Sequence record: NC_054922.1
DNA length: 64,000 nucleotides
Source of the DNA: Escherichia phage vB_EcoM_KAW1E185
Direction: 5' to 3' (one strand)
The position numbers were made by a program, and so were the translations under genes. Below are positions 1-64,000 of the stretch, in pieces. Position 1 is the stretch's first letter; the number at the start of each line of letters is the position of its first letter. The notes under the pieces were generated by a model. That model worked only from the letters and a program-made list of their open reading frames with translations. It did no database searches and was not told the DNA's origin.

Positions 1-446
1 TGGGTATATTTCTTTTCATCAAAAATCTTTTGTTGTCTGCGTAAACGCCATGGCATTTCAATGAACGTGTACCATATCCCAGATAGTATTGCTGCTGTAA
101 AAATATTAACAAGTATGGTTAAAATAATCCAATCTCCCGTTCTGTCTACTGGACTTTCTCCAAAGAAGCAAAATACAAATGATGTCACAGGAAAACTAAT
201 AATGTACCACAGAATCATAATTTTATCTGTGAACCAATCAGCGTTCGTTAATTTAGCGCGACCATTATGAATACACACGAATTTATCATCTGTTGCAGTA
301 GATGGCTTAGCTGCTTGATATCCCATTCTAAACTCCCTAATCAACAAATTTTTCATATCTTCGGAACAACCATTCCAGTCAACTCTATCAACTGAAATGC
401 CATCATCCCCATCATCTAAATCATACCAGCGAGTTTTTAAAATCAT
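1..446 (-). CDS. hypothetical membrane protein, N-terminal part only (ORF runs off the left edge)
   Basis: Hand translation of the minus strand from ATG 446..444 is open to position 1; hydrophobic stretch present; start overlaps the stop of the upstream ORF in an ATGA junction. Confidence 0.45.
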   Translation of the reverse strand, partial: MILKTRWYDLDDGDDGISVDRVDWNGCSEDMKNLLIREFRMGYQAAKPSTATDDKFVCIHNGRAKLTNADWFTDKIMILWYIISFPVTSFVFCFFGESPVDRTGDWIILTILVNIFTAAILSGIWYTFIEMPWRLRRQQKIFDEKKYT

Positions 447-805
447 TTAATTTTCCTACAATCACTCACAAACTCTTCCATTGATTCTTTTTCAATATAA
501 GACATGTAGCTATTATATTCCTTTAATTGTATTTTGTAATCCTTTTTTCTTTGCCAATTTATTTTAAAATTATCATAATGAAAATATAACATTGTACCAA
601 AGAATGAAAATAATGAAATAATTTTAGTATAGTGAAGTTCACTCCAAACTTCTATTATATTTACTGTGCCGTCAATGTTTAAAATAAGACAGTCAATTAA
701 CAATCCAAAAAGACTACCCGCAAGAGCTGCAGCCAACGCCACAGCAAAAATTAAAAATGACTCAGGAAGCGAATATTTGACTTTATTTAGTTTTGGCTTT
801 TGCAT
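443..805 (-). CDS. small membrane protein, 120 aa
   Basis: ORF track; hydrophobic segment near N-terminus, charged C-terminal tail; ATGA coupling to next gene. Confidence 0.5.
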   Translation of the reverse strand: MQKPKLNKVKYSLPESFLIFAVALAAALAGSLFGLLIDCLILNIDGTVNIIEVWSELHYTKIISLFSFFGTMLYFHYDNFKINWQRKKDYKIQLKEYNSYMSYIEKESMEEFVSDCRKIK

Positions 806-1200
806 CGTGATTCCTTAACAAATTTCATAATTTCATCAAATTCATACGCAGCAAGTTTAAGCTGATGTTCCTTTTTAATCTTTTTACACTGTGCTTTCCA
901 ATCACGTACGCGTTTACGATAATGCCTTCCTTGATACCAGTATCCTACCCAATTTACAGGTATTAATAAAAATGGAACTATCATTGGAAGAATTAATGTT
1001 GACGCAAATATTATATTAGATTCAATATCAGTCATAACATCTATAACTATTCCAACCCCCAGTAGAATTACAAATGATACAGCTATTACAGGACCTATTA
1101 ATACATCAGTAGAAATTATCTGACGCTTTAATTCATACTTCAACGGTTTACTTGGAAGGTATAGTGATGGTTTTGACATATTCTCTACATTCCTTAACAA
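787..1200 (-). CDS. small membrane protein, 137 aa (start may be the internal Met at 1179)
   Basis: ORF track; two hydrophobic segments; C-terminal tail resembles that of the 443..805 product. Confidence 0.45.
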   Translation of the reverse strand: MLRNVENMSKPSLYLPSKPLKYELKRQIISTDVLIGPVIAVSFVILLGVGIVIDVMTDIESNIIFASTLILPMIVPFLLIPVNWVGYWYQGRHYRKRVRDWKAQCKKIKKEHQLKLAAYEFDEIMKFVKESRCKSQN

Positions 1201-1756
1201 ATTTTTCTAATAATAAATCGCTTTCAAAATTGGGATTTTCTACGAATTTATCAAAAAGATCATCAACAATAGTTAAGATATTCTTTTTACTAAGAATACG
1301 TTTATTTTCATGCTTCGTTTCAGAATCAACTATAAGAGTAAAGAAATATTTCTTGCCCTGAAATTTTACAGTAGTATCAATATAGAATAAATTTGACTTT
1401 TGTAAATTACGTTTAAACCATGCATCACTTAAACTATAAACGCCAAGATAATCATAATCGTCGTTTAAATAACATACTGTCCATTCAGGAGAAATGAAAT
1501 CAGTAAATTCAACATCAAAATCGCATGTTAATAAATGAATTGATTCAATACTGTTAATAAGTATTCCAGGACGTATTAAAGACTTTTTACCTCTAGAAAA
1601 TCTTCCAGAAAGGCTTTCATCAGTTTCATATGAAGAACCCCAATAATAATTACGTCCTTCTGCCATACGTTTAAGAGCATTTAATAATTGGTCTGGAACA
1701 TCAACTTGTCTTTGGAATTCTTCAAACATTGAATTGAAATCACTTTGCATTCTCAT
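1148..1756 (-). CDS. hypothetical protein, 202 aa
   Basis: ORF track; no motif recognised. Confidence 0.55.
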   Translation of the reverse strand: MRMQSDFNSMFEEFQRQVDVPDQLLNALKRMAEGRNYYWGSSYETDESLSGRFSRGKKSLIRPGILINSIESIHLLTCDFDVEFTDFISPEWTVCYLNDDYDYLGVYSLSDAWFKRNLQKSNLFYIDTTVKFQGKKYFFTLIVDSETKHENKRILSKKNILTIVDDLFDKFVENPNFESDLLLEKFVKECREYVKTITIPSK

Positions 1757-1797
1757 TCCTATTTACTCCAAGTAATAGGGGTCGAAGCCCCTTATCA

Positions 1798-2391
1798 TTA
1801 TTTCAGAGAATTAATATATTCCTGAACATCGGCAGAGGTGGTTTCAACCCCAGAAATATTACCGTTAAAGGTTTCAACTCGAGCAAGAGTATCTTCAATA
1901 TCAACCTTAGTCAGCGCTGCAATTTCAACTACATCATCGGCAGTACTAATTCCAAGGGCATTCGCTGCACGAGTTTCACGGATATATTCCAATTTAACTG
2001 CAAGTTCTTGGCGAGCATCATCTAACTCAACTACTTTCTTGGCGATTTCAATTCGCATTTCAGCATAACCATCAGCTTTAGTAGTCAACTGCTCAGCTGT
2101 TCGACGATATAGTAAACCAAGTTTAGCATGCATTGTTACATCTTGACCTTCAGAAAGAAGCTTGCGAATTTCACGCTCTTTTGATTCAGCCTGTTTATTC
2201 TTTTCAATAACAAGTTCACGAATACGTTTTTCTTCATTAATAGATTTAACAGAAGCAGTTTTTAGATCTTTAATTTTATCAAGCAATTTTGCTGCTGCGG
2301 CAGTATACTGCTCTTCAACAGATAGATTTTTAGCCATAGCAGAACCAAGTTTAGTGCGAATAAACTCAACAATTTTCTTCAGTGTGTTCAT
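1798..2391 (-). CDS. coiled-coil protein with PspA/IM30-like architecture, 197 aa
   Basis: ORF track; long K/E/R-rich heptad-like helices; architecture only, no sequence search run. Confidence 0.55.
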
Positions 2392-2434
2392 AGTATTTCC
2401 TTAGGTTAATTAAGATTTAAAATCCATGAGAGTA

Positions 2435-2611
2435 TTATACTCCGGATAGTTTGTAAACTATTTCAACATCGCCTTTTGCTGCTTTATAACCTTCAGCCCA
2501 AGATATAACCGAGTTTTTATCTGAAGATTCAAATTCTGGCATTGGGCTTTCGCCAATGTTCACACAATATGTTTCTTCATTTTCGTCAAACCAAATAATT
2601 AAAGTAGTCAT
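2435..2611 (-). CDS. hypothetical small protein, 58 aa
   Basis: Hand translation (MTTLIIWFDENEET...); below the ORF-track length cut-off; fills the gap between flanking minus-strand genes. Confidence 0.3.
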   Translation of the reverse strand: MTTLIIWFDENEETYCVNIGESPMPEFESSDKNSVISWAEGYKAAKGDVEIVYKLSGV

Positions 2612-2679
2612 TTATTTCTCCGTTTCTGTATTTGTTTTGATAAGTCTATAATAACACCGTCCTTGGTGTTTGTACACAA

Positions 2680-2955
2680 TTATTTCATATTATTGAAATA
2701 TTCTTCTGCGATTTCATCGTTATCATGGTAAACTTTAGAAGACAGTTTAACATAACCTTCTGCCGTGAACATATTAATCACAACCTTTACAGTATACCAC
2801 TGACCATCTTCATTACCCATTACTGCGTAAGTTTCAAACATCGGATGATCAGGACCGATAACTTTAATATCATTCACTGTACGACCAAAATCTTCTGAAA
2901 CACATTTCATAAAGAAGTTGAACAGTTCGCCGTAATTATCCATTTCATTCTCCAA
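2680..2955 (-). CDS. hypothetical protein, 91 aa
   Basis: ORF track; early-type promoter GTTTACA-N17-TACTAT lies upstream on the minus strand. Confidence 0.5.
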   Translation of the reverse strand: MENEMDNYGELFNFFMKCVSEDFGRTVNDIKVIGPDHPMFETYAVMGNEDGQWYTVKVVINMFTAEGYVKLSSKVYHDNDEIAEEYFNNMK

Positions 2956-2986
2956 GTTGTTTTCTGTATCAGTAGTTGATAGTTGT

Positions 2987-3016
2987 ATAGTACCATGGAA
3001 GAACGGGGATGTAAAC
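2987..3016 (-). promoter_or_regulatory. early-type promoter (-35 GTTTACA, 17-nt spacer, -10 TACTAT) for 2680..2955
   Basis: Read directly on the minus strand; same architecture as the other early promoters in the window. Confidence 0.5.
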
Positions 3017-3147
3017 CGTTTTGTGAAAAAAATTTTAAAAATTTTTAGGGAATTCTAGGGCGGGGATGGAAAATTAAAAGATAGGATAATATATTATAAA
3101 GGGTAGAAACTAAATGATGCCTAGAGAGGCCCAGAAAGGCCTAGATA

Positions 3148-3178
3148 CCAAAAAGCCCCAACCGAAAGGTTGGGGCTA
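3148..3178 (-). terminator. intrinsic terminator (10-bp GC stem, GAAA loop, U-tract); copy 1 of a duplicated 36-bp element
   Basis: Plus strand reads ataccaaaaagccccaaccgaaaggttggggctaag at 3145..3180; sits just downstream of the stop of the 3185..3658 gene. Confidence 0.6.
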
Positions 3179-3184
3179 AGAATG

Positions 3185-3658
3185 TTATTTGATTTGTTTA
3201 GCAGACCAAATGCGGTCTTTGATAATTTTTTGGATGTCTTCAACATATTCAAGAGAGTGAACATGTGGGTTATCTTTGAAACTATAAGCACGAGCTAGCT
3301 TTTGGCCTTCAGTTTTGATTACTAAAAGCTCTTTAAGGATAGCTTCATATTTGGAGATAATTCCTTTAACGATATTTTTCTCTTGTGTGACTTTAGGATC
3401 TGCTTTAGGAGCAGGTTTACCCGAAGCCTTTGCAAAAGCAGCGCCAGTAGCAACTAAACTTTTCCAGGCCATACTAACTGCATTCCCTGTAAATCCTTCG
3501 GCTTTCATATCACGAGCAAATTGGAATCGTGATTCATCGGAAGCATCTTTATAGGAATATTTACCCGCGGCAATGGCTGCTTTTGCGACAGCTTGAATTT
3601 CGGTGCTAGATGCTTCATTTAACACCGCTTCATTTAAAAATTGAGCATATGATTTCAT
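3185..3658 (-). CDS. internal-protein-like protein with N-terminal capsid-targeting leader (MKSYAQFLNE), 157 aa
   Basis: ORF-track ORF trimmed to the ATG at 3658 (AGGAAA Shine-Dalgarno upstream); leader resembles T4 internal-protein leaders ending in a gp21 L/I-x-E cleavage site; late promoter upstream. Confidence 0.6.
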   Translation of the reverse strand: MKSYAQFLNEAVLNEASSTEIQAVAKAAIAAGKYSYKDASDESRFQFARDMKAEGFTGNAVSMAWKSLVATGAAFAKASGKPAPKADPKVTQEKNIVKGIISKYEAILKELLVIKTEGQKLARAYSFKDNPHVHSLEYVEDIQKIIKDRIWSAKQIK

Positions 3659-3696
3659 CTTATTTCCTGTTTTAATTTGTAGATTTAATATACTAA

Positions 3697-3704
3697 TATT
3701 TATA
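3697..3704 (-). promoter_or_regulatory. late promoter TATAAATA upstream of the 3185..3658 gene
   Basis: Plus strand reads tatttata, i.e. TATAAATA on the minus strand, about 39 nt upstream of the ATG. Confidence 0.5.
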
Positions 3705-3732
3705 CCAAAAAGCCCCAACCTTTCGGTCGGGG
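3705..3732 (-). terminator. intrinsic terminator; copy 2 of the duplicated 36-bp element (loop inverted to TTTC)
   Basis: Plus strand reads ataccaaaaagccccaacctttcggtcggggctaag at 3702..3737; ends the tRNA/stable-RNA transcription unit. Confidence 0.6.
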
Positions 3733-3740
3733 CTAAGCCT

Positions 3741-4043
3741 TGCGGCAACCTTGTCGGGGTTCCACCTGCTAAGGCAAGTGTTTGTACGAAACGCCGGGAT
3801 TCGAACCCGGTTATTAAGTAGTTGACGCTACTCAATATTTTTAAAAGGCCATATCTCGACCATATCCGAACGTTCCGTCAAAAACGCTACTCGGCTTACG
3901 GCAAAGATATTTCCTCGAATCGATAATTCGGTGCGCCGTTTCTGCTGTGATGTAAGAGGGCATCAATAAACGCAAAGATTATTAACGCAATTCCTTACTC
4001 AGGGAACATCAGTCCGACGACTTACCGGTAGCGACCCGGTTTC
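3741..4043 (-). ncRNA. putative stable small RNA(s), comparable to T4 species 1/2 RNAs downstream of tRNA-Arg
   Basis: No ORF; T-arm-like CCGGGTTCGAATCCCGG; an 8-bp long-range pairing (ACGGAACG with CGTTTCGT) could form an acceptor-like stem; boundaries approximate. Confidence 0.35.
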
Positions 4044-4394
4044 TTAATATTCTTTTAAAGCATCAATCTGTTTACGGCGTTCACGCCATAAATCAATTGC
4101 TTCATACGCGGATTCAGCATTTCGAATTAGCCGGCATTTATGTAAAGACTTATGATTTTGATATTGTGTAGATAACGGAATTTTATCTAAAAGGTCTTTA
4201 CGTTCAAAGTATTCGTAACCATCTAAGCCAAATGAACGATTTTTGAGAAATTGCCAATGACCAAATTCGTTTTGAATATAAATATAATCCGCATGTTGAT
4301 AAAGTAAATTAATTTCACGAAATGAGATATGTTTTTCATATTCATTGAAGTAAAATGTTAAATCATGAACTACTAAATAAACATTACCTTTCAT
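4044..4394 (-). CDS. hypothetical protein, 116 aa, between tRNA-Arg and the stable-RNA region
   Basis: ORF track; no motif recognised. Confidence 0.45.
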   Translation of the reverse strand: MKGNVYLVVHDLTFYFNEYEKHISFREINLLYQHADYIYIQNEFGHWQFLKNRSFGLDGYEYFERKDLLDKIPLSTQYQNHKSLHKCRLIRNAESAYEAIDLWRERRKQIDALKEY

Positions 4395-4412
4395 ATTTTC
4401 CTCACTTATAAT

Positions 4413-4488
4413 TGGTCGAGGCAGTAGGGATCGAACCTACGACCTAGGACTTAGAAGGTCCTTGCTCTTCCTTCTGAGCTATGCCCCG
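4413..4488 (-). tRNA. tRNA-Arg (anticodon UCU)
   Basis: Hand-folded cloverleaf: anticodon arm AGGAC-CTTCTAA-GTCCT, T-loop GGTTCGATCC, encoded CCA. Confidence 0.85.
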
Positions 4489-4492
4489 TAAT

Positions 4493-4568
4493 TGGGGTGA
4501 CCGATGGGAGTCGAACCCATGACTACGAGAATCACAATCTCGAGTTCTACCAACTGAACTACGGCCAC
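4493..4568 (-). tRNA. tRNA-His (anticodon GUG)
   Basis: Anticodon arm CGAGA-TTGTGAT-TCTCG, T-arm ATGGG-TTCGACT-CCCAT, discriminator C, encoded CCA. Confidence 0.8.
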
Positions 4569-4682
4569 ATTAATACCTACTCCAACAATCAAGATGTCTT
4601 CACACGAAATTAAGAGAAGAGTGATCAGTTCAACCCCTATAATCGCGTCAAGTAGATATTAATGTGACAGTTGTCACAAATT

Positions 4683-4757
4683 TGGCGGACGTGATAGGAT
4701 TCGAACCTATAACCAATCGCTTAACAGGCGATCGCTCTGCCATTGAGCTACACATCC
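4683..4757 (-). tRNA. tRNA-Asn (anticodon GUU)
   Basis: Anticodon arm ATCGC-CTGTTAA-GCGAT, T-loop GGTTCGAATCC, encoded CCA. Confidence 0.8.
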
Positions 4758-4761
4758 AAAT

Positions 4762-4848
4762 TGGTGGGGAGTGGTGGAGTCGAACCACCCGAGTCGCAAT
4801 GACAATGAATTTACAGTCCACACCGCTACCTCTACGGGATAACTCCCC
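4762..4848 (-). tRNA. type II tRNA, probably tRNA-Tyr (anticodon GUA); D-arm non-canonical
   Basis: 87 nt; acceptor GGGGAGT/ACTCCCC, loop CTGTAAA, long variable arm, T-arm GGTGG-TTCGACT-CCACC, encoded CCA; anticodon stem has two G-U pairs. Confidence 0.6.
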
Positions 4849-4857
4849 AAATTAATT

Positions 4858-4932
4858 TGGTGGCCCTGGGTGGAATTGAACCACCATCTGGCGATTATGA
4901 GTCGCTTGCTTGAACCTTCCAGCTACAGGGCC
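4858..4932 (-). tRNA. tRNA with anticodon CAU (Ile2 or Met), in the position of T4 tRNA-Ile
   Basis: Acceptor GGCCCTG/CAGGGCC, anticodon loop CTCATAA, T-loop GGTTCAATTCC, encoded CCA. Confidence 0.75.
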
Positions 4933-4933
4933 T

Positions 4934-5009
4934 TGGTGCTGATTGACGGAATCGAACCGCCGACCTTCTCATTACAAGTGAGTTGCTCTACCTACTAAGC
5001 TAAATCAGC
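4934..5009 (-). tRNA. tRNA-Thr (anticodon UGU)
   Basis: Acceptor GCTGATT/AATCAGC, anticodon loop CTTGTAA, T-loop GGTTCGATTCC, encoded CCA. Confidence 0.85.
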
Positions 5010-5014
5010 AAAAC

Positions 5015-5104
5015 TGGCGGAGGCGATAGGATTTGAACCTATGAGTCGCCGGAGCGACTGCCGGTTTTCAAGACCGGTGCATTAAACCACTCTGCCACGC
5101 CTCC
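5015..5104 (-). tRNA. tRNA-Ser (anticodon UGA), type II
   Basis: 90 nt; anticodon arm CCGGT-CTTGAAA-ACCGG, long variable arm, T-loop GGTTCAAATCC, encoded CCA. Confidence 0.85.
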
Positions 5105-5110
5105 AAATAT

Positions 5111-5761
5111 TTATATATTGTTAATTTGATTTAGAATTCTTTTTGCTTGAGTATGACTTACGCCAATATGCTTAGCATATTTAGACAATTCGCCACGTTT
5201 AGAAAAATCATATAATTTAGAAATTTCTATTCTTCTTTTTCTTTCATCCGCAGAAACTTTTGCTTCGTTTGCTTTTGCTATTTTACGTTTAGCTTCTTGA
5301 GAATGAGTTTTACCAGCAAAGCCATTCTTCATTAATCCATTTGAAGACCATCCTTTTAATTTTCCGTTAGAATGTGCCTTTTTAACACCCAATGAAATTA
5401 ATTCGCGTTGCTGATCTGTCATAGGATAATTATTTATATGGTCCCATCCACCTTCACCTCCAAGTTTTAAATTATACACATCTGGTCTATTTAAAAACTC
5501 TTCTGTGACAATATTTTTCTCGGCTTCAAGCATAGATTCTTTATCGTCAAAATACTCTAATATTTCTTTAGAAAAATTTTCTATACCATATTTATCTTGG
5601 GCTCTTTTTAATAATTTACCAGAACCCATATATCCATCATCTAAATTTTCGGTAGAATGCACACCAATATAAATTTTATTATTAATTTTATTTGTTATTT
5701 TATAAAGATAAAAATGCATATCAGTCCCTAATAAAGAACTGAGCGTCTCACGACGAGTCAT
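5111..5761 (-). mobile_element. segB: GIY-YIG homing endonuclease (SegB-like) wedged between tRNA-Gly and tRNA-Ser
   Basis: N-terminal GIY-YIG module YLYKITNKINNKIYIGVHS plus basic C-terminal region; lies inside the tRNA array as T4 segB does; true start may be the internal Met at 5719. Confidence 0.8.
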
Positions 5762-5765
5762 AAAT

Positions 5766-5839
<74 letters not shown>

Positions 5840-5844
5840 AAATT

Positions 5845-5931
5845 TGGTGCGAGAAGTGGGACTCGAACCCACAAGGAAATCATTCCGCAGCATTTTAAGT
5901 GCTGTGCCTTTACCAATTTGACCATTCTCGC
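5845..5931 (-). tRNA. tRNA-Leu (anticodon UAA), type II
   Basis: 87 nt; acceptor GCGAGAA/TTCTCGC, anticodon arm CAGCA-CTTAAAA-TGCTG, T-loop GGGTTCGAGTCCC, encoded CCA. Confidence 0.85.
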
Positions 5932-5932
5932 G

Positions 5933-6005
5933 CTGGGAATAAAGGACTCGAACCTTTGCATCTAGCAGTCAAAGTGCTATGCCTTACCAACTTGGCTAAT
6001 TCCCA
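5933..6005 (-). tRNA. tRNA-Gln (anticodon UUG), no encoded CCA, abuts tRNA-Leu
   Basis: Acceptor TGGGAAT/ATTCCCA, anticodon arm TAGCA-CTTTGAC-TGCTA, T-loop AGGTTCGAGTCCT; only 1 nt separates it from tRNA-Leu. Confidence 0.8.
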
Positions 6006-6091
6006 ATTATTAACAAAGGCTCTCAAACAAGAACCCTTGATGATAGAGGGTATTAATCAGTGCGGTATGAGTTAATAATAACAAATAATTC

Positions 6092-6607
6092 TTAAAGCAA
6101 ATTAAACATTTTAACGGTCGGCAAAACAATTTCTTCTTCTATATAAGAGTATTTAACACTCTCAACTACACGCAAAAAATCATAATCATAATACTCAGAA
6201 GCATTACCTAAAATATTAATAAGTCCTTCAAGCACTTTATTACCATTCACAAAGAATAAGTCAAATACGCGTTCTTCGTCTTCTTCGGATTTATTACCAA
6301 GGTCAACTTCTATATCAAAGACCTTTTTAATGAATTCTGGATAAAGTTGTTCTGAGAACAGTCCTTCAACCAAGTATTCATAAATAAAAAGCGATTGCTC
6401 GCTGAACAAGCCATTACCACAATAACGTTCAGCTTTAGTACTAGAATGTCTACTTTTAAACTTCTTTAAAAGATATTGAAATTGTAAGATTTCATGCTCT
6501 TCTACGCCAAACAGTGTTTTAGTTTTATAGTTGTCACCATCATTTTCCCAGGTAGTGGCATCAATTACGTAACCCTGTGGAATTGTAGTACCTAAACAAA
6601 TATTCAT
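6092..6607 (-). CDS. hypothetical protein, 171 aa, with duplicated GLFSEQ motif
   Basis: ORF track; acidic; lies in the variable locus between the tRNA array and ipI. Confidence 0.5.
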   Translation of the reverse strand: MNICLGTTIPQGYVIDATTWENDGDNYKTKTLFGVEEHEILQFQYLLKKFKSRHSSTKAERYCGNGLFSEQSLFIYEYLVEGLFSEQLYPEFIKKVFDIEVDLGNKSEEDEERVFDLFFVNGNKVLEGLINILGNASEYYDYDFLRVVESVKYSYIEEEIVLPTVKMFNLL

Positions 6608-6897
6608 TTGCTCACCATATTAATGTAAGTATATTCAATACATTCAAGACCCAAAGGATTCTTGAAAATATCATATTCAAGAGGACCTTTTTCCGTTTCA
6701 ATAAAGAAATCAAAATTTACTGTATTAAATTTACGGTCTTCCTTCACTAATTTAACCTGAGAAGATGAACGGTCAATGTAAACCTTTTCAACTTCAAAAC
6801 ATGTTAAAATGCCATAATCATCAATCAAGGCTTTAGCTGCTTCTTGATCATATTTATATCCATTTTCAATGGATGATACTTTAGCATAAAGAATCAT
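6604..6897 (-). CDS. hypothetical protein, 97 aa
   Basis: ORF track; start overlaps neighbouring stop. Confidence 0.5.
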   Translation of the reverse strand: MILYAKVSSIENGYKYDQEAAKALIDDYGILTCFEVEKVYIDRSSSQVKLVKEDRKFNTVNFDFFIETEKGPLEYDIFKNPLGLECIEYTYINMVSK

Positions 6898-6899
6898 TA

Positions 6900-7310
6900 T
6901 CAGCCTCTATCAACGATAGCATGAGTATGGGCATTTACGATTTGCCACCAGTCGAAACGATTGGAACCATAATCTGGTTTATTTTCATTTTCTTTAATGA
7001 TATCACGCAGTTTATCTTCTGTTTCAGCATACGCAATTAAATCATCATATCCGCCACAAGGATAATAATTATCACCTGCGAATAAAAGAAAATTTACCTT
7101 AGATGGATTTACGTAATAATGGTCTTTAGGATATTTAGTTCCTCTCCAATCAGTTACTTCAACATAACGGTAAGAAAATCCATTTTTACTTTCAATCCAA
7201 CTCCACGCTTCAAAAGGAGTATTAAAAACTTTATCAGGTATTAAATTACCTTCAAAATGAGAAGGATTTGCATAATCCCCGGCATAAACATAATATTCGT
7301 TAATACTCAT
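6900..7310 (-). CDS. hypothetical protein, 136 aa
   Basis: ORF track; tightly packed with neighbours. Confidence 0.5.
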   Translation of the reverse strand: MSINEYYVYAGDYANPSHFEGNLIPDKVFNTPFEAWSWIESKNGFSYRYVEVTDWRGTKYPKDHYYVNPSKVNFLLFAGDNYYPCGGYDDLIAYAETEDKLRDIIKENENKPDYGSNRFDWWQIVNAHTHAIVDRG

Positions 7311-7496
7311 TTATTCACCTTTAGAAATTTTATCCATAACAATAGCAATTAAACCAATTAAAAATGCTACTACAAGTGAAAACACATTTTCTGCTGTAGT
7401 CAATAATCCACATATAAATCCAACAAACATTGAAAAACTAAAAGCGGAAGCAGAAATTGCAATAGCAACATTTCGAATTAATTCACAACGTTTCAT
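7311..7496 (-). CDS. small hydrophobic membrane peptide, 61 aa
   Basis: ORF track; almost entirely hydrophobic; preceded by an early promoter set in an inverted repeat. Confidence 0.4.
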   Translation of the reverse strand: MKRCELIRNVAIAISASAFSFSMFVGFICGLLTTAENVFSLVVAFLIGLIAIVMDKISKGE

Positions 7497-7524
7497 TTTA
7501 TTCTCCTCAGTAGTAGATAGGGTA

Positions 7525-7555
7525 ATAGTATCACTACCCTATCTAAAAGTAAACT
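7525..7555 (-). promoter_or_regulatory. early-type promoter with -10 TACTAT set inside a perfect 10-bp inverted repeat (agatagggta / taccctatct)
   Basis: Minus strand reads GTTTACT-N17-TACTAT; inverted-repeat arms at 7515..7524 and 7535..7544. Confidence 0.5.
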
Positions 7556-7788
7556 TATTTTTTACGAAAAATTGATTTATATTTATCAGCCCATTTCTCG
7601 ATGACTTTTTCTGGTCCATAGATAACAAAATAATCACCAAACTCTTCACCACCGAGTTGACCGAAATTATCTAATGCATCACGAAGAACTCCATGAGGCA
7701 TTTCGCCCATTTTATCTTTCTTACCAATGTAAATAAACTCAACTTTTACATCAGCAGCTTCAGCAATAAATTCTTGATACGTTTTCAT
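7555..7788 (-). CDS. small internal-protein-like protein with capsid-targeting leader MKTYQEFIAE, 77 aa
   Basis: ORF-track ORF trimmed to ATG 7788 (GGAGA Shine-Dalgarno); leader is the canonical T-even internal-protein leader ending in the gp21 cleavage motif I-A-E. Confidence 0.55.
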   Translation of the reverse strand: MKTYQEFIAEAADVKVEFIYIGKKDKMGEMPHGVLRDALDNFGQLGGEEFGDYFVIYGPEKVIEKWADKYKSIFRKK

Positions 7789-7824
7789 TTTATTCTCCAA
7801 TTTCACATTTGTTTTGATAGGGCA

Positions 7825-7854
7825 ATAGTATCACTACTAAAACCCCGTGTAAAC
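7825..7854 (-). promoter_or_regulatory. early-type promoter (GTTTACA-N17-TACTAT) for the 77-aa leader-bearing gene
   Basis: Shares the repeated core aatagtatcactac and the motif gtaaacaactttgtgaaatt with the ipI promoter. Confidence 0.5.
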
Positions 7855-7873
7855 AACTTTGTGAAATTGTTTA

Positions 7874-8161
7874 TTACAAAAGATTTTTAGCAATAATCTT
7901 GAGATGTGCTGCAGAAATGTGTTTAGCTTTAAACAACGCAGTTTCTTCGGCAGGAGAGATAACGATTGTAGCACCATCCTTTTTAGCAGACCACCCATCA
8001 CCTAGGTAAACAGTACCTTTGATTTCTTCGCCATCAACCAGACTAATCATTGGTTTACCTTCTCGTCCTTTATTTGCTTTAATAACTTCAGAAGTAAGAG
8101 TAGCTTCGGTAATGGTAGAAACCGGGGTAGTTGTAGAAGTAAATTCTTTAAATGTTTTCAT
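7874..8161 (-). CDS. ipI: internal protein I (IPI), injected inhibitor of GmrS/GmrD-type restriction
   Basis: 95 aa; leader MKTFKEFTSTTTPVSTITE followed by ATLTSEVIKANKGREG..., recognised as T4 IPI. Confidence 0.9.
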   Translation of the reverse strand: MKTFKEFTSTTTPVSTITEATLTSEVIKANKGREGKPMISLVDGEEIKGTVYLGDGWSAKKDGATIVISPAEETALFKAKHISAAHLKIIAKNLL

Positions 8162-8191
8162 TTTATTTTCCTAATTAATTTTGATGAGATA

Positions 8192-8221
8192 ATAGTATCA
8201 CTACCTCATCAGTATGTAAAC
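8192..8221 (-). promoter_or_regulatory. early-type promoter for ipI, -10 flanked by inverted repeat tgatgag / ctcatca
   Basis: Minus strand reads GTTTACA-N17-TACTAT; inverted-repeat arms at 8182..8188 and 8205..8211. Confidence 0.5.
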
Positions 8222-8233
8222 AACTTTGTGAAA

Positions 8234-8930
<697 letters not shown>

Positions 8931-8931
<1 letters not shown>

Positions 8932-9656
8932 TATAGTACCTTTAGTGTATTTTTAATTTTAGAAAAAAGTTCTTCAAGAGAACCATCGTTTGTAATTACT
9001 AAATCGCCATCACGAATTGGCAATCCAGCTTCTGTAATATGCGTATCATTGGATTTTTGACCAGGACGAACTACATGAATTACTGTAGCACCCATCGCCC
9101 TAGCCGCATCCATTTCATGATCCTGACGGGTATCAGGAACGATATAATAATCATAACCTGAGTTAAATTTATCAAGATAATCTAAAGCAAATAATTTTAC
9201 CCAGTACATGCGGTCGAAGTTATTAACAATCAAATCCGTACCTAGGGCTTGCATCAGACGACGGACTGACCATTGATCTTCAATATTATTTATAACGTCA
9301 GTAATTTTGTTAAATGCTACGAAATTAACTGATTCTTTTCCTTCGTCATCAAAAACAAACACACCTTTAATTGGGCTTTTACCATTAAGATAGCAAAATG
9401 CTTGTTCCATAATCGTGATTACTTCTAATTTAGTCAGATTTAAATTAGTCTCACGATCATAGTCAATTCCTTCAAACTCTTTACGAGTTAAGCAAGGATA
9501 GTCGGTGTTTGCTGCAAATACTCCCCATGCATAAGCCAATGCATCCTTAATAGGACCAGCAAGTTGGTATTTAACTGCAGAATAATTGCTCATGATAAAA
9601 TCAGCAGTAGTATCTTTTCCACTACGCTTTACACCGCTTAAAAAGATTAGTTTCAT
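8931..9656 (-). CDS. 1: gp1 deoxynucleoside monophosphate kinase
   Basis: 241 aa from ATG 9656; P-loop GVKRSGKDT; T4 gp1 length and position. Confidence 0.9.
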
Positions 9657-9705
9657 GTGTTTCTCCTCAAATTTAATTAAGATTATAACACACAAAACTG
9701 AAGCA

Positions 9706-10236
9706 TTAAACTTCTGCTATAATTTTTCCATCTTTTTCTACTTGAAAATAGGTGTAAGGAATCGTTGCTGTACATACTAAAGCCGGGTCTGAATCTTCCG
9801 TGTAGCTAAATTCTACTTCAGACAGGTCAGAAACCCAAGGCTTATAAAAATTTATTGACATCACGATTTCAGTTTTGCTATTATCTAAGATGTAAAGCGT
9901 AATGTACTCAGGACCTGTTTTTTGTGCAGTATTTTCACCTGTAAGATAGTTGCTAGTTCCTAGCATCCATTCATACATTCCTATCCATGACTTAAGTTCT
10001 TCATCAACTATAAATCTCACGATGAGTGGATCATACTCGAATGTAACACCAGGACGTTGTGCTCGGCCCAGTCCAAACGGCCCAGTCACGGTATCAGTAA
10101 CAGGTATTCTAATTCCTGGAATAGGAACTGACTGAGCATTTAAAGTAAAAGCAGATGTAGTATTACTGTGCGGTATTGATACTACAAAGTTAGTTGTATT
10201 TGCTTGGTTAAAAATTTGTTGCAGAGCTTGCGACAT
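9706..10236 (-). CDS. 3: gp3 tail completion / sheath stabiliser
   Basis: 176 aa from the internal ATG at 10236, matching T4 gp3 length and position. Confidence 0.85.
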   Translation of the reverse strand: MSQALQQIFNQANTTNFVVSIPHSNTTSAFTLNAQSVPIPGIRIPVTDTVTGPFGLGRAQRPGVTFEYDPLIVRFIVDEELKSWIGMYEWMLGTSNYLTGENTAQKTGPEYITLYILDNSKTEIVMSINFYKPWVSDLSEVEFSYTEDSDPALVCTATIPYTYFQVEKDGKIIAEV

Positions 10237-10342
10237 ATATTCCTCATAATGCTTTATAACTGTTGGTGGTATAATGGGTCTAAGTCCCTTCCATTCAATT
10301 CCATTTAGAACAAACAACAGAAAAGAATGGAAGATAATAGAA

Positions 10343-11167
10343 TTAGATATTTGACCAGACTTTGTTTGCAGAGAAACGTTTTCCTTTTGAAACGAACTGC
10401 TGAAGTGGCATCAACACAACGTTCGCCCAGTCTTTCGGGGCGATTTCAACAAGGCTACCCATAATATTACCAGGTATATATGCCTTAATCATTTGGTCTG
10501 CACCCCTAAATCCTTTCACTTGACTCCAATCAATTTTTAATTTCGTTTTATTAGTAATAGTAGGTGTATTTGCATATTGCTTTAAAAGCTCTTCTAGGAA
10601 TTGCTGACGAGCTTTAGGTGGAATATAGTGCAAGTTTAATCCGTACATTAAATTATGCTTACCTAAACCAAGGTAAATTATCAAAGGAAATTTATCCCAG
10701 TAAGGAAGAGTTTCCTTGTGTTTAGCATCATAAGCAAAAGCATATATTCGTCCCGGCTGCGGGCGAACAACTTTATGTCCTTTTACTTGCTTAATAGTTT
10801 CAGCAAACCACTTTCTGGTTTTATTATTAATTGCTGCACCTTCATTACGAATTTTATCACGCAATGTTTGTCTGAATGAATTTATCATAAGCAGTTGTCT
10901 TTCTTGCTTATTGAGTTTATTCATTGGTTTTGATTCAAGCTTTTGAATCTTTTCAGCCGTTTTAATTCCTGAAGCATATTTTGACATTGCTGAAGTAAAC
11001 GTAGAGTATTTGATTCCTCTTTCTTCAGCAAATTGCTTTCCTGTCATTCCTTTTGCTTTGGCCTTTTTATATTCAAGACCTATCTGAATCCATTTCTTTT
11101 CGTTTAATGATTGCTTAACCTTTGGAACTTGGGGAGTGCTTTCATTAATTATTTGAAAAATAGCCAT
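10343..11167 (-). CDS. 2: gp2 DNA end-protector protein
   Basis: 274 aa; T4 gp2 length and position between genes 3 and 4. Confidence 0.85.
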
Positions 11168-11619
11168 TATGCCCCCTTAAAGCCAAGAGCTCGTAATCCA
11201 TCTTCTGTTAGAATTCTAAATTTTATTCCACGCTTTTCAGCTAAAGCTTGCGCTGCTTTCCATTTGTCGGTATTAACGGAATATGTATAAATTTCATTCA
11301 TAAATCTTTTCTTCGCTGCAGTTGTTAGATGTGCTGGTTTAACTGGTGGTTGTGTTTCTTTTTTAGGTTTTATTTCAATAAAAAATTCTTGTCCAGAAGA
11401 ATCTTTCATCCAAATATCCATGAAGTATCTACGTTTTTTCCCTTCTGCATTACAAAAATAAGGAATTACTGCTGTTTCACTACCCCATGCAATAATTTCT
11501 GGATTTTTATCTAACCATTCAAAAAAGAATTTTTCCCAATTTGATCTATACGTAATTTTTTTAGGGTCACCTCTATACTTTGATATATTTTTAGGAACCC
11601 ATTTTCCAGAATATGCCAT
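11167..11619 (-). CDS. 4: gp4 head completion protein
   Basis: 150 aa; T4 gp4 length and position; divergent from gene 53. Confidence 0.85.
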
Positions 11620-11630
11620 TGGATTCTCCT

Positions 11631-11638
11631 TATAAATA
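11631..11638 (+). promoter_or_regulatory. late promoter TATAAATA for gene 53
   Basis: Exact TATAAATA about 29 nt upstream of the gene 53 ATG. Confidence 0.6.
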
Positions 11639-11645
11639 GATAATA

Positions 11646-11653
11646 TATTTATA
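11646..11653 (-). promoter_or_regulatory. late promoter TATAAATA (minus strand) for genes 4-2-3
   Basis: Plus strand tatttata; divergent from the gene 53 promoter. Confidence 0.55.
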
Positions 11654-11666
11654 AACAGGAGGGCCC

Positions 11667-12257
11667 ATGCTCTTTACATTTTTTGATCCGATTGAATATG
11701 CGGCCAAAACGGTGAATAAAAACGCGCCGACTATTCCTATGACAGATATTTTTAGAAACTATAAAGACTATTTTAAACGCGCTCTTGCGGGATACCGCTT
11801 ACGTACTTATTATATCAAAGGTTCACCACGCCCGGAAGAATTAGCAAATACTATATATGGAAATCCACAGTTGTATTGGGTTTTATTGATGTGTAATGAT
11901 AATTATGATCCGTATTATGGATGGATTACTTCACAAGAAGCTGCTTATCAAGCATCTATACAAAAATACAAAAATGTGGGTGGAGACCAGATAGTATATC
12001 ATGTGAATGAGAACGGTGAAAAATTTTATAATTTAATATCATACGATGATAATCCATATGTTTGGTATGACAAAGGTGATAAAGCTAGAAAATATCCTCA
12101 ATATGAAGGAGCACTTGCTGCGGTCGATACGTATGAAGCTGCTGTTCTTGAAAATGAAAAACTTCGTCAAATAAAAATAATAGCAAAATCCGACATTAAT
12201 TCATTTATGAACGACCTTATACGTATAATGGAGAAATCTTATGGAAATGATAAGTAA
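11667..12257 (+). CDS. 53: gp53 baseplate wedge subunit
   Basis: 196 aa; length and position as T4 gp53; AGGAGG Shine-Dalgarno. Confidence 0.9.
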   Translation: MLFTFFDPIEYAAKTVNKNAPTIPMTDIFRNYKDYFKRALAGYRLRTYYIKGSPRPEELANTIYGNPQLYWVLLMCNDNYDPYYGWITSQEAAYQASIQKYKNVGGDQIVYHVNENGEKFYNLISYDDNPYVWYDKGDKARKYPQYEGALAAVDTYEAAVLENEKLRQIKIIAKSDINSFMNDLIRIMEKSYGNDK

Positions 12258-13968
12258 TAACCTTAATTGGTTTGTTGGTGTTGTTGAAGATAGAATGGAC
12301 CCATTAAAATTAGGTCGTGTTCGTGTTCGTGTGGTTGGTTTGCATCCACCCCAAAGAGCACAAGGTGATGTAATGGGTATTCCAACTGAAAAATTACCAT
12401 GGATGTCAGTTATTCAACCTATAACTTCTGCAGCGATGTCAGGAATTGGAGGTTCTGTTACAGGGCCAGTAGAAGGAACTAGAGTTTATGGTCATTTTTT
12501 AGACAAATGGAAAACTAACGGAATTGTCCTTGGCACATATGGTGGAATAGTTCGCGAAAAACCGAATAGACTTGAAGGATTTTCTGACCCAACTGGGCAG
12601 TATCCTAGACGTTTAGGAAATGATACGAACGTATTAAACCAAGGCGGAGAAGTAGGATATGATTCGTCTTCTAACATTATCCAAGATAGTAACTTAGACA
12701 CCGCAATAAATCCCGATGATAGACCACTATCAGAGATTCCAACCGATGATAATCCAAATATGTCAATGGCTGAAATGCTTCGCCGTGATGAAGGATTAAG
12801 ATTAAAAGTTTATTGGGATACCGAAGGATATCCGACAATTGGTATTGGTCATCTTATCATGAAGCAGCCAGTTCGTGATATGGCTCAAATTAATAAAGTT
12901 TTATCAAAACAAGTTGGTCGTGAAATTACTGGAAACCCAGGTTCTATTACAATGGAAGAGGCGACAGCTTTATTTGAGCGTGATTTGGCTGATATGCAAC
13001 GGGACATTAAATCGCATTCTAAAGTTGGCCCAGTTTGGCAGGCAGTTAATCGTTCTCGTCAAATGGCGTTAGAAAATATGGCATTTCAGATGGGTGTTGG
13101 CGGTGTAGCTAAATTTAACACAATGTTAACTGCTATGTTAGCCGGAGATTGGGAAAAAGCATATAAAGCTGGTCGTGATTCATTGTGGTATCAACAAACA
13201 AAAGGCCGTGCATCCCGTGTTACCATGATTATTCTTACGGGAAATTTGGAATCATATGGTGTTGAAGTGAAAACCCCAGCTAGGTCTCTATCAGCAATGG
13301 CTGCTACTGTAGCTAAATCTTCTGACCCTGCTGATCCTCCTATTCCAAATGACTCGAGAATTTTATTCAAAGAACCAGTTTCTTCATATAAAGGTGAATA
13401 TCCTTATGTGCATACAATGGAAACTGAAAGTGGACATATCCAAGAATTTGATGATACCCCTGGGCAAGAACGATACAGATTAGTTCATCCAACTGGAACT
13501 TATGAAGAAGTATCACCGTCAGGAAGAAGAACAAGAAAAACTGTTGATAATTTGTATGATATAACCAACGCTGATGGTAATTTTTTGGTAGCCGGTGATA
13601 AAAAGACTAACGTCGGTGGTTCAGAAATTTATTATAACATGGATAATCGTCTTCACCAAATAGATGGAAGCAATACAATATTTGTACGTGGCGATGAAAC
13701 TAAGACGGTTGAAGGTAATGGAACTATCCTAGTCAAAGGTAATGTTACTATTGTAGTTGAAGGCAATGCTGACATTACAGTTAAAGGAGATGCTACCACT
13801 TTAGTTGAAGGTAATCAAACTAATACAGTAAATGGAAATCTTTCTTGGAAAGTTGCTGGGACAGTTGATTGGGACGTTGGCGGTGATTGGACAGAAAAAA
13901 TGGCATCTATGAGTTCTATTTCATCTGGTCAATACACAATTGATGGATCGAGGATTGACATTGGCTAA
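12241..13968 (+). CDS. 5: gp5 baseplate hub subunit and tail lysozyme (cell-puncturing spike)
   Basis: 575 aa; lysozyme motif DTEGYPTIGIGHL; C-terminal VxGxxxxx beta-helix repeats. Confidence 0.97.
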   Translation: MEMISNNLNWFVGVVEDRMDPLKLGRVRVRVVGLHPPQRAQGDVMGIPTEKLPWMSVIQPITSAAMSGIGGSVTGPVEGTRVYGHFLDKWKTNGIVLGTYGGIVREKPNRLEGFSDPTGQYPRRLGNDTNVLNQGGEVGYDSSSNIIQDSNLDTAINPDDRPLSEIPTDDNPNMSMAEMLRRDEGLRLKVYWDTEGYPTIGIGHLIMKQPVRDMAQINKVLSKQVGREITGNPGSITMEEATALFERDLADMQRDIKSHSKVGPVWQAVNRSRQMALENMAFQMGVGGVAKFNTMLTAMLAGDWEKAYKAGRDSLWYQQTKGRASRVTMIILTGNLESYGVEVKTPARSLSAMAATVAKSSDPADPPIPNDSRILFKEPVSSYKGEYPYVHTMETESGHIQEFDDTPGQERYRLVHPTGTYEEVSPSGRRTRKTVDNLYDITNADGNFLVAGDKKTNVGGSEIYYNMDNRLHQIDGSNTIFVRGDETKTVEGNGTILVKGNVTIVVEGNADITVKGDATTLVEGNQTNTVNGNLSWKVAGTVDWDVGGDWTEKMASMSSISSGQYTIDGSRIDIG

Positions 13969-14497
13969 TATACTTCCAATGAGCGCTGATTTAGGAGAAT
14001 CCATGGAAGGTTCTTCTATCGACGTCACCTTTACCGCTCAATTAGAAACAGGTGAAACGTTAGTATCTATAAATATAACTAGTTACGAAGAAACTCCTGG
14101 AGTTTTAGTAGAAGAAAATCGCTTATATGGAACATATGAATCTGTATTTGGTTTCGGAAATGACGCGTTGAAATATCGTTTAGGCGATGAATTTAAAACT
14201 GCTGCTTCATGGGAAGAACTTCCTACTGATTCTGATACTCAGTTGTATTTGTGGAAAGCTCCTCAAAATCTCCAGAAGACATTCACTTACGAAGTAACAT
14301 TAATATATGACTACCAAGAACAAAGTGAATCTGGAGGTTCTGGCAGTAATTCTAGGTCATCTTCTGATACTACTGAACCGCCAGATCCTCCTGCTCCAGT
14401 AAGAAAAACTCTAGTTAAAAATTACACAAAAACTATAGTTGGAAATTGGAGTCGTTGGGCTAATAAATTGAGAAGCTATGTGTATGAGAGGCCATAA
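13940..14497 (+). CDS. hypothetical protein in the T4 gene 5.1 position, 185 aa (start uncertain)
   Basis: ORF track; overlaps the gp5 stop; S/G/P-rich linker region. Confidence 0.6.
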
Positions 14498-14791
14498 ATG
14501 TCAGGATTAAGTTATGATAAGTGTGTTACTGCTGGCCATGAAGCATGGCCTCCAACAGTTGTGAATGCTACGCAAAGTAAAGTATTCACTGGAGGAATTG
14601 CTGTTCTCGTAGCAGGCGATCCAATTACAGAACATACAGAAATTAAAAAGCCGTATGAAACACATGGTGGAGTGACACAACCCAGAACTTCTAAGGTATA
14701 TGTCACTGGAAAGAAAGCTGTTCAAATGGCTGATCCAATATCATGCGGTGATACTGTGGCTCAGGCATCATCTAAAGTATTCATTAAATAG
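14498..14791 (+). CDS. 5.4: gp5.4 PAAR-repeat spike tip protein
   Basis: 97 aa; recognised as T4 gp5.4. Confidence 0.9.
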
Positions 14792-14799
14792 GATTTAAA

Positions 14800-16782
14800 A
14801 TGGCAAATACCCCTGTAAATTATCAATTAACAAGAACAGCAAATGCTATTCCCGAGATATTCGTCGGGGGTACGTTTGCTGAAATAAAACAAAACCTCAT
14901 TGAATGGCTTAATGGCCAAAATGAATTTTTGGATTATGATTTTGAAGGCTCAAGATTAAACGTTCTGTGTGACCTTTTAGCTTATAATACATTATACATT
15001 CAGCAGTTTGGTAATGCTGCTGTGTATGAAAGCTTTATGCGTACTGCTAACTTACGAAGTTCAGTTGTTCAAGCTGCACAAGATAACGGATATTTACCTA
15101 CTTCAAAATCCGCTGCGCAGACCGAAATTATGTTAACATGCACTGACGCATTGAATAGGAATTACATTACTATTCCTCGCGGAACTCGCTTTTTAGCATA
15201 TGCAAAAGATACTTCTGTTAATCCATATAACTTCGTTTCTACCGAAGACGTTATTGCTATTCGTGATAAAAATAACCAATATTTTCCGCGTTTAAAATTG
15301 GCCCAGGGACGTATAGTAAGAACTGAAATCATTTATGATAAATTAACACCTATTATCATTTATGATAAAAATATTGATAGAAACCAGGTTAAATTATATG
15401 TTGATGGAGCGGAATGGATTAACTGGACGAGAAAGTCAATGGTTCATGCTGGTTCAACATCAACGATTTACTATATGCGTGAAACTATTGATGGAAACAC
15501 TGAATTCTATTTTGGTGAAGGCGAAATTTCTGTTAATGCTTCTGAAGGAGCTTTGACCGCTAATTATATCGGAGGTCTTAAACCTACTCAGAACTCTACG
15601 ATTGTTATTGAGTACATCAGTACTAATGGCGCTGACGCGAACGGAGCAGTCGGATTTTCATACGCAGATACATTAACAAATATAACTGTCATCAATATTA
15701 ATGAAAATCCAAACGACGACCCAGATTTTGTCGGAGCAGATGGCGGTGGTGATCCAGAAGATATTGAACGTATTCGTGAATTGGGTACTATTAAGCGTGA
15801 AACTCAGCAGCGATGCGTAACTGCGACAGATTATGATACATTTGTCTCAGAAAGATTTGGTTCTATTATTCAAGCCGTTCAGACTTTCACTGATTCTACT
15901 AAACCTGGTTATGCATTTATTGCTGCTAAACCTAAATCAGGATTGTATTTAACTACTGTGCAGCGTGAAGATATTAAAAATTATCTCAAAGATTATAATT
16001 TAGCACCTATTACGCCATCAATTATTTCTCCTAATTATCTTTTCATTAAGACTAATTTAAAAGTCACATATGCTTTAAATAAGCTGCAAGAATCTGAACA
16101 GTGGCTTGAAGGTCAAATAATTGATAAAATTGACCGCTATTATACTGAAGATGTAGAAATTTTTAACTCGTCTTTTGCCAAGTCTAAGATGTTGACATAT
16201 GTAGATGATGCAGATCATTCTATCATTGGTTCATCAGCGACTATTCAAATGGTTCGTGAAGTACAAAACTTCTATAAAACGCCTGAAGCGGGTATTAAAT
16301 ACAATAATCAAATAAAAGATCGTTCTATGGAATCTAATACGTTTTCATTTAATTCTGGACGAAAGGTTGTAAATCCTGATACTGGTTTAGAAGAAGATGT
16401 ATTATATGACGTTCGTATAGTATCAACAGACCGAGATTCTAAAGGAATTGGTAAAGTTATTATTGGTCCATTTGCTTCTGGCGATGTTACAGAAAATGAA
16501 AACATTCAGCCGTATACAGGCAACGATTTTAACAAATTAGCAAATTCTGATGGACGCGACAAATATTATGCTATCGGTGAAATAAATTATCCAGCTGACA
16601 TGATTTATTGGAATATCGCTAAAATTAATTTAACATCTGAAAAATTTGAAGTTCAGACTATTGAATTATATTCTGACCCAACCGATGATGTTATCTTTAC
16701 TCGCGATGGTTCACTGATTGTATTTGAAAATGACTTACGTCCACAATACTTAACTATCGATTTGGAGCCTATATCACAATGA
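14800..16782 (+). CDS. 6: gp6 baseplate wedge subunit
   Basis: 660 aa; T4 gp6 length and order. Confidence 0.95.
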   Translation: MANTPVNYQLTRTANAIPEIFVGGTFAEIKQNLIEWLNGQNEFLDYDFEGSRLNVLCDLLAYNTLYIQQFGNAAVYESFMRTANLRSSVVQAAQDNGYLPTSKSAAQTEIMLTCTDALNRNYITIPRGTRFLAYAKDTSVNPYNFVSTEDVIAIRDKNNQYFPRLKLAQGRIVRTEIIYDKLTPIIIYDKNIDRNQVKLYVDGAEWINWTRKSMVHAGSTSTIYYMRETIDGNTEFYFGEGEISVNASEGALTANYIGGLKPTQNSTIVIEYISTNGADANGAVGFSYADTLTNITVININENPNDDPDFVGADGGGDPEDIERIRELGTIKRETQQRCVTATDYDTFVSERFGSIIQAVQTFTDSTKPGYAFIAAKPKSGLYLTTVQREDIKNYLKDYNLAPITPSIISPNYLFIKTNLKVTYALNKLQESEQWLEGQIIDKIDRYYTEDVEIFNSSFAKSKMLTYVDDADHSIIGSSATIQMVREVQNFYKTPEAGIKYNNQIKDRSMESNTFSFNSGRKVVNPDTGLEEDVLYDVRIVSTDRDSKGIGKVIIGPFASGDVTENENIQPYTGNDFNKLANSDGRDKYYAIGEINYPADMIYWNIAKINLTSEKFEVQTIELYSDPTDDVIFTRDGSLIVFENDLRPQYLTIDLEPISQ

Positions 16783-19700
16783 CAGTAAAAGCACCTTCAG
16801 TCACTAGTCTCAGAATTTCCAAGTTATCCGCAAATCAGGTGCAAGTACGCTGGGATGACGTTGGTGCTAATTTCTACTATTTTGTAGAAATCGCTGAGAC
16901 AAAAACAGACTCGGGGGAAAAACTCCCGAGTAATCAATATCGTTGGATTAATTTAGGATATACTGCAAATAACAGCTTCTTTTTTGATGATGCTGATCCA
17001 TTAACAACATACATTATTAGAGTAGCCACAGCTGCGCAAGATTTTGAGCAGTCTGATTGGATTTATACCGAAGAGTTTGAAACTTTTGCTACAAATGCTT
17101 ATACATTTCAAAACATGATTGAAATGCAATTAGCCAATAAATTCATTCAGGAAAAATTTACTCTTAATAATTCTGATTATGTTAATTTTAATAATGACAC
17201 TATAATGGCTGCATTGATGAATGAATCGTTTCAATTCAGCCCATCATATGTTGATGTTTCATCAATAAGTAATTTTATTATTGGTGAAAATGAGTATCAT
17301 GAAATACAAGGTTCTATTCAGCAAGTATGTAAGGATATTAACCGCGTTTATTTGATGGAATCAGAAGGGATTCTATATCTTTTTGAGCGTTATCAACCTA
17401 TAGTTAAAGTATCTAATGATAAAGGACAAACCTGGAAAGCTGTGAAGCTCTTCAATGACCGTGTAGGATATCCTTTATCTAAGACAGTATATTACCAATC
17501 TGCGAACACTACATACGTTCTAGGATACGACAAGATTTTCTATGGCCGCAAATCTACTGATGTTAGATGGTCAGCTGATGATGTCAGATTTAGTTCTCAG
17601 GATATAACATTTGCTAAACTTGGCGACCAATTACATCTAGGATTTGATGTAGAAATTTTTGCCACTTACGCGACTTTGCCAGCGAATGTATACCGCATTG
17701 CAGAAGCTATTACTTGCACCGATGATTACATTTACGTTGTCGCCAGAGACAAAGTTAGATACATAAAAACGAGTAATGCACCTATAGATTCTGATCCATT
17801 ATCTCCAACATATTCGGAAAGACTTTTTGAACCTGATACCATGACTATAACCGGAAATCCTAAAGCAGTATGCTATAAAATGGATTCTATCGGTGATAAA
17901 GTTTTTGCTCTTATTATTGGTGAAGTTGAAACATTAAATGCTAATCCTAGAACATCAAAAATAATTGATTCCGCTGATAAAGGAATATATGTTTTAAATC
18001 ATGACGAAAAAACATGGAAAAGAGTTTTTGGTAATACTGAAGAAGAAAGAAGACGTATTCAACCCGGATATGCGAATATGTCAACTGACGGTAAATTAGT
18101 TTCTCTGTCTTCGAGTAATTTTAAATTTTTAAGTGATAATGTTGTTAATGACCCTGAAACTGTGGTGAAATATCAGTTAATCGGTGCTGTTAAATATGAA
18201 TTTCCTCGTGAATGGTTAGCTGATAAGCATTATCATATGATGGCATTTATAGCGGATGAAAAATCTGATTGGGAAACTTTTACGCCTCAGCCAATGAAAT
18301 ACTACGCAGAACCGTTCTTTAACTGGTCTAAAAAATCTAACACACGTTGTTGGATAAACAACTCTGATAGAGCTGTAGTAGTTTATGCTGATTTAAAATA
18401 CACCAAAGTTATAGAAAATATTCCGGAAACATCACCAGATAGATTAGTTCATGAATACTGGGATGATGGTGATTGCACTATAGTAATGCCAAATGTTAAA
18501 TTCACTGGATTTAAAAAATATGCGTCTGGGATGCTTTTCTATAAAGCCTCCGGCGAAATAATTTCTTACTATGATTTTAACTATCGTGTGAGAGATACAG
18601 TAGAAATTATTTGGAAGCCAACTGAAGTATTTTTAAAAGCATTTTTACAAAACCAAGAGCATGAGACTCCTTGGTCACCAGAAGAAGAGCGTGGATTAGC
18701 TGACCCTGATTTAAGACCATTAATTGGCACAATGATGCCTGATTCTTATTTGTTACAGGATTCGAATTTTGAAGCATTTTGCGAAGCATATATTCAATAT
18801 CTTTCTGATGGATACGGAACTCAGTATAACAATTTACGAAATTTAATTCGTAACCAATATCCACGAGAAGAGCATGCATGGGAATATTTGTGGTCAGAGA
18901 TATATAAAAGAAACATTTATTTAAATGCTGATAAACGTGATGCTGTTGCGAGATTCTTTGAATCGCGTAGCTATGATTTTTATTCTACTAAAGGAATTGA
19001 AGCATCATACAAGTTTCTTTTTAAAGTTCTTTATAATGAAGAAGTTGAAATTGAAATTGAATCTGGGGCTGGTACTGAATATGACATAATCGTTCAATCT
19101 GATTCTTTGACTGAAGATTTAGTAGGACAAACGATTTATACGGCAACAGGAAGATGTAATGTTACTTATATAGAAAGAAGCTATTCTAATGGTAAATTGC
19201 AATGGACCGTAACTATTCATAATCTTTTAGGACGATTAATTGCTGGTCAAGAAGTTAAAGCAGAAAGACTCCCTAGTTTTGAAGGCGAAATTATTCGTGG
19301 GGTTAAAGGAAAGGATTTGCTTCAAAACAATATAGACTATATTAATAGAAGTAGATCATACTATGTAATGAAAATTAAATCCAATTTACCTTCTTCTCGT
19401 TGGAAATCTGACGTTATTCGTTTTGTTCATCCAGTAGGATTTGGATTTATAGCAATTACTCTTTTAACTATGTTTATTAATGTTGGTTTAACTCTTAAAC
19501 ATACAGAGACTATAATTAATAAATACAAAAACTATAAATGGGATTCTGGATTGCCTACTGAATATGCTGATAGAGTAGCTAAATTGACTCCAACTGGTGA
19601 AATTGAGCATGATTCAGTAACAGGCGAAGCAATTTATGAGCCTGGCCCAATGGCTGGTGTAGAATACCCTCTTCCTGATGACTATAATGCTGAAAATAAC

Positions 19701-19877
19701 AATTCAATATTTCAAGGTCAATTGCCGTCTGAACGACGTAAATTAATGAGTCCTCTATTTGACGCATCTGGAACAACATTTGCGCAATTTAGAGATTTAG
19801 TTGATAAACGTCTAAAAGATAATATAGGAAATCCAAGAGACCCTGAAAATCCAACACAGGTTAAAATAGATGAATGA
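16779..19877 (+). CDS. 7: gp7 baseplate wedge initiator
   Basis: 1032 aa; T4 gp7 length and order. Confidence 0.95.
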   Translation: MTVKAPSVTSLRISKLSANQVQVRWDDVGANFYYFVEIAETKTDSGEKLPSNQYRWINLGYTANNSFFFDDADPLTTYIIRVATAAQDFEQSDWIYTEEFETFATNAYTFQNMIEMQLANKFIQEKFTLNNSDYVNFNNDTIMAALMNESFQFSPSYVDVSSISNFIIGENEYHEIQGSIQQVCKDINRVYLMESEGILYLFERYQPIVKVSNDKGQTWKAVKLFNDRVGYPLSKTVYYQSANTTYVLGYDKIFYGRKSTDVRWSADDVRFSSQDITFAKLGDQLHLGFDVEIFATYATLPANVYRIAEAITCTDDYIYVVARDKVRYIKTSNAPIDSDPLSPTYSERLFEPDTMTITGNPKAVCYKMDSIGDKVFALIIGEVETLNANPRTSKIIDSADKGIYVLNHDEKTWKRVFGNTEEERRRIQPGYANMSTDGKLVSLSSSNFKFLSDNVVNDPETVVKYQLIGAVKYEFPREWLADKHYHMMAFIADEKSDWETFTPQPMKYYAEPFFNWSKKSNTRCWINNSDRAVVVYADLKYTKVIENIPETSPDRLVHEYWDDGDCTIVMPNVKFTGFKKYASGMLFYKASGEIISYYDFNYRVRDTVEIIWKPTEVFLKAFLQNQEHETPWSPEEERGLADPDLRPLIGTMMPDSYLLQDSNFEAFCEAYIQYLSDGYGTQYNNLRNLIRNQYPREEHAWEYLWSEIYKRNIYLNADKRDAVARFFESRSYDFYSTKGIEASYKFLFKVLYNEEVEIEIESGAGTEYDIIVQSDSLTEDLVGQTIYTATGRCNVTYIERSYSNGKLQWTVTIHNLLGRLIAGQEVKAERLPSFEGEIIRGVKGKDLLQNNIDYINRSRSYYVMKIKSNLPSSRWKSDVIRFVHPVGFGFIAITLLTMFINVGLTLKHTETIINKYKNYKWDSGLPTEYADRVAKLTPTGEIEHDSVTGEAIYEPGPMAGVEYPLPDDYNAENNNSIFQGQLPSERRKLMSPLFDASGTTFAQFRDLVDKRLKDNIGNPRDPENPTQVKIDE

Positions 19878-20874
19878 TTCAAGTGTTATCTATCGTGCGA
19901 TAGTTACTTCAAAATTTAGAACAGAAAAAATGTTGAATTTTTATAATTCAATTGGAAGTGGTCCGGATAAAAACACTATCTTTATCACATTTGGAAGATC
20001 AGAACCGTGGTCATCAAATGAAAATGAGGTGGGCTTTGCCCCACCTTATCCAACCGATTCTGTATTAGGCGTAACTGACATGTGGACGCATATGATGGGA
20101 ACAGTAAAGGTTCTTCCATCAATGCTTGATGCTGTTATTCCTCGCAGAGATTGGGGAGATACTAGATATCCGGATCCATACACATTTAGAATTAACGATA
20201 TTGTAGTGTGTAACTCAGCTCCTTACAATGCTACTGAATCAGGCGCAGGCTGGTTAGTATATCGTTGTTTAGATGTTCCTGATACTGGAATGTGTTCAAT
20301 AACATCTTTAACTGATAAGGATGAATGCCTCAAATTAGGTGGAAAATGGACTCCTTCTGCTAGGTCAATGACTCCGCCTGAAGGCCGAGGAGATGCTGAA
20401 GGAACAATTGAACCAGGAGACGGGTATGTGTGGGAATATCTATTTGAGATTCCGCCTGATGTATCTATAAATAGATGCACGAATGAATATATCGTGGTTC
20501 CTTGGCCTGAGGAATTAAAAGAAGACCCGACTAGATGGGGATATGAAGACAATCTCACTTGGCAACAAGATGATTTTGGATTAATTTACCGTGTTAAGGC
20601 AAATACTATTCGTTTTAAAGCATATTTAGATTCAGTTTATTTTCCTGAAGCTGCATTGCCAGGAAATAAAGGATTTAGACAAATATCAATAATCACGAAT
20701 CCTCTTGAAGCTAAAGCTCATCCAAATGACCCAAACGTTAAAGCTGAAAAGGATTATTATGATCCGGAAGATTTAATGAGGCATTCGGGCGAAATGATTT
20801 ATATGGAAAATAGGCCACCTATTATTATGGCAATGGATCAAACAGAAGAAATCAATATTCTGTTTACATTTTAA
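19870..20874 (+). CDS. 8: gp8 baseplate wedge subunit
   Basis: 334 aa; T4 gp8 length and order. Confidence 0.95.
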   Translation: MNDSSVIYRAIVTSKFRTEKMLNFYNSIGSGPDKNTIFITFGRSEPWSSNENEVGFAPPYPTDSVLGVTDMWTHMMGTVKVLPSMLDAVIPRRDWGDTRYPDPYTFRINDIVVCNSAPYNATESGAGWLVYRCLDVPDTGMCSITSLTDKDECLKLGGKWTPSARSMTPPEGRGDAEGTIEPGDGYVWEYLFEIPPDVSINRCTNEYIVVPWPEELKEDPTRWGYEDNLTWQQDDFGLIYRVKANTIRFKAYLDSVYFPEAALPGNKGFRQISIITNPLEAKAHPNDPNVKAEKDYYDPEDLMRHSGEMIYMENRPPIIMAMDQTEEINILFTF

Positions 20875-20879
20875 ATTAA

Positions 20880-20903
20880 GGGAGCCCATGGGCTCCCTTT
20901 TTC
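20880..20903 (+). terminator. intrinsic terminator after gene 8
   Basis: Palindrome gggagcccatgggctccc followed by TTTTT. Confidence 0.65.
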
Positions 20904-20905
20904 TT

Positions 20906-20913
20906 TATAAATA
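20906..20913 (+). promoter_or_regulatory. late promoter TATAAATA for gene 9
   Basis: Exact TATAAATA about 25 nt upstream of the gene 9 ATG. Confidence 0.6.
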
Positions 20914-20937
20914 CTATAAACTCATAAGGAAACCGCT

Positions 20938-21804
20938 ATGTTCATTCAAGAACCAAAGAAATTGATTGATACCGGCGAAATTGGTAACGCTTCTACTGGT
21001 GATATCTTATTCGACGGTGGTAATAAAATTAATAGTGATTTTAACGCAATTTATAATGCGTTTGGCGATCAGCGTAAAATGGCAGTAGCAAATGGCACTG
21101 GAGCAGATGGTCAAATTATCCATGCTACTGGATATTATCAAAAACACTCTATTACAGAGTACGCAACTCCAGTGAAAGTTGGCACTAGACATGATATTGA
21201 TACCTCTACTGTAGGTGTTAAAGTTATCATTGAAAGAGGCGAACTCGGCGACTGTGTTGAATTTATTAACTCAAATGGATCAATATCAGTTACTAATCCT
21301 TTAACAATTCAAGCTATTGATTCAATTAAAGGTGTTTCGGGTAATTTAGTAGTAACTAGCCCATATAGTAAAGTTACTTTACGCTGTATTTCATCTGATA
21401 ATTCTACTTCGGTTTGGAATTATTCTATTGAAAGTATGTTTGGACAAAAGGAATCACCAGCTGAAGGTACATGGAATATTTCTACATCTGGATCAGTTGA
21501 CATTCCATTATTTCATCGCACTGAATACAATATGGCTAAATTGCTAGTTACGTGCCAATCGGTAGATGGAAGAAAAATTAAAACAGCAGAAATAAATATT
21601 CTTGTGGATACTGTTAATTCAGAGGTAATTTCTTCTGAATATGCTGTCATGCGAGTTGGGAATGAAACCGAAGAAGACGAAATCGCTAATATTGCATTTA
21701 GTATTAAAGAAAACTATGTAACGGCGACTATAAGTTCTTCAACTGTCGGTATGAGAGCAGCAGTTAAAGTTATCGCTACGCAGAAAATCGGGGTGGCTCA
21801 ATAA
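20938..21804 (+). CDS. 9: gp9 baseplate wedge, long tail fibre socket
   Basis: 288 aa; T4 gp9 length and order. Confidence 0.95.
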   Translation: MFIQEPKKLIDTGEIGNASTGDILFDGGNKINSDFNAIYNAFGDQRKMAVANGTGADGQIIHATGYYQKHSITEYATPVKVGTRHDIDTSTVGVKVIIERGELGDCVEFINSNGSISVTNPLTIQAIDSIKGVSGNLVVTSPYSKVTLRCISSDNSTSVWNYSIESMFGQKESPAEGTWNISTSGSVDIPLFHRTEYNMAKLLVTCQSVDGRKIKTAEINILVDTVNSEVISSEYAVMRVGNETEEDEIANIAFSIKENYVTATISSSTVGMRAAVKVIATQKIGVAQ

Positions 21805-23612
21805 TGAAACAAAATATTAATATCGGTAATGTTGTAGATGATGGTACCGGTGACTACCTGCGTAAAGGTGGTATAAAAATAAATGAAAACTTTGATGAGC
21901 TTTATTATGAACTCGGTGATGGTGATGTTCCATATTCAGCCGGTGCCTGGAAAACTTATAATGCTTCATCAGGACAAACATTAACAGCAGAATGGGGAAA
22001 ATCATACGCTATTAATACATCTTCTGGAAGAGTGACTATAAATCTTCCAAAGGGTACAGTTAATGATTACAACAAGGTAATTAGAGCTAGAGACGTATTT
22101 GCTACATGGAACGTCAACCCAGTTACACTAGTAGCTGCTTCCGGCGATACGATTAAAGGGTCTGCAGTGCCAGTTGAAATTAATGTTCAATTCAGCGATT
22201 TAGAACTAGTGTATTGTGCCCCAGGACGTTGGGAATATGTCAAAAATAAACAAATCGACAAAATTACCAGTTCAGACATTAGTAATGTAGCTCGCAAAGA
22301 ATTTTTAGTTGAAGTTCAAGGACAAACGGACTTTTTAGATGTTTTCCGTGGAACTAGTTATAATGTAAATAACATCAGAGTAAAACATCGCGGTAACGAA
22401 TTGTATTACGGTGATGTGTTTAGCGAAAACAGTGATTTTGGCTCTCCGGGCGAAAATGAAGGAGAACTAGTTCCTCTTGATGGATTTAATATTCGATTAA
22501 GACAGCCTTGTAATATTGGTGACACTGTTCAAATTGAAACATTTATGGATGGTGTATCGCAGTGGAGAAGTTCATATACAAGACGTCAAATTAGATTGTT
22601 AGATTCAAAATTAACGTCAAAAACTTCTTTAGAAGGAAGTATTTACGTTACTGATTTATCAACAATGAAATCAATTCCATTTTCTGCTTTTGGATTAATT
22701 CCAGGAGAACCTATTAATCCTAACTCTCTTGAGGTTCGTTTTAATGGAATTTTACAAGAATTGGCTGGAACAGTTGGAATGCCATTATTTCACTGTGTTG
22801 GTGCCGATTCAGACGATGAAGTAGAATGCTCTGTTTTAGGTGGAACTTGGGAACAATCTCATACCGATTATTCAATTGAAACTGATGAAAACGGCATACC
22901 GGAAATTTTACATTTCGATAGAGTATTTGAGCATGGTGACATTATCAATATCACCTGGTTTAATAATGATTTAGGCACATTATTAACAAAAGACGAGATT
23001 ATTGATGAAACTGATAATCTTTATGTATCTCAAGGACCGGGAGTAGATATTTCTGGTGATGTAAATTTAACAGACTTCGATAAAATTGGTTGGCCAAATG
23101 TAGAAGCAGTTCAATCTTATCAACGCGAATTTAATGCTGTTTCAAATATCTTTGATACGATTTATCCTATTGGAACTATATATGAAAACGCTGTTAATCC
23201 AAACAACCCTGTTACATATATGGGATTCGGCTCATGGAAATTATTTGGGCAAGGAAAAGTTTTAGTTGGATGGAATGAAGATATTTCGGACCCTAACTTT
23301 GCTCTAAATAACAACGATTTAGATTCGGGTGGAAATCCTTCACATACTGCAGGTGGAACAGGTGGTTCTACTTCTGTTACATTGGAAAATGCTAATCTTC
23401 CTGCAACTGAAACAGATGAAGAAGTTCTAATAGTTGATGAAAATGGATCAGTCATTGTTGGTGGGTGTCAATACGATCCAGATGAATCCGGTCCAATTTA
23501 CACTAAATACCGTGAAGCTAAAGCATCTACTAACTCTACTCACACTCCGCCAACATCAATAACTAACATTCAACCATATATTACAGTTTATCGTTGGATA
23601 AGGATTGCATAA
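21804..23612 (+). CDS. 10: gp10 baseplate wedge subunit
   Basis: 602 aa; T4 gp10 length and order. Confidence 0.95.
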
Positions 23613-24271
23613 TGAGTTTACTTAATAATAAAGCGGGAGTTATTTCCCGCTTAGCCGATTTTCTTGGTTTTAGACCTAAAGCTGGTAATATAGATGTAAT
23701 GAATCGTCAATCAGTTGGGTCAGTGACAATTTCTCAATTAGCGAAAGGATTTTATGAACCAAACGTAGAATCAGCTATTAATGATGTTCATAATTTTTCT
23801 ATAAAAGACGTTGGTACAATTATTACTAATAAAACTGGTGTTTCTCCTGAGGGTGTTTCTCAAACCGATTATTGGGCATTTTCTGGAACTGTAACAGACG
23901 ATTCTCTTCCTCCGGGTTCTCCTGTTACGGTATTAGTATTTGGTCTTCCAGTTTCAGCAACTACTGGAATGACGGCAATTGAGTTTGTTGCAAAAGTTCG
24001 TGTTGCCCTTCAAGAAGCTATTGCGTCATTTACTGCTATTAACTCATATAAAGACCATCCAACAGATGGTAGTAAATTAGAAGTTACTTATTTAGATAAT
24101 CAAAAACATGTATTAAGCACATATTCTACATATGGAATAACTATTTCACAGGAAATTATTTCTGAGTCTAAACCTGGCTACGGTACATGGAATTTATTAG
24201 GCGCACAAACTGTAACTTTAGATAATCAGCAGACTCCTACAGTATTTTATCATTTTGAGAGAACAGCATGA
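23612..24271 (+). CDS. 11: gp11 baseplate wedge, short tail fibre attachment
   Basis: 219 aa from ATG 23612 ([19 protein letters not shown]); ORF-track start is an upstream in-frame extension. Confidence 0.93.
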
Positions 24272-25851
24272 GTAATAATACATATCAACACGTTTCTAAT
24301 GAATCTCGTTATGTAAAATTTGATCCTACAGATACGAATTTTCCACCAGAGATTACTGATGTTCAGGCTGCTATAGCAGCCATTTCTCCTGCTGGCGTAA
24401 ATGGAGTTCCTGATGCATCGTCAACAACAAAGGGAATTTTATTTCTTGCCACTGAACAGGAAGTTATAGATGGAACTAATAATACCAAAGCAGTTACACC
24501 AGCAACGTTGGCAACAAGATTATCATATCCAAACGCAACTGAAACTGTTTACGGATTAACAAGATATTCAACCAATGATGAAGCCATTGCCGGAGTTAAT
24601 AATGAATCTTCTATAACTCCAGCTAAATTTACTGTTGCTCTTAATAATGCGTTTGAAACACGAGTTTCAACTGAATCCTCGAATGGTGTTATTAAAATTT
24701 CATCTCTACCGCAAGCATTAGCTGGTGCAGATGATACTACTGCAATGACTCCATTAAAAACACAGCAGTTAGCTATTAAATTAATTGCGCAAATTGCTCC
24801 TTCTGAAACCACAGCTACTGAATCGGACCAAGGTGTTGTTCAATTAGCAACAGTAGCGCAGGTTCGTCAGGGAACTTTGAGAGAAGGCTATGCAATTTCT
24901 CCTTATACGTTTATGAATTCATCTGCTACTGAAGAATATAAAGGCGTAATTAAATTAGGAACACAATCAGAAGTTAACTCGAATAATGCTTCTGTTGCGG
25001 TTACTGGCGCAACTCTTAATGGTCGTGGTTCTACAACGTCAATGAGAGGCGTAGTTAGATTAACAACAACGGCCGGTTCACAGAGTGGAGGAGATGCTTC
25101 ATCAGCCTTAGCTTGGAATGCTGACGTTATCCACCAAAGAGGCGGTCAAACTATCAATGGAACACTTCGCATTAATAACACGCTTACAATAGCTTCAGGT
25201 GGAGCAAATATTACCGGAACAGTTAACATGACCGGTGGTTATATTCAAGGTAAGCGTGTCGTAACACAAAATGAAATTGATAGAACTATTCCTGTCGGAG
25301 CTATTATGATGTGGGCCGCTGATAGTCTTCCTAGTGATGCTTGGCGTTTTTGCCACGGTGGAACTGTTTCAGCGTCAGATTGTCCATTATATGCTTCTAG
25401 AATTGGAACAAGATATGGCGGAAGCTCATCAAATCCTGGATTGCCTGACATGCGTGGTCTTTTTGTTCGTGGCTCTGGTCGTGGCTCTCACTTAACAAAT
25501 CCAAATGTTAATGGTAATGACCAATTTGGTAAACCTAGATTAGGTGTAGGTTGTACTGGTGGATATGTTGGTGAAGTACAGAAACAGCAGATGTCCTATC
25601 ATAAACATGCTGGTGGATTTGGTGAGCATGATGATTCTGGGGCATTCGGTAATACCCGTAGATCAAATTTTGTTGGTACACGTAAAGGACTTGACTGGGA
25701 TAACCGTTCATACTTCACCAATGATGGATATGAAATTGACCCGGCATCGCAGCGAAATTCCAAATATACGTTAAATCGCCCTGAATTAATTGGAAATGAA
25801 ACACGTCCATGGAACATTTCTTTAAACTACATAATTAAGGTAAAAGAATGA
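24268..25851 (+). CDS. 12: gp12 short tail fibre
   Basis: 527 aa; T4 gp12 length and order. Confidence 0.95.
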
Positions 25852-27311
25852 CAGATATTGTACTGAATGACTTACCATTCGTTGACGGCCCTCCTGCAGA
25901 GGGCCAGAGCCGCATTTCCTGGATTAAAAACGGCGAAGAAATATTAGGAGCTGACACACAGTATGGAAGCGAAGGTTCAATGAATAGACCTACAGTTTCT
26001 GTACTAAGAAATGTTGAAGTTCTTGATAAAAACATTGGAATACTTAAAACATCTTTAGAAACCGCAAATAGTGATATTAAAACAATTCAGGGCATCTTAG
26101 ATGTATCTGGTGATATTGAAGCTTTGGCCCAAATAAGTATCAATAAAAATGATATTTCTGACCTTAAAACGCTAACCAGTGAACATACAGAAATATTAAA
26201 TGGGACTAATAGTACAGTTGACAGCATTCTTGCTGATATTGGTCCATTTAACTCCGAGGCCAACTCTGTATACAGAACGATCAGAAATGATTTACTATGG
26301 ATAAAGCGTGAACTTGGACAATACACAGGTCAAGATATTAATGGTCTTCCTGTTGTAGGAAATCCTAGTAGTGGAATGAAGCATCGCATTATTAATAATA
26401 CTGATGTCATTACTTCACAGGGAATACGTTTAAGCGAATTAGAAACAAAATTTATTGAATCTGATGTAGGTTCTTTGACTATTGAAGTTGGTAATCTTCG
26501 CGAAGAGCTTGGACCAAAACCACCGTCATTTTCACAGAACGTTTACAGTCGTTTAAATGAAATTGACACTAAACAGACAACAGTTGAGTCTGACATTAGT
26601 GCTATTAAGACCTCAATAGGATATCCAGGAAATAATTCGATTATCACGAGTGTTAATACAAACACTGATAATATTGCATCTATTAATTTAGAGCTAAATC
26701 AAAGTGGAGGTATTAAACAGCGTTTAACCGTTATTGAAACTTCTATTGGATCAGACGATATTCCTTCAAGTATTAAAGGCCAAATCAAAGATAATACAAC
26801 TTCAATCGAATCTCTAAATGGAATCGTCGGTGAAAACACTTCATCTGGTTTAAGAGCGAATGTTTCATGGTTAAACCAAATTGTTGGAACTGATTCTAGC
26901 GGTGGACAACCTTCTCCTCCTGGGTCTCTTTTAAACCGAGTTTCTACAATTGAAACTTCTGTTTCAGGCTTGAATAACGATGTTCAAAACCTACAAGTAG
27001 AGATTGGTAATAACAGCACAGGAATTAAAGGACAAGTTGTAGCGTTAAATACTTTAGTAAATGGAACTAATCCAAACGGTTCAACTGTTGAAGAACGCGG
27101 ATTAACCAATTCAATAAAAGCTAACGAAACTAACATTGCATCAGTTACACAAGAAGTGAATACAGCTAAAGGCAATATATCTTCTTTACAAGACGATGTT
27201 CAAGCTCTCCAAGAAGCCAGTTATATTCCTGAAGCGCCAAGAGATGGGCAAGCTTACGTTCGTAAAGACGGCGAATGGGTATTGCTTTCTACCTTTTTAT
27301 CACCAGCATAA
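25848..27311 (+). CDS. wac: fibritin (whisker antigen control, wac)
   Basis: 487 aa; long coiled-coil heptads; C-terminal foldon [27 protein letters not shown]. Confidence 0.97.
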
Positions 27312-27314
27312 CAT

Positions 27315-27338
27315 GGGGCCGCAAGGCCCCAAAGGATT
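27315..27338 (+). terminator. hairpin GGGGCC-GCAA-GGCCCC after wac, weak U-tract
   Basis: Read directly; possibly an RNA stabiliser rather than a strong terminator. Confidence 0.4.
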
Positions 27339-27342
27339 TTAA

Positions 27343-29044
<1,702 letters not shown>

Positions 29045-29085
29045 TAAATATTATAAACTAATTAAAGCCCAGATTAGGAGAAATC

Positions 29086-32226
<3,141 letters not shown>

Positions 32227-32254
32227 TATTAAAGCATATTAAAGAGGATTAAAA

Positions 32255-34234
32255 ATGACTTTATTATCTCCGGGCATTGAGCTCAAAGAAACTACGGTTC
32301 AAAGCACCGTGGTTAATAACTCTACTGGTACAGCAGCTTTGGCCGGTAAATTCCAGTGGGGTCCTGCTTTTCAGATTAAACAGGTTACAAATGAAGTAGA
32401 TTTAGTTAATACTTTTGGTCAACCAACCGCTGAAACTGCTGACTATTTTATGTCTGCGATGAATTTCTTACAGTACGGAAATGACTTACGAGTAGTTCGT
32501 GCTGTTGATAGAGATACCGCTAAAAACTCATCTCCGATTGCTGGTAATATTGAATACACAATTTCTACCCCAGGTAGTAACTACGCGGTTGGAGATAAAA
32601 TAACTGTCAAATATGTTTCAGATGATATTGAAACTGAAGGTAAAATTACCGAAGTAGACGCAGATGGAAAAATTAAGAAAATTAATATTCCTACTGCAAA
32701 AATTATCGCTAAAGCGAAAGAAGTCGGTGAATATCCAGCACTAGGTTCTAACTGGACTGCAGAAATTTCTTCGTCTTCCTCTGGTTTAGCTGCAGTAATA
32801 ACTCTTGGAAAAATTATTACTGATTCTGGTATTTTATTAGCTGAAATTGAAAATGCTGAAGCTGCTATGACAGCTGTTGACTTTCAAGCAAGTCTCGAAA
32901 AATATGGAATTCCAGGAGTAGTAGCTCTTTATCCAGGCGAATTAGGCGATAAAATTGAAATTGAAATCGTATCTAAAGCTGACTACGCAAAAGGAGCTTC
33001 TGCATTACTCCCAATTTATCCGGGCGGTGGTACTCGTGCATCTACTGCTAAAGCAGTGTTTGGATATGGACCGCAAACTGATTCACAGTACGCTATTATA
33101 GTTCGTCGTAATGATGCTATTGTTCAAAGCGTTGTTCTTTCAACTAAGCGTGGTGAAAAAGATATTTACGATAGTAACATCTATATCGATGACTTTTTCG
33201 CAAAAGGCGGCTCAGAATATATTTTTGCAACTGCACAAAACTGGCCAGAAGGATTCTCTGGAATTTTAACTCTGTCTGGTGGATTATCATCAAATGCTGA
33301 AGTAACAGCAGGAGATTTGATGGAAGCTTGGGACTTCTTTGCTGACCGTGAATCTGTTGACGTTCAGCTGTTTATTGCGGGTTCTTGTGCCGGTGAATCT
33401 TTAGAAACAGCATCTACTGTCCAAAAACACGTCGTTTCAATTGGGGATGCTCGCCAAGATTGCTTAGTATTGTGCTCTCCTCCGCGTGAAACTGTAGTTG
33501 GAATTCCTGTAACTCGTGCTGTTGATAACTTAGTCAATTGGAGAACTGCAGCAGGTTCATACACTGATAATAACTTTAATATCAGTTCAACCTACGCAGC
33601 AATTGATGGCAACTACAAGTATCAGTATGACAAATATAATGATGTGAATCGTTGGGTTCCATTAGCAGCTGATATTGCTGGTTTATGCGCGAGAACTGAT
33701 AACGTTTCTCAGACTTGGATGTCTCCGGCTGGTTATAATCGTGGTCAGATTTTGAACGTTATTAAACTTGCTATTGAAACTCGCCAGGCGCAGCGCGACC
33801 GTTTATACCAAGAAGCTATCAACCCGGTAACCGGTACAGGTGGTGATGGTTACGTATTGTATGGTGATAAAACAGCTACTTCTGTTCCTTCTCCATTTGA
33901 TCGTATTAACGTTCGTCGTCTGTTTAATATGTTGAAAACGAATATCGGACGTAGTTCAAAATATCGTTTGTTCGAATTAAACAACGCGTTTACTCGTTCA
34001 TCGTTCCGCACAGAAACTTCCCAGTACTTGCAGGGAATTAAAGCTCTCGGTGGAATTTATGAATATCGTGTAGTTTGCGATACAACAAATAACACTCCGT
34101 CAGTAATTGATAGAAATGAGTTTGTTGCAACATTCTACATTCAACCGGCTAGAAGCATTAACTACATTACCTTAAACTTCGTAGCAACTGCTACTGGTGC
34201 AGATTTCGATGAGTTAACTGGTCTTGCGGGTTAA
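32255..34234 (+). CDS. 18: gp18 contractile tail sheath
   Basis: 659 aa; T4 gp18 length and order. Confidence 0.97.
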   Translation: MTLLSPGIELKETTVQSTVVNNSTGTAALAGKFQWGPAFQIKQVTNEVDLVNTFGQPTAETADYFMSAMNFLQYGNDLRVVRAVDRDTAKNSSPIAGNIEYTISTPGSNYAVGDKITVKYVSDDIETEGKITEVDADGKIKKINIPTAKIIAKAKEVGEYPALGSNWTAEISSSSSGLAAVITLGKIITDSGILLAEIENAEAAMTAVDFQASLEKYGIPGVVALYPGELGDKIEIEIVSKADYAKGASALLPIYPGGGTRASTAKAVFGYGPQTDSQYAIIVRRNDAIVQSVVLSTKRGEKDIYDSNIYIDDFFAKGGSEYIFATAQNWPEGFSGILTLSGGLSSNAEVTAGDLMEAWDFFADRESVDVQLFIAGSCAGESLETASTVQKHVVSIGDARQDCLVLCSPPRETVVGIPVTRAVDNLVNWRTAAGSYTDNNFNISSTYAAIDGNYKYQYDKYNDVNRWVPLAADIAGLCARTDNVSQTWMSPAGYNRGQILNVIKLAIETRQAQRDRLYQEAINPVTGTGGDGYVLYGDKTATSVPSPFDRINVRRLFNMLKTNIGRSSKYRLFELNNAFTRSSFRTETSQYLQGIKALGGIYEYRVVCDTTNNTPSVIDRNEFVATFYIQPARSINYITLNFVATATGADFDELTGLAG

Positions 34235-34328
34235 TACGGTGCATTCTAAAGGCCTGTTTCGGCAGGCCATATAAATACACTATATCCTTAATTCTTTAAT
34301 TCTATATGCCCTAGGTTAAACATAGGGA

Positions 34329-34336
34329 TATAAATA
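34329..34336 (+). promoter_or_regulatory. late promoter TATAAATA for gene 19 (second copy at 34270..34277)
   Basis: Two exact TATAAATA motifs in the 18-19 intergenic region, separated by hairpins. Confidence 0.6.
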
Positions 34337-34350
34337 CTACAGAGGCTAAT

Positions 34351-34842
34351 ATGTTTGTAGATGATGTAACACGAGCGTTTGAATCTGGTGATTTTGCTCG
34401 ACCTAACTTATTCCAAGTAGAAATTTCTTATCTTGGACAAAATTTTACGTTCCAATGTAAAGCTACTGCTCTACCAGCTGGTATTGTAGAAAAAATTCCA
34501 GTCGGATTTATGAACCGTAAAATTAACGTAGCAGGTGATCGTACATTCGATGACTGGACTGTTACAGTAATGAACGATGAGGCACATGATGCTCGCCAGA
34601 AGTTCGTTGATTGGCAAAGCATTGCTGCGGGGCAAGGAAACGAAATTACTGGTGGAAAACCTGCAGAGTATAAAAAGAGCGCTATCGTTCGTCAATATGC
34701 TCGTGACGCTAAAACAGTAACAAAAGAAATTGAAATTAAAGGTCTATGGCCTACTAACGTGGGTGAACTTCAATTAGATTGGGATTCAAACAATGAAATC
34801 CAAACCTTTGAAGTAACTCTTGCTCTCGATTATTGGGAATAA
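34351..34842 (+). CDS. 19: gp19 tail tube
   Basis: 163 aa; T4 gp19 length and order. Confidence 0.97.
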   Translation: MFVDDVTRAFESGDFARPNLFQVEISYLGQNFTFQCKATALPAGIVEKIPVGFMNRKINVAGDRTFDDWTVTVMNDEAHDARQKFVDWQSIAAGQGNEITGGKPAEYKKSAIVRQYARDAKTVTKEIEIKGLWPTNVGELQLDWDSNNEIQTFEVTLALDYWE

Positions 34843-34874
34843 AATGAATGGGGAGAAATCCCCATCCTGCTTAA

Positions 34875-36499
<1,625 letters not shown>

Positions 36500-36500
<1 letters not shown>

Positions 36501-36748
36501 TGGAAGGTTTAATTGAAGCTATTAAATCAAACGACCTCGTAGCCGCTCGTAAATTCTTTGCTGAAGCCATGGCTGCAAGAACGATTGATTTAATTAAAGA
36601 AGAAAAAATCGCTATCGCTCGTAATTTCTTAATCGAAGGTGAAGAACCCGATGATGAGGATGACGAAGACGAGGATGATGACGAAGATAGTGATGATAAA
36701 GACGACAAAAAAGACAAAGACTCTGACGAAGACGAGGATGATGAATAA
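36500..36748 (+). CDS. 67: gp67 prohead core protein with acidic D/E-rich tail
   Basis: 82 aa; position between 20 and 68; poly-D/E C-terminus. Confidence 0.9.
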
Positions 36749-37173
36749 TGCTTCTGATCCCTGAAACTCATGAATTAGTTCTCGAGAATGTCGAAGCACT
36801 TATTCCTGAAGCACAGGGTCGCTTTGACGAATTGTCTTCTGCTTTAAATAAAGACGATATAAATACAATTATCGAGAATATGCTTGATGATGAAACTGAT
36901 TTAGCAATTGCATTAGCTTCTATTAATGAAGATATGCCGCTAAATGAATTCATCGTTAAACATGTTTCTGCTCGTGGTGAAATTACACGTACTAAAGACC
37001 GCAAGACGCGTGAACGTAATGCATTTCAAACCACCGGGCTGTCTAAAGCAAAACGTAGACAAATTGCTCGCAAAGCTACCAAAACGAAGATTGCCAATCC
37101 AGCAGGTCAATCTCGTGCTCAGCGTAAGCGTAAAAAAGCTCTTAAACGCCGTAAAGCATTAGGATTAAGCTAA
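36748..37173 (+). CDS. 68: gp68 prohead core protein
   Basis: 141 aa; T4 gp68 length and order. Confidence 0.9.
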
Positions 37174-37811
37174 TGAATGAACCCCAATTACTAATTGAAA
37201 CTTGGGGTCAACCTGGCGAAATTATTGATGGTGTGCCAATGCTTGAATCCCACGATGGAAAAGACTTAGGTTTAAAACCTGGTTTATACATCGAAGGAAT
37301 ATTCATGCAAGCGGAAGTCGTCAATAGAAATAAACGTCTTTATCCAAAACGCATATTAGAAAAAGCGGTAAAAGACTATATCAATGAGCAAGTTTTAACT
37401 AAACAAGCTCTCGGAGAATTAAATCATCCTCCACGCGCTAATGTTGACCCGATGCAAGCCGCTATCATTATAGAAGATATGTGGTGGAAAGGAAATGACG
37501 TATACGGACGAGCTCGTGTTATTGAAGGTGACCATGGTCCTGGAGATAAATTAGCAGCTAATATTCGTGCCGGATGGATTCCAGGAGTTTCTTCTCGTGG
37601 ATTAGGTTCATTGACTGACACAAATAAAGGTTATCGTATCGTAAACGAAGGATTCAAATTAACTGTAGGTGTTGATGCAGTATGGGGTCCAAGTGCTCCA
37701 GATGCATGGGTAACTCCTAAGGAAATTACCGAATCACAGACGGCGGAAGCCGATACAAGTGCCGATGACGCCTATATGGCTCTCGCAGAGGCCATGAAAA
37801 AAGCGTTATAA
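37173..37811 (+). CDS. 21: gp21 prohead core scaffold protease
   Basis: 212 aa; T4 gp21 length and order. Confidence 0.95.
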   Translation: MNEPQLLIETWGQPGEIIDGVPMLESHDGKDLGLKPGLYIEGIFMQAEVVNRNKRLYPKRILEKAVKDYINEQVLTKQALGELNHPPRANVDPMQAAIIIEDMWWKGNDVYGRARVIEGDHGPGDKLAANIRAGWIPGVSSRGLGSLTDTNKGYRIVNEGFKLTVGVDAVWGPSAPDAWVTPKEITESQTAEADTSADDAYMALAEAMKKAL

Positions 37812-37814
37812 ATA
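37807..37814 (+). promoter_or_regulatory. late promoter TATAAATA for gene 22
   Basis: Exact TATAAATA overlapping the gene 21 stop. Confidence 0.6.
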
Positions 37815-37841
37815 TTATTATCTAAACAACAGGACTACAAA

Positions 37842-38651
37842 ATGCTTAAAGAACAACTGATTGCTGAAGCGCAAAAAATTGATGCTTCCGTTGCTCTTGA
37901 TAGTATTTTCGAATCAGTTAATATTTCTCCGGAAGCAAAAGAAACTTTCGGCACTGTATTCGAAGCTACCGTCAAGCAGCACGCCGTTAAATTAGCTGAA
38001 TCTCATATCGCTAAAATTGCTGAAAAAGCAGAAGAAGAAGTAGAAAAAAATAAAGAAGAAGCCGAAGAAAAAGCTGAGAAGAAAATCGCTGAGCAAGCTT
38101 CTAAATTCATCGACCATCTTGCGAAAGAATGGCTCGCTGAAAATAAATTAGCAGTTGATAAAGGCATCAAAGCCGAACTGTTTGAATCCATGCTTGGTGG
38201 ATTAAAAGAGCTCTTTGTTGAACACAACGTTGTTGTTCCAGAAGAATCAGTTGATGTTGTAGCTGAAATGGAAGAAGAGCTGCAAGAACATAAAGAAGAA
38301 TCAGCTCGTCTGTTCGAAGAACTCAATAAGCGTGACGCATATATCAATTATGTGCAGCGTGAAGTGGCATTGAGCGAAAGTACTAAAGATCTGACTGAGT
38401 CTCAAAAAGAAAAAGTCTCTGCTCTGGTCGAAGGTATGGATTATTCAGATGAATTCTCAAGTAAATTGAGTGCCATCGTAGAAATGGTGAAGAAGTCTAA
38501 TAAAGATGAAAGCACTATTACTGAGGGTATAAATACTCCTGATACTGAAGCAGCCGGACTGAATTTCGTCACTGAAGCTGTAGAAGATAAAGCTGCACCT
38601 GGTGCAGAAGATATTGTAAGTGTATATGCGAAAGTCGCATCTCGTTTCTAA
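37842..38651 (+). CDS. 22: gp22 prohead scaffold protein
   Basis: 269 aa; E/K-rich coiled coil; T4 gp22 length. Confidence 0.95.
   Translation: MLKEQLIAEAQKIDASVALDSIFESVNISPEAKETFGTVFEATVKQHAVKLAESHIAKIAEKAEEEVEKNKEEAEEKAEKKIAEQASKFIDHLAKEWLAENKLAVDKGIKAELFESMLGGLKELFVEHNVVVPEESVDVVAEMEEELQEHKEESARLFEELNKRDAYINYVQREVALSESTKDLTESQKEKVSALVEGMDYSDEFSSKLSAIVEMVKKSNKDESTITEGINTPDTEAAGLNFVTEAVEDKAAPGAEDIVSVYAKVASRF
38528..38535 (+). promoter_or_regulatory. late promoter TATAAATA for gene 23, inside the 3' end of gene 22
   Basis: Exact TATAAATA about 135 nt upstream of the gene 23 ATG. Confidence 0.65.
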
Positions 38652-38669
38652 TTTTAAAGGTTAACACAA

Positions 38670-40235
38670 ATGACTATCAAAACTAAAGCTGAACTTTTGA
38701 ACAAATGGAAACCATTACTGGAAGGTGAAGGTTTACCGGAAATTGCTAATAGCAAACAAGCGATTATCGCTAAAATCTTTGAAAACCAGGAAAAAGATTT
38801 CCAGACAGCTCCAGAGTACAAAGACGAAAAAATCGCTCAGGCGTTCGGTTCTTTCTTAACAGAAGCTGAAATCGGTGGTGACCACGGTTACAACGCTACT
38901 AACATCGCTGCTGGTCAGACTTCTGGCGCAGTAACTCAGATTGGCCCAGCTGTTATGGGTATGGTACGTCGTGCTATTCCTAACCTGATTGCTTTCGATA
39001 TTTGCGGTGTTCAGCCGATGAACAGCCCGACTGGCCAGGTATTCGCACTGCGCGCAGTATATGGTAAAGACCCAATCGCTGCCGGTGCTAAAGAAGCATT
39101 CCACCCAATGTATGGTCCAGATGCAATGTTCTCTGGTCAGGGTGCTGCTAAGAAATTCACAGCTCTGGCTGCTAGCACACAAACCACAGTAGGTGATATC
39201 TATACTCACTTCTTCCAGGACACTGGTACTGTGTATCTGCAGGCTTCTGCTCAAGTAACAATTAGTTCTACTGCAGATGATGCAGCTAAATTAGATGCTG
39301 AAATTAAGAAACAAATGGAAGCTGGTGCACTGGTAGAAATCGCTGAAGGTATGGCTACTTCTATCGCTGAACTTCAGGAAAGTTTCAACGGTTCTACCGA
39401 TAACCCATGGAATGAAATGGGCTTCCGTATCGATAAACAAGTTATCGAAGCTAAATCTCGTCAGCTGAAAGCTGCTTACTCTATCGAATTAGCACAAGAC
39501 CTCCGCGCTGTTCACGGTATGGATGCTGATGCTGAACTGTCTGGTATTCTGGCTACCGAAATCATGCTGGAAATCAACCGCGAAGTTGTTGATTGGATTA
39601 ACTACTCAGCTCAGGTTGGTAAATCTGGTATGACCCTGACTCCGGGTTCTAAAGCTGGTGTATTTGACTTCCAGGATCCGATTGATATTCGTGGTGCTCG
39701 CTGGGCGGGTGAATCCTTTAAAGCTCTGTTGTTCCAGATTGACAAAGAAGCAGTTGAAATTGCTCGTCAGACCGGTCGCGGTGAAGGTAACTTCATTATC
39801 GCTTCCCGTAACGTAGTTAACGTTCTGGCTTCAGTTGATACTGGCATTTCTTATGCTGCACAGGGTCTGGCTACCGGCTTTAACACTGATACTACCAAGT
39901 CAGTATTTGCTGGTGTTCTGGGTGGTAAATACCGTGTATATATCGACCAGTATGCTAAACAGGATTATTTCACTGTAGGTTATAAAGGTCCGAACGAAAT
40001 GGATGCTGGTATTTACTATGCTCCATATGTAGCTCTGACTCCGCTGCGTGGTTCCGATCCGAAGAACTTCCAACCAGTAATGGGATTCAAAACTCGTTAC
40101 GGTATCGGTATCAACCCATTTGCAGAATCCGCTGCTCAGGCTCCGGCTTCTCGCATCCAGAGCGGTATGCCTTCTATTCTGAATAGCCTTGGTAAAAACG
40201 CTTACTTCCGCCGTGTATATGTTAAAGGTATCTAA
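38670..40235 (+). CDS. 23: gp23 major capsid protein
   Basis: 521 aa; near-identical on sight to remembered T4 gp23 (MTIKTKAELLNKWKPLLEGEG...). Confidence 0.98.
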   Translation: MTIKTKAELLNKWKPLLEGEGLPEIANSKQAIIAKIFENQEKDFQTAPEYKDEKIAQAFGSFLTEAEIGGDHGYNATNIAAGQTSGAVTQIGPAVMGMVRRAIPNLIAFDICGVQPMNSPTGQVFALRAVYGKDPIAAGAKEAFHPMYGPDAMFSGQGAAKKFTALAASTQTTVGDIYTHFFQDTGTVYLQASAQVTISSTADDAAKLDAEIKKQMEAGALVEIAEGMATSIAELQESFNGSTDNPWNEMGFRIDKQVIEAKSRQLKAAYSIELAQDLRAVHGMDADAELSGILATEIMLEINREVVDWINYSAQVGKSGMTLTPGSKAGVFDFQDPIDIRGARWAGESFKALLFQIDKEAVEIARQTGRGEGNFIIASRNVVNVLASVDTGISYAAQGLATGFNTDTTKSVFAGVLGGKYRVYIDQYAKQDYFTVGYKGPNEMDAGIYYAPYVALTPLRGSDPKNFQPVMGFKTRYGIGINPFAESAAQAPASRIQSGMPSILNSLGKNAYFRRVYVKGI

Positions 40236-40250
40236 TCTTTGACGATTTAA

Positions 40251-40280
40251 GGGACCTTCGGGTCCCTTTAGTTGTTTTTA
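40251..40280 (+). terminator. intrinsic terminator after gene 23
   Basis: Hairpin GGGACC-TTCG-GGTCCC followed by a T-rich run. Confidence 0.7.
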
Positions 40281-40283
40281 TGG

Positions 40284-40291
40284 TATAAATA
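40284..40291 (+). promoter_or_regulatory. late promoter TATAAATA for gene 24
   Basis: Exact TATAAATA about 28 nt upstream of the gene 24 ATG. Confidence 0.6.
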
Positions 40292-40318
40292 AATCATATA
40301 AACCAAAAGGAAAGCGCA

Positions 40319-41602
40319 ATGGCTAAAATCAACGAACTTCTGCGCGAATCAACCACAACGAATAGCAACTCAATCGGTCGCCCAAATCTCGTTGCTTTGA
40401 CTCGCGCTACCACTAAATTAATATATTCTGACATTGTAGCAACGCAAAGAACTAATCAACCTGTTGCTGCTTTTTATGGTATCAAATACCTTAATCCAGA
40501 TAACGAATTTACATTTAAAACTGGTGCTACTTACGCTGGCGAAGCTGGATACGTAGACCGAGAACAAATCACAGAATTAACAGAAGAGTCTAAATTAACT
40601 CTCAATAAAGGCGATTTATTCAAATATAATAATATCGTTTATAAAGTATTAGAAGATACACCATTTGCTGATATTGAAGAAAGCGATTTAGAATTAGCTC
40701 TTCAGATTGCAATTGTTCTTTTAAAGGTTCGTTTATTTTCTGATGCTGCAGTAACAAGCAAATTTGAAAGCTCTGATAGTGAAATTGCGGATGCTAGATT
40801 CCAGATTAATAAATGGCAAACCGCAGTTAAATCTCGTAAACTTAAAACTGGCATTACGGTTGAATTAGCACAAGATTTAGAAGCAAATGGATTCGATGCT
40901 CCTAATTTCTTGGAAGATTTGCTTGCAACTGAAATGGCAGATGAAATCAATAAAGATATTCTGCAATCTTTGATTACAGTATCAAAACGCTATAAAGTTA
41001 CAGGAATTACTGATACTGGATTCATTGATTTGAGTTATGCATCTGCACCTGAAGCTGGTCGTTCATTATACCGAATGGTATGTGAAATGGTTTCGCATAT
41101 CCAAAAAGAATCAACTTATACTGCAACGTTCTGTGTTGCTTCAGCTCGTGCCGCTGCGATTCTTGCTGCATCAGGTTGGTTAAAACATAAACCAGAAGAT
41201 GACAAATATCTTTCACAAAATGCCTATGGGTTCTTAGCTAATGGTTTACCGCTTTATTGCGATACTAACAGCCCATTAGATTATGTAATCGTTGGCGTAG
41301 TAGAAAATATTGGCGAAAAAGAAATTGTTGGATCAATTTTCTATGCTCCGTATACAGAAGGTCTTGACTTAGATGACCCTGAACATGTAGGTGCATTTAA
41401 AGTTGTAGTTGATCCAGAAAGTTTGCAGCCATCTATCGGTTTATTGGTTAGATATGCTTTATCTGCAAATCCTTACACTGTAGCAAAAGATGAAAAAGAA
41501 GCAAGAATAATTGATGGTGGAGACATGGATAAAATGGCGGGTCGTTCAGATTTGTCTGTTTTATTAGGTGTTAAATTACCAAAAATTATCGTTGATGAAT
41601 AA
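40319..41602 (+). CDS. 24: gp24 capsid vertex protein
   Basis: 427 aa; paralogue of gp23; T4 gp24 length. Confidence 0.95.
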   Translation: MAKINELLRESTTTNSNSIGRPNLVALTRATTKLIYSDIVATQRTNQPVAAFYGIKYLNPDNEFTFKTGATYAGEAGYVDREQITELTEESKLTLNKGDLFKYNNIVYKVLEDTPFADIEESDLELALQIAIVLLKVRLFSDAAVTSKFESSDSEIADARFQINKWQTAVKSRKLKTGITVELAQDLEANGFDAPNFLEDLLATEMADEINKDILQSLITVSKRYKVTGITDTGFIDLSYASAPEAGRSLYRMVCEMVSHIQKESTYTATFCVASARAAAILAASGWLKHKPEDDKYLSQNAYGFLANGLPLYCDTNSPLDYVIVGVVENIGEKEIVGSIFYAPYTEGLDLDDPEHVGAFKVVVDPESLQPSIGLLVRYALSANPYTVAKDEKEARIIDGGDMDKMAGRSDLSVLLGVKLPKIIVDE

Positions 41603-41608
41603 AACAAA

Positions 41609-41633
41609 GGGACCGAAAGGTCCCTTTTTATTT
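41609..41633. terminator. bidirectional intrinsic terminator between convergent gene 24 and rnlB
   Basis: Hairpin GGGACC-GAAA-GGTCCC with A-tract before and T-tract after. Confidence 0.65.
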
Positions 41634-42636
41634 AACTTACCAGTTCAATCCAAGCCGGACGAAGTACATCTTGTACCATTTTAACTAATTCCTTTTTAAT
41701 CAAAGAAGGATTATCCGCTTGAGTTAAAGTAATACCTTCACGAGAAGTTTCTTCCAAAATATCTTGAACAGTTAGTCCCATCACCTTTCCAAAATCCTTT
41801 GGACCAATTTCGCCAATTTTAGAAATAACGTTATTTACTCGGTTCAGTGTAACGTAACAAGCTAAAATTCCAACCAATTTGTTATCAGCTTCTGACAGTT
41901 CAACTTTAGCTTTAATAGGCTTATCAGACTTTTTCTTTTCACTAAATTTAGAGTTCTTGCATTTGATGGCTACGCGATTGCCATTAGGCATCCAAGAAGG
42001 ATAACAAGGTTTCAATACATATCCTTCAGCAGTAAATACTTCGCCTTTTGCTTCAGCATTCCAAACGCATTTATTTGCATCGACTAATCCAGCATGGTCT
42101 ACTGTAAAATTATAATCTTGGACGACAGAATCTAAATCATTTGGCAATTTAATAAGCTCTTCAAATTTACCGCGACCTAAAAGTGGAGCCATTTTAAATT
42201 TAAATGTATTGCAGAATGATTCCATCATATAATCGTCGACATAAGTCACATCGCCACTTTCTGTAGTGACAATAATGTCAAATACATAAAAATCTTTATC
42301 ACCATAATCGACATTCTTCTGAATGCCAGGTCCAGCGAATTCGCCAAAGACTTGATAAGATACAACCGCTGAGGTTTCCATAATATCTTGTACTGCTTTA
42401 ATGGAATCAGCGTAATTCTTTAGAATAATTTCATACCCAAAGAAATCTTCAGCAGGAAGAATCGGTCCAGTACGTTTAGCGCAAGTTACTTTATCACGCT
42501 CAATAATCAATGAGAAATTTGTGCCGTGAATCTTTTCACGAGCTACCCATTCGCCGCCAGTCAATCCCAAGCTATAAAGTTTTTCAATAAATTTAGAGTT
42601 GTAATGATTTTCAAGACTGCTATACTTTTTAAACAT
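41632..42636 (-). CDS. rnlB: RNA ligase 2 (RnlB)
   Basis: 334 aa; adenylylation motif KIHGTN. Confidence 0.93.
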
Positions 42637-42645
42637 AATTAATCC

Positions 42646-42924
42646 TCAAAATGTAATTTCTAACCAATCACCATCACGCTGATCACTATTAACTTTAAAG
42701 CTGAATCCTTCTTTTCTCAGCCAATCACCAATTTCTTCAGTAATCAATTTATCACGAGCAATACAATAATAATTAAAATGTGTTTTACCCTGTTCAGCTG
42801 CTTTATTAGCAAGTTCCGAAAAATCTTTAATAAAACACTCTAGCTTAAACTGTTTACTTTTGAATGCTTTTTCGCGTAATTGATTAGCAAAAGATTCATT
42901 TTCATAAAGATCATACTGTTCCAT
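42646..42924 (-). CDS. hypothetical protein, 92 aa (position of T4 24.2)
   Basis: ORF track; conserved position. Confidence 0.6.
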   Translation of the reverse strand: MEQYDLYENESFANQLREKAFKSKQFKLECFIKDFSELANKAAEQGKTHFNYYCIARDKLITEEIGDWLRKEGFSFKVNSDQRDGDWLEITF

Positions 42925-43126
42925 TTTTCACCTTTTTATTGATATGTCTTTTTCTATAGACAACTTTTTCTCGAGTTTCAAATTTATTCTTAGCAGTCAT
43001 AGCTCGAGCCCATAATACAGCCACTTCTTTTGCCTGTAAGTTTAATTCACGAGCAATTTCAATGAATGACTTTCCAGACTCATGAAGAGTAAACACCACA
43101 ACCTCAGTTCTCATAATCAATCTCAT
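42911..43126 (-). CDS. small helix-turn-helix DNA-binding protein, 71 aa (position of T4 24.3)
   Basis: HTH-like segment SGKSFIEIARELNLQAKEVAVLW; basic C-terminus. Confidence 0.6.
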   Translation of the reverse strand: MRLIMRTEVVVFTLHESGKSFIEIARELNLQAKEVAVLWARAMTAKNKFETREKVVYRKRHINKKVKNGTV

Positions 43127-43195
43127 GTTATCGAGTTGGTGCCATTATATACATCATTTTCTGATTGTGTTTTGTGTGCTTTCAAAATGAAGAAA

Positions 43196-43209
43196 GGGGC
43201 CGAAGCCCC
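43196..43209 (-). terminator. intrinsic terminator after hoc (minus strand)
   Basis: Hairpin GGGGC-CGAA-GCCCC followed on the minus strand by a T-rich run. Confidence 0.55.
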
Positions 43210-43215
43210 TTATGA

Positions 43216-44346
43216 TTATGGATAGGTATAGATGATACCAGTTTCTAAAGCAGTTTTATGAATGATGTATCCATTACGCGATTCTTGGACATCAACTTCT
43301 GGATAGTCTTTCATCATCTTCTGAAGAGTGTAACGATGCAGGTAGTATTTACTATCTGGATCTTCAGTTTTCCAATCTTTACCTTCTTCAGTCATTTTTT
43401 GGATTTCATCCATAACCCACCAACCGCACCAGATGTAAGCTGAGCTACGGTGTGGAAGAGGATGAACATAAGGTAATTCACCTTCTGGTTCTGGAGCAAC
43501 TTTATCAGTTACCTGAACTTGACCTTCCGCCGTAATAGTTTTGCTATCATAATCAGCAGCAGTAACAGTTGCAGTAACTTCAATAGTTTGACTTCCAATA
43601 GATGAGGTATCAACTGTATATACATTAGTTGATCCTTCTACAGGAGAAGAATCTTTCTTCCATGAATACGCAATTTGCGCTTCTTCTGGAGCATCAGTGA
43701 CATTAGCAGTAAATGTAGCCGAAGCATCTTGTTGAACGTTAATAGAAGGAGGAGTCAATGTAACCTGTGGATTCATTGTCTTCTTATTAACTGTTAATGA
43801 TACTTCATTCGAAGTAACTTCCTTTTCATTGTAATTTTCAGCAGTTACTTGAGCTACGCATTTAATTCTTTTTACTCCACTTGTAGTTGGAGTATAGTTA
43901 AATGTAGAGTTAGTTTCTCCACCAACTTGTGAATCATCTACATACCACTGATACGTAGCAGATGCTCCATCAGGTTGAGAAGCTAAGGCAGCGGTAAATT
44001 CAACAGCTGTTCCAATCACTCCAGCAGCAGGACTATCAGGAGTTACTGCCAAGGTAGTTGTCTGTGTCTTATTTTGAACTGTGATAGTTGTTGTCGCTTC
44101 AGCCGTTTCCGGGCCTCCTTCAGAAAGTGTATTTGTTGCAACTACTTTAATAGTCTTTTGACCGGCAGGTCCTTTTAGTACATAACTAAAAGTTGCTTCA
44201 GCTCCATCTTGTGGAGCATCATCTACAGTCCAAGCATAGGTAATAGTTCCGCCTCCAGTTTCACCACTGGGTGTAGCAGTAAACTGCTGAGTCTGATCTA
44301 TAACTCCAGTAGGTGTTTTAGGAGTTATATCAACTGTAAAAGCCAT
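43216..44346 (-). CDS. hoc: Hoc, highly immunogenic outer capsid protein (Ig-like domains)
   Basis: 376 aa; repeated T/V/S-rich beta-sandwich domains; recognised as T4 Hoc. Confidence 0.93.
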   Translation of the reverse strand: MAFTVDITPKTPTGVIDQTQQFTATPSGETGGGTITYAWTVDDAPQDGAEATFSYVLKGPAGQKTIKVVATNTLSEGGPETAEATTTITVQNKTQTTTLAVTPDSPAAGVIGTAVEFTAALASQPDGASATYQWYVDDSQVGGETNSTFNYTPTTSGVKRIKCVAQVTAENYNEKEVTSNEVSLTVNKKTMNPQVTLTPPSINVQQDASATFTANVTDAPEEAQIAYSWKKDSSPVEGSTNVYTVDTSSIGSQTIEVTATVTAADYDSKTITAEGQVQVTDKVAPEPEGELPYVHPLPHRSSAYIWCGWWVMDEIQKMTEEGKDWKTEDPDSKYYLHRYTLQKMMKDYPEVDVQESRNGYIIHKTALETGIIYTYP

Positions 44347-44355
44347 AAGTTATCC

Positions 44356-45036
44356 TTATTTTAATGTTACGAAAGAAGAATTGCGTGTTTCACGAATTAG
44401 AACTGATCCGTCGCGATTAATGTAATAAATTAAGCTAAATAAAGTTTGGTGTGCCGACGCATGTTCAAAACTAGTTGGGTGAGATTTCCAATCCGGAGTT
44501 TCAGCAATCCACTGATAAATCCACCAAGGAACAGTACAGAATCCTGGATTTTTTCCAATCAGCTGAAGATTCGGACTAAAGTTTTCCGGAAGAGTAAATA
44601 CAGACGGCTTTTCAGATTCAATAATCTCAGCTACAGCTTGCTCGAATTTTTCTTCAACAAAAGGAGTATCTTCAATCAAAACATCGGTATTTTCGGGAAT
44701 TTTATCCGTTTCGACTACTTCAATTTTAATGTCAGATTTAACCGGAGAATCAATCAGAAGTGCTGCCTCTGGATTGACTTCTTCATCGTCATATTTTAAT
44801 CCGTCTGCGGCATCAGCAGCATCAATTAAGTCTTTAATAGATAACCCATCAGTCTCTGGCATAGGTTCACTAGCGAGCTTCTGGAGGGCTTCTTCAATAT
44901 CATTAACGATATTATCAAAAGATTTATTCTTTTTGACCTTTATACCAAACTGTTCAGCATATTCAGCTAATTTAGCTTTAGCTTCTTTATTATCATCAAG
45001 AGCCTTCAGCTCTGCAATATAATCTTTATCTATCAT
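44356..45036 (-). CDS. inh: Inh, inhibitor of prohead protease gp21
   Basis: 226 aa; position between hoc and uvsW; acidic N-terminal half. Confidence 0.85.
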   Translation of the reverse strand: MIDKDYIAELKALDDNKEAKAKLAEYAEQFGIKVKKNKSFDNIVNDIEEALQKLASEPMPETDGLSIKDLIDAADAADGLKYDDEEVNPEAALLIDSPVKSDIKIEVVETDKIPENTDVLIEDTPFVEEKFEQAVAEIIESEKPSVFTLPENFSPNLQLIGKNPGFCTVPWWIYQWIAETPDWKSHPTSFEHASAHQTLFSLIYYINRDGSVLIRETRNSSFVTLK

Positions 45037-45049
45037 AATATTTCCTCAG

Positions 45050-45057
45050 TATAAATA
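45050..45057 (+). promoter_or_regulatory. late promoter TATAAATA for uvsW
   Basis: Exact TATAAATA about 30 nt upstream of the uvsW ATG. Confidence 0.5.
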
Positions 45058-45086
45058 TAGATATATTTATTACATGGTATTTAGAC

Positions 45087-46598
45087 ATGACTGACATTAA
45101 AGTACATTTTTATGATTTTAGTCACGTGAGAATTGATTGTGAAGAAAGTACATTTCATGAACTCCGTGATTTCTTTAGCTTTGAAGCTGATGGGTATCGT
45201 TTTAATCCGAAGTACAAATATGGCCACTGGGATGGACGAATCCGTCTTTTAGATTATAATCGTCTTCTTCCATTCGGCTTAGTCGGGCAAATTAAAAAGT
45301 TCTGTGATAACTTTGGCTATAAAGCCTGGATTGACCCACAAATTAACGAAAAAGAAGAATTATCAAGAAAAGATTTTGATGAATGGCTTTCTAAATTAGA
45401 AATCTATTCAGGAAATAAAAGAATTGAACCACACTGGTATCAAAAAGATGCAGTGTTCGAAGGATTAGTTAATCGTCGTAGAATTCTTAATCTTCCAACA
45501 TCTGCAGGTAAATCTTTAATTCAAGCTTTGCTTGCGCGATATTATTTGGAAAATTATGAAGGTAAAATTCTTATCATTGTTCCAACAACTGCTCTGACAA
45601 CTCAGATGGCTGATGACTTCGTCGACTATCGTTTATTCAGTCATGCAATGATAAAGAAAATTGGCGGCGGAGCATCAAAAGATGATAAATATAAAAATGA
45701 TGCACCAGTCGTTGTTGGTACATGGCAAACTGTAGTTAAACAACCGAAAGAATGGTTCTCACAGTTTGGAATGATGATGAATGATGAATGTCATCTTGCT
45801 ACAGGAAAAAGTATTTCATCTATCATATCAGGTTTAAATAACTGCATGTTCAAATTCGGTTTGTCTGGTTCATTACGTGATGGCAAAGCCAATATCATGC
45901 AGTATGTTGGAATGTTTGGTGAAATATTTAAGCCAGTAACGACTTCTAAATTAATGGAAGATGGACAAGTAACTGAGCTAAAAATTAATAGTATTTTTCT
46001 TCGCTATCCCGATGAGTTCACTACTAAATTAAAGGGAAAAACTTATCAAGAAGAAATAAAAATTATTACTGGGCTTAGTAAAAGAAATAAATGGATTGCT
46101 AAATTAGCTATTAAGCTTGCGCAAAAAGATGAAAACACTTTTGTCATGTTTAAACATGTATCACATGGTAAAGCTATTTTCGATTTAATTAAAAATGAAT
46201 ACGATAAAGTTTATTACGTATCAGGGGAAGTTGATACCGAAACACGCAACGTAATGAAAACCTTAGCTGAAAACGGTAAAGGAATAATTATAGTAGCTAG
46301 TTATGGTGTATTTTCTACTGGTATTTCAGTTAAAAATCTGCATCACGTTGTTTTAGCGCACGGTGTTAAATCAAAAATCATTGTATTACAAACAATAGGT
46401 CGCGTATTACGTAAGCATGGTTCTAAAACAATCGCAACGGTCTGGGACCTCATTGATGATTGTGGTGTTAAGCCAAAATCTGCTAATACGAAAAAGAAAT
46501 ACGTTCATTTGAACTATCTTTTAAAACATGGCATTGATCGTATTCAGCGCTACGCAGATGAAAAATTTAATTACGTAATGAAAACAGTTAATTTATAA
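45087..46598 (+). CDS. uvsW: UvsW RNA-DNA/DNA-DNA helicase
   Basis: 503 aa; Walker A PTSAGKS and DECH box. Confidence 0.95.
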   Translation: MTDIKVHFYDFSHVRIDCEESTFHELRDFFSFEADGYRFNPKYKYGHWDGRIRLLDYNRLLPFGLVGQIKKFCDNFGYKAWIDPQINEKEELSRKDFDEWLSKLEIYSGNKRIEPHWYQKDAVFEGLVNRRRILNLPTSAGKSLIQALLARYYLENYEGKILIIVPTTALTTQMADDFVDYRLFSHAMIKKIGGGASKDDKYKNDAPVVVGTWQTVVKQPKEWFSQFGMMMNDECHLATGKSISSIISGLNNCMFKFGLSGSLRDGKANIMQYVGMFGEIFKPVTTSKLMEDGQVTELKINSIFLRYPDEFTTKLKGKTYQEEIKIITGLSKRNKWIAKLAIKLAQKDENTFVMFKHVSHGKAIFDLIKNEYDKVYYVSGEVDTETRNVMKTLAENGKGIIIVASYGVFSTGISVKNLHHVVLAHGVKSKIIVLQTIGRVLRKHGSKTIATVWDLIDDCGVKPKSANTKKKYVHLNYLLKHGIDRIQRYADEKFNYVMKTVNL

Positions 46599-46611
46599 GG
46601 GCTTCGGCCCT

Positions 46612-46854
46612 TTGGAGAAAAAGATGTTACTAGAATTTAAACAATTTCTTTATGAAGCTTCTATTGATGAATTTATGGGTAAAATTGCCTCTTGTCAAAC
46701 ATTAGAAGGTCTAGAAGAACTTGAAGCTTATTATAAGAAAAGAGTTAAAGAAACTGAATTAAAAGATACTGATGACATCTCTGTGAGAGATGCTTTGGCA
46801 GGAAAAAGAGCTGAATTAGAAGATTCAGACGATGAAGTAGAAGAAAGCTTTTAA
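46612..46854 (+). CDS. small acidic protein in the UvsW.1 position, 80 aa
   Basis: ORF track; immediately downstream of uvsW. Confidence 0.75.
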   Translation: MEKKMLLEFKQFLYEASIDEFMGKIASCQTLEGLEELEAYYKKRVKETELKDTDDISVRDALAGKRAELEDSDDEVEESF

Positions 46855-46909
46855 ATTAAAAAAGGCCCAACCAAAAAGGAAGGGCCAAAACTATAGACTA
46901 AAGGTCACA

Positions 46910-47077
46910 CTATAGCAAAAGTTGTGTTTCATTTAATTGTTCTTCCGAACTTTCTGAAACTGGTAGTTCTTTAATGTAATTATAACAAGGCCCAGGATGT
47001 ACAGGACCTTTGTCTGTTTCAACAACCAATGCAGAATCGATTGGAGTTTTACAGACAACACAAATCTTATCTGACAT
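46910..47077 (-). CDS. small Cys-containing protein, 55 aa (position of T4 uvsY.-2)
   Basis: Hand translation MSDKICVVCKTPIDSALVVETDKGPVHPGPCYNY...; below the ORF-track cut-off. Confidence 0.5.
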   Translation of the reverse strand: MSDKICVVCKTPIDSALVVETDKGPVHPGPCYNYIKELPVSESSEEQLNETQLLL

Positions 47078-47105
47078 GATTGTCTCCTCTAAATTATATA
47101 TCTAT

Positions 47106-47330
47106 TTATATAACTCTCATATGCATATCAATGCCCATATCTTTAGAATAAAAATATTCATCAAGATATCCGGCAAATTTTCCTTTAATATAAAGTACAT
47201 CTTCACCGCATGGGTGGTCGGCCAGGATACGAATATCCTGACGCTTGAGATTATACTTTTTCATTAAGAATTGAATTTCCGTTTCAAATTCTTCTTCATA
47301 ATTAAAAGCATCATCAATGCTATATCTCAT
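47106..47330 (-). CDS. hypothetical protein, 74 aa (position of T4 uvsY.-1)
   Basis: ORF track; start overlaps the uvsY stop. Confidence 0.7.
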   Translation of the reverse strand: MRYSIDDAFNYEEEFETEIQFLMKKYNLKRQDIRILADHPCGEDVLYIKGKFAGYLDEYFYSKDMGIDMHMRVI

Positions 47331-47743
47331 TATTTTCCAGCCTCAAATGCTCGCATGTCTTGAATATGCTTAATAGCAAATCCGCGTGATTTGATAGCAT
47401 CAAGAGCTCCGCTACAGAAATCTAATAAAATCCCCCAATACTGTAACGAGGTATCAACCTTTAAAACATCCTTATCAGCTGATAGAACTGTCTTCATTTC
47501 TGATTTCTCGTAACGATCCATACTAAATTCATCACCATCTCCTCGTCCCGAGTAGTAGTCTAATTTAGCTTTAAGAGCAACTTTTTTCTGCGCGTCAATT
47601 CTAAGCATTTCCTTTTTAATACTTGAATGCTTATTGAGCCATTTACTATATAACATCACATTATTAGCTGCTTCATACTGCAATTTAGTCGAATCTATAA
47701 ACACATCTTTCTTCAATTCTTCTTGAAGATCTTCTAATTTCAT
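47330..47743 (-). CDS. uvsY: UvsY recombination mediator
   Basis: 137 aa; recognised as T4 UvsY. Confidence 0.95.
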   Translation of the reverse strand: MKLEDLQEELKKDVFIDSTKLQYEAANNVMLYSKWLNKHSSIKKEMLRIDAQKKVALKAKLDYYSGRGDGDEFSMDRYEKSEMKTVLSADKDVLKVDTSLQYWGILLDFCSGALDAIKSRGFAIKHIQDMRAFEAGK

Positions 47744-47809
47744 ATTGTTCTCTATTCAATTGTTATTGGATGGACTTAGATTCATTATACCACGTTTATA
47801 CGTGAAGCA

Positions 47810-48208
47810 TTATACTCTGTTACTGGAAGCCAGTTGTAGTTTTATCTGCTCAATATCATCAGGGTTATCGATGACCGAAAAGCGTATTTCTACTATCAGA
47901 GTATAATCATCATAAACTGGTATTACATTAACTGCTAATTTATCAATACGTGGCTCGTAGTTTCTTACTGCGCTTTCAATGTTACGCTCAACAGTATCAG
48001 CAGTAAGAGGAGTCATATTCTCAAAAAGCTGATCAGATAAATCGCATCCAAATTCTGGGTCAAATGGCCTTGACCCTTTCCTGGTTGTAATAATTCCCAA
48101 AAGGCTATTTTTAATTGACCTTAATCCAAGAGATCTGGAAACGTCTTTGTCCCAATCCATTTTCATTTCTGGGTCAATGTCAGAATAAAGCTTATTAATA
48201 TTTGCCAT
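47810..48208 (-). CDS. 25: gp25 baseplate wedge subunit
   Basis: 132 aa; recognised as T4 gp25. Confidence 0.95.
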   Translation of the reverse strand: MANINKLYSDIDPEMKMDWDKDVSRSLGLRSIKNSLLGIITTRKGSRPFDPEFGCDLSDQLFENMTPLTADTVERNIESAVRNYEPRIDKLAVNVIPVYDDYTLIVEIRFSVIDNPDDIEQIKLQLASSNRV

Positions 48209-48834
48209 TACAATAGCTCAAAGAATTCTTTGAGTCCTCTTATTACATGAGCGTGAGATTTTCCACACTCTGGACACTTAATTGGAACAGCCAAATAAAC
48301 AGTAGGCTTTAAAAGCATATCTTTTATAGCTACAATATCTGACTCTGTGATGATAGAATATAAATCTTCCAACTCTTTTTCATTTAAGTCTTCAATTGGA
48401 ATGCTTTCACCGTTAGCATGAATCGTTTCTATACATGATACTATCATGTGGGCTATATTTTTATCATCAAAAATTTTAGGGTAATGGAACTTAATTTTAA
48501 TGTCACCCAGTGTATACCAGAGGTCTTCTGGTGCATCTATTTGTGTATGTAATAGATTTATATGGGTTGGTATTTCAGTTCCGCAGGTGCACTTCCAGGA
48601 GTTTTCGTGATTAACTTCTCCAAGAGAATGTGCCCATAAATGAATCAATAGTAGTTCTGATTCTTGGCGGTTTAAATCTTTTGCATTTGTGCATTCTTTG
48701 ATTAGCTTTTTAACGATCTCTTCTACTGAACCGTTCTTTTTAGCAGTAATAAGTTCTAGATATTCTTTAAGAGTAAATGCGCGACAGTTGATTATTTTAG
48801 AACCAACTCTCACATCAAATTTGTATTCATACAT
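48208..48834 (-). CDS. 26: gp26 baseplate hub subunit
   Basis: 208 aa; T4 gp26 length and position. Confidence 0.9.
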
Positions 48835-48855
48835 ATTTAGCTCCTTTATTTATCA

Positions 48856-48867
48856 TATTTATAAATA
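48856..48867. promoter_or_regulatory. overlapping divergent late promoters (minus-strand TATAAATA for 26-25, plus-strand TATAAATA for 51)
   Basis: Plus strand tatttataaata; minus-strand element 48856..48863, plus-strand element 48860..48867. Confidence 0.55.
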
Positions 48868-48884
48868 GAATAAAAGGAGCATCT

Positions 48885-49634
48885 ATGGCAAACATTATTC
48901 GTTGTAAATTACCAGATGGTGTTCATCGTTTTAAACCATTTACGGTAGAAGATTATCGAGATTTTTTGTTAGTTCGAAACGATATAGAACATCGGTCACC
49001 ACAAGAACAAAAAGAAATAATTGCTGATTTAATTGCCGATTATTTTGGAGACTATCCGAAGACTTGGCAACCATTTATATTTTTGCAGGTATTTGTAGGG
49101 TCAATAGGTAAAACTAAAGTACCGGTCACATTTGTATGTCCAAAATGTAAAAAAGAAAAGACAGTTCCATTTGAAATATATCAAAAAGAATTAAAGGAAC
49201 CTGTTTTTGATGTAGCTAATGTTAAAATTAAATTAAAGTTTCCTTCTGAGTTTTATGAAAATAAAGCAAAGATGATTACTGAAAATATTCATTCCGTTCA
49301 AGTAGATGAAATGTGGTATGATTGGAATGAAATTAGCGAATCAAGTCAAATAGAACTTGTTGATGCCATCGAGATAGAAACATTAGAAAAAATTCTCGAT
49401 GCAATGAATCCTATTAATTTAACATTGCATATGTCATGTTGTAATAAGTATGTAAAAAAATACACTGATATAGTAGATGTGTTTAAGCTATTAGTTAACC
49501 CAGATGAAATATTTACTTTTTATCAAATCAATCACACGCTCGTAAAAAGTAATTATAGCTTAAATTCAATAATGAAAATGATTCCTGCTGAGCGCGGATT
49601 CGTATTAAAACTGATTGAGAAGGATAAACAATAA
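48885..49634 (+). CDS. 51: gp51 baseplate hub assembly catalyst
   Basis: 249 aa; T4 gp51 length and position. Confidence 0.9.
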
Positions 49635-50809
49635 TGAGTATGTTGCAACGCCCAGGATATCCAAATCTCAGCGTTAAATTATTTGATAGCTACGACGCTT
49701 GGAGTAATAATAGATTTGTTGAATTAGCTGCTACTATTACCACATTAACTATGCGGGATTCTCTTTATGGCCGAAATGAAGGAATGCTGCAGTTTTATGA
49801 TTCTAAAAATATCCATACAAAAATGGATGGAAATGAAATAATTCAGATTTCTGTAGCTAATGCAAACGATATTAATAATGTTAAAACACGAATTTATGGA
49901 TGTAAGCATTTTTCCGTGTCAGTAGATTCAAAGGGTGATAACATCATTGCTATTGAATTGGGAACTATTCATTCTATAGAAAATCTTAAATTTGGCAGAC
50001 CGTTTTTCTCTGATGCAGGTGAATCTATAAAGGAAATGCTTGGTGTCATTTATCAGGATCGCACGTTATTAACTCCATCAATAAATGCTATAAATGCTTA
50101 TGTTCCTGATATTCCGTGGACTAGTACATTTGAAAACTATTTGTCATATGTTAGAGAAGTTGCTCTAGCTGTAGGAAGTGACAAATTTGTATTTGTGTGG
50201 CAAGACATCATGGGAGTTAACATGATGGACTATGATATGATGATAAATCAAGAACCATATCCAATGATTGTCGGTGAGCCATCTTTAATAGGTCAATTTG
50301 TCCAAGAATTAAAATACCCATTAGCATATGATTTTGTTTGGTTGACTAAATCGAATCCTCACAAACGTGACCCAATGAAAAATGCTACTATCTATGCTCA
50401 TTCATTTTTAGATTCTTCACTGCCAATGATTACTACAGGAAAGGGTGAAAACTCTATTGTAGTGTCAAGGTCAGGTGCTTATTCTGAAATGACTTATAGG
50501 AATGGATATGAAGAAGCTATTCGTCTTCAAACTATGGCACAATATGACGGCTATGCTAAATGTTCTACTGTCGGTAATTTTAACTTGACTCCTGGTGTTA
50601 AAATTATTTTTAATGATAGTAAAAACCAATTTAAAACAGAATTTTACGTTGATGAAGTTATCCATGAATTATCCAATAATAATTCAATAACTCATCTATA
50701 TATGTTCACTAATGCAACGAAACTGGAAACAATAGACCCAGTTAAGGTTAAAAATGAATTTAAATCTGATACTACCACTGAAGAAAGTAGTTCTTCCAAT
50801 AAGCAATAA
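49634..50809 (+). CDS. 27: gp27 baseplate hub subunit
   Basis: 391 aa; T4 gp27 length and position. Confidence 0.95.
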
Positions 50810-51287
50810 AGAAGTTTCTATTCCTAAAATGGGTCTTAAACATTATAACATTTTAAAAGATGTTAAAGGTCCTGATGAAAATTTAAAACTTCTTATTGAT
50901 TCTATTTGTCCGAATTTATCACCGGCAGAAGTTGATTTCGTTTCTATTCATTTATTGGAATTTAATGGAAAGATTAAATCTCGTAAAGAAATAGATGGCT
51001 ATACTTATGACATTAATGATGTTTATGTATGCCAAAGATTAGAATTTCAATACCAAGGAAATACATTTTATTTTAGACCTCCTGGAAAATTTGAACAATT
51101 TTTAACGGTGAGCGATATGTTATCTAAATGCTTGCTTAAGGTCAACGATGAAGTTAAAGAAATTAATTTTCTTGAGATGCCAGCATTCGTTTTAAAATGG
51201 GCAAATGATATTTTTACAACTTTAGCAATTCCTGGCCCTAATGGTCCAATAACTGGAATTGGCAATATTATTGGATTATTTGAATGA
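50754..51287 (+). CDS. 28: gp28 baseplate hub distal subunit
   Basis: 177 aa; overlaps the gp27 3' end. Confidence 0.9.
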
Positions 51288-53056
51288 AAAAGCCACAAGA
51301 AATGCAAACGATGCGTAGAAAAGTTATTTCAGATAATAAACCAACACAGGAAGCGGCTAAATCCGCTTCCAACACTTTATCTGGACTTAATGACATATCT
51401 ACGAAATTGGATGATGCTCAAGCTGCTTCTGAATTAATTGCTCAAACTGTCGAAGAAAAATCGAATGAAATAATTGGAGCAATTGACAATGTAGAAAGCG
51501 CAGTGAGTGATACTACTGCCGGTTCTGAGTTAATTGCTGAAACTGTCGAAATTGGCAACAATATTAATAAAGAAATCGGTGAATCGCTCGGAAGCAAATT
51601 AGATAAATTAACAAGTTTACTAGAGCAAAAAATCCAGACAGCCGGAATTCAACAAACAGGAACTAGTTTAGCTACGGTTGAAAGCGCTATTCCTGTTAAA
51701 GTTGTTGAGGACGATACAGCTGAATCTGTGGGTCCTTTATTACCGGCTCCTGAAGCAGTTAATAATGATCCTGATGCTGATTTTTTCCCTACCCCTCAGC
51801 CAGTTGAACCTAAACAAGAATCGCCAGAAGAAAAACAGAAAAAAGACGCATTTAACTTAAAATTATCTCAAGCTTTAGATAAATTAACAAAGACTGTTGA
51901 TTTCGGATTTAAGAAATCTATTTCAATTACTGATAAAATATCAAGCATGCTATTTAAGTATACCGTCAGTGCTGCTATTGAAGCTGCTAAAATGACTGCA
52001 ATGATATTGGCTGTTGTTGTTGGAATAGATCTGCTGATGGTTCATTTCAAATATTGGTCAGATAAATTTTCACAGGCTTGGGATTTGTTTAGTTCAAACT
52101 TTACTAAATTCTCTAGCGAAACCGGAACATGGGGTCCTTTATTACAGAGCATCTTTAGTTCTATTGATGAAATTAAAAAATTCTGGGAAGAGGGAGATTG
52201 GGGCGGTTTGACGGTAGCTATTGTAGAAGGGCTTGGAAAGGTTCTTTATAATTTAGGAGAACTTATTCAGCTTGGAATGGCTAAATTATCTGCTGCAATT
52301 CTTCGAGTCATTCCTGGCATGAAGGATACCGCTGATGAAGTAGAAGGAAGAGCACTAGAAAATTTCCAAAATTCTACTGGAGCATCTCTCAATAAAGAAG
52401 ACCAGGAAAAAGTTGCAAATTATCAAGATAAACGAATGAACGGAGACCTTGGTCCGATAGCAAAAGGATTAGATAAAATTGCTAATTGGAAAACTCGTGC
52501 ATCTAACTGGATTCGTGGCGTTGATAATAAAGAAGCACTAACTACCGACGAAGAACGTGCAGCAGAAGAAGAAAAATTAAAGCAACTTTCACCAGAAGAA
52601 AGAAAAAATGCTTTAATGAAGGCTAATGAAGCCCGTGCCGCGATGATTCGTTTTGAAAAATACGCTGATTCGGCTGATATGAGTAAAGACTCAACGGTTA
52701 AATCAGTTGAAGCTGCCTATGAAGACCTTAAAAAACGGATGGATGACCCGGATTTAAATAATTCACCGGCAGTTAAAAAAGAACTTGCTGCTAGATTTTC
52801 TAAAATTGATGCTACTTATCAAGAGCTCAAGAAAAATCAGCCTAATGCCAAACCTGAAACTTCTGCTAAATCGCCAGAAGCAAAACAAGTCCAGGTAATA
52901 GAAAAGAACAAAGCACAGCAAGCTCCTGTTCAACAAGCATCTCCTTCAATCAATAATACTAATAATGTTATTAAGAAAAATACTGTCGTTCATAATATGA
53001 CACCCGTAACGAGCACGACTGCTCCTGGTGTATTTGATGCGACCGGAGTTAATTAA
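51284..53056 (+). CDS. 29: gp29 baseplate hub / tail length tape measure
   Basis: 590 aa; T4 gp29 length and position. Confidence 0.95.
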   Translation: MKKPQEMQTMRRKVISDNKPTQEAAKSASNTLSGLNDISTKLDDAQAASELIAQTVEEKSNEIIGAIDNVESAVSDTTAGSELIAETVEIGNNINKEIGESLGSKLDKLTSLLEQKIQTAGIQQTGTSLATVESAIPVKVVEDDTAESVGPLLPAPEAVNNDPDADFFPTPQPVEPKQESPEEKQKKDAFNLKLSQALDKLTKTVDFGFKKSISITDKISSMLFKYTVSAAIEAAKMTAMILAVVVGIDLLMVHFKYWSDKFSQAWDLFSSNFTKFSSETGTWGPLLQSIFSSIDEIKKFWEEGDWGGLTVAIVEGLGKVLYNLGELIQLGMAKLSAAILRVIPGMKDTADEVEGRALENFQNSTGASLNKEDQEKVANYQDKRMNGDLGPIAKGLDKIANWKTRASNWIRGVDNKEALTTDEERAAEEEKLKQLSPEERKNALMKANEARAAMIRFEKYADSADMSKDSTVKSVEAAYEDLKKRMDDPDLNNSPAVKKELAARFSKIDATYQELKKNQPNAKPETSAKSPEAKQVQVIEKNKAQQAPVQQASPSINNTNNVIKKNTVVHNMTPVTSTTAPGVFDATGVN

Positions 53057-53064
53057 GGAATAAT

Positions 53065-54159
53065 ATGGCAATTGTTAAAGAAATAACTGCTGATTTAATT
53101 AAAAAGTCCGGTGAGAAAATTTCAGCCGGACAGAGTACTAAATCAGAAGTAGCAACTAAAACATACACTGCCCAGTTTCCAACTGGGCGTGCTAGTGGTA
53201 ATGACACTACAGGGGACTTCCAGGTAACAGATCTATATAAGAATGGATTATTATTTACTGCATACAATATGTCATCTAGGGATTCTGGAAGTCTTAGATC
53301 GATGAGATCTAACTACTCTTCTTCATCTTCGAGTATTTTAAGTACAGCTAGAAACACTATTAGTAGTACAGTATCAAAACTATCAAATGGATTAATATCA
53401 AACAATAATTCAGGAACAATAAGTAAAGCTCCTGTCGCAAACATTCTTTTACCGAGATCTAAATCTGACGTTGATACGTCATCACACAGATTTAATGATG
53501 TTCAAGAAAGTCTTATCAGCAGAGGCGGAGGTACTGCTACTGGCGTGTTAAGTAATATTGCTTCAACTGCAGTATTTGGGGCACTGGAAAGTATAACACA
53601 AGGTATAATGGCTGATAATAATGAACAGATTTATACGACAGCCAGAAGTATGTATGGCGGTGCTGAGAATAGAACTAAAGTGTTTACATGGGATTTGACA
53701 CCACGTTCAACAGAAGATTTGATGGCTATTATTAATATCTATCAGTATTTTAACTATTTTTCTTATGGTGAAACGGGCAAATCTCAATATGCTGCTGAAA
53801 TAAAGGGGTATTTAGATGATTGGTATCGTTCTACATTAATTGAACCTTTATCTCCGGAAGACGCGGCTAAAAATAAAACACTATTTGAGAAAATGACATC
53901 GAGTTTAACTAACGTTCTAGTAGTTTCAAACCCGACAATTTGGATGGTGAAAAACTTTGGCGCAACATCTAAGTTTGATGGAAAAACGGAAATATTTGGC
54001 CCATGCCAAATACAGAGCATCAGATTTGATAAAACACCTAATGGTAACTTTAACGGATTAGCTATTGCTCCAAACCTCCCTAGTACATTTACTCTTGAGA
54101 TTACTATGAGAGAAATTATCACGTTAAACCGTGCTTCTTTATATGCGGGGACTTTTTAA
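53065..54159 (+). CDS. 48: gp48 baseplate-tail tube junction protein
   Basis: 364 aa; T4 gp48 length and position. Confidence 0.93.
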   Translation: MAIVKEITADLIKKSGEKISAGQSTKSEVATKTYTAQFPTGRASGNDTTGDFQVTDLYKNGLLFTAYNMSSRDSGSLRSMRSNYSSSSSSILSTARNTISSTVSKLSNGLISNNNSGTISKAPVANILLPRSKSDVDTSSHRFNDVQESLISRGGGTATGVLSNIASTAVFGALESITQGIMADNNEQIYTTARSMYGGAENRTKVFTWDLTPRSTEDLMAIINIYQYFNYFSYGETGKSQYAAEIKGYLDDWYRSTLIEPLSPEDAAKNKTLFEKMTSSLTNVLVVSNPTIWMVKNFGATSKFDGKTEIFGPCQIQSIRFDKTPNGNFNGLAIAPNLPSTFTLEITMREIITLNRASLYAGTF

Positions 54160-55124
54160 TGTATTCTTTAGAGGAATTTAATAATCAAGCAATAAACGCA
54201 GATTTTCAACGTAATAATATGTTTAGCTGCGTTTTTGCGACAACTCCATCAACTAAAAGCTCTTCGTTGATAAGTTCAATTAGTAACTTTTCTTATAATA
54301 ACTTGGGTCTAAATTCAGATTGGTTAGGATTGACTCAAGGCGATATTAATCAGGGAATTACCACGCTAATTACTGCTGGCACACAAAAACTGATAAGAAA
54401 ATCAGGGGTTAGTAAATATCTTATTGGTGCCATGAGTCAACGTACAGTTCAAAGTTTATTGGGCTCATTTACAGTTGGTACATATTTAATTGACTTCTTT
54501 AACATGGCATATAACTCATCTGGATTGATGATATATTCTGTAAAAATGCCAGAGAATAGATTATCCTATGAAACTGACTGGAACTATAATTCTCCTAATA
54601 TTCGTATAACTGGGAGAGAATTAGACCCTTTGGTTATTTCATTTAGGATGGATTCAGAAGCTTGTAACTATCGTGCGATGCAAGACTGGGTTAACGCTGT
54701 TCAAGACCCAGTAACTGGATTGCGTGCTTTGCCACAAGATGTCGAGGCAGATATTCAGGTTAATCTTCATGCTCGTAATGGATTACCTCATACTGCGGTG
54801 ATGTTCACTGGATGCATTCCAGTGTCAGTGAGCGCTCCTGAGTTATCATATGATGGAGATAACCAAATAACTACATTTGATGTTACTTTTGCGTATAGAG
54901 TCATGCAGGCTGGGTCGGTTGATAGACAAGCTGCGCTTGAGTGGCTTGAATCTGCTGCTATAAATGGCATTCAAAGCGTTCTCGGAAATAGTGGAGGTGT
55001 TACTGGATTATCTAATTCGCTTTCACGACTTAGTAGATTAGGGGGAACTGCTGGAAGCATTTCAAACATTAATACTATGACAGGAATTGTCAATTCGCAA
55101 AGTAAAATATTAGGAGCAATATAA
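54159..55124 (+). CDS. 54: gp54 tail tube initiator
   Basis: 321 aa; T4 gp54 position. Confidence 0.93.
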   Translation: MYSLEEFNNQAINADFQRNNMFSCVFATTPSTKSSSLISSISNFSYNNLGLNSDWLGLTQGDINQGITTLITAGTQKLIRKSGVSKYLIGAMSQRTVQSLLGSFTVGTYLIDFFNMAYNSSGLMIYSVKMPENRLSYETDWNYNSPNIRITGRELDPLVISFRMDSEACNYRAMQDWVNAVQDPVTGLRALPQDVEADIQVNLHARNGLPHTAVMFTGCIPVSVSAPELSYDGDNQITTFDVTFAYRVMQAGSVDRQAALEWLESAAINGIQSVLGNSGGVTGLSNSLSRLSRLGGTAGSISNINTMTGIVNSQSKILGAI

Positions 55125-55128
55125 CAAT

Positions 55129-55158
55129 GGGGACCGAAAGGTCCCCATATTTTTATTT
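55129..55158 (+). terminator. intrinsic terminator after gene 54
   Basis: Hairpin GGGGACC-GAAA-GGTCCCC followed by a T-rich run. Confidence 0.7.
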
Positions 55159-55443
55159 ACGGAATGAAATAAAAGCAGCAACTGAAGCAACTAAACTGTC
55201 TTCAATATAAACTTCAATTTTTACCGGAGCTTCTGACTCAAATTTACCTGTTACTACACCTTGGAAAATGCTTTCAGTCTGCTCTGGCTTTGAAAAATTT
55301 TCAGAAGGAAAAATTCCGAACTTTTTATCTGTTCCAAAAATTTTGATAAATTCATCATAAACTGCTTCATTAAAAGCATTATCAGCAGGAATAACGCCTT
55401 CAACTACAAGTTCTTGACCTAAAAAGCGCAAAGAAGATTTCAT
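55153..55443 (-). CDS. hypothetical protein, 96 aa, downstream of alt
   Basis: ORF track. Confidence 0.6.
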   Translation of the reverse strand: MKSSLRFLGQELVVEGVIPADNAFNEAVYDEFIKIFGTDKKFGIFPSENFSKPEQTESIFQGVVTGKFESEAPVKIEVYIEDSLVASVAAFISFRK

Positions 55444-55503
55444 TTTGTGTTCCTCATGTTATGTAAGTAAAATTATTATAACACAACACGAGGGACTTGT
55501 AAA

Positions 55504-57564
55504 CTACATCTTAAACTTTTTAGACATTCCGTCGATGTTAACCAAAGAAGCTAAGATTTGAGAAACTTCGTTTTCCTCTTCTTTTGATTCTTCTACAAGG
55601 AATTGATTAAATCCAGTCATTGGACGAACTTCACCAGTTTCCATCAGATGGTCGCCATCATATACCGATTCTTCTAATTGTTCAGAAGGAGGAACGATTG
55701 TGCCTTCGATTAAATACTTGTTATAAGCAGTTTCTTTCATCATGTACGTGCTCACTTTATTAATCTTCAGCAAAATTCCACGCGGTAGAATAACTTCAGC
55801 TTCTGTTGCTATTCCGAGACTTCCTGGATATACAACATTAACTTTATGAGCTCCATCAATTGCCCATCCTATTTGAACTTTAACGTATTCAGGATTTTCT
55901 TTATACGCTCTTATTTCGTTTGGATTAATAGTTATTCCTTCTTCATTTTTATCAACCGTTAATTCGTTACGAGCTTCTGGTTCTAAAAGACCAATACCAG
56001 CATGTGTAATTCCAAAACGCCCAAAAATGATAGGAGTTAAAGAAGTAGATACAAAATTTCTGAAATAGAACACTTTATTTTTAACTAGCGCTTCGTATAT
56101 AGGAGCAGTCATACTTTGAGCACGATAAACTGTAATGCCTTCCGGTATGCGGTCACCATTTTCAAAAGCTGAATCTAAATTATTTATAGCAGATTCAATT
56201 TCTTTTTCACTCATTACATCATATCGTTCTGGATTGTAACGACCTAAAAGAAGATTATTGATGTCAGTATATCCTGAACCACAATACTCTCTAATGCCGC
56301 GCTTTTGTGATGGAGTATATTTAGAACCATCACGGGCAATAGTAATATCAATCATTGGACCTGCACCAATTCCAGAAAAACTATAAATCATTCTTTTGAG
56401 GAATTTAGTTTTTGCTGCGTTCCAGGAATTTTTAGTCATTTCTTCCCAGACTTCATCTGGCTGCCCTTTACGAGTTTTATTATGTTTATCAAGCCAATTA
56501 TCTTTATATTCTTCAAAGAGTTGATTAACAGCTGCTGCGTATTTCTCTAAACATTTTATTGAAGTAGTTGGTTCATTTTTAATCGCATTAAGAATTACAT
56601 CTTTAATTTTTTCAGAAACTTCATTAACCTCACTTTTTGAAAAGAATTTATAGTCATAATGAAGTTCATTCGCAGTTCCTTCGGCAATAATTTTTGCTGC
56701 CTTAGTTTTAGAAGCTAATGAATTAATTCCAAGCTTCATTTCTTCTGCTTCGGGAATTAAAGGAGCGGTAGCAGGTTTATTGAAATTAGCTGCGGTAGAT
56801 TCATACTTCTGGAATAATTCACTTTCAAATCTAGAAGATTCCAATGATTGACTTTGCGCAATTGCTCTACGGGAAATTTTAACTTTAACGATTACAGCTT
56901 GGTCAGAACGTTTATCATTTTCTTGTGCAATAGATGCTGCAATTGCCTCATTTTTAGTTACTTGAGCTCCAGTATCTTTATTGATATAAACATCGCCGAC
57001 TTTCGATTCAACTTTAGTAAAGAGCTCGGTACTAATTTCCGGAACTCCTGGAATGTCTTCTAGTGATACATTTTTGCGATGTATAAGAATATATGCATAC
57101 TTTTTATCATAATCCCAGAGTTCCTTAAGAAGGACGTATCTGCCACCTGAACGACTACGGATAAGTCTATCAGCAATAACTTGAATTTGTCGAGCTTGAC
57201 CAGCGGTTTTAGACTTAAGAATACGAAGCATACAAGCATCAATTTTATACTGACGCATTGTTTGCATTGCAACAGTAAAAACTGAATTGATATAATTAAT
57301 TGGGCTTGGACCGAGACCTTTTAATTTAGCAATTGAACCTTTGGCAGTTAATGTAAAAGGAACAATATGCATCATTTTATCGCCCATCTTTAAATCGCGA
57401 TTAGTATCACCTCCAGATGTATAGGTGCATAAACGAAAGCCTGGTTGTTCAATTGCATCATCAACACGAACTGAAAAAATTTGTGGTATTTTCTTCTTTG
57501 GATTTAAGTTTGTAATCGGAAGAGTAGTATCTTCGTCAAATAATTCTGTAATGAGTTCCATCAT
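55504..57564 (-). CDS. alt: Alt, packaged ADP-ribosyltransferase that modifies host RNA polymerase
   Basis: 686 aa; position between gene 54 and DNA ligase; length close to T4 Alt. Confidence 0.9.
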   Translation of the reverse strand: MMELITELFDEDTTLPITNLNPKKKIPQIFSVRVDDAIEQPGFRLCTYTSGGDTNRDLKMGDKMMHIVPFTLTAKGSIAKLKGLGPSPINYINSVFTVAMQTMRQYKIDACMLRILKSKTAGQARQIQVIADRLIRSRSGGRYVLLKELWDYDKKYAYILIHRKNVSLEDIPGVPEISTELFTKVESKVGDVYINKDTGAQVTKNEAIAASIAQENDKRSDQAVIVKVKISRRAIAQSQSLESSRFESELFQKYESTAANFNKPATAPLIPEAEEMKLGINSLASKTKAAKIIAEGTANELHYDYKFFSKSEVNEVSEKIKDVILNAIKNEPTTSIKCLEKYAAAVNQLFEEYKDNWLDKHNKTRKGQPDEVWEEMTKNSWNAAKTKFLKRMIYSFSGIGAGPMIDITIARDGSKYTPSQKRGIREYCGSGYTDINNLLLGRYNPERYDVMSEKEIESAINNLDSAFENGDRIPEGITVYRAQSMTAPIYEALVKNKVFYFRNFVSTSLTPIIFGRFGITHAGIGLLEPEARNELTVDKNEEGITINPNEIRAYKENPEYVKVQIGWAIDGAHKVNVVYPGSLGIATEAEVILPRGILLKINKVSTYMMKETAYNKYLIEGTIVPPSEQLEESVYDGDHLMETGEVRPMTGFNQFLVEESKEEENEVSQILASLVNIDGMSKKFKM

Positions 57565-57585
57565 ATCCTCTCTAGTGTTTATTCT

Positions 57586-57593
57586 ATTTATAA
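57586..57593 (-). promoter_or_regulatory. late promoter TATAAATA (minus strand) upstream of alt
   Basis: Plus strand tatttata about 22 nt upstream of the alt ATG, next to hairpin AAAGGCC-CGAA-GGCCTTT. Confidence 0.45.
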
Positions 57594-57613
57594 AATTAAA
57601 GGCCCGAAGGCCT

Positions 57614-57802
57614 TTAATAATCTATTGGTAAGAGAGTACGATATATTTCAAACTTTGGACCTTTTTCATAGGCATCAAATGTTTCTGTGAATTTATTATA
57701 AGCATATGCATCTATAAATTCAATCATAATTTGTGATACAGAAGTAGAAACATCTCCACCTTCTTTTTGAGCAACGACAATTGTTTCTAAGTAAGCTTTC
57801 AT
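57614..57802 (-). CDS. hypothetical small protein, 62 aa
   Basis: ORF track; start overlaps the ligase stop. Confidence 0.55.
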   Translation of the reverse strand: MKAYLETIVVAQKEGGDVSTSVSQIMIEFIDAYAYNKFTETFDAYEKGPKFEIYRTLLPIDY

Positions 57803-59262
57803 AGACCAGTTACCTCATGAAAATCACCAAATACATCCTCGAATGTATTAGCTTTAGTTTTATCTTCACGTAAACGAATCGCAATCGGAAGAAATAATTT
57901 AACGTAATCAGTGCGGCCATCAGATTTTAGCCAACCGTTGCATTCGCACTCTAGAATTTTTCCAATATAATAATTTTGGTTTTCCATAATGCGAGTACGG
58001 TCAAGTTCATGTGATTTTACACCGGCTTTATCTTTTAAGCCTGAACCAGCATTTACTTTAATTTTTCCACACTCTGATTCAAGAATAAATCCACCTGCTT
58101 TAGTAGGGTCTTTACGGTGAGGATAAATTCCTACAATTTTTAAATCAACATCAATTACTTCTTTAAATTTATAGAGATTTTTTGAACGAGCATTTTCCCA
58201 CAATCCATCGGTATTTTTGAGAATAATACCTTCAAGACCTTGGTCAATATACTTTTTATAAATTACCTTAGCTTCATCTAGGTTATTTACTACCTGGTTT
58301 TCAATTAAAATTACTTTATCATATCCTGATGTCATTTGTTCTAGTTTAGAAAAACGTACATCATATTTTAAACGAAACGCCGGAAGACCGTATATTTCTA
58401 CCAACGGAACATAATCCCAGACCTGAAACTTCATGCATTGAGCTTCTTTTTCTGAAATAGTTCCCTTTAAAGATTTATTAGCGATTCCATTAGAAGCAGT
58501 ACGAGATTCCGCTACTTCGGCGAATTCTTTAGCTTTACTAATTTCAGGATAATCATCAAAAAGAAAATCTAGGCCTTCTGGTTCCTTTTTAACTTGCTCA
58601 TGGTATACCAATTCGCCATCAATTAACACACCTTCTGGATGAATCTGGCGGGCTTCAGCAGTCATTTTGATTAATTCTTCCTTAAGAAGATCTAATCCTA
58701 GATATTCATTACCAGCTCGTGATAAAAGACGAACATCATCTAATTCATCGCCTCGGACTTCAGCAAAACACCTGGCTCCATCTGCTTTTAACTGTGCAAA
58801 GGCTGGAAATTTGATATTCTTACTAATGCCCTTTTCATCATAAGAACTTGCCAGCATTTGAGGTTGTTCAGGAATTAAACCTGGCCAAACTTTGTTTGCA
58901 ATAGATACTGAAGCACCGCATTCAAGGTCTCGCATCATCACTCGACGCAAAACTTCAACATCATCCTTTTTACCATCGGTGATATATCCAGTCAATTCCT
59001 CAATTGCAGCATTTCCGGTCAATTTCCGAGTAGCTAACGTGAATTCAATGAAGTCAAGCATATCGGTAATGGTCAGCATTCCAAAACTCTGGGTAGCAAT
59101 ACCAGGTTTAGGCCATTTCTTGATATAATACTGTAACCCACGAGAATAAGTTAGACGATATACTCGTTTAAGCAATTCATTATCTTTATTCTTTTCAAGA
59201 ATTGCTTGCTTCTGCTTAGTTGATCCAATAGATGCTATTTCATTCAGAATTTTAAGAATCAT
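57799..59262 (-). CDS. 30: gp30 ATP-dependent DNA ligase
   Basis: 487 aa; adenylylation motif KADGAR; N-terminus recognised as T4 DNA ligase. Confidence 0.97.
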   Translation of the reverse strand: MILKILNEIASIGSTKQKQAILEKNKDNELLKRVYRLTYSRGLQYYIKKWPKPGIATQSFGMLTITDMLDFIEFTLATRKLTGNAAIEELTGYITDGKKDDVEVLRRVMMRDLECGASVSIANKVWPGLIPEQPQMLASSYDEKGISKNIKFPAFAQLKADGARCFAEVRGDELDDVRLLSRAGNEYLGLDLLKEELIKMTAEARQIHPEGVLIDGELVYHEQVKKEPEGLDFLFDDYPEISKAKEFAEVAESRTASNGIANKSLKGTISEKEAQCMKFQVWDYVPLVEIYGLPAFRLKYDVRFSKLEQMTSGYDKVILIENQVVNNLDEAKVIYKKYIDQGLEGIILKNTDGLWENARSKNLYKFKEVIDVDLKIVGIYPHRKDPTKAGGFILESECGKIKVNAGSGLKDKAGVKSHELDRTRIMENQNYYIGKILECECNGWLKSDGRTDYVKLFLPIAIRLREDKTKANTFEDVFGDFHEVTGL

Positions 59263-59528
59263 TGTTCATCCTTCAGAGTTTGATTTACAGCTCTATTATA
59301 AATCAATTCATCATTAAGCTCAGTCAAAGACCTATGATATGTAGTTCTAACTTTATTTCCTTGCATCCAGTGCTTGACGTAAATGAAACCTTGCTCTACA
59401 CATTTTTTAAAAATTCGTTCGTCTTTTTGAGCTCGGAATTCTGGATTGCATCTAAAAAATTGATTTACGTGACCGTAATCACGTGTAGTATTACCTTCAT
59501 TTTCATAAATAGTGTGAACGACAAACAT
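59259..59528 (-). CDS. hypothetical protein, 89 aa (position of T4 30.1)
   Basis: ORF track. Confidence 0.6.
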   Translation of the reverse strand: MFVVHTIYENEGNTTRDYGHVNQFFRCNPEFRAQKDERIFKKCVEQGFIYVKHWMQGNKVRTTYHRSLTELNDELIYNRAVNQTLKDEQ

Positions 59529-60367
59529 TAGAATGCTCCTTGGAAAATATTATCACCACTAGTAGGTCTATTATACAAATACTCTATGCCACCAGGTTTA
59601 ATATAGTTCCATGTCTGAAACGGATGTGTCTGATATGGATGATATAGATGATTATAAGGATTAAATCCAGGAGTTCTCCAGGTAGTATTCCAACGAAAAG
59701 AATCGTTTTTAATCATCTTTTCAATTGCATCTTTTATAGCTTTTTCACTATCAAAACTTTCTTTATTTTCCTTCGGTGAAAAAAGCTTATTTTCTACATC
59801 ATTCCATGTATAAACTCGCTGTGCAGTTTTTGGAATACTGTCACGCTCTCCTCGAGCCATCCAATAAACAGGAACATTTAATATTTCACTCGCGTGATCG
59901 CAGTGGTGAGCGAGATCGTCAATATAACAAATTACGTTATATTTTTCTTTTGCCTTTTTGAACAGCTCTTCTTTTGAAGAATCATGACCACACATCATTA
60001 CTTCTGAGAAGGCACCAGGAAAAAGAGCATTCAAATTAAATTGACGATTCAGCAGAGCGTCAATAGAATCACCCAATGCTGTAACAGCTACAAAATTATA
60101 ATCTTCTTTTAATTTGTTAATTACACACAGAGCATCTTTATATGGAGACAAGTAACGAATAAAATCTGAACGATTGTATTTTTCAATTAACTTGACACCA
60201 AGTTCTTCATCACAATTAAAGAGTTTACCTGGAGAAATAAATTTCTCATCCTGGATCATTTTTAAAATATGTTCTAACGGAAGATTATATTTCTGAGCAA
60301 AATAAGGAAGGCCTGATTGCCAGCTTAAACATACTCCATCAATATCAGTTAAAATAGTAGGCTTCAT
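59528..60367 (-). CDS. HAD-superfamily hydrolase-like protein, 279 aa (position of T4 30.2)
   Basis: N-terminal motif ILTDIDGV (HAD motif I, DxDG) and later YIDD. Confidence 0.65.
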   Translation of the reverse strand: MKPTILTDIDGVCLSWQSGLPYFAQKYNLPLEHILKMIQDEKFISPGKLFNCDEELGVKLIEKYNRSDFIRYLSPYKDALCVINKLKEDYNFVAVTALGDSIDALLNRQFNLNALFPGAFSEVMMCGHDSSKEELFKKAKEKYNVICYIDDLAHHCDHASEILNVPVYWMARGERDSIPKTAQRVYTWNDVENKLFSPKENKESFDSEKAIKDAIEKMIKNDSFRWNTTWRTPGFNPYNHLYHPYQTHPFQTWNYIKPGGIEYLYNRPTSGDNIFQGAF

Positions 60368-60828
60368 AGAGAGTCTCTTAATAGGTTTAACACATCAATA
60401 AATTCAGCTTCGGTTAGTATTGTATCATCTTTTGTTAGACCACTAGCCATGCTGTGCTTCAAAACTTTTCCTTTCGAGGCTTGTAATGCATCGCGAAAGC
60501 CCTTGTTTTGGATCGCTGCTTCAAAATATGCATTTGTGTATAATTCTTTCCACGCTGGAGAGTATCTTGAAAACGGAACTCCAAGCCAGAAGAGGGTCCC
60601 ACGGTCCTGAGCTCTAGCATAAGCTCGTCCAGCTTGTTGGGCGGCAAGCCCGGATAACCCAAATATACGTCTTTGATGTTCAACATTTTTCACCTTACAC
60701 CCTTGGAGGAATCCTTCGAGACCTCCAAATTGGATACCATCCATAACAAAAGGCCATTGGGCGAAATTACTTAATGCGCATGATGGCCATCTAAAATTGC
60801 TTCTTATCTCTAGCTCAGACATTTTCAA
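60364..60828 (-). CDS. NADAR (YbiA-like) domain protein, 154 aa (position of T4 30.3)
   Basis: LSNFAQWPFVMDG...LEGFLQGCKV aligns by eye with E. coli YbiA DFSNFAAWPIKVDG...SEHYFQAQKF; the C-terminal half is also collinear. Confidence 0.65.
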   Translation of the reverse strand: MKMSELEIRSNFRWPSCALSNFAQWPFVMDGIQFGGLEGFLQGCKVKNVEHQRRIFGLSGLAAQQAGRAYARAQDRGTLFWLGVPFSRYSPAWKELYTNAYFEAAIQNKGFRDALQASKGKVLKHSMASGLTKDDTILTEAEFIDVLNLLRDSL

Positions 60829-61021
60829 TACTTATAATTTCAACATCAGCCCAATGACCATAGCAAGGAAGACGAAATTCAACTGGCCAGTTAGGGTCCT
60901 TTTCTAATATAATAGACTCAACTTGTGGTTCTTCGTGTTCATCAGTATATGGATTTTTATCTGTTACTTTATATGTGACCTTAATGTACTGAATTCCAAA
61001 AATCTTATTAATTATATTCAT
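60815..61021 (-). CDS. hypothetical protein, 68 aa
   Basis: ORF track; overlapping operon. Confidence 0.5.
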   Translation of the reverse strand: MNIINKIFGIQYIKVTYKVTDKNPYTDEHEEPQVESIILEKDPNWPVEFRLPCYGHWADVEIISIENV

Positions 61022-61215
61022 ACTAATTCCTTTAATCCGTAAATAGGAGATAATTCATCGCCCATACGAAGGTCTTCATTTCCATCTACCCAGGAAACAA
61101 TATAAGCCTCTTTTATTTGAATACCACTCCATTTAAATGGAGGTAGAACCTTAGAAATTAATCCAGGTATACCAACTCCCTTTAATTCAACAGTTTGACC
61201 TAAAAAGAATTTCAT
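61018..61215 (-). CDS. hypothetical protein, 65 aa
   Basis: ORF track; overlapping operon. Confidence 0.5.
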   Translation of the reverse strand: MKFFLGQTVELKGVGIPGLISKVLPPFKWSGIQIKEAYIVSWVDGNEDLRMGDELSPIYGLKELV

Positions 61216-61526
61216 TAGAACCTCATCTGAAAGCCATGCGATTTAACATTACCGCCGCCAATATCAGAAATATTAATTTCACGCGCAATTGAAGGGTCAA
61301 TGTCAATTTCACGATTGAGTTTAGTGATAGCTAAAGTATCGCGCCCATTTACAGTACGGAACTTTAAAGGACATACTACATTAACGTAGTTTTTAATCGA
61401 TTCACTAGTAGGTTGCAAATGAGCAGGAAGGTCTTTAGGCGCCTTAGAGAAAACTACTTCGCAGAAGTTTTTACGAGTATCAAAATAAGTAGTCATAAAC
61501 ATAGTATTTTCCTCAGTAAGGGCCAA
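61215..61526 (-). CDS. hypothetical protein, 103 aa
   Basis: ORF track; overlapping operon. Confidence 0.55.
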   Translation of the reverse strand: MALTEENTMFMTTYFDTRKNFCEVVFSKAPKDLPAHLQPTSESIKNYVNVVCPLKFRTVNGRDTLAITKLNREIDIDPSIAREINISDIGGGNVKSHGFQMRF

Positions 61527-61542
61527 AGCCCCTCATTTTATT

Positions 61543-61908
61543 TTAAATATCAAATTCGTTAAGAACTACATCAAAGATTGCTTCAAGATGCTCAGGTTTA
61601 GCTCTGTTACTCAGAATATGACGAATCCAAGTTTTAACAAGAAGCTTACGATTAACGCCATTCCAGCAAGGATGAGTCCCTAAATCGCGTTGACGAAAAT
61701 CATCATCCAAAGCGATTTTGAAGTTGGAACCTTCCATTGTAATTGAAACCGTGATGCCATTTTCAAATCGCATATAAACGTAGTTAGGAGTCATATACTG
61801 TTCAATTTCGCATACTGATCCATTTTGATGTTTCCAAAGGCAAATAGTATCAATAGAACCTGCAATACCATTAGAAACATATTTACGTTCAAAGTTGATG
61901 TAGTTCAT
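61543..61908 (-). CDS. hypothetical protein, 121 aa
   Basis: ORF track; preceded by a promoter set in an inverted repeat. Confidence 0.55.
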   Translation of the reverse strand: MNYINFERKYVSNGIAGSIDTICLWKHQNGSVCEIEQYMTPNYVYMRFENGITVSITMEGSNFKIALDDDFRQRDLGTHPCWNGVNRKLLVKTWIRHILSNRAKPEHLEAIFDVVLNEFDI

Positions 61909-61932
61909 TTTTATTCTCCGAGATGTTTAATT

Positions 61933-61964
61933 GCGGTACAGGTATATAATATCATATCCTGTAC
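61933..61964 (-). promoter_or_regulatory. early-type promoter with -10 region inside 8-bp inverted repeat ggtacagg / cctgtacc
   Basis: Minus strand GTTTACT-N17-ATTATA; inverted-repeat arms at 61925..61932 and 61948..61955. Confidence 0.45.
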
Positions 61965-61984
61965 CAAAGTAAACAATTATTTTA

Positions 61985-62308
61985 CTACTTTCCAGTGCTG
62001 CATGTCAAGTTTACCAACTTTTTCATCTTCTCAATTAAGCGTTCGGCACGTTGGCGAGCTGTAACATAATACCATTCACCTAATTCATTTTGTTCAATTT
62101 TTCCAACGATTACTGTATTCAATTCATAAATCCAACCAGTAAAGAAATTATGAACTTGAATTGTAAAGGTGAAATCTGTTCCCATACCTTCTGTTGTTTC
62201 TACTTCAATAATATCACCTTCAACTGCCATTAAGAACCACATAGTTTCATCATATTTACCATTGAAGCATTTAGTTTTAACTGCAGCGTTCAGATTAATC
62301 GTTTTCAT
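61985..62308 (-). CDS. hypothetical protein, 107 aa
   Basis: ORF track. Confidence 0.55.
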   Translation of the reverse strand: MKTINLNAAVKTKCFNGKYDETMWFLMAVEGDIIEVETTEGMGTDFTFTIQVHNFFTGWIYELNTVIVGKIEQNELGEWYYVTARQRAERLIEKMKKLVNLTCSTGK

Positions 62309-62335
62309 TTTATTCTCCTTTGTTTGTGTAAGATA

Positions 62336-62365
62336 ATACTATCACAAAGGAACTATACTGTAAAC
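62336..62365 (-). promoter_or_regulatory. early-type promoter (GTTTACA-N17-TAGTAT) with flanking inverted repeat tttgtg / cacaaa
   Basis: Shares the motif gtaaacaactttgtg with the promoters at 7825..7854 and 8192..8221. Confidence 0.5.
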
Positions 62366-62395
62366 AACTTTGTGCAATCTTTGGAAAATAAAAAA

Positions 62396-62413
62396 GGACT
62401 CCCGAAGGAGTCC
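62396..62413 (-). terminator. intrinsic terminator (minus strand) after the small basic protein gene
   Basis: Hairpin GGACTCC-CGAA-GGAGTCC followed on the minus strand by TTTTTT. Confidence 0.6.
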
Positions 62414-62418
62414 TCAAC

Positions 62419-62595
62419 TTATGCTTTCTGCTTACCAAAACGAGAAGCATCATCTCGAAGAACCGCGCGTGCTCGGCGCATGATCTTCTCAACAGTTTGA
62501 TTGATACGAGAGTTCGACCCACGCTTGTAGCCAGCGCGTTTAGAATCACCAACTTTCTTTTCAACTGCTTTCTTTGCTTTAGCTTGTTTTGCCAT
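62419..62595 (-). CDS. small highly basic protein, 58 aa (the longer ORF to 62727 is an alternative)
   Basis: Internal ATG at 62595 has an AAGAGA Shine-Dalgarno; product MAKQAKAKKAVEKK... is K/R-rich. Confidence 0.5.
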   Translation of the reverse strand: MAKQAKAKKAVEKKVGDSKRAGYKRGSNSRINQTVEKIMRRARAVLRDDASRFGKQKA

Positions 62596-62832
62596 TATAA
62601 ATTCTCTTTTAAATGAAAATGCAGGACTTATTGGCATTGCCGCGAAAGCCCTCAAGGGGTACTTAGGTTTTGAATATTTACCGACAGGATAACCATAAAC
62701 CTCGTCAACATTCAAGAGGTACACCATAAAACTGCCGGGGTCTTAAAACTATAATGATTCGCAAATCATTAATCAGACAGTTCGATGGCTCCTCGATTTT
62801 AGCTCACACTAAGGCAGTGAATCTCCAATAAA

Positions 62833-63081
62833 TTACTTCAGTGTTACCACAAAGTGACGAACTGCTTTTCGTGCAGCAGAAGCCAGAGGCTTAGCATACT
62901 TAAGTTCATCTTTTTCCTGAAGCTCAGCAGCTAATGCAGTTTGAGCAGGATTCAGATGTTTGAAATAACGCAGGATTTCAAGAGCTTCGGCTTCAACATC
63001 AATAGATGCGCCATAGTTTTCGTGACCATTATTCCATGCGTTTCGTTGCAGTTCAAGAGCGTGTTGTAATTGTTTAATCAT
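62833..63081 (-). CDS. rIII: rIII lysis-inhibition accessory protein
   Basis: 82 aa; recognised as T4 RIII. Confidence 0.93.
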   Translation of the reverse strand: MIKQLQHALELQRNAWNNGHENYGASIDVEAEALEILRYFKHLNPAQTALAAELQEKDELKYAKPLASAARKAVRHFVVTLK

Positions 63082-63228
63082 TTAAAAATTCTCGTTAGAG
63101 ATTAAAACTCGGTAGTCACGTTCTTCTGAATTTCATCTTCTTTCGACAGATCTCTCAGTTGTAGACTACCACATAGAATTGTTCGGTTAACTTATTATTC
63201 CGACACCCAATTCATATTATTATTTATA

Positions 63229-63564
63229 TCACTTATAAAGACACGGAATAGCTTTATAGTGACAGGTAACGAATTTTTGTTTAATTTCTTTTGGCTGCTT
63301 AAGACCCAGAGCTACAAAAGGATGCGGAACGTTTCGAATTTGACCAACTGGAAGAGAAGTCAAATCACCAACTTCGCAGAAACCTTCAGGAACATCAGGA
63401 CCAACAGAGTGAATTACACACAGTTCAGGAACTTCACCTTGAACACGTTTACCGATAATGAGTCCTGATTCTGTGACTTCTTCATCACCGGCTTGTGCAG
63501 GTTCAGAAACTAAAATAACATATTCACCGACAGCACGAATTGGTAGCTGTTGTACTTCAGACAT
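63229..63564 (-). CDS. 31: gp31 co-chaperonin (GroES analogue)
   Basis: 111 aa; recognised as T4 gp31. Confidence 0.95.
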
Positions 63565-63620
63565 CGTTTTTCCTTTTTGTTAACAGATGAATTAATAATA
63601 ACAAATAATTCTTAAAGCAT

Positions 63621-63929
63621 TTATTTACCAATAAATTGAAGCAAATGCTCAACTTTCATACCATTAACGGAAATCAATTTGTCAATAGAAAAACCTCGCC
63701 ACTCGCCAAGCTCAACATCAAATACTGGAATCATATCAGTAGATTCTTTCCGAGCAGATTCAGTCAATTTACCAGTTTGCATGGTTGGCATAAAGTCAGC
63801 ATCGCGAGTACCTTTCATAGTACGAATAGTACCATCAGACTTTTCAAAAACTACGTTTGAAATACCCATGGACAATTTAGTTTTCAAAATTTCACGAATT
63901 GCTACTTTCTGTTCAGTTGTCAGTTTCAT
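63621..63929 (-). CDS. hypothetical protein, 102 aa (position of T4 31.1)
   Basis: ORF track. Confidence 0.6.
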   Translation of the reverse strand: MKLTTEQKVAIREILKTKLSMGISNVVFEKSDGTIRTMKGTRDADFMPTMQTGKLTESARKESTDMIPVFDVELGEWRGFSIDKLISVNGMKVEHLLQFIGK

Positions 63930-64000
63930 TTATTTACCTATTACAGTTTTAATATGAGTTGTTCCACGTTCTTTAAGGGTGGAAAGTAATTTTTGGCATT

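Follow-up and report, generated by a model that had tools for sequence, protein, structure and literature searches.

The internal protein (IP) locus of the T-even phages is a classical hyperplastic position (Repoila 1994, as cited in PMC2839356 and PMC12373910). T4 Ip1, Ip2 and Ip3 block GmrSD type IV enzymes, a different one each; inhibition of type IV enzymes was predicted by the authors of that work to be the theme of every protein encoded at the two IP loci (PMC12373910). Work on the leader of IPII and IPIII showed that residues 4 and 7 are important in targeting and residues 8 and 10 in processing (PMC9026906). The elements found at the IP locus of T-even phages are, according to Arbiol 2010, analogs and not homologs of the PeSL (promoter-early stem-loop) elements, and have T4-type early promoters (GTTTAC...TACTAT), weaker AT-rich stems and no polyG/polyC tracts (PMC2839356). 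A 2025 HIDEN-SEQ preprint describes Bas37_0260, a phage protein required for resisting the McrBC of E. coli K-12 (10.1101/2025.11.20.689424). Transposon insertions in its gene were depleted on K-12 BW25113 (mean 8.4 vs 309.3 reads, log2FC 5.04) and not on strains without type IV systems, the deletion mutant was specifically McrBC-sensitive, and the gene was non-essential in the reference library, being needed only where McrBC is present (10.1101/2025.11.20.689424).

Here we analysed a 64,000-nt stretch of Escherichia phage vB_EcoM_KAW1E185 (NC_054922.1), referred to below as the window. The locus was assigned to a Tequatrovirus, that is a T4-like coliphage; it is 99.9% identical to that of phage R5505 and is matched by 839 phage records. 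Between the tRNA array, which ends at 6005, and ipI we found the five tightly packed minus-strand ORFs of the original prediction (171, 97, 136, 61 and 77 aa), with the sizes and places given there, and its assignment of the position to the hyperplastic T-even IP locus agrees with Repoila 1994 as that work is cited in PMC2839356 and PMC12373910. The first four ORFs are separated by a 4-nt overlap, a 2-nt gap and a direct abutment, followed by gaps of 58 nt and 85 nt that are occupied by promoter/stem-loop elements. These are real genes and not chance ORFs, since all five match PHROG families (E 1e-35 to 1e-68) and the 77-aa gene is under purifying selection, with dN/dS values of 0.10-0.33 against its relatives. 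The genes of the locus, and the first of two segments that distinguish it from T4, are as follows:

6092 to 6607, minus strand: 171-aa ORF of the phage accessory family phrog_2290 (PHROG match), missing in T4
6112 to 6625, unstranded: 514-nt segment that covers almost the whole 171-aa gene and the final codons of trna.2; T4 has 7 nt instead (blastn)
6604 to 6897, minus strand: trna.2 ortholog (97 aa), 96.7% identical to T4 Trna.2 over 91 aa; phrog_2023
6900 to 7310, minus strand: trna.3 ortholog (136 aa), 100% identical to T4 Trna.3; phrog_1411
7311 to 7496, minus strand: trna.4 ortholog (61 aa), small and hydrophobic, 100% identical to T4 Trna.4; phrog_1692
7555 to 7788, minus strand: ip6-type internal protein gene (77 aa), matching phrog_8111 “internal virion protein” at E 2e-50
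7874 to 8161, minus strand: ipI (95 aa), precursor of a GmrSD inhibitor, 100% identical to T4 IPI; Pfam IPI_T4 (PF11634), E 7e-54
8234 to 8689, minus strand: 57B/Acb1, an anti-CBASS phosphodiesterase that forms the conserved flank upstream of the IP slot; Pfam Acb1 E 3e-60, 100% identical to T4 57B

The locus is syntenic with that of T4, with trna.2, trna.3, trna.4, ipI and 57B at 97-100% identity, and only the 77-aa and 171-aa genes have no T4 counterpart. We identify the region as the internal-protein locus on the ipI side, made up of a conserved backbone and two extra modules that are missing from T4, and the backbone runs from 57B/acb1 through the IP slot to trna.4, trna.3, trna.2 and the tRNA genes. 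In 28 related loci the flanks are constant and the slot is occupied by zero to two genes with a leader, which come in ten or more sizes.

Three of the four ORFs that had been called unknown are therefore T4 trna.2, trna.3 and trna.4. As in T4, where these genes sit upstream of the tRNA cluster, their order and spacing are conserved; the last six residues of Trna.2 differ from the T4 protein because T4 is without the adjacent 514-nt segment bearing the 171-aa gene. The 61-aa trna.4 product was said to be almost purely hydrophobic, which holds for its middle (about residues 9 to 54; GRAVY 1.22 for the protein) and not for its short, charged ends, and it is probably a membrane protein, judging from this profile. 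All three genes are non-essential in T4 (trna.2 on K-12), and a pull-down of DRT1 enriched two phage proteins, one of them T4 Trna.2, a result not pursued by the authors. The three genes are leaderless and form a stable flank rather than a variable slot.

The 77-aa gene lies between 57B/ipI and trna.4, with two of the three repeat copies of the locus on its sides. Its length is counted from the ATG; an upstream GTG start would give 83 aa. Codons 1-10 (7759-7788) encode MKTYQEFIAE, which with the following A is identical to the capsid-targeting leader of IPII and IPIII, bearing out the view that this is a second leader-tagged protein, and it fits the pattern in which targeting depends on Tyr/Phe4 and Phe7, and gp21 processing on Ile/Leu8 and Glu10. 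Removal of the leader would leave a near-neutral mature product of 67 aa (pI 6.8) that begins at Ala11 (AADVKVEF...). Although this mature part had been held to match nothing recognisable, its family has a name, Ip6 (phrog_8111), and comprises 249 phage records, with the annotation Ip6 or ip6 in several of them, including JK1 and VR25. Homology of the mature domain to IPI, IPII or IPIII was rejected, as the leader alone aligns: BLAST against T4 IPI covers residues 1-16 only, and a Pfam search of the 77-aa protein gave no domain at E<=0.1, including the IPI_T4 model that the neighbouring ipI matches at 7e-54. A literature search found no paper joining “Ip6” with “internal head protein” and no proteomic report on the Ip6 family. 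A search by sequence for relatives with solved structures found none for the 77-, 171-, 136- and 97-aa proteins. Structure prediction gave a compact alpha/beta model for the 77-aa protein (AF2, pLDDT 81.6, beta-alpha-beta-beta-alpha-beta) and a confident fold with no known structural match for the 171-aa protein. Within the Ip6 family the N-terminal half is invariant, including the loop GKKDKMGEMP, and two allele classes, A and B, differ mainly in residues 46-70. This phage carries class A (GGEEFGDYFVIYGP...), and dN/dS is 0.10-0.14 within a class and 0.26-0.33 between classes.

The 77-aa gene is carried on a cassette that is bounded by repeats, and the IP slot contains three copies of an early-promoter/stem-loop element. 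The relevant features are:

7516 to 7554, minus strand: element copy 1, upstream of trna.4; GTTTAC-N12-TAGTGATACTATT with a 14-bp hairpin, repeat family D1
7816 to 7854, minus strand: element copy 2, upstream of ip6; TTTACA-17-TACTAT with TG, hairpin -12.3 kcal/mol
8183 to 8221, minus strand: element copy 3, upstream of ipI; hairpin -14.8 kcal/mol, z -2.9
7535 to 7782, unstranded: segment missing in T4 (blastn vs T4), which with one repeat copy makes up the 292-nt ip6 cassette

The sequence GTTTAC-N12-TAGTGATACTATT occurs in three exact copies, all at the IP locus, where chance would give 0. The hairpin arms vary between the copies with the pairing kept, and the hairpin of copy 1 is at -18.5 kcal/mol (z -4.4). 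A promoter-like element at 62335-62365 was considered as a fourth member and discarded, as the early ORF that follows it (107 aa) is unrelated and has no leader. The edges of the ip6 cassette are direct repeats of about 44 nt (7491-7534 and 7783-7826; repeat family D3, spacing 292), and positions 5510-5553 of the T4 locus align to both of them (blastn). Ip6 is 84-86% identical among phages whose flanking genes share just 48-67%, which indicates lateral transfer, and the repeated elements are likely to be recombination sites allowing IP cassettes to be swapped between phages. A late promoter is missing immediately in front of ip6. The closest TATAAATA on the minus strand lies within gene 1 (9287-9294), and for ip6 to be expressed late transcription would have to run through two hairpins.

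The region is, in our judgement, quite probably best explained as a conserved locus that carries an ip6 cassette, whose injected product would have a McrBC-type target, and the 171-aa module. The 77-aa protein is most likely packaged, cleaved after Glu10 and injected as an inhibitor of type IV restriction. It would be made with MKTYQEFIAE, which would direct it into the prohead core; the prohead protease gp21 would then cut after Glu10 (I-A-E/A), leaving the 67-aa alpha/beta protein in the capsid; and the mature Ip6, entering with the DNA, would at once block a host type IV modification-dependent restriction enzyme. For the class A allele of this phage that enzyme is most probably McrBC, to judge from its alignment with Bas37_0260, in which 62 of 77 residues are identical (81%, gapless, E 1e-46); the McrBC phenotype itself comes from one preprint and a different allele, the class B allele of Bas37. 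Both Bas37 and AdolfPortmann (Bas44), the two genomes checked, have a T2/T6-type beta-alpha-glucosyltransferase, and this context is drawn from AdolfPortmann as a relative that is near-identical at the locus, the type carried by the phage itself lying outside the window. Modification of the T2/T6 beta-alpha-glucosyl type reportedly leaves part of the hydroxymethylcytosine (hmC) unglucosylated. McrBC targets DNA with non-glucosylated hydroxymethylcytosine, so an inhibitor of McrBC would be useful to such a phage.

The class A protein might instead be injected against another modification-dependent nuclease, such as a divergent McrBC or one of the GmrSD subtypes; its specificity surface would then be the C-terminal half, which is variable. 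Specificity could indeed differ from that of Bas37_0260, because the two proteins differ at 15 positions, concentrated in residues 46-70, the part with the highest dN/dS. T4 Ip1-3 offer a precedent, each acting strictly on a single GmrSD variant and giving no protection against the others (PMC12373910), and since this phage already has IPI, stacked inhibitors with different targets would be the norm at the locus. Orthologs with an identity as high as 81% and an invariant N-terminal half usually share a target, however, and E. coli K-12 was the host on which the class A BASEL phages Bas43 and Bas44 were isolated and grown, and we regard a different target as unlikely.

The 171-aa gene, the second of the two extra modules, probably shares a transcript with trna.4-trna.2 that runs on into the tRNA array. 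Its family is widespread and phage-only (some 1000 sequence clusters and 579 phage records), and the protein is acidic (pI 4.5) with an invariant motif, GY..TTWENDGDNYKT (the WENDGDNYKT motif). It had no significant match to Pfam models, NCBIfam models or solved structures. The duplicated GLFSEQ motif noted earlier is present, at residues 66-71 and 82-87, but the duplication is not conserved, because the first copy is T(P/L)FSDC in most relatives; as the two copies also use different codons, an internal repeat was ruled out. The neighbours of distant homologs are phage early accessory genes (NAMPT, Dda-like helicase, RNA ligase) and give no functional clue. A role as an accessory protein in host interaction or anti-defence would be a weak guess.

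The original prediction extended a host-range or anti-restriction role to all five ORFs. It holds up for the 77-aa protein, with its McrBC-inhibiting ortholog, and, the DRT1 pull-down of T4 Trna.2 aside, nothing ties the other four to such a role. A single anti-defence island, in which the 171-, 97-, 136- and 61-aa proteins would also be counter-defence or host-range factors, would suit the neighbouring acb1, ipI and ip6, which are anti-defence genes, the enrichment of T4 Trna.2 with DRT1, the dispensability or absence of all four genes in T4 and Bas37 on K-12, and the acidic, phage-restricted and variably present 171-aa protein. We nevertheless consider it improbable: none of the four proteins has the leader or homology to any known anti-defence protein, trna.2, trna.3 and trna.4 are conserved backbone and not variable cargo, and insertions in bas37_0257-0259 were not significantly changed (q = 1.0) in one K-12 vs clinical-isolate comparison of the HIDEN-SEQ work. 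That the 77-aa protein is a packaged structural or DNA-condensing head protein with no anti-defence role, the K-12 phenotype of its ortholog being indirect, is very improbable, since, although IPIII influences head assembly rate and burst size (PMC9026906) and internal proteins were long thought to neutralise DNA charge, the mature protein is not basic, the gene is missing from T4 and many relatives, and Bas37_0260 is dispensable unless McrBC is present.

Taking the injected, McrBC-directed Ip6 as the preferred reading, the locus and the 77-aa gene are largely explained by what is already known, namely a variable IP locus, an Ip6 family and a McrBC-blocking relative. The locus is a textbook phage “anti-restriction palette”, in which small capsid-borne proteins, injected before genes are expressed, disarm enzymes that cut modified DNA, and Ip6 adds no new principle to it. 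The orthology with Bas37_0260 does give a prediction of McrBC inhibition for about 250 sequenced phages, therapy candidates included, in many of which the gene is labelled merely hypothetical or as a generic internal protein. It is a more speculative and rather unlikely thought that the Ip6 classes defined by residues 46-70 form a type IV specificity series and that the 171-aa protein, with its unmatched fold, is an unrecognised counter-defence factor. Elsewhere in the window, outside the classical IP loci, a gene with a late promoter at 3185-3658 has a leader similar to that of the internal proteins and may be a third internal-protein position; its 157-aa product starts with MKSY, and its mature N-terminus would be expected after FLNE or VLNE. 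If both ideas are true, T4-like phages hold more injected or anti-defence cargo, and at a larger number of places, than the two classical IP loci.

The closest described system is that of Bas37 (phage KarlGJung, MZ501089). Bas37_0260 has the same length of 77 aa, the same leader and the same PHROG family, and its 234-nt gene likewise has a different IP gene upstream and a trna.4 ortholog 58 nt downstream. The two differ by the 15 substitutions that separate class A from class B here, and in the upstream gene, which is of the T4 ipI type in our phage and an unrelated 85-aa leader-bearing gene in Bas37. With the T-even internal proteins the 77-aa gene shares its small size, its non-essential character, its place in an IP locus with early-promoter/stem-loop elements, a leader identical to that of IPII/IPIII and the predicted mode of action of packaging, gp21 cleavage and co-injection with the DNA; its mature domain has no detectable sequence similarity to those of IPI, IPII and IPIII, and its ortholog targets McrBC where the T4 internal proteins target GmrSD. 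The IP-locus elements match the description of the T-even analogs by Arbiol 2010 (PMC2839356). They resemble the PeSL cassettes of RB49 and phi1 (Arbiol 2010, PMC2839356; Comeau 2014, PMC4122927) in placing an early promoter and stem-loop around small non-essential ORFs, and in that the boundaries of the ip6 indel relative to T4 fall in repeats. They differ from PeSL in having a promoter of the T4-early type (GTTTAC-17-TACTAT), which agrees with the sigma-70 consensus at 9 of 12 positions, and stems that are AT-rich (-12 to -18.5 kcal/mol) instead of GC-rich (GGGG...CCCC).

The window belongs to a T4-like coliphage (Tequatrovirus), and its nucleotides 6000-8200 match 839 phage records, with 99.9% identity to phage vB_EcoM_R5505 and 99.5% to AdolfPortmann (Bas44). 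All five minus-strand open reading frames of the original prediction were found at the expected sizes and places, flanked by tRNA-Gln (ending at 6005) and ipI, and each of the five has a PHROG match (E 1e-35 to 1e-68):

6092-6607, minus strand, 171-aa ORF, phrog_2290
6604-6897, minus strand, 97-aa ORF, trna.2, 96.7% identical to T4 Trna.2
6900-7310, minus strand, 136-aa ORF, trna.3, 100% identical to T4 Trna.3
7311-7496, minus strand, 61-aa ORF, trna.4, 100% identical to T4 Trna.4
7555-7788, minus strand, 77-aa ORF, ip6, phrog_8111
7874-8161, minus strand, ipI, 100% identical to T4

The order in the same stretch of T4 is tRNA-Gln, trna.2, trna.3, trna.4, ipI, 57B, 57A, gene 1. Four of the ORFs had been taken as unknown, but since trna.2, trna.3 and trna.4 are near-identical to T4 (96.7-100%), three of these are ordinary conserved T4 genes, and T4 lacks just two of the five, the 171-aa gene and the 77-aa gene. 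Alignment at the DNA level gave clean breakpoints around window 7535-7782, which has no counterpart in T4, while T4 segment 5510-5553 matches both 7491-7534 and 7783-7826, so that ip6 lies on a 292-nt unit with direct repeats at both ends.

The 77-aa product had been proposed as a second leader-tagged internal protein (IP), and this is borne out by its leader, MKTYQEFIAE, which is identical to the capsid-targeting sequence of IPII and IPIII. In that leader, residues 4 and 7 are important for targeting, and processing by gp21 involves residues 8 and 10 (PMC9026906). A cut at the predicted site behind Glu10 would give a 67-residue product of approximately 7.7 kDa and pI 6.8. This mature part was thought to match nothing; it is a member of phrog_8111 ("internal virion protein"), a family found in 249 phage records and annotated as Ip6 or ip6 in JK1, VR20 and VR25, for which no Pfam, NCBIfam or PDB relative was found. 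The dN/dS of ip6 against its relatives is 0.10-0.33. The N-terminal half is invariant in the Ip6 alignment, including the loop GKKDKMGEMP, and residues 46-70 define two allele classes, A (GGEEFGDYFVIYGP, the window) and B (AAEDYGDKIVVTGP).

We compared 28 related loci, of which eight were GenBank records and twenty were IMG/VR contigs. 57B and trna.4 are present in 28 of 28, and trna.3 and trna.2 in most. Between 57B and trna.4 there are from zero to two genes whose products start MK(T)(Y/F)(Q/K)EF, in at least ten sizes from 70 to 110 aa. In VR25-type phages (three IMG/VR contigs, positions ~3707-3940) Ip6 is 84-86% identical to that of the window, whereas identity falls to 48-67% for gp1, trna.4 and trna.3, a disparity that points to lateral transfer of the ip6 cassette between Tevenvirinae lineages.

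The function of Ip6 can be approached through Bas37_0260, its ortholog in phage KarlGJung (Bas37, MZ501089), whose 77-aa class B product aligns with that of the window without gaps at 81% identity (E 1e-46). The 234-nt gene (145553-145786 of MZ501089) lies between an IP gene and a 186-nt trna.4 ortholog, and its product resembles IPI-III in the N-terminal signal alone (10.1101/2025.11.20.689424 and supplement). Insertions in bas37_0260 make the phage strongly defective on E. coli K-12 BW25113, but not on clinical isolates or on K-12 without McrA, McrBC and Mrr, and deletion of the gene sensitised the phage to McrBC specifically; in one comparison of K-12 with a clinical isolate the reads were 8.4 versus 309.3 (log2FC 5.04) (10.1101/2025.11.20.689424). 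[quoted passage not shown] 2025, PMC12373910). Taken together, the Bas37_0260 phenotype, the orthology and the T4 precedent suggest that the 77-aa protein is an injected type IV restriction inhibitor whose most probable target is McrBC. For the allele in the window we infer packaging, cleavage, injection and action on McrBC, and the differences between classes A and B could change specificity. A further detail in favour of McrBC is that Bas37 and AdolfPortmann, which is near-identical at this locus, both carry a T2/T6-type beta-alpha-glucosyltransferase, a gene seen in these relatives and lying outside the span of the window. As Lehman and Pratt are said to have found in 1960, T2/T6-type modification leaves some hmC unglucosylated, and this hmC would therefore be exposed to McrBC.

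The broader suggestion of host-range or anti-restriction factors thus holds for the locus and, through Bas37_0260, for the 77-aa gene, but is unsupported for the other four ORFs. 57B, 100% identical to T4 57B, encodes Acb1, an anti-CBASS enzyme (Pfam E 3e-60). Three genes with known or inferred anti-defence roles stand in a row at 7555-8689 (minus strand), namely 57B/acb1 (anti-CBASS), ipI (anti-GmrSD) and ip6 (anti-McrBC by orthology), which makes the IP slot part of a small counter-defence cluster. The Bas37 gene annotated "internal head protein ipI" (2464-2721 of the extracted MZ501089 locus) is not IPI and encodes an unrelated 85-aa leader-bearing protein (MKTFKEFATKTTITE followed by SSHG...). 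One HIDEN-SEQ comparison showed depletion of insertions in this gene in the clinical isolate (log2FC -2.09; 10.1101/2025.11.20.689424), which hints at another target.

The 171-aa protein is acidic (pI 4.5), bears no leader and belongs to phrog_2290, with 579 phage records that include T2 (87%), Klebsiella phages (one homolog annotated RB69ORF151c), Aeromonas phages and some jumbo phages. A profile search returned 1006 representative clusters at E<=1e-3; all 52 members sampled match phrog_2290 alone, with no consistent Pfam family among them. AlphaFold gives a confident model (pLDDT 89, pTM 0.82), and conserved positions are G12, W20-E21-N22-D23-x-D25 (WENDGDNYKT), G64-N65 and F144-x-R146-V147. 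The duplicated GLFSEQ motif noted earlier is indeed present as a pair, but it is not conserved, the first copy being T(P/L)FSDC in most relatives. Distant homologs have early accessory genes of phages as their neighbours. The stretch from the 171-aa stop codon to tRNA-Gln showed no terminator-like site, and so the gene probably shares a transcript with trna.4-trna.2 that runs on into the tRNA array. In place of the 514 nt at window 6112-6625, which amount essentially to the 171-aa gene, T4 has 7 nt, again with clean breakpoints, and because of this Trna.2 differs from its T4 counterpart in the last six residues only. The T4 Trna.2 C-terminus (...IVNTYHHKW) resembles a deletion scar (T4 locus 4629-4644 versus window 6092-6625). 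The segment is not in T4; the gene occurs in T2, the RB69ORF151c-annotated Klebsiella phage homolog and many T4-like phages. T4, without it, is probably the derived state.

Each of trna.2, trna.3 and trna.4 is non-essential in T4 on K-12, and insertions in their Bas37 orthologs gave no significant change (q = 1.0) in one comparison of K-12 with a clinical isolate (10.1101/2025.11.20.689424). Two phage proteins were enriched with the defence protein DRT1, and T4 Trna.2 was one of them (PMC13275509). Trna.4, being small and hydrophobic, is probably a membrane protein.

Beyond the tRNAs, a 157-aa basic protein (pI 9.5; 3185-3658, minus strand) starts MKSYAQFLNE/AVLNE/A, a capsid-targeting-like leader with Y4, F7, L8 and E10. 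Within 3659-3745, ahead of the ORF, are a GC hairpin, a T4 late promoter of perfect sequence (TATAAATA) and a Shine-Dalgarno site. Both the leader and the hairpin-plus-late-promoter layout are retained in homologs from Dhakavirus PSD2002 (MKTYNEFLTE) and Jiaodavirus Nispero (MKFKEFLAE). The family, phrog_2280, has 510 phage records, is "hypothetical" in 25 of the 25 listed and is absent from T4; the protein looks like a candidate internal protein, so far unannotated and encoded away from the two classical IP loci. Window 3702-4044 matches, at 98% identity, the T4 segment with the small stable RNAs rnaC and rnaD, and a 216-aa TTG-initiated ORF running from the MKSY gene into this region was rejected as spurious. 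A 116-aa ORF (4044-4394, phrog_3355), absent from T4, adjoins tRNA-Arg. The tRNAs (4413-6005, minus strand) are Arg, His, Asn, Tyr, Met(cat), Thr, Ser, Gly, Leu and Gln, a set unlike the eight of T4; the CAT-anticodon tRNA is tRNA-Ile (ATA) in the BASEL record annotation. Between tRNA-Ser and tRNA-Gly lies a 216-aa GIY-YIG homing endonuclease gene (5111-5761, minus strand), 83% identical to T4 SegB and 100% to a Bas43 gene. R5505, AdolfPortmann and T4 have tRNA-Pro at this position, and none was found within the window; T4 segB is placed elsewhere, between tRNA-Arg and tRNA-Ile.

The same 39-66-nt element lies upstream of trna.4, ip6 and ipI. Its core, GTTTAC-N12-TAGTGATACTATT, occurs in three exact copies at this locus only, with 0 expected by chance. 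Two copies score as TTTACA-17-TACTAT promoters with extended TG, and every copy folds into a hairpin (-12.3 to -18.5 kcal/mol) that has the -10 region at its centre and arms that vary in sequence but keep their complementarity. The Shine-Dalgarno/ATG context is repeated too (repeat family D3), which favours the ATG start of ip6 (77 aa) over an upstream GTG (83 aa). Immediately upstream of ip6 there is no late promoter; on the minus strand the closest TATAAATA is at 9287-9294, inside gene 1. A fourth, imperfect promoter-like copy (GTTTAC...TGATAGTATT, 2 mismatches; 62335-62365, minus strand) precedes a 107-aa early ORF (61985-62308) that has no capsid-targeting leader.

The locus is already known, with identical alleles in GenBank and one ortholog of experimentally assigned function; IP-locus architecture has been known since 1994, and the Ip6 family is already named and widespread. 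The repeated elements at this locus are the early-promoter/stem-loop elements seen at the IP loci by Repoila et al. (1994). IP-locus elements have been called analogs of the promoter-early stem-loop (PeSL) recombination cassettes, from which they differ in using T4-type early promoters and AT-rich stems (Arbiol et al., PMC2839356).

Follow-up and report, generated by a model that had tools for sequence, protein, structure and literature searches.

What are the repeated promoter sequences that precede several small minus-strand genes in the window (the whole stretch of 64,000 nucleotides analysed here), and do they bear on which genes are found beside them? The original prediction had likened these repeats, with their inverted-repeat arms, to the promoter early stem-loop (PeSL) elements of T4-type phages. 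We consider it quite probable that they are T4-type early-promoter cassettes of the PeSL kind, one per small accessory gene, with the modules being exchanged by homologous recombination and the hairpin acting in RNA.

Probable early-promoter cassettes at the ipI locus and beyond

The window belongs to Tequatrovirus, with 99.7% identity to phage R5505, and comprises the classical ipI locus in the minus-strand order 57B/Acb1, cassette, ipI, cassette, ip6-like gene, cassette, trna.4, the T4 gene order trna.4-ipI-57B being kept. Both cassette-flanked ORFs encode internal virion proteins (IPs) as judged by their phrog matches; we take IpI to be an injected anti-restriction protein that blocks GmrSD. 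A query with the locus matched 776 phage records; the ip6-like gene is full-length in 229 phage records, and 57B is annotated as the anti-CBASS nuclease Acb1 in one record. The genes and cassettes are as follows.

7497..7554, minus strand: cassette Z, from the ip6-like gene to trna.4; -35 GTTTAC at 7554-7549, touching the ip6 stop codon; -10 TACTAT at 7530-7525; SD GAGGAG at 7508-7503
7555..7788, minus strand: ip6-like internal virion protein gene, 77 aa, N-terminus MKTYQEFIAEA; phrog_8111, E 1.8e-50
7789..7873, minus strand: cassette Y, from ipI to the ip6-like gene; -35 at 7854-7849; -10 TACTAT at 7830-7825; SD GGAG at 7798-7795
7874..8161, minus strand: ipI, 95 aa, same as T4 IpI; phrog_4363
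8162..8233, minus strand: cassette X, from 57B/Acb1 to ipI; block TTTCACAAAGTT; -35 GTTTAC at 8221-8216; -10 TACTAT at 8197-8192, preceded by TG; SD AGGAAA
61934..61974, minus strand: early promoter of the 30.7 homologue; -35 GTTTAC at 61974-61969; -10 TATTAT at 61951-61946
62315..62379, minus strand: early promoter of the 30.8 homologue; upstream block and -35 at 62379-62360; -10 TAGTAT at 62341-62336

The core AATAGTATCACTAC occurs in exact copies at 7524-7537, 7824-7837 and 8191-8204, just where it had been predicted, and far above chance: at up to two mismatches there were 7 matches in the window vs. 0.53 expected, a number reached by 0 of 100 shuffles. The second motif, GTAAACAACTTTGTGAAATT, is exact at 7849-7868 and 8216-8235, as had been claimed, but the third copy put forward with them, at 62360-62379, carries 2 mismatches (3 matches vs. 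0.05 expected). The proposed -35 GTTTAC(A/T), 17-nt spacer and -10 TACTAT or TAGTAT held on the minus strand, where the sites read TTTAC(A/T)-17 nt-TACTAT/TAGTAT with a TG extended -10; the 30.7 copy differs, with TTTACT-16 nt-TATTAT. Upstream of the -35 lies the A/T-rich block; 20-45 nt past the promoter sites come an SD and ATG, in every copy as GGAGAATAAA-ATG or AGGAAAATAAA-ATG. The three ipI-locus copies and those of 30.7 and 30.8 are intergenic, with the upstream stop codon positioned 0-19 nt from GTTTAC.

All window copies match the extended T4 early-promoter consensus GTTTAC(N14)gtggTAttaT with its A/T-rich upstream region, a consensus attributed to Miller et al. 2003 in the part quoted in the OL960580 annotation; the promoter family itself goes back to Liebig and Ruger 1989, as cited in PMC9391042. 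From 32 T4 sites we obtained the same extended consensus, comprising a TTTCACAAA-like upstream block, GTTTAC, tGTGg, TActAT and a downstream leader (a.aactAtcaa.ta..ga). A generic sigma-70 scan yielded 13 matches vs. 12.1 in shuffles, i.e. no enrichment, so that the evidence resides in the extended T4-specific consensus, in position and in conservation, not in hexamer matches.

The published PeSL layout consists of an upstream stop codon, an A/T-rich block, -35, -10, a stem-loop mostly over the -10 or in the spacer, SD and ATG (PMC2839356), and the T4/PST PeSL consensus is TTTACW-N17-TAYWAT (PMC4122927). All parts of this layout are present in the window, in support of the likeness to PeSLs. 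A cassette runs from the A/T-rich upstream block (TTTCACAAAGTT) through -35 GTTTAC(A/T), a 17-nt spacer with TGn and a -10 TAYWAT to a predicted +1 A seven nt past the -10, followed by a short leader with SD (GGAG or AGGAAA) and ATG; in cassette X this A is predicted at about 8185. Judging from the consensus, host sigma-70 RNA polymerase probably fires these cassettes immediately after infection.

Hairpins centred on the -10 element

The inverted repeats at 7515-7544 and 8182-8211 were found as described in the original prediction, and they reach 13-14 bp when G.U pairs are counted. The cassette X hairpin (13 bp, 8211-8182, arms CUGAUGAGGUAGUG / UACUAUUAUCUCAUCA) has an MFE of -14.8 and a z of -4.2, with -8.1 for the antisense; that of cassette Z (14 bp, 7545-7514) has a dG of -19.8 and a z of -4.25, or -4.9 vs. 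flank shuffles. The third predicted repeat lies not at 61925..61955 but at about 61934-61966, over the 30.7 promoter, with arms ggtacagg (61935-61942) and cctgtacc (61958-61965), an MFE of -16.1 and a z of -4.6. The claim that the 7824 copy lacks arms was wrong. In this copy, cassette Y, a weak inner hairpin (GGGGU..UAGUA-GUGA-UACUA..GCCCU) combines GGGGU/GCCCU with an inner UAGUA/UACUA stem, and further out a long inverted repeat, CAATTTCACA (7869-7860) / TGTGAAATTG (7807-7798), encloses the whole promoter and adjoins the SD GGAG (dG -27.9, z -6.1). The list of repeats around the -10 was also incomplete: the 62336 copy, i.e. the 30.8 promoter, has a hairpin at 62352-62315 (z -3.0) whose 3' arm (caaaggag) lies over the SD, and so has an additional early promoter at 55504-55475 an inverted repeat around its -10 with the 3' arm over the SD. 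The promoter at 3016-2987 showed no hairpin (z -0.1).

Across the hairpins centred on the -10, z ranged from -2.0 to -4.9 with flank shuffles and from -3.9 to -6.1 with dinucleotide shuffles, and five of the seven window promoters had z <= -3 vs. flank shuffles. In T4 as a whole, the mean z was -2.04 for 34 promoter-like sites vs. -0.21 for 300 control TAnnAT windows (Mann-Whitney p = 8e-7). We relied on z-scores since a count of enclosing pairs proved useless, with at least 6 such pairs in 51% of control windows too.

These figures bear on one alternative, namely that the copies are plain strong T4 early promoters, similar to each other on account of a long functional consensus, with incidental inverted repeats and with recombination as an unselected by-product. 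The 32-site consensus does already cover much of the repeat, the inner 3-4 pairs of the hairpin derive from it, and both a hairpin-less promoter (3016-2987) and chimeric cassettes occur. However, the outer 7-10 pairs fall outside the consensus and exhibit compensatory change across cassette types and genera, and the promoter windows far surpass control windows and their own flank shuffles in folding. We therefore regard plain promoters as a possible account, though one with clearly less than even chances.

That arm sequences vary between copies, as had been predicted, was borne out, complementarity being kept by compensatory changes. GATAGGG/CCCTATC vs. GATGAGG/CCTCATC amounts to two double compensatory changes, and in Mosigvirus the arm pairs GATAGGACTA/TAGTCCTATC and AGGATGATGGTG/TACTATCATCCT likewise vary while remaining complementary. 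A formal count gave pairing in 96.9% of cells and change on both sides in 8 of 12 pairs, equalled by 0 of 500 shuffles, but this count is biased, being based on only eight one-register sequences chosen because they fold in that register. Other cassettes fold in registers off by 3 or 6 nt, and these axis differences between arm families ruled out one consensus structure for all cassettes. A palindrome over the -10 is also the classical position of a repressor operator, and the repeats might accordingly be operators at which a dimeric DNA-binding regulator turns early promoters off. With at least 5 arm families of wholly different sequence, an axis that moves by 3-6 nt and complementarity alone conserved, the arms would be unreadable by a single protein, and we rejected this reading as hardly credible.

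Folding favours the sense strand over the antisense (-9.9 vs. -7.6 kcal/mol, Wilcoxon p = 0.0015; panel means -15.5 vs. -11.8), an asymmetry that could come partly from the promoter core, where GUG pairs with UAU/UAC, as a by-product of the promoter consensus. A second alternative is that the stem-loops are rho-independent terminators or attenuators that stop transcription from the upstream cassette, as proposed for one RB49/phi1 PeSL and tested there with a reporter. The SLS of PeSL211/210 cut lacZ expression like rrnB T1 (PMC2839356), and the record of phage SA21RB has a WebGeSTer 'terminator' annotated across the 30.7 promoter hairpin. The stems in the window, on the other hand, are A/U-rich with G.U pairs, and in a scan of 6000-9000 and 61000-63600 no T-run was found behind any -10-spanning hairpin; none of the -10 hairpins has the G+C-rich stem and direct T run of an intrinsic terminator. 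The one terminator found in that scan stands apart from them:

62394..62415, minus strand: true intrinsic terminator, GGACTCC-TTCG-GGAGTCC then T6, after the 30.9 homologue and directly upstream of the 30.8 promoter

In addition, Arbiol et al. (PMC2839356) treat the T-even IP-locus elements as analogues, not homologues, of RB49 PeSLs, with weaker stem-loops. With no T-run, the window copies give no support to a terminator role such as that claimed for RB49 PeSLs, and we deem this reading rather unlikely. At the gathering threshold, Rfam returned 9 tRNA matches in the whole window and zero at the cassettes.

The lack of a T-run together with the better folding of the sense strand leads us to read the hairpin as an element of read-through RNA rather than a classical terminator. 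Because the inverted repeat lies ahead of its cassette's own start site, the only RNA in which the hairpin can form is read-through RNA from a promoter further upstream. We surmise that it marks or insulates such RNA, by attenuation or as a processing or 3'-end barrier. The three ipI-locus hairpins end 7-17 nt short of the SD; a 5' arm ahead of the start site and a 3' arm over the SD are found at the promoters of 30.8 and at 55475, as well as at T4 dexA, regB, denV and others, and there the hairpin may silence translation of read-through RNA.

Gene content, breakpoints and module exchange

The number of IP genes at the locus is 0, 1 or 2 across 13 GenBank relatives. When these and six more were compared (19 related loci; IMG/VR scans added only a few T4-like loci), every syntenic breakpoint of the ipI locus was found in a cassette or in the shared start (~35 nt) of the IP ORFs, so that the proposed tie between element positions and gene-content breakpoints withstood the comparison. 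The primary breakpoints all map to 7534-7537, 7554, 7814, 7872 or 8127-8156, the last within the first ~35 nt of ipI (8127-8161), which are common to other IP genes. The 30.7 and 30.8 copies showed no clear tie to gene-content change among close relatives, their genes being conserved; in Jiaodavirus phages, nucleotide homology begins at the 30.8 -35 block.

The mobile module of the locus is the ip6-like gene, which is missing from T4, RB27, ime09 and slur11 and present in PYps35T, GiZh and teqskov. Relative to the window, T4 lacks a 300-bp ip6 module that is bounded by a direct repeat:

7514..7534 (copy 1) and 7814..7834 (copy 2), no strand assigned: 21-bp direct repeat GATAGGG(T/C)AATAGTATCAC, spacing 300; crossover zone bounding the ip6 module vs. 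T4

The T4 HSPs 6900-7534 and 7814-9000 share 21 bp in T4. An ip6 excision circle is predicted to be 300 bp, with its junction inside GATAGGGYAATAGTATCAC.

Direct repeats are formed by the cassettes, by the conserved start of IP genes (~35-45 nt) and by the end (12 nt) of some upstream ORFs, and phage homologous recombination can therefore cross over there. As the comparative breakpoints show, whole promoter-plus-ORF modules are thereby inserted, deleted or replaced. A module comprises an ORF with the right half of the cassette before it and the left half of the one after it, and modules join in the invariant core GTGATACTATTA. This make-up explains why the arms vary between copies and why the hairpin is lost in non-cognate joins. 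Any homologous recombination would place breakpoints at shared sequence, and they are not proof of a dedicated mechanism. The left arm follows the upstream gene and the right arm the downstream gene; arm-mismatched chimeric cassettes make up 3 of 35 in the panel (RB7, T2 and Lv5cm, typed by eye), locus L032 holds two further ones, and in L041 a stretch of 19 bp is duplicated at the core. For B-left/a-right junctions, in which the hairpin is broken, at least 80% of the 60-nt query was covered in up to 103 phage records, which indicates that the hairpin is dispensable, at least at some positions.

The same junctions have to be weighed against targeted exchange, in which DNA cruciforms or hairpins would be cut by a structure-specific nuclease (e.g. 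T4 endonuclease VII), giving integron-like cassette exchange with mini-circle intermediates. The chimeric cassettes must derive from a crossover inside the 12-14-bp invariant core, exactly the hairpin tip, where the L041 duplication also sits, and in RB49/phi1 PeSL mini-circles the crossovers are at or beside the stem-loop (PMC2839356). Against this, G.T pairs of the stem become A.C mismatches on the opposite strand and the antisense folds worse; further breakpoints lie at the -35/upstream block and at the shared IP ORF start, i.e. wherever homology exists; no recombinase gene is found nearby; and short homologies suffice for T4 recombination (Singer et al. 1982, as cited in PMC2839356). We judge nuclease-targeted exchange to be very unlikely, and retain homologous recombination between repeated cassettes.

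As a more speculative extension, to which we attach a low probability, the -10 hairpins may be non-terminator, sense-strand tags found only on read-through RNA (for processing, end protection or translational silencing), and the arms a compatibility code between modules, given that the left arm is part of the module upstream and the right arm part of the one downstream. Tagging of read-through RNA would leave each cassette gene expressed essentially from its own promoter, and the code might be broken by recombination and later restored by compensatory change, as in the Mosigvirus ipI>ip7 cassette.

The genes between the cassettes being injected anti-restriction proteins, located beside 57B (Acb1 in one record), we propose that T4-like phages use the cassettes as joints for exchanging counter-defence genes and altering their host range. 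For annotation, the cassettes delineate promoters and module boundaries; engineers would find a natural insertion site in a 300-bp self-expressed module with repeats of about 20 bp on either side.

Relation to known systems

The element class, its occurrence in T4 relatives and the link to IP-gene plasticity are already published (Arbiol 2010; Comeau 2014; Repoila 1994 as cited there). To these our analysis makes three modest additions: the junction falls in the invariant -10 core, each hairpin arm goes with the gene next to it, and some signs point to a hairpin that works in RNA and not as a terminator.

The closest match is with the T4/PST and nt-1/KVP40 PeSLs (Comeau, Arbiol and Krisch 2014, PMC4122927), which stem from T4 relatives, share the promoter consensus, part order and variable stem-loop, and adjoin indels or replacements of small ORFs. 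According to the figure legend, however, the PST stems lie 'just upstream' of the promoter, whereas those in the window are centred on the -10, and the term 'promoter-terminator motifs' used in PMC4122927 does not suit window copies without a T-run. The RB49/phi1 PeSLs (Arbiol et al. 2010, PMC2839356) resemble the cassettes in composite layout, in a stem-loop in the spacer or over the -10 with G-T pairs, and in recombination between neighbouring copies that deletes or inserts single ORFs. They differ in that RB49 has near-perfect TTGACA/TATAAT, G/C-rich GGGG..CCCC stems and measured terminator activity, in contrast to the weaker, A/T-rich stems of the T-even IP locus, and mini-circles were shown only for RB49/phi1. 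'PeSL-like sequences' at both T-even IP loci had already been seen by Repoila et al. 1994, by the account of Arbiol et al. 2010 (PMC2839356); as far as that work (EMBO J 13:4181) is related in PMC2839356 and PMC4122927, it agrees with ours in the ipI locus between the tRNA region and 57B, the gene class and the idea of IP shuffling.

The window copies also fit the T4 early promoter family, down to the TG of the extended -10 and the A/T-rich stretch upstream, but their outer arms are outside its consensus. In T4 genes e, soc and 49, hairpins hide the ribosome-binding site in read-through transcripts and open once a proximal promoter starts within them. The 30.8 and 55475 promoters are alike in having the 3' arm over the SD and the 5' arm upstream of the start site; unlike them, the known cases have late promoters, and the ipI-locus hairpins stop before the SD. 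Finally, integron gene cassettes (attC) are similarly single-ORF modules bounded by imperfect, variable palindromes and arrayed at one locus, but the window has neither an integrase nor an enzyme-recognised conserved core; here each module carries its own promoter, and homologous recombination explains the exchange.

Organization of the ipI locus

Positions 6000-10000 of the window share 99.7% identity with Escherichia phage vB_EcoM_R5505 (890 T4-like records matched), and the annotations of R5505 and T4 place cassettes X, Y and Z, three early-promoter/stem-loop copies, in the classical ipI locus, which reads in minus-strand order:

8234-8689, minus strand: 57B, first in order
8162-8233, minus strand: cassette X, between 57B and ipI
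7874-8161, minus strand: ipI, identical to T4 IpI
7789-7873, minus strand: cassette Y, between ipI and the ip6-like gene
7555-7788, minus strand: ip6-like gene (77 aa), between cassettes Y and Z
7497-7554, minus strand: cassette Z, between the ip6-like gene and trna.4
7311-7496, minus strand: trna.4, last in order

The ipI and ip6-like ORFs both fall in 'internal virion protein' families and open with the conserved N-terminus MKT(Y/F)(Q/K)EF of internal proteins (IPs, small injected proteins). IpI is an inhibitor of the GmrSD restriction system. The related record PQ871103 annotates 57B (8234-8689, minus strand) as the anti-CBASS protein Acb1, and a literature search for 57B surfaced a paper on phage anti-CBASS nucleases (PMC9117128); 57B, IpI and the ip6-like gene form a small counter-defence islet. 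Downstream of the trna.1-4 ORFs lies a tRNA gene cluster (4416-6005, minus strand), with 9 Rfam matches at gathering threshold and 11 tRNAs in the R5505 annotation. A scan of 6000-9000 predicted no terminator-like site between the cassettes and this cluster, so that transcripts running on from the IP-locus promoters would supply the tRNA precursor.

The 14-mer AATAGTATCACTAC, said in the original prediction to recur at three positions, is there in three exact copies and, with up to two mismatches, has 7 matches in the window vs. 0.53 expected. At each site we found the proposed minus-strand architecture, TTTAC(A/T), a 17-nt spacer and TACTAT or TAGTAT, with TG preceding the -10 and GGAGAATAAA-ATG or AGGAAAATAAA-ATG downstream; two more distant copies are the promoters of the 30.7 and 30.8 homologues. 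The 20-bp motif thought to be shared by three sites is exact at two of them, with 2 mismatches at the third (62360-62379); it comprises the -35 and the block upstream, where TT[TC]ACAAA occurs in 9 of 32 T4 early promoters, and is a part of the promoter, no separate element. A generic sigma-70 scan gave no enrichment over shuffles, so the evidence for promoters comes from the long T4-specific consensus together with position.

Hairpins around the -10 element

Inverted repeats at 7515-7544 and 8182-8211 match their earlier description; that of 30.7 lies at ~61934-61966, shifted rightward by ten bases from the range first given, and the '7824' copy, which had been called armless, contains both an inner hairpin that is interrupted (GGGGU..UAGUA-GUGA-UACUA..GCCCU) and an outer inverted repeat of 10 bp (7869-7860 / 7807-7798) with the whole promoter inside, folding best of all cassettes (dG -27.9, z -6.1). 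When 50-nt windows centred on the -10 were folded against shuffles of both flanks, z was -3 or lower in 5 of the 7 convincing window promoters. In T4 early regions (L050, L051, L001 and L052), 34 minus-strand sites of the form GTTTAC-N17-19-TAnnAT had a mean z of -2.04, vs. -0.21 in 300 control TAnnAT windows (Mann-Whitney p = 8e-7), with z below -2 in 47% vs. 9%. The -10 hairpin exceeds chance. Within the left arm of one such early-promoter hairpin (ataggctNatgatt), the T4 reference AF158101 carries an N at ~70330 (L001 ~2336).

Two layouts were seen: class I, a tight -10-centred hairpin (ipI, trna.4, 30.7, cd.3, frd.2), and class II, with the 5' arm in the spacer and the SD under the 3' arm (dexA, regB, denV, 30.8 and others). 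Inverted repeats also surround the -10 at the 30.8 promoter and at the early promoter 55504-55475; none does at promoter 3016-2987. The 55504-55475 promoter (feature 55453-55504, minus strand), between alt (55504-57564) and a 96-aa ORF (55153-55443), has a 13-bp hairpin with its 5' arm in the spacer and its 3' arm (aacaugagg) over the SD, which would thus be free only in transcripts from its own promoter; the 30.8 promoter hairpin (62352-62315), T4 dexA, regB, denV and other sites share this layout. The promoter at 2987-3016 (minus strand) belongs to a nearly identical subfamily with at least 6 repeats in T4 (27056, 55360, 70672, 146851, 163649, 167062), reading ttttttcacaaaacN-GTTTAC-..ccatgg-TACTAT-acaactatcaactactgatac, with a highly conserved leader and no hairpin; this dispersed repeat of ~80 bp could equally be used as a recombination substrate.

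Arm sequences vary by cassette type with complementarity kept, as exemplified by GATAGGG/CCCTATC and GATGAGG/CCTCATC (two double compensatory changes apart), the Mosigvirus arms GATAGGACTA/TAGTCCTATC and AGGATGATGGTG/TACTATCATCCT, and a Jiaodavirus trna.4-like cassette with an 11-bp stem including one G.U pair. Among eight cassettes picked for folding in one shared register, 96.9% of cells were paired vs. 33-69% with the partner slid, and both sides had changed in 8 of 12 pairs, matched by 0 of 500 shuffles; in other families the fold is displaced by 3 or 6 nt, which makes the hairpin position loose.

The predicted own start site, 7 nt past the -10 (A at 8185, 7818 and 7518), falls within the 3' arm or past it, and the hairpin would thus be possible only in RNA reading through from upstream. 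Sense strands folded better than antisense (-9.9 vs. -7.6 kcal/mol in T4, Wilcoxon p = 0.0015; -15.5 vs. -11.8 in the panel) because G.U pairs would be A.C on the opposite strand, an asymmetry that comes partly from the promoter core (GUG opposite UAU/UAC) and is taken as suggestive only. We favor an RNA-level role of the hairpin in read-through transcripts. None of the -10 hairpins has a T-run behind it, and the label 'terminator' was therefore not adopted for the window copies. The sole terminator-like site near the cassettes is a strong intrinsic terminator, a GGACTCC-TTCG-GGAGTCC-T6 hairpin (62415-62394, minus strand) just ahead of the 30.8 early promoter; this terminator-promoter pair is conserved in the Jiaodavirus Klebsiella phage JIPh_Kp122 (L049 ~1000-1060).

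Breakpoints and module exchange

Across 13 GenBank relatives, the trna.4-57B interval holds no IP gene (slur11), one (T4, RB27, ime09, ST0, NRG-P0074) or two (RB7, PYps35T, GiZh, T2, Lv5cm, LF82-33, teqskov, as in the window), drawn from at least 6 families, with one cassette ahead of every gene. As anticipated, breakpoints coincide with the elements: in blastn comparisons of 19 loci (the 13 relatives, a Jiaodavirus (Klebsiella) phage locus and five IMG/VR loci), all primary ones fell in a cassette or in the shared 5' end of IP ORFs.

Breakpoint zones found by blastn (window positions)
7534-7537 and 7814: cassette core
7554: -35 edge
7872: cassette end
8127-8156: shared IP ORF 5' end, first ~35 nt and start codon

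Relative to the window, T4 lacks exactly the 300-bp ip6 module, and its two alignments overlap by 21 bp, corresponding to the direct repeat GATAGGG(T/C)AATAGTATCAC at 7514-7534 and 7814-7834.

Across phages, the left arm tracks the upstream gene (type A after 57B, B after ipI or ip5, C after ip6 or ip7), and the right arm and SD track the downstream gene; the module is therefore a right half-cassette, an ORF and a left half-cassette, joined within the invariant GTGATACTATTA. Joins were cognate, with the hairpin kept, in 32 of 35 panel cassettes and chimeric, pairing non-cognate arms, in three (RB7 ip5>ipI, T2 ip5>ip7, Lv5cm ipB>ip7); two further chimeras occur in the IMG/VR locus L032. With 80% or more of a 60-nt query covered, the chimeric B/a junction was found in up to 103 phage records (cognate A/a, 288), hence loss of the hairpin is tolerated. 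In Mosigvirus LF82-33, the ipI>ip7 cassette (L010 1770-1832) combines Mosigvirus-type arms AATAGGACTA/TAGTCCTATC with a Tequatrovirus a-type SD region CAAAATTAATTAGGAAAATAAA, and keeps an intact hairpin; the corresponding Tequatrovirus joins (T2, Lv5cm), by contrast, are chimeric. In a 170,341-bp IMG/VR contig (L041 ~2003-2081), a 19-bp tandem duplication (TACTATTACCTCATCAAGA / TACTATTACCTCATCAAAA) spans the -10 and right arm of an IP-gene cassette and resembles a product of slippage or unequal crossover at the core.

The final 12 nt of ip5 and 57B, GATTTAAAATAA (..DLK stop), are shared and followed by a common TTTCACAAAGTTGTTTAC (ip5: L003 2192-2275, L005, L006, L007; 57B: window 8234-8245), so that the repeated block takes in the 3' terminus of the upstream ORF, as though a crossover inside the 57B end had brought in ip5. 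Homology likewise reaches into the ip6 coding sequence, whose opening 45 nt match ipIII and other IP genes. Short dispersed repeats undergoing homologous recombination would yield all of the observed gene-content patterns, and nothing observed requires a site-specific enzyme.

Relation to known PeSL elements

For promoter-early stem-loops (PeSLs) of RB49/phi1, Arbiol et al. 2010 (PMC2839356) report: 1) the order stop codon, A/T-rich region, -35, -10, stem-loop, SD, ATG; 2) a stem-loop mostly within the spacer or overlapping the -10, G-T pairs included; 3) promoter and terminator activity of example PeSLs; and 4) mini-circles from crossovers between neighboring copies. Their discussion, citing Repoila et al., describes PeSL-like elements at the two IP loci of T-even phages, based on T4 early promoters and with weaker A/T-rich stems, and Comeau et al. 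2014 (PMC4122927) extend PeSLs to T4/PST, where the consensus is TTTACW-N17-TAYWAT. The window cassettes agree with PeSLs in all sequence-level criteria, and a terminator function, judged from sequence, seems doubtful. With two corrections, the observation holds, and the PeSL-type interpretation is supported: the window copies are likely PeSL-type early-promoter cassettes acting as crossover points. The feature itself is already known, and our additions are incremental, namely the junction at the -10 core, the linkage of arms to neighboring genes, hairpins without a T-run, better folding of the sense strand and a second hairpin class occluding the SD.

Follow-up and report, generated by a model that had tools for sequence, protein, structure and literature searches.

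The stretch of DNA considered here, 64,000 nt of the Escherichia phage vB_EcoM_KAW1E185 (NC_054922.1; hereafter 'the window'), carries on its minus strand two small internal-protein genes, ipI and ip6, enclosed by gene 57B on one side and trna.4 on the other, with a promoter and a hairpin in each of the three spacers that separate these four genes (Table 1). The ipI frame opens with an ATG at 8161-8159 and closes with a TAA at 7876-7874, behind which a second TAA stands in frame (7873-7871). Its product is identical to T4T IpI at all 95 amino acids, and its residues 20-95 are identical, 76 out of 76, to the solved structure of 'Internal protein I' (PDB 2JUB chain A). Pfam places it in PF11634 (IPI_T4; E=7.3e-54), with all 76 positions of the profile aligned, and PHROG in 4363, 'internal virion protein' (E=1.8e-48). 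The nucleotide sequence of ipI is shared in full (100%) with phage vB_EcoM_R5505 and is 99.3% identical to that of T4. Since the protein has not changed, the two nucleotides that set it apart from the T4 gene are both synonymous. The possibility of a pseudogene or a chance open reading frame at this place was rejected, the product being identical to a protein of solved structure. The gene is present in 284 phage records, in 130 of them at 95% identity or more and in 139 at 80-90%, and the loci used for comparison in this work were drawn from GenBank phage records. A scan of IMG/VR with the IPI protein gave 51 pattern matches, none of which was confirmed by tblastn.

Table 1. Features of the internal-protein locus and of related loci (window coordinates unless a locus is named)
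Feature	Coordinates	Strand	Evidence
ipI coding sequence, 95 codons + TAA	7874..8161	-	ORF list; T4T IpI identity; Pfam IPI_T4
IPI leader (capsid-targeting propeptide), codons 1-19, MKTFKEFTSTTTPVSTITE	8105..8161	-	2JUB begins at residue 20
Mature IPI*, 76 residues	7877..8104	-	76/76 against PDB 2JUB chain A
ip6, second internal-protein gene, 77 aa	7555..7788	-	PHROG 8111 'internal virion protein', E=1.8e-50
57B, Acb1 anti-CBASS phosphodiesterase family, upstream flank	8234..8689	-	Pfam PF23474, E=2.6e-60
trna.4, 61-aa predicted membrane protein, downstream flank	7311..7496	-	PHROG 1692; T4 annotation
Upstream cassette, 57B-ipI spacer	8162..8233	-	promoter scan, fold; X03016 counterpart is PE2 + stem-loop
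Downstream cassette, ipI-ip6 spacer, ip6 promoter	7789..7873	-	promoter scan, fold, direct repeat
Third cassette, ip6-trna.4 spacer	7497..7554	-	promoter, fold (z -4.2)
Late-promoter motif TATAAATA in gene 1	9287..9294	-	motif match
Gene 21, prohead protease	37173..37811	+	Pfam PF03420 Peptidase_S77, E=1.5e-111
Chimeric trna.4 cassette, L001 (T4T)	3198-3273		
Chimeric trna.4 cassette, L006 (BECP11)	~2452		
Chimeric trna.4 cassette, L003 (PST)	~2470		

The leader of IPI ends in I17-T18-E19 and is followed by Ala20, which is the first residue of 2JUB. The prohead protease gp21 is specific for L/I-x-E, and the propeptides of internal proteins, 10-19 residues long, are capsid-targeting sequences (PMC9026906); the I-T-E/A junction of IPI fits this motif. 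The first seven residues, MKTFKEF, match the leader type MKT(F/Y)(K/Q)EF, an N-terminus that a six-frame scan of the window found in two open reading frames only (i.e., ipI and ip6). The Ip6 leader is of 10 residues (MKTYQEFIAE, then A) and that of the PST protein IpV, MKTFKEFATKTTITE followed by S, resembles the IPI leader; in the alignment of the IPI, IpV and Ip6 leaders, positions M1, K2, T3, E6 and F7 are invariant. The window also contains the protease gene itself, and genes 22 (scaffold) and 23 (capsid) adjoin it. The T4 record X03016 (877-1116) gives mature IpI as 80 residues, as opposed to the 76, from Ala20, of the solved IPI*, and is presumably outdated in this respect.

The order of genes in the window, 57A-57B-ipI-ip6-trna.4-trna.3-trna.2, is the T4 order plus an extra ip6. 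In every relative compared, the slot that holds the internal-protein genes is bordered by 57B and trna.4, and 57B adjoins it in T4, PST, VR26, BECP11, RB18 and one Mosigvirus. The contents of the slot, on the other hand, vary: ipI only in T4, BECP11 and Mosigvirus AlbertHofmann, ip6 only in RB18, ipI and ip6 together in the window, R5505 and 303Ecol101PP, ipV and ipVI in PST, and as many as four genes in VR26. As these contents differ among relatives, ipI is an accessory gene, situated at that edge of the variable slot which faces 57B. When the 1.4-kb internal-protein region was used as query, 776 matching records were found. Homologues of ip6, a gene absent from T4, are annotated as ip6 or IpVI in VR26, PST and RB18. 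The single-sequence AlphaFold model of Ip6 is weak, with a mean pLDDT of 64 and a pTM of 0.49.

The promoters of all three spacers fit TTTACW-N17-TAYWAT, the consensus reported for the PeSLs (promoter-early stem-loop elements) of the T4/PST pair (PMC4122927). In the spacer ahead of ipI, the -35 element TTTACA (8220-8215) precedes a TG (8200-8199) and the -10 element TACTAT (8197-8192), with AGGA at 8172-8169. Ahead of ip6 the same two hexamers occur at 7853-7848 and 7830-7825, 17 nt apart and again with TG upstream of the -10; ahead of trna.4 they are TTTACT (7553-7548) and TACTAT (7530-7525). A ribosome-binding site, AGGA or GGAG, stands 7 nt ahead of the ATG in each of the three. The 64 kb contain exactly three copies of the 11-nt core GTGATACTATT, one in each spacer of the locus and each on the minus strand, when about 0.08 exact copies would be expected from base composition.

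The three hairpins fold better than shuffled sequence (z -2.7 ahead of ipI, -6.1 ahead of ip6 and -4.2 ahead of trna.4). That of the ipI cassette is a stem of 13 bp (8211-8182; -14.8 kcal/mol) which encloses the -10 element, and the trna.4 cassette has one of 13 pairs too, at the equivalent position (7544-7515), with different arm sequences. The same stem made of differing arms implies that pairing has been preserved despite changes on both sides. The ip6 cassette is without this stem and folds in another register, into a long hairpin (7869-7798; -27.9 kcal/mol, equalled by none of 200 shuffles) that begins 5 nt past the stop codon of ipI. It is a possible terminator or attenuator of ipI. However, the scan for intrinsic terminators did not call any of the cassette hairpins and there is no U-run after them, so such a role is uncertain. 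As for the hairpin ahead of ipI, an mRNA made from the ipI promoter would start inside its 3′ arm, so that the hairpin could not form in that mRNA and could do so only in read-through RNA or in single-stranded DNA. The old T4 record X03016 has comparable features, i.e., PE2 and a stem-loop upstream of ipI, and PE1 with a stem-loop labelled 'pot. IpI terminator' downstream of it, before trna.4. An Rfam search of window positions 3500-10000 returned tRNAs only and no family for the cassettes.

These cassettes share with the published PeSLs (Arbiol 2010; Comeau 2014) the intergenic succession of a sigma-70-like promoter, a hairpin, a ribosome-binding site and an ATG, the habit of flanking small variable genes, and the occurrence of chimeric copies at the boundaries of indels. 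The arms of the hairpins are A/T/G-rich here, as opposed to the G-run/C-run stems of the RB49/phi1 PeSLs, a departure of the T4/PST stems already remarked upon in 2014 (PMC4122927). The cassettes of this locus are PeSL elements with no difference of substance from those published; promoter and terminator activities have been measured for the RB49/phi1 PeSLs only (PMC2839356). The first-pass annotation of this DNA had read the frame as IPI with a canonical leader, and had placed it at the edge of a variable locus, flanked by a cassette-type promoter with an inverted repeat. The identity of the protein, the start and end of its leader, the shifting contents of the slot next to 57B and the TTTACA-17-TACTAT promoters with their hairpins on both sides of the gene bear it out on all these counts.

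In addition to its own promoter, ipI may be read late in infection. Record X03016 annotates a late promoter, PL1, 362 nt into gene 1, and TATAAATA occurs at the same offset in the window, from where it likely drives late transcripts through 57A-57B-ipI, as needed for head assembly. The motif has 26 copies in the whole window, where about 10 would be expected; most of them are on the plus strand, before structural genes.

What is known of the T4 protein gives this gene its function. About 360 copies of T4 IPI* are packaged in the head and injected with the DNA (PMC4437046, PMC9026906). Without ip1, T4 suffers a restriction of about 10^6-fold from the GmrSD enzymes of CT596 and Eco94, as opposed to just 5-20-fold for wild-type T4, and when IPI* is co-expressed both the restriction and the toxic effect of GmrSD disappear (PMC4437046). 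The inhibition is narrow: IPI* blocks the CT596 and Eco94 enzymes (PMC4437046; PMC12373910), and leaves active those of UTI89 (PMC6024577; PMC4437046) and of ECOR21, the target of Ip2, and ECOR17, the target of Ip3, each of Ip1, Ip2 and Ip3 inhibiting its own GmrSD subtype only (PMC12373910). By virtue of its identity with the tested T4 protein, the IPI of the window can be assigned the same anti-GmrSD function; its expression, packaging, leader cleavage, injection and inhibitory action are thus all carried over from T4 by analogy. The residues needed for inhibition, whose divergence had been named in the first-pass annotation as something that would speak against this role, cannot differ in a protein with no amino acid change from T4. 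The same annotation had described IPI as an inhibitor of GmrS/GmrD-type restriction, and here the inhibitor part stands, by analogy with T4, whereas the name of the target is no longer current: the GmrSD of CT596 is one polypeptide chain, and its description as the product of two genes, GmrS and GmrD, was an artefact (PMC12373910; PMC4437046).

The course of events at this locus would then run as follows. Early in infection ipI would be transcribed by the host RNA polymerase from the sigma-70-type promoter that lies ahead of it (TTTACA-17-TACTAT), and later the gene would probably also be read from TATAAATA inside gene 1. The leader would carry the 95-residue precursor into the core of the assembling prohead, where gp21 would cut after Glu19 (I-T-E/A), leaving some 360 copies of the 76-residue IPI* in the head. 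Entering the next cell together with the DNA, IPI* would inhibit one subtype of GmrSD type IV enzyme (that of CT596/Eco94), which would otherwise cut DNA with sugar-modified hydroxymethylcytosine. On a longer time scale, ipI and its cassette would behave as a unit of 367 bp, and homologous recombination between cassettes would add, delete or swap internal-protein genes, changing the set of host enzymes that the phage disarms. No feature of the sequence contradicts the reading of this gene as a T4-type ipI, and taken as a whole (i.e., a Tequatrovirus ipI with the expression, delivery, action and cassette module just described) we hold it to be highly probable.

One consequence drawn earlier from the presence of the gene, that the DNA of the phage must carry glucosylated hydroxymethylcytosine (hmC), goes too far. 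RB69 has arabinosyl-hmC DNA and an IPI that differs from that of T4 at four residues, and which likewise protects against GmrSD-type restriction (PMC6024577). IPI hence goes with sugar-modified hmC in general and not with glucose in particular. The window spans the tRNA region to gene 30, with open reading frames of the size of alt and of the ligase gene at 55504-59262, and it includes the dNMP kinase of gene 1 (PF21448); genes 42 and 56 and the glucosyltransferase genes map outside of it. R5505 is the closest complete genome and its ipI is identical to that of the window. It has gp42, gp56 and alpha-gt (PF11440, E=1.8e-237), and the site of the T4 beta-gt (PF09198) is taken there by a gene for a 280-aa protein of PF20691, the TET-associated glycosyltransferase family (10637-11479 in the locus labelled L008). 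This suggests that the second sugar transferase of R5505 is T2/T6-like rather than a T4 beta-gt. The position and size of the gene would be those of the beta-alpha-glucosyltransferase of T2/T6.

Compared to T4 as a locus, the window has an identical precursor at the same site between 57B and trna.4 (save for ip6), the late promoter at the same position in gene 1, and an upstream promoter and hairpin that differ by a single nucleotide, a C-to-T change that turns a G-C pair of the stem into G-U. Downstream, T4 is without ip6, and its trna.4 cassette combines parts of both cassettes that flank ip6 here. Other versions of IPI, 86% identical in Mosigvirus AlbertHofmann and 91% in BECP11 (a Tequatrovirus sf23-type variant), occupy the same locus and belong to the same family, being of equal length and having a leader of the same type, and share the substitutions I48V, A85V and H87Q in the mature part, to which the Mosigvirus adds T21S, A29T and N93T. 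T4 Ip2 and Ip3, and Ip4-Ip10 of the T-even phages, resemble IPI in having a capsid-targeting leader, and in being cleaved by gp21, packaged and injected. They have no sequence similarity to it beyond the leader and each blocks a different GmrSD subtype; for Ip2 and Ip3 the inhibition of GmrSD-family enzymes is documented (PMC12373910). The second locus of T4, which holds ipII and ipIII, was not seen in the window. Ocr, ArdA and Ral, like IPI, are small proteins and disarm host restriction as infection begins, yet they are made after DNA entry and act against type I restriction-modification or BREX, whereas IPI* comes preformed in the virion and acts against a type IV enzyme that is modification-dependent. 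The gene, its leader and its target have all been published already, as have its promoter and hairpin signals and the shuffling of cassettes proposed for the locus; nothing novel is left to say about this gene as such.

What the locus does offer is a neat example of modular exchange, in which parental cassettes and their chimeras can be compared across the window, RB18, T4 and PST. A direct repeat of 66 nt, 77% identical, with one copy in the upstream and one in the downstream cassette at a spacing of 367 nt, delimits the ipI unit. From the shared -35 segment TTTCACAAAGTTGTTTACA onward, the 57B-ip6 spacer of RB18 is the same as the ipI-ip6 spacer of the window, which is what would be left if the ipI unit had been gained or lost through an exchange within TTTCACAAAGTTGTTTACA. 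The chimera found before trna.4 in T4 and BECP11 takes its left arm from the cassette of ip6 and its right side from that of trna.4, with the crossover inside the shared GTGATACTATT(A/G)CCCTATC; in PST, a left arm of the trna.4 type is joined to a right arm of the ipI type, and the 57B-proximal cassette, identical to the one in the window, drives ipV instead. These chimeras look like recombination scars at the boundary of ip6 (or ipVI), and would mark recombination, cassette by cassette, in T4, BECP11 and PST. Whether each of these events was an insertion or a deletion is not readable from these sequences. Modular shuffling of this kind is the model proposed for PeSLs (PMC2839356), and its authors, in a later article (PMC4122927), present the case of the T4 internal-protein locus as foreshadowed by Repoila et al. 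1994.

It could be argued that the cassettes are no more than plain early promoters with attenuator hairpins, and that the differences in gene content arose by general homologous recombination during mixed infections. The T4 records of the 1980s did label promoter and stem-loop as plain regulatory signals, T4-type phages recombine heavily, and the window is itself a mosaic, with a tRNA/segB part like that of RB18 and an internal-protein locus like that of R5505. However, the indels end within cassettes, as the T4, BECP11 and PST chimeras show, and the ipI unit has a direct repeat spaced at 367 nt on its two sides. In addition, PeSL minicircles have been demonstrated experimentally in RB49/phi1 (PMC2839356). 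We consider this explanation improbable, though not negligible, and it is not exclusive of the exchange of cassettes, because the latter is homologous recombination too, taking place at short repeats.

Doubts about the gene itself carry far less weight. That IPI plays no anti-restriction part here, being an abundant basic protein that fills the head, as internal proteins were formerly viewed, or a silent passenger if the hosts are without a sensitive GmrSD, is not an idle thought: internal-protein genes are dispensable on laboratory strains, IPI is 'semi'-essential on particular hosts only (PMC9026906), and it blocks a single GmrSD subtype. The T4-identical protein, nevertheless, neutralises the CT596/Eco94 GmrSD both genetically and by co-expression (PMC4437046), the confinement of the differences from the T4 gene to synonymous positions points to purifying selection, and the gene has been retained in as many phage records as counted above, all of which leaves little room for such a passenger. 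Less probable still, to the point where it hardly needs to be entertained, is that the frame was called by chance or by mistake and that the true feature lies on the opposite strand. Short plus-strand open reading frames do overlap ipI (7899-8009, 7904-8005 and 8019-8174), but they are of 33-51 aa, and ipI has its own promoter and ribosome-binding site and encodes a protein identical to one of solved structure. An inhibitor of GmrSD delivered with the DNA thus remains our reading of ipI.

All proteins of both Ip loci have been predicted as inhibitors of GmrSD or other type IV restriction (Silas et al. 2025). Given this, it is tempting to speculate that Ip6 might be one more injected inhibitor, putatively of a further GmrSD or type IV subtype, and that the 367-bp ipI and the 300-bp ip6 units might be mobile between phages; we put this forward tentatively, as a guess with the odds somewhat against it. 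If true, the tandem of ipI and ip6, absent from T4, would broaden the anti-restriction range of the phage. The set of internal proteins (ipI and ip6 here) predicts which GmrSD-bearing E. coli a T4-like phage can infect, and is thereby of use in the choice of phages for therapy. With the Acb1 of 57B, IPI and possibly Ip6, two or three counter-defence genes lie side by side here. PADLOC gave no hits for IPI, Ip6 or 57B, which is expected for counter-defence genes.

As regards the origin of the window, its positions 1-25000 have their best matches in the phage collection at 98.1% (R5505 and 303Ecol101PP), none reaching 99% or more. The internal-protein locus matches the same two phages at 99.9% over 1.4 kb. 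T4 itself was rejected as the match, since it covers just 80% of this region. Judging from these comparisons, the window is a Tequatrovirus mosaic, with a tRNA/segB part resembling RB18 and an internal-protein locus resembling R5505 and 303Ecol101PP.

The tRNA cluster (4413-6005, minus strand) has ten genes, including those for His, Asn, Tyr and Met, which are absent from T4, and is without the Ile and Pro genes of T4. A 216-aa GIY-YIG homing-endonuclease gene (5111-5761, minus strand; PHROG 314), between tRNA-Ser (5015-5104) and tRNA-Gly (5766-5839), fills the gap where T4, PST, BECP11 and 303Ecol101PP have tRNA-Pro, and no remnant of tRNA-Pro was detectable in the window. The same arrangement is found in RB18, where the endonuclease gene is 99.7% identical and annotated as segB. 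Between tRNA-Gln and trna.2 lies a 171-aa open reading frame (6092-6607, minus strand; PHROG 2290) that is absent from T4, PST and 303Ecol101PP; judged by length and position, its likeness is to an open reading frame of equal length at the same place in RB18 and in one Mosigvirus.

Follow-up and report, generated by a model that had tools for sequence, protein, structure and literature searches.

The window analysed here, a 64,000-nucleotide stretch from Escherichia phage vB_EcoM_KAW1E185 (NC_054922.1), carries on its minus strand a gene for an Alt-type ADP-ribosyltransferase. The locus raises three questions, namely how the gene is expressed, whether its product works together with those of neighbouring genes, and from where the gene has been derived. 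A preliminary description had placed a candidate late promoter in front of alt, suggested the packaging of Alt into capsids for injection, and grouped Alt with a NADAR-like and a HAD-like protein as a possible ADP-ribosylation toolkit. We are highly confident that the window contains a T4-like alt locus set behind a terminator and a late promoter, and that the gene itself is a recombinant of two paralogues. Both the identity of Alt and its late promoter are already established for T4. The new detail is that, to judge from the alignments described below, the Alt of vB_EcoM_KAW1E185 has arisen naturally by the fusion of two neighbouring paralogues.

Identity, domains and processing sites of Alt

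The locus corresponds to alt of a T4-like phage (Tequatrovirus), with the same gene order as in T4 (ligase, alt.1, alt, alt.-3 and gp54), and its protein is exactly identical to the Alt-like protein of vB_EcoM_KAW1E185 in RefSeq (YP_010071400.1). Pfam PF03496 matches the protein with 120.6 bits (cut-off 23.4; E = 6.9e-35), and PHROG 802 ('Alt-like') matches at 6e-267 over its full length (positions 1-674 of 674). The R-S-ExE signature is intact (R480, S505-T506-S507, E587 and E589) and invariant in two alignments. These matches and residues, together with the RefSeq entry, support the assignment to the Alt family of ADP-ribosyltransferases, as originally called.

The reading frame starts from a first ATG (55504..57564, minus strand; 686 aa), and a second ATG at 57561, chosen as the start in the annotations of T4 and its relatives, gives a protein of 685 aa. 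The Shine-Dalgarno sequence GAGAGG lies at 57567..57572 on the minus strand, and its GAGG core (57567-57570) leaves a gap of 5 nt to the second ATG but of only 2 nt to the first. We favour the second ATG because of this spacing. The coding sequence is accordingly given as 55504..57561 (minus strand; 685 aa plus stop), and its product would be, by homology, a head-packaged arginine ADP-ribosyltransferase.

The protein begins with the propeptide MELITE (57544..57561, minus strand), in which identity to T4 predicts a site for the prohead protease gp21 at ITE-6; residues M1-D9, MELITE included, are invariant in all six aligned Alt sequences. The N-terminal domain (aa 1-240; 56842..57561, minus strand) is 99% identical to that of T4 Alt and presumably serves in head incorporation, and a Pfam search of this domain gave zero matches. 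The ADP-ribosyltransferase catalytic domain occupies 55702..56430 on the minus strand (Pfam match at residues 379-621, numbered as in the 686-aa form). It is followed by a predicted C-terminal propeptide (aa 632-685; 55507..55668, minus strand), which begins after the sequence L-E-E at residue 631, a site of the gp21 type. In T4 Alt, gp21 cuts at ITE-6 and LTE-619, and the 63 residues after LTE-619 are removed (PMC5694885). As LEE-631 aligns with LTE-619, we infer that the window protein is cleaved at this position. Motifs of the gp21 type, judged at the motif level, are therefore present at both ends of the protein (ITE-6, and L-x-E before the C-terminal propeptide). When the complete protein was modelled with AF2 from 17 close sequences, the confident regions were confined to aa 12-235 and 281-395, with pLDDT values of 70-90 for aa 12-235 and below 50 across the catalytic half.

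T4 Alt (NP_049811, 682 aa) shares with the window protein the ITE-6 site, the aligned C-terminal L-x-E site and membership in the R-S-ExE family, as well as the locus itself. In contrast to the N-terminal 240 residues, the remainder has diverged largely, with identities of 31% at residues 241-410, 53% at 411-620 and 36% in the tail. As residues 241-595 are only 31-53% identical, the targets of the window Alt may differ from those of T4 Alt. Among the proteins in the PDB, sequence matches were found to CdtA, iota toxin Ia and BEC a. These clostridial binary-toxin enzymes belong with Alt in PF03496 (the VIP2 clade) and share the ADP-ribosyltransferase core, the match covering aa 414-483. Nevertheless, they are secreted toxins that modify actin, whereas Alt, the N-terminal half of which is specific to phages, enters the host from the capsid.

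Transcription signals and neighbouring genes

The T4-type late promoter core TATAAATA, which depends on gp55, gp33 and gp45, is found at 57585..57592 on the minus strand as an exact match (8/8). Its distance to the two ATGs of alt is 20 nt and 23 nt, respectively, in good agreement with the figure of about 22 nt given in the preliminary description. The window contains 26 exact copies of this octamer, compared with 9.95 +/- 2.87 in shuffled sequences (26 or more in 0/100 shuffles). Thirteen of the 26 sit 14-38 nt 5' of an ORF on the same strand, as opposed to 5.5% of random positions (binomial p = 2e-10); this class was defined with ATG-started ORFs of at least 60 aa, and the site before alt belongs to it. 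The box is identical in T4, UGKSEcP2, sutha and NIC06P2, and the SA21RB record annotates the equivalent site as a late promoter. Either TATAAATA or CATAAATA is present 23-33 nt 5' of the alt start in eight of the nine genera sampled, T4's own genus included; the distant genera were taken from a tblastn search, while an N-terminal pattern search of viral contigs gave only five close relatives. A hairpin and then one of these two octamers precede alt in Gelderlandvirus, Mosigvirus, Tegunavirus, Jiaodavirus, Krischvirus and Dhakavirus. The box is retained 5' of alt in Lazarusvirus without an obvious hairpin, and no recognisable box was found at this place in Aeromonas phage 31, which stands for one of the nine genera. 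The T4 late box spans -13 to -6 relative to the transcription start (PMC1524935), and this spacing puts the putative late start (+1) at 57579 on the minus strand, with an 18-nt leader to the ATG at 57561.

Several of the TATAAATA octamers in the window fall within ORFs. One such copy lies inside alt at 56181-56188. We discarded the possibility that it acts as an internal late promoter, as it is absent in T4 and no start codon in frame behind it would yield a product with the catalytic Arg.

Immediately 5' of the late box lies an intrinsic terminator hairpin, ATTAAAGGCC-TTCG-GGCCTTTAAT (57595..57618, minus strand), which overlaps the stop codon of alt.1. Its fold has a dG of -14.5 kcal/mol (z -4.3), and none of 200 shuffles was equally stable. 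The equivalent hairpin is annotated as a rho-independent terminator in both SA21RB and ATK47. The hairpin would bring the early/middle transcription unit on its upstream side to a close immediately ahead of the late promoter. The last gene of this unit, the gene-30 unit, is alt.1 (Pfam 'Phage blade protein'; 57614..57802, minus strand), which is 100% identical to its T4 counterpart. The whole block of hairpin, box, Shine-Dalgarno sequence and ATGATG is that of T4 but for a 5-nt indel, and the 5' leader of alt is shorter by 5 nt than in T4. A simple terminator scan passed over the alt.1/alt hairpin, since it extended the stem to 10 pairs, into the T-tract. An Rfam search of 54500-61500 gave zero matches.

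At the other end of alt, an early-type sigma-70 promoter for alt.-3 was found at 55475..55504 on the minus strand (GTTTAC, 17 nt, TG-TATAAT; 11/12 match with an extended -10), the -35 element of which overlaps the alt stop codon. The corresponding site carries the annotation of a T4 early promoter in the SA21RB record. The gene alt.-3 (DUF5498; 55153..55443, minus strand) encodes a protein 100% identical to T4 Alt.-3, and a bidirectional terminator with 9 pairs, annotated alike in SA21RB, lies between alt.-3 and gene 54 (55127..55148, both strands). This terminator is the likely 3' end of the late alt transcript. The control elements of the locus can be annotated in order as the terminator, the late box, alt, the early promoter, alt.-3 and the bidirectional terminator.

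The following course of events can be proposed, in which late timing, packaging, processing and targets in vB_EcoM_KAW1E185 are taken from T4 by homology. The hairpin at the end of alt.1 would halt early and middle transcription from the gene-30 block. Late in infection, TATAAATA would be read by host RNA polymerase together with gp55, gp33 and gp45 from a start near 57579, and the mRNA, probably ending at the bidirectional terminator after alt.-3, would be translated into a 77-kDa Alt precursor. By analogy with T4, the precursor would enter the prohead core and be trimmed by gp21 at ITE-6 and LEE-631, so that mature Alt of about 70 kDa remains in the head. Alt would then be ejected along with the DNA when the next cell is infected, and would move ADP-ribose from NAD+ onto arginines of host proteins. 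The target in T4 is the alpha subunit of RNA polymerase, the modification of which would favour phage early promoters. In T4, the prohead core indeed contains about 40 copies of Alt, which are cleaved by gp21 and later ejected into the host (PMC9026906; PMC5694885), and RNA-seq and proteomics show that T4 alt transcript and protein arise only after gp33/45/55, in the late phase (PMC9697503). As for the preliminary description, late expression agrees with the exact box, its enrichment and its conservation across genera, while the timing in the window phage is deduced from the latter study and the annotations of related records. Packaging for injection, in turn, is documented for T4 and consistent with the retained ITE-6 and L-x-E motifs; for the window phage it is proposed by homology.

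The NADAR-like protein is gp30.3, also termed AdfN (60364..60822, minus strand; PF08010 at 1.3e-69), which lies outside the alt transcription unit. It is 98% identical to T4 gp30.3 over its full length (152/152 aa), with no notable difference, and the loss of the last 15 residues of the RB69 type is absent. The NADAR protein gp30.3/AdfN hydrolyses guanine-ADP-ribose made on DNA by DarT1, and thereby counters the host DarTG1 defence (PMC11825919; PMC11125620). Given its identity to the T4 protein, the window gp30.3 would be an anti-DarTG1 DNA de-ADP-ribosylase as well.

The HAD-like protein is gp30.2 (59528..60367, minus strand), which consists of a HAD-fold core from aa 1 to about 200 and a variable, unmodelled tail. 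In 25 homologues, D8, D10 and K132 are invariant, and T96, D150 and D151 are conserved in at least 90%, so that the DxD nucleophile motif as well as motifs II-IV of the HAD superfamily are present. A profile of the 25 homologues compared with PDB sequences hit a 5'(3')-deoxyribonucleotidase at a borderline E of 0.016. The AF2 model has a pLDDT of 82 overall and above 90 over aa 1-190, and Foldseek gave 108 PDB matches at E <= 1e-3 (best 2.8e-8), the top 50 of which are HAD enzymes or designs derived from them. The HAD membership rests on fold and motifs, because no curated HAD model in Pfam or NCBIfam matched gp30.2 significantly and PHROG gave no function. Based on the predicted structure, the Rossmann-like HAD fold of gp30.2 is real and most similar to those of 5'(3')-deoxyribonucleotidases, and no link to ADP-ribose was seen in the motif, profile, structure or fold comparisons. 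vB_EcoM_KAW1E185 is cited in a bioRxiv paper on phage phosphatases, which was set aside, as its subject is Macro-domain phosphatases of other phages and not gp30.2.

The genes for gp30.3 and gp30.2 overlap by 4 nt, and the two are probably co-translated. Each is at most about 3.3 kb away from the start of alt, and all three genes lie within about 5.3 kb, so the reported closeness is real. We found no late box 5' of 30.2/30.3, and the next minus-strand TATAAATA upstream of that of alt is at 63221. The two genes are part of the pre-replicative gene-30 block, and sigma-70-like promoters are carried by the 30.x block. Since the terminator hairpin separates them from alt, 30.2 and 30.3 belong to another transcription unit and time class.

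Two alternative readings of this part of the locus need to be weighed. The octamer before alt could be a chance match in AT-rich DNA, with alt being expressed by read-through from early/middle promoters; about 10 octamers are expected in the window, and the copies inside ORFs, including the one in alt that T4 lacks, would fit with this idea. Yet the position of the box relative to the terminator and the alt start is kept across genera with Alt identities of only 27-48%, the strong hairpin stands directly 5' of it, and late-phase RNA and protein are on record for T4 alt (PMC9697503), all of which make a chance origin extremely improbable. A functional toolkit of Alt, NADAR gp30.3 and HAD gp30.2, acting as writer, eraser and phosphatase on one modification, appeals because the two neighbours are correctly assigned, closely spaced and overlapping, and because it has been remarked earlier that NADAR genes of T4-like phages lie close to genes for ADP-ribosyltransferases (PMC9503650). 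However, the adjacency is simply the conserved gene order of T4, and the structures nearest to gp30.2 are deoxyribonucleotidases rather than ADP-ribose enzymes. Alt puts ADP-ribose on arginines of proteins, whereas AdfN works on guanine-ADP-ribose in DNA against DarT1. With different reported substrates, a terminator between the genes and a late box only before alt, the toolkit proposed in the preliminary description is not supported, and we consider it very improbable. A T4-like late unit comprising alt, separate from the 30.x genes, is the reading preferred here.

Alt as a hybrid of two tandem paralogues

Many close relatives of vB_EcoM_KAW1E185 possess two Alts in tandem, as opposed to the single one in the window phage. 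Residues 1-595 of the latter derive from the upstream paralogue, a T6-type protein of 697 aa, and residues 596-685 from the downstream paralogue of 685 aa in two-alt phages. Informative columns supported the upstream and downstream paralogues at 379:1 before aa 595 and at 1:69 after it (Fisher p = 2e-79). The recombination junction is a stretch of 22 bases, CAGAAGCTGAAGTTATTCTACC (55784..55805, minus strand), which encodes the ExE motif and is the same in both parental paralogues in a four-sequence DNA alignment; the peptide spanning the junction reads ...EAEVILPRGILLK... in the hybrid protein. The C-terminal 90 aa (55507..55776, minus strand) consist of the final ~36 residues of the mature enzyme and the C-terminal propeptide. 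Their identity is 96.9% to the UGKSEcP2 downstream paralogue but 34-36% to the tails of the upstream type and of T4.

The upstream paralogue (T6 X69894, RB14, RB51 and UGKSEcP2 CAH1615537) is about 97-99% identical to the window Alt over residues 1-595 and falls into the same 90% cluster. The two differ in their last 90 residues, the window protein being 12 residues shorter and ending in ...MSKKFKM, not ...PYKFVQG. Conversely, the downstream paralogue (ime09 'alt.-2' and UGKSEcP2 CAH1615535) is 97% alike over residues 596-685, whereas the rest of it, with 66% identity in the N-domain and 11-40% elsewhere, is absent from the window phage. In two-alt phages, the downstream gene begins 3 nt past the upstream one and lacks its own promoter. 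The hybrid most likely arose by unequal, in-frame homologous exchange between the tandem paralogues within the 22 ExE-coding bases, with the loss of about 2.1 kb.

None of the 534 matching phage records (0/534) has the same junction, and the sole colinear match, NIC06P2, has another breakpoint. The NIC06P2-type Alt (687 aa; OZ035760, PJZ22170) is likewise a single in-frame fusion of an upstream-type body and a downstream-type tail. Unlike in the window phage, its breakpoint is about 40 codons later, in the conserved stretch YDGDHLMETGEV within the C-terminal propeptide, and its mature enzyme would therefore be wholly of the upstream type. Judging from these breakpoints, the two fusions are independent events. 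Other states of the locus comprise two full genes, an N-terminal remnant as in T4 and a C-terminal remnant as in sutha; the second-copy remnants of T4, alt.-1 and alt.-2, have no counterpart in the window genome.

Could the hybrid be an artefact, or a dead enzyme? If tandem paralogues had been collapsed in assembly, or one lost by deletion during laboratory propagation, the gene would not be a natural allele. The exact hybrid protein is recorded from one contig only, the join falls in a short repeat, and Alt is non-essential (PMC9026906), so that deletions would be tolerated. A repeat of 22 nt is, however, shorter than typical reads and assembly k-mers, and a hybrid with a different breakpoint occurs independently in NIC06P2 and a second public contig, P0231. 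The partial deletions in T4 and sutha likewise imply that the locus loses and fuses copies in nature, and we regard an artefact as unlikely. Packaging of a catalytically dead hybrid deserves about the same low weight. About 25 residues at the end of the Pfam ADP-ribosyltransferase domain come from the piece exchanged, and, as the two parents share only about 40% identity in the catalytic region, the new tail might impair activity by supplying divergent post-ExE strands. Against this stand the intact reading frame and R-S-ExE residues, the homologous position of the exchange in a shared fold, and the retained predicted gp21 site. A natural hybrid with a complete catalytic signature is thus the reading that we retain.

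vB_EcoM_KAW1E185 is a test phage of studies on NAD+-related defence. ADP-ribosylation phenotypes obtained with this phage concern a system in which the second Alt paralogue is missing and the remaining one has an identity of only about 31-53% with T4 Alt in the middle and catalytic regions. It is tempting to speculate, though we hold the idea to be rather doubtful as it stands, that the T-even alt locus is a two-slot cassette of injected ADP-ribosyltransferases, reshuffled repeatedly at short conserved patches, with the post-ExE strands and the propeptide removed by gp21 as interchangeable modules. If this is the case, the chimera could have an altered target range, activation or packaging, beyond a neutral deletion. 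The proposed patches of exchange are the ExE-coding 22-mer in the window phage and the propeptide sequence YDGDHLMETGEV in NIC06P2.

Identity and late promoter of alt

The window is a segment of a Tequatrovirus (T4-like) genome, with the plus-strand genes 27, 28, 29, 48 and 54 followed by the minus-strand genes alt.-3, alt, alt.1, 30 and 30.1-30.9, as in T4. The alt ORF (55504-57564, minus) is translated without interruption and yields 686 aa from the first of two adjacent ATGs. T4 and its relatives are annotated from the second (57561; 685 aa), which lies 5 nt from the GAGG Shine-Dalgarno sequence, as against just 2 nt for the first. The 685-aa product is identical to YP_010071400.1/QBQ78481.1, the 'Alt-like RNA polymerase ADP-ribosyltransferase' of vB_EcoM_KAW1E185. 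It matched Pfam PF03496 (ADP-ribosyltransferase exoenzyme; 6.9e-35, aa 379-621 of the 686-aa form) and, end to end, PHROG 802 'Alt-like' (6e-267), and a sequence search placed CdtA, iota toxin Ia and BEC a nearest to it among solved structures. Across the Alt protein alignments, the residues of the catalytic signature were invariant: Arg R480, Ser-Thr-Ser 505-507 and Glu-x-Glu (ExE) 587/589.

The late box upstream of alt (57585-57592, minus) is an exact match to the T4-type octamer TATAAATA. This octamer occurs 26 times in the window against 9.95 +/- 2.87 expected, and 13 of the 26 sites are followed at 14-38 nt by an ORF start on the same strand, compared with 5.5% of random positions (p = 2e-10); the alt box belongs to this positioned class. 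Directly upstream of it, a terminator hairpin (57595-57618; -14.5 kcal/mol, z = -4.3) overlaps the alt.1 stop codon, and its equivalent is annotated as a rho-independent terminator in related records. T4 carries the identical hairpin, box, Shine-Dalgarno sequence and ATGATG block, differing by one additional GAATA repeat. The hairpin-box-alt layout was conserved in the sampled genera despite Alt identities of only 27-48%: alt is preceded by TATAAATA in Gelderlandvirus, Tegunavirus and Jiaodavirus and by CATAAATA in Mosigvirus, Krischvirus, Dhakavirus and Lazarusvirus; 23-33 nt separate the box from the alt start, and the hairpin precedes the box except in Lazarusvirus. Among T4 relatives, the late box is known to vary in its first base (PMC1524935). 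The sole exception among the sampled genera was Aeromonas phage 31, in which no late box was found upstream of alt. Its preceding gene (L014 1-368, ORF187c) ends 29 nt before alt, and the corresponding gene of the closely related phage 44RR was called an alt duplication (PMC1524935), which may explain the missing box.

As late boxes occupy positions -13 to -6 relative to the transcript start (PMC1524935), we infer that alt transcription would start at 57579. The leader between box and Shine-Dalgarno sequence (57573-57584; compared with 5511-5532 of locus L003) showed short indels among close relatives, and the box spacing is 23 nt in the window, 28 nt in T4 (with the extra GAATA repeat) and 31 nt in phage sutha; judging from these sequences, the distance from late box to alt start is evidently flexible.

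The preliminary description had proposed an Alt ADP-ribosyltransferase behind a late promoter, expressed late and packaged into heads. The exact box, the family matches and the conserved layout bear out the former, and the latter agrees, by analogy, with the T4 literature. In T4, time-resolved RNA-seq and proteomics list alt as a late gene, on after gp33/45/55 (PMC9697503), and Alt is a non-essential prohead-core protein of ~40 copies that is ejected into the host (PMC9026906, PMC5694885), after gp21 cuts at ITE-6 and LTE-619 with loss of 63 C-terminal residues (PMC5694885). The observation is thus confirmed and its main interpretation is right; the identity of Alt and its late promoter are established knowledge already.

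A further TATAAATA (56181-56188, minus) lies within the alt frame, where it encodes ...AINN..., and is annotated 'late promoter' in phage SA21RB. It is unlikely to serve as such, as T4 has GCTATTGATAAT instead and no downstream start codon would retain the catalytic Arg; most likely, this octamer is a chance match. Two opposite-strand TATAAATA pairs, at 11631-11638 (plus) with 11646-11653 (minus) and, overlapping, at 48860-48867 (plus) with 48856-48863 (minus), look like divergent late promoters, with 17-28 nt between each box and the start of a divergent ORF.

A hybrid of two Alt paralogues

Many close relatives have two Alt genes in tandem (697 and 685 aa), whereas T4 has one alt plus N-terminal remnants of a second copy (alt.-1 and alt.-2), and phage sutha a single alt plus a C-terminal remnant of 38 aa. 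In the upstream slot, the allele is of T4 or T6 type; the downstream slot is occupied by either a complete gene or a remnant, and all combinations of the two slots occur. In the window, Alt aa 1-595 match the upstream T6-type allele and aa 596-685 the downstream paralogue. Identities to the upstream and downstream paralogues were 99.2% and 66.3% over aa 1-240, 97.1% and 10.9% over aa 241-410, 90.1% and 40.0% over aa 411-620 (spanning the junction 595/596), and 33.8% and 96.9% over aa 621-685. Of the alignment columns in which the parents differ, those before residue 595 agreed with the upstream parent in 379 cases and with the downstream parent in 1; past it, the counts were 1 and 69 (Fisher p = 2e-79). 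In the nucleotide alignment, the changeover lies within 22 bases (55784-55805) that are the same in both parents and code for the ExE motif.

This junction was shared by none of 534 matching phage records, in a collection that does not include vB_EcoM_KAW1E185 itself. The only colinear record, phage NIC06P2, has its breakpoint in the YDGDHLMETGEV patch, ~40 codons further on, and its Alt is a hybrid of independent origin; P0231, another public protein, shows this later breakpoint too. On T4 processing sites, the segment swapped in the window comprises the last ~36 mature residues and the entire predicted C-terminal propeptide (54 residues past LEE-631), whereas the NIC06P2 swap covers just part of the propeptide. 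The genes flanking alt are 97-100% identical to T4, whereas Alt aa 241-595 are merely 31-53% identical to T4 Alt; thus, within a conserved backbone, alt has a variable cassette made up of its middle and catalytic half. The only non-textbook feature is that two Alt paralogues are fused in frame at the microhomology coding for ExE. The alt locus is already known for duplication (PMC1524935), and the fused alt represents a variant form of a known gene.

Two public entries look like T4-like phage sequence that was mislabelled or mis-joined: MG010123.1 ('Staphylococcus phage SAJK-IND'; 31880-32170), which ends in sequence matching Alt aa 589-685 at 97.9% identity, and PJZ22170.1, a 687-aa Alt hybrid filed as Bacillus cereus on a 171.5-kb contig.

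In two-alt phages, the second alt begins 3 nt past the first and lacks a separate box, and therefore one late promoter serves both. Tandem alt duplication extends beyond Tequatrovirus to the Dhakavirus alta/altb pair and to Aeromonas phages; the second copy was without its own late box in both pairs inspected, Tequatrovirus UGKSEcP2 and Dhakavirus JS10 (altb, L018 2483 onward). Immediately past the alt stop codon of the window lies an early-type promoter for alt.-3 (55504-55475; GTTTAC, 17 nt, TG-TATAAT; 11/12 match), and a bidirectional terminator is found at 55127-55148.

Alt and the neighbouring 30.x genes

The preliminary description had grouped Alt with the nearby NADAR-like gp30.3 and HAD-like gp30.2 as a possible ADP-ribosylation toolkit, an idea that found no support. 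An earlier paper already pointed out that T4-like phages have NADAR and ADP-ribosyltransferase genes close together (PMC9503650), and the closeness of alt to the NADAR and HAD genes is conserved T4 synteny. That the three proteins form one functional unit is highly improbable: alt alone has a late box, none being found upstream of the gp30.2 or gp30.3 gene in the window, and both genes are set apart from alt by the terminator, in a gene-30 block with sigma-70-like promoters. What is known of the two proteins also points elsewhere. gp30.3 (60364-60822; PF08010 1.3e-69; full length and 98% identical to T4 gp30.3) has been renamed AdfN and protects T-even phages against DarTG1 (PMC11825919), and, in vitro, phage gp30.3 removes guanine-linked ADP-ribose from DNA by hydrolysis (PMC11125620). 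gp30.2 was missed by curated family models; its AF2 model is confident across the core, and its top PDB fold matches are all HAD enzymes, with 5'(3')-deoxyribonucleotidases first (2.8e-8). Among homologues, its DxD nucleophile motif and K132 are invariant and the remaining motif residues are at least 90% conserved.

The PHROG 652 profile has 296 positions, and gp30.3 covers only 126-272; therefore, some phage NADARs of the family have an N-terminal extension of ~125 residues that is missing here. The C-terminal ~85 residues of gp30.2 (59528-59790, aa about 195-279) are poorly modelled (pLDDT mostly <50 past aa 225) and absent from many homologues of ~200 aa, and in one homologue (P0014) a domain of the DUF3045 (gp30.1-like) type is present. 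Variable appendages seem to be attached to the HAD core.

What the first reader, a model, noticed from the sequence alone, without database searches (positions are those of the whole stretch)
59528..60367. HAD-like hydrolase adjacent to the NADAR protein and DNA ligase
The N-terminal ILTDIDGV matches HAD motif I (nucleophilic Asp, DxDG) and a later YIDD could be motif IV. A phosphatase or nucleotidase beside ligase and a NADAR protein suggests nucleotide or ADP-ribose metabolite processing.
Basis: inference. Interest (0 to 1): 0.4.

Follow-up and report, generated by a model that had tools for sequence, protein, structure and literature searches.

The report
T4 gp30.2: deoxyribonucleotidase-like HAD phosphatase
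The flagged gene is the T4 gene 30.2 orthologue, an uncharacterised but widely conserved phage protein that is a genuine HAD-type phosphatase most like 5'(3')-deoxyribonucleotidases; published transposon data show it is not needed by the neighbouring NADAR anti-defence enzyme.

Summary
ORF 59528-60367 (-) encodes a 279-aa protein, 97% identical to T4 gp30.2 ("hypothetical protein"). It begins ILTDIDGV and contains YIDD.

No Pfam or NCBIfam model detects the window protein. Family profiles link it specifically to NT5C 5'(3')-deoxyribonucleotidases: hhalign against human cdN gives 93.5% over core and cap. Controls with T4 PseT (9.6%) and T5 Dmp (1.8%) fail.

The most likely function is a Mg2+-dependent (deoxy)nucleoside-monophosphate phosphatase. 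The substrate is unknown.

The suggested link to ADP-ribose and NADAR is not supported. In published T4 HIDEN-SEQ data, 30.3/adfN insertions are lost under DarTG1 (log2FC -7.25), but 30.2 insertions are neutral (-0.12, q=1). The two genes are also unlinked in many T4-like phages.

Gene 30.2 is dispensable in LB and M9. This is a new, divergent member of a known enzyme kind, of modest interest.

The parts
59528..60367 (-). CDS of the gene 30.2 orthologue, 279 aa including stop. It is 97% identical to T4 gp30.2 (NP_049815.1).
59768..60367 (-). HAD domain, residues 1-200: Rossmannoid core plus C1 cap. Block-mean pLDDT is 84-98, above 90 for most of it.
60332..60358 (-). HAD motif I, residues 4-12 (TILTDIDGV). 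D8 is the nucleophile and D10 the general acid/base.
   Evidence: D8 aligns with cdN D10, and D10 with cdN D12.
60140..60328 (-). C1 helical cap, residues 14-76 (four helices inserted after motif I). It carries W16, F43 and Y64, which align with cdN F18, F44 and Y65.
60074..60094 (-). HAD motif II, residues 92-98 (FVAVTAL); T96 codon 60080-60082.
   Evidence: T/S in 140/140
60044..60046 (-). R108, invariant in 140/140 representatives. It aligns with cdN K112.
59972..59974 (-). HAD motif III lysine, K132.
   Evidence: 140/140; aligns with cdN K134
59915..59932 (-). HAD motif IV, residues 146-151 (ICYIDD). D150 and D151 are the Mg2+ ligands.
   Evidence: align with cdN D144/D145
59531..59767 (-). 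Variable C-terminal extension, residues 201-279. It is low-confidence or disordered and is absent from many orthologues of about 195-220 aa.
59561..59593 (-). Conserved short C-terminal motif GGIEYLYNRPT, residues 259-269. Family pattern: G-[TG]-G-[IL]-E-[YW]-x3-[QR]-P-[TK]. Role unknown.
60364..60822 (-). Upstream neighbour 30.3 = AdfN, a NADAR DNA ADP-ribosylglycohydrolase. Its stop overlaps the 30.2 start (ATGA). This is context, not a demonstrated partner.
59259..59528 (-). Downstream neighbour 30.1 (DUF3045). Its start overlaps the 30.2 stop by 1 nt.
57799..59262 (-). Gene 30, ATP-dependent DNA ligase, one gene downstream.

Best explanation
The gene encodes the T4 gp30.2 orthologue, a soluble Mg2+-dependent phosphomonoesterase of the HAD superfamily with a four-helix C1 cap. 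It belongs to a large, phage-centred and very divergent branch of the NT5C 5'(3')-deoxyribonucleotidase lineage.

Inferred mechanism, from the standard HAD scheme:
- D8 attacks the substrate phosphate to form an aspartyl-phosphate intermediate.
- D10 protonates the leaving nucleoside and then activates water.
- T96, K132 and probably R108 hold the phosphate.
- D150/D151 together with D8/D10 bind Mg2+.
- The cap closes over a small substrate, and W16, F43 and Y64 occupy the positions of the cdN residues F18, F44 and Y65, which I recall line the nucleoside pocket.

The most likely substrates are (deoxy)nucleoside monophosphates, so the enzyme would trim or reshape nucleotide pools early in infection. 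It is an accessory, conditionally useful function and is not part of the AdfN reaction.

Shown here: gene, motifs, conservation, fold and the specific NT5C relationship. Taken from published data: dispensability. Inferred: phosphatase activity, substrate class and physiological role.
For: - All four HAD motifs are present and near-invariant.
- The AF2 model has mean pLDDT 84, above 90 for most of residues 1-200, with a 5-strand core and a 4-helix cap after motif I.
- Of 140 family representatives, 45 hit Pfam NT5C at E<0.01 (best 4e-10), against 24 each for the generic HAD models. Distant members P0240 and P0242 pass the NT5C gathering score.
- hhalign of the family against human cdN gives Prob 93.5%, E 2.3e-7, over 156 columns spanning core and cap, and aligns every catalytic residue. 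The cdN sequence was verified as 6g2n.
- The family profile's best PDB hit is 3bwv, a putative 5'(3')-deoxyribonucleotidase, at E 1.2e-6 over the full length. Yeast SSM1 (which I know as the SDT1 pyrimidine nucleotidase) and a 'putative nucleotide phosphatase' come next.
- Controls: T4 PseT 9.6% with motif I only; T5 Dmp 1.8%.
- In BFVD, orthologues are followed, among unnamed and other proteins, by several phage proteins named 5' nucleotidase or deoxyribonucleotidase.
- Some source records already call homologues 'HAD-superfamily hydrolase', 'putative phosphatase' or '5'(3')-deoxyribonucleotidase'.
Against: - The window protein itself hits no Pfam or NCBIfam HAD or NT5C model. The single-sequence PDB match to cdN has E 1.5. 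The NT5C link is therefore transitive and profile-based.
- HAD substrate specificity cannot be read reliably from sequence. The roles of cdN F18, F44, Y65 and K112 are recalled from the Wallden et al. structures, not checked here.
- hhalign places T96 opposite cdN S100 rather than T99, a one-residue register uncertainty.
- T4 30.2 insertions have no fitness effect in LB, M9 or with DarTG1, so no phenotype points to nucleotide metabolism.
- A general dNMP phosphatase would seem counter-productive for T4, which recycles host dNMPs.
Confidence: 0.6

Rival explanations
1. ADP-ribose pathway partner of AdfN. gp30.2 would dephosphorylate ADP-ribose or a derived product such as ribose-5-phosphate or an ADPR phosphate released when the NADAR enzyme de-ADP-ribosylates phage DNA. 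It might also be the 'additional T-even protein' that AdfN was suggested to need.
For: - The 30.3 stop and 30.2 start overlap (ATGA).
- The two genes directly abut in Tequatrovirus-like, RB69-like and Acinetobacter phage loci.
- Both genes occur in about 1440-1510 phage records with similar host spectra.
- The AdfN paper notes that AdfN works fully only in T-even infection and may need another T-even protein.
- A Vibrio phage homologue lies near a NAMPT gene.
Against: - In the HIDEN-SEQ DarTG1 table, 30.3 has log2FC -7.25 (q=0) while 30.2 has -0.12 (p 0.61, q 1).
- Ectopic adfN alone restores RB69 plaquing on DarTG1 hosts.
- 30.3 is not within 6 kb of 30.2 in more than half of the sampled loci, and lies about 57 kb away in what appears to be KPV15.
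- The active-site and cap similarity is to nucleotidases, not to any ADPR-processing enzyme.
Confidence: 0.06
2. Nucleic-acid end-healing enzyme. gp30.2 would be a DNA (or RNA) 3'-phosphatase that prepares nicks for the co-transcribed DNA ligase, analogous to the PNKP phosphatase-plus-ligase pairing.
For: - A ligase gene lies within 0-1.6 kb downstream of the 30.2 homologue in most sampled T4-like loci.
- A distant homologue sits near an RNA_ligase-family gene.
- There is a weak PHROG hit to polynucleotide kinase (E 0.0033), and one family member hits HAD_PNKP (E 0.0032).
Against: - The model has a closed four-helix C1 cap. In the HAD superfamily this goes with small-molecule substrates, whereas polynucleotide and protein phosphatases are capless (established classification, Burroughs et al. 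2006).
- hhalign against T4 PseT gives 9.6% with motif I only.
- T4 already has PseT.
- Synteny in T4-like genomes is largely inherited and is weak evidence of function.
Confidence: 0.06
3. A HAD phosphatase acting on a non-nucleotide small metabolite, such as a sugar phosphate, phosphoglycolate or cofactor phosphate. In this case the NT5C-like scaffold would have been retargeted.
For: - HAD enzymes are notoriously promiscuous.
- The window protein fails the NT5C threshold.
- One JGI record names a homologue 'FMN phosphatase YigB'.
Against: Sequence-profile evidence, unlike fold evidence, singles out nucleotidases. Aromatic cap residues align with the cdN positions F18, F44 and Y65 and are conserved.
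Confidence: 0.22
4. Catalytically irrelevant scaffold or binding protein. The conserved C-terminal peptide would tether it to another phage or host protein and the HAD site would be vestigial.
For: There is a conserved short C-terminal motif after a variable linker. No phenotype appeared in three conditions.
Against: Every catalytic residue is under strict conservation across 140 clusters that share only 21-47% identity with the window protein. Many orthologues lack the tail altogether.
Confidence: 0.03

Closest known systems
5'(3')-deoxyribonucleotidases of the NT5C family (Pfam PF06941): human cdN and mdN, S. epidermidis 3bwv
   Same: HAD core plus four-helix C1 cap. The motif I context is similar (DxDGVL..[FW].SGL). 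All catalytic residues align with cdN, as do W16/F43/Y64 with F18/F44/Y65 and R108 with K112. It is the best sequence-profile PDB hit, gives the best target-normalised TM-scores, and is the Pfam family most often hit by relatives.
   Different: Only about 17-21% identity. The window protein is below the Pfam threshold. It has Arg where cdN has K112 and Ser where cdN has R132. It carries an added 80-aa C-terminal tail with its own motif. Activity is untested.
Phage T5 Dmp, deoxynucleoside-5'-monophosphatase (anti-Kongming factor)
   Same: A phage-encoded early enzyme with HAD motifs visible by eye (D22-L-D-G-T ... MIDDH). Experimentally it dephosphorylates dNMPs, and by depleting dAMP it blocks the Kongming dITP alarm. 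It is a functional precedent for a phage dNMP phosphatase.
   Different: There is no detectable specific homology: hhalign Prob 1.8% and no Pfam hit. The cap differs. T5 discards host dNMPs whereas T4 recycles them. Nothing shows that gp30.2 has this role.
T4 PseT polynucleotide kinase/3'-phosphatase (HAD phosphatase domain)
   Same: Same superfamily and same phage lineage. Motif I is similar.
   Different: Only motif I aligns (Prob 9.6%). From prior knowledge, the PseT phosphatase domain is capless and acts on polynucleotide ends, whereas gp30.2 has a closed C1 cap.
Yeast SDT1/SSM1 pyrimidine nucleotidase and plant XMP phosphatase (HAD subfamily IA nucleotidases)
   Same: These are the second tier of profile hits in the PDB (E 8e-5 to 0.013). 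They are C1-cap HAD nucleotidases.
   Different: The match covers only the motif III-IV region, and the cap is not alignable.

Membership tests
HAD superfamily (phosphatase type) | Motif I hhhDxDx[TV]: nucleophile Asp plus Asp+2 acid/base | tested here: met
   T-D8-I-D10-G-V; D8 and D10 are present in 139/140 representatives.
HAD superfamily (phosphatase type) | Motif II Thr/Ser at the end of strand 2 | tested here: met
   T96 lies at the end of strand 91-96; T or S in 140/140.
HAD superfamily (phosphatase type) | Motif III Lys/Arg | tested here: met
   K132 lies at the N-terminus of helix 133-142; 140/140.
HAD superfamily (phosphatase type) | Motif IV acidic pair (DD/ED) for Mg2+ | tested here: met
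   D150-D151 at the end of strand 145-150; D/E in 140/140 and D in 138/140.
HAD superfamily (phosphatase type) | Rossmannoid HAD fold with a cap inserted after motif I (C1) | tested here: met
HAD superfamily (phosphatase type) | Mg2+-dependent phosphoryl transfer through an aspartyl-phosphate intermediate | not testable with these tools
   Needs an enzyme assay with a D8N control.
NT5C 5'(3')-deoxyribonucleotidase family (PF06941) | Scores above the Pfam gathering threshold (24.8 bits) | tested here: not met
   The window protein has no NT5C hit even at E<=1. Relatives do: P0240 25.5 bits and P0242 29 bits, and 45/140 at E<0.01. I therefore call it NT5C-like, or a divergent sister clade, not a Pfam member.
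NT5C 5'(3')-deoxyribonucleotidase family (PF06941) | Homology extending through the specificity (cap) domain, not only the HAD core | tested here: met
   hhalign of A1 against cdN covers residues 5-98 at E 3e-5. A2 against cdN covers residues 4-177 at Prob 93.5%. The PseT and Dmp controls fail.
NT5C 5'(3')-deoxyribonucleotidase family (PF06941) | Aromatic residues lining the nucleoside pocket (cdN F18, F44, Y65) | tested here: inconclusive
   W16, F43 and Y64 align with them and are conserved: aromatic at position 16 in 139/140, Y/F at position 64 in 139/140, and position 43 more variable. The role of the cdN residues is taken from memory of the published structures, and no ligand docking was done.
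NT5C 5'(3')-deoxyribonucleotidase family (PF06941) | Dephosphorylates 5'- and 3'-dNMPs | not testable with these tools
   Enzyme assay needed.
PNKP-type polynucleotide 3'-phosphatase | Capless (C0) HAD domain open to polynucleotide ends, with similarity to PseT/PNKP | tested here: not met
   A four-helix C1 cap is predicted. hhalign against T4 PseT gives 9.6% with motif I only.
AdfN (NADAR) anti-DarTG1 module | Required for resistance to DarTG1 | tested here: not met
   Published HIDEN-SEQ table: 30.2 log2FC -0.12, q=1, against 30.3 at -7.25, q=0.
AdfN (NADAR) anti-DarTG1 module | Conserved genetic linkage with the NADAR gene | tested here: not met
   30.3 lies within 6 kb upstream in about 37/82 loci and abuts 30.2 in about 20. 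The two genes lie about 57 kb apart in what appears to be KPV15.

The most novel reading that the evidence does not exclude
gp30.2 could be a conditionally essential counter-defence nucleotidase, a T4-lineage analogue of T5 Dmp. It would selectively destroy a particular (deoxy)nucleoside monophosphate (for example dAMP, dIMP or a non-canonical or analogue nucleotide) that host immune systems use as a signal precursor or as a poison. Its conserved C-terminal peptide would dock it onto a phage or host nucleotide-metabolism complex. This would explain why it is kept in well over a thousand T4-like genomes yet is dispensable on defence-poor E. coli K-12.
Probability: 0.12. Interest if true: 0.6.

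Novelty: new member of a known kind. Interest (0 to 1): 0.3.

Why it matters
Gene 30.2 is one of the many conserved T4 genes of unknown function. It is present in about 1,440 sequenced T4-like phages and is annotated "hypothetical protein" in the T4 reference. Placing it as a cap-bearing HAD phosphatase of the deoxyribonucleotidase lineage gives a concrete assay panel and named point mutants (D8N, D10N, W16A). Separating it from the AdfN/DarTG1 story prevents a tempting but unsupported guilt-by-association annotation. If the substrate turns out to be a defence-relevant nucleotide, it would add to the emerging theme, set by T5 Dmp against Kongming, of phages manipulating dNMP pools to evade immunity. 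Otherwise it is an ordinary accessory nucleotide-metabolism enzyme.

Tried and rejected
1. Direct family assignment. Pfam and NCBIfam give only sub-threshold noise for the window protein (TPK_catalytic, Pus10_N), which I rejected. PHROG 420 is 'unknown function'.
2. gp30.2 as the missing T-even cofactor of AdfN. Rejected on the HIDEN-SEQ DarTG1 data and on the lack of conserved linkage.
3. Homology to T5 Dmp. Not detectable, so I keep it only as a functional analogue.
4. PNKP-like end-healing role. Rejected on cap architecture and the PseT control.
5. Fusion partners as functional clues. P0150 (591 aa), P0201 (660 aa), P0102 and P0140 carry extra regions with no Pfam domain. The contexts of P0150 and P0240 are generic phage DNA-metabolism and structural genes.
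6. Literature. No paper in the library names gp30.2 or assigns it a function.
7. Promoter scan. Sigma-70-like sites are no more frequent than in shuffles (21 found against 21.3 expected), so I make no firm claim about the transcription unit.
8. The afdb50 fold library was unavailable. Cluster look-ups returned no source names.

Full report
**Where we are.** The window is a Tequatrovirus (T4-like) genome. Bases 59000-61000 are 97-98% identical to many Escherichia and Shigella T4-like phages. The local gene order is alt, alt.1, 30 (ligase), 30.1, 30.2, 30.3, 30.4 ... rIII, 31, exactly as in T4. The flagged ORF, 59528-60367 on the minus strand, is 279 aa and 97% identical to T4 gp30.2 (NP_049815.1), which RefSeq calls "hypothetical protein".

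**The observation.** It is confirmed. ILTDIDGV is residues 5-12 and YIDD is residues 148-151. Gene 30.3, matched by Pfam Phage_30_3 at E 1.3e-69, lies directly upstream and its TGA overlaps the 30.2 ATG. Gene 30.1 (DUF3045) overlaps the 30.2 stop by one base and separates it from the ligase gene. The ligase is therefore one gene away, not directly adjacent.

**Is it a HAD enzyme?** Curated libraries miss it.
- Pfam and NCBIfam give only noise.
- PHROG 420 is "unknown function".
- A single-sequence PDB search gives cdN at only E 1.5.

Conservation and fold settle the question.
- In 39 orthologues, D8, D10, G11 and K132 are invariant, and T96, D150 and D151 are at least 90% conserved.
- In 140 representatives of the wider family, found by a profile search of 1.84 billion proteins (1,316 clusters at E<=1e-3), D8 and D10 are each in 139/140. 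T/S96, R108 and K132 are in 140/140, D/E150 in 140/140 and D151 in 138/140.
- The AlphaFold model has block-mean pLDDT of 84-98 over residues 1-200, above 90 for most of it. It shows a five-strand Rossmannoid core with four helices (16-26, 32-40, 46-49, 54-65) inserted straight after motif I, which is a C1 cap.

The presence of Asp+2 and the DD motif points to phosphoryl transfer rather than dehalogenase chemistry. This follows from established HAD enzymology.

**Which HAD?** Several independent lines point to the NT5C 5'(3')-deoxyribonucleotidase lineage.
- *Pfam hits among relatives.* 8/39 close and 45/140 distant relatives hit Pfam NT5C (best E 4e-10), more than hit the generic HAD models. 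Two distant members pass the NT5C gathering score.
- *PDB profile search.* The family profile's best PDB hit is 3bwv, a putative 5'(3')-deoxyribonucleotidase, at E 1.2e-6 over the full length. Other nucleotidases follow.
- *Profile comparison with cdN.* hhalign against human cdN (sequence verified as 6g2n) gives E 3e-5 over motif I, cap and motif II with the close alignment. With the broad alignment it gives Prob 93.5%, E 2.3e-7, over 156 columns. The aligned pairs are D8-D10, D10-D12, W16-F18, F43-F44, Y64-Y65, T96-T99/S100, R108-K112, K132-K134 and D150/D151-D144/D145.
- *Structural matches.* The best target-normalised TM-scores are for 3bwv (0.71) and cdN (0.68). In BFVD, several of the named hits after the orthologues are phage proteins called 5' nucleotidase or deoxyribonucleotidase.
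- *Controls.* The T4 PseT HAD domain aligns only at motif I (9.6%), and T5 Dmp does not align (1.8%).

The roles of cdN F18, F44, Y65 and K112 in binding base and phosphate are from my recollection of the Wallden et al. structures, not from a result here. A paper on cN-IIIB confirms in general that pi-stacking matters for substrate binding in 5'-nucleotidases.

**Is it tied to the NADAR neighbour?** Gene 30.3 is now known as AdfN, a NADAR DNA ADP-ribosylglycohydrolase that defeats DarTG1 (PMC11825919). That paper speculates that AdfN may need another T-even protein, which made 30.2 an obvious candidate. The evidence goes against this.
- In the T4 HIDEN-SEQ transposon data (bioRxiv 10.1101/2025.11.20.689424), 30.2 tolerates insertions at 72/72 sites.
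- In the control-versus-DarTG1 table, 30.3 falls by log2FC -7.25 (q=0) while 30.2 is unchanged at -0.12 (q=1). I identified that table as sheet S6 from the sheet order and from the start of sheet S8 in part 16.
- 30.2 is also neutral in LB versus M9, at -0.10, q=1.
- Across 82 loci, 30.3 abuts 30.2 in about 20, lies 0.1-1.3 kb upstream in about 17 more, and is not within 6 kb in the rest.
- In what appears to be Klebsiella phage KPV15 (matched by record length), the two genes are about 57 kb apart.

The adjacency is real in T-even and Acinetobacter phages but is not a conserved functional coupling.

**Ligase linkage.** A ligase gene follows within 0-1.6 kb in most loci. This could suggest end-healing. 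However, the closed C1 cap and the failed PseT comparison argue for a small-molecule substrate.

**Most likely mechanism.** gp30.2 is an early-expressed, Mg2+-dependent (deoxy)nucleoside-monophosphate phosphatase acting through an aspartyl-phosphate intermediate on D8. I put HAD phosphatase at about 0.9 and a nucleotide substrate at about 0.6. The physiological substrate is unknown. T5 Dmp is a precedent for a useful phage dNMP phosphatase: it blocks the Kongming system by depleting dAMP. No data connect gp30.2 to that system.

**Other features.** About 57% of the close homologues sampled are 240 aa or longer, carrying a variable, disordered C-terminal extension. Seventeen of those 57 end in a conserved peptide, G-[TG]-G-[IL]-E-[YW]-x3-[QR]-P-[TK]; here it is GGIEYLYNRPT, residues 259-269. 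Its role is unexplained.

**Verdict.** This is a correct observation of an ordinary but uncharacterised enzyme. It is a divergent new member of a known kind, and the ADP-ribose association is not supported.

Noticed in passing
window 59561-59593 (-), residues 259-269 of gp30.2: A short conserved C-terminal peptide (GGIEYLYNRPT; family pattern G-[TG]-G-[IL]-E-[YW]-x3-[QR]-P-[TK]) follows a variable, disordered linker. It is present in 17 of 57 long orthologues sharing only 45-99% identity. It looks like a docking motif, but the partner is unknown.
   Followed up: partly
window 60815-61021 (-), gene 30.4: In the published HIDEN-SEQ DarTG1 table, 30.4, which overlaps the start of 30.3/adfN, is also depleted (log2FC -1.79, adjusted p 0.014). 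This could be a polar or translational-coupling effect on adfN, or a real helper of AdfN.
   Followed up: no
window 60364-60828 (-): the ORF listing starts 30.3/adfN at a TTG (154 aa). T4 annotates 152 aa, which corresponds to the ATG at 60822 and overlaps 30.4 by 8 nt as in T4. The C-terminus is full length, unlike the truncated DarTG1-sensitive RB69 allele, so this phage is predicted to resist DarTG1.
   Followed up: partly
window 60459-60686 (-): A 75-aa ORF in another frame inside 30.3 corresponds in position and length to T4 gene 30.3' (228 nt), annotated there as an internal translation product.
   Followed up: no
L003 2038-5708 (Vibrio phage TCU-VP03-AIR1): A 190-aa homologue of gp30.2 (about 37% identity) sits between a divergently transcribed nicotinamide phosphoribosyltransferase gene and two radical-SAM genes, with no ligase or NADAR nearby. 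These Vibrio phages show two matching places for the 30.2 query.
   Followed up: partly
window 62394-62415 (-) and 61979-62008 (-): There is a strong terminator-like hairpin (GAGGACTCCTTCGGGAGTCCTT followed by a T-run) in the 30.9 region downstream of rIII. The best sigma-70-like match on the minus strand (TTGACA-18-TAAAAT) lies upstream of 30.7. Together they may delimit the transcription unit that runs through 30.3, 30.2, 30.1 and 30. Promoter-like sites overall are not enriched over shuffles.
   Followed up: no
P0150 (591 aa, locus L083 6001-7776) and P0201 (660 aa): These metagenomic proteins carry the gp30.2-like HAD domain at the C-terminus of a long N-terminal region with no Pfam match. 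P0150 lies on a 58-kb contig that also encodes a family A DNA polymerase and looks phage-like.
   Followed up: partly
L085 124-858 (-) (phage T5 dmp): T5 Dmp has no Pfam hit, yet its sequence shows all four HAD motifs by eye (WDLDGT, ICTAR, a Lys, MIDDH). This agrees with the D22A catalytic mutant in the Kongming paper. It appears to be another uncatalogued phage HAD nucleotidase family.
   Followed up: partly
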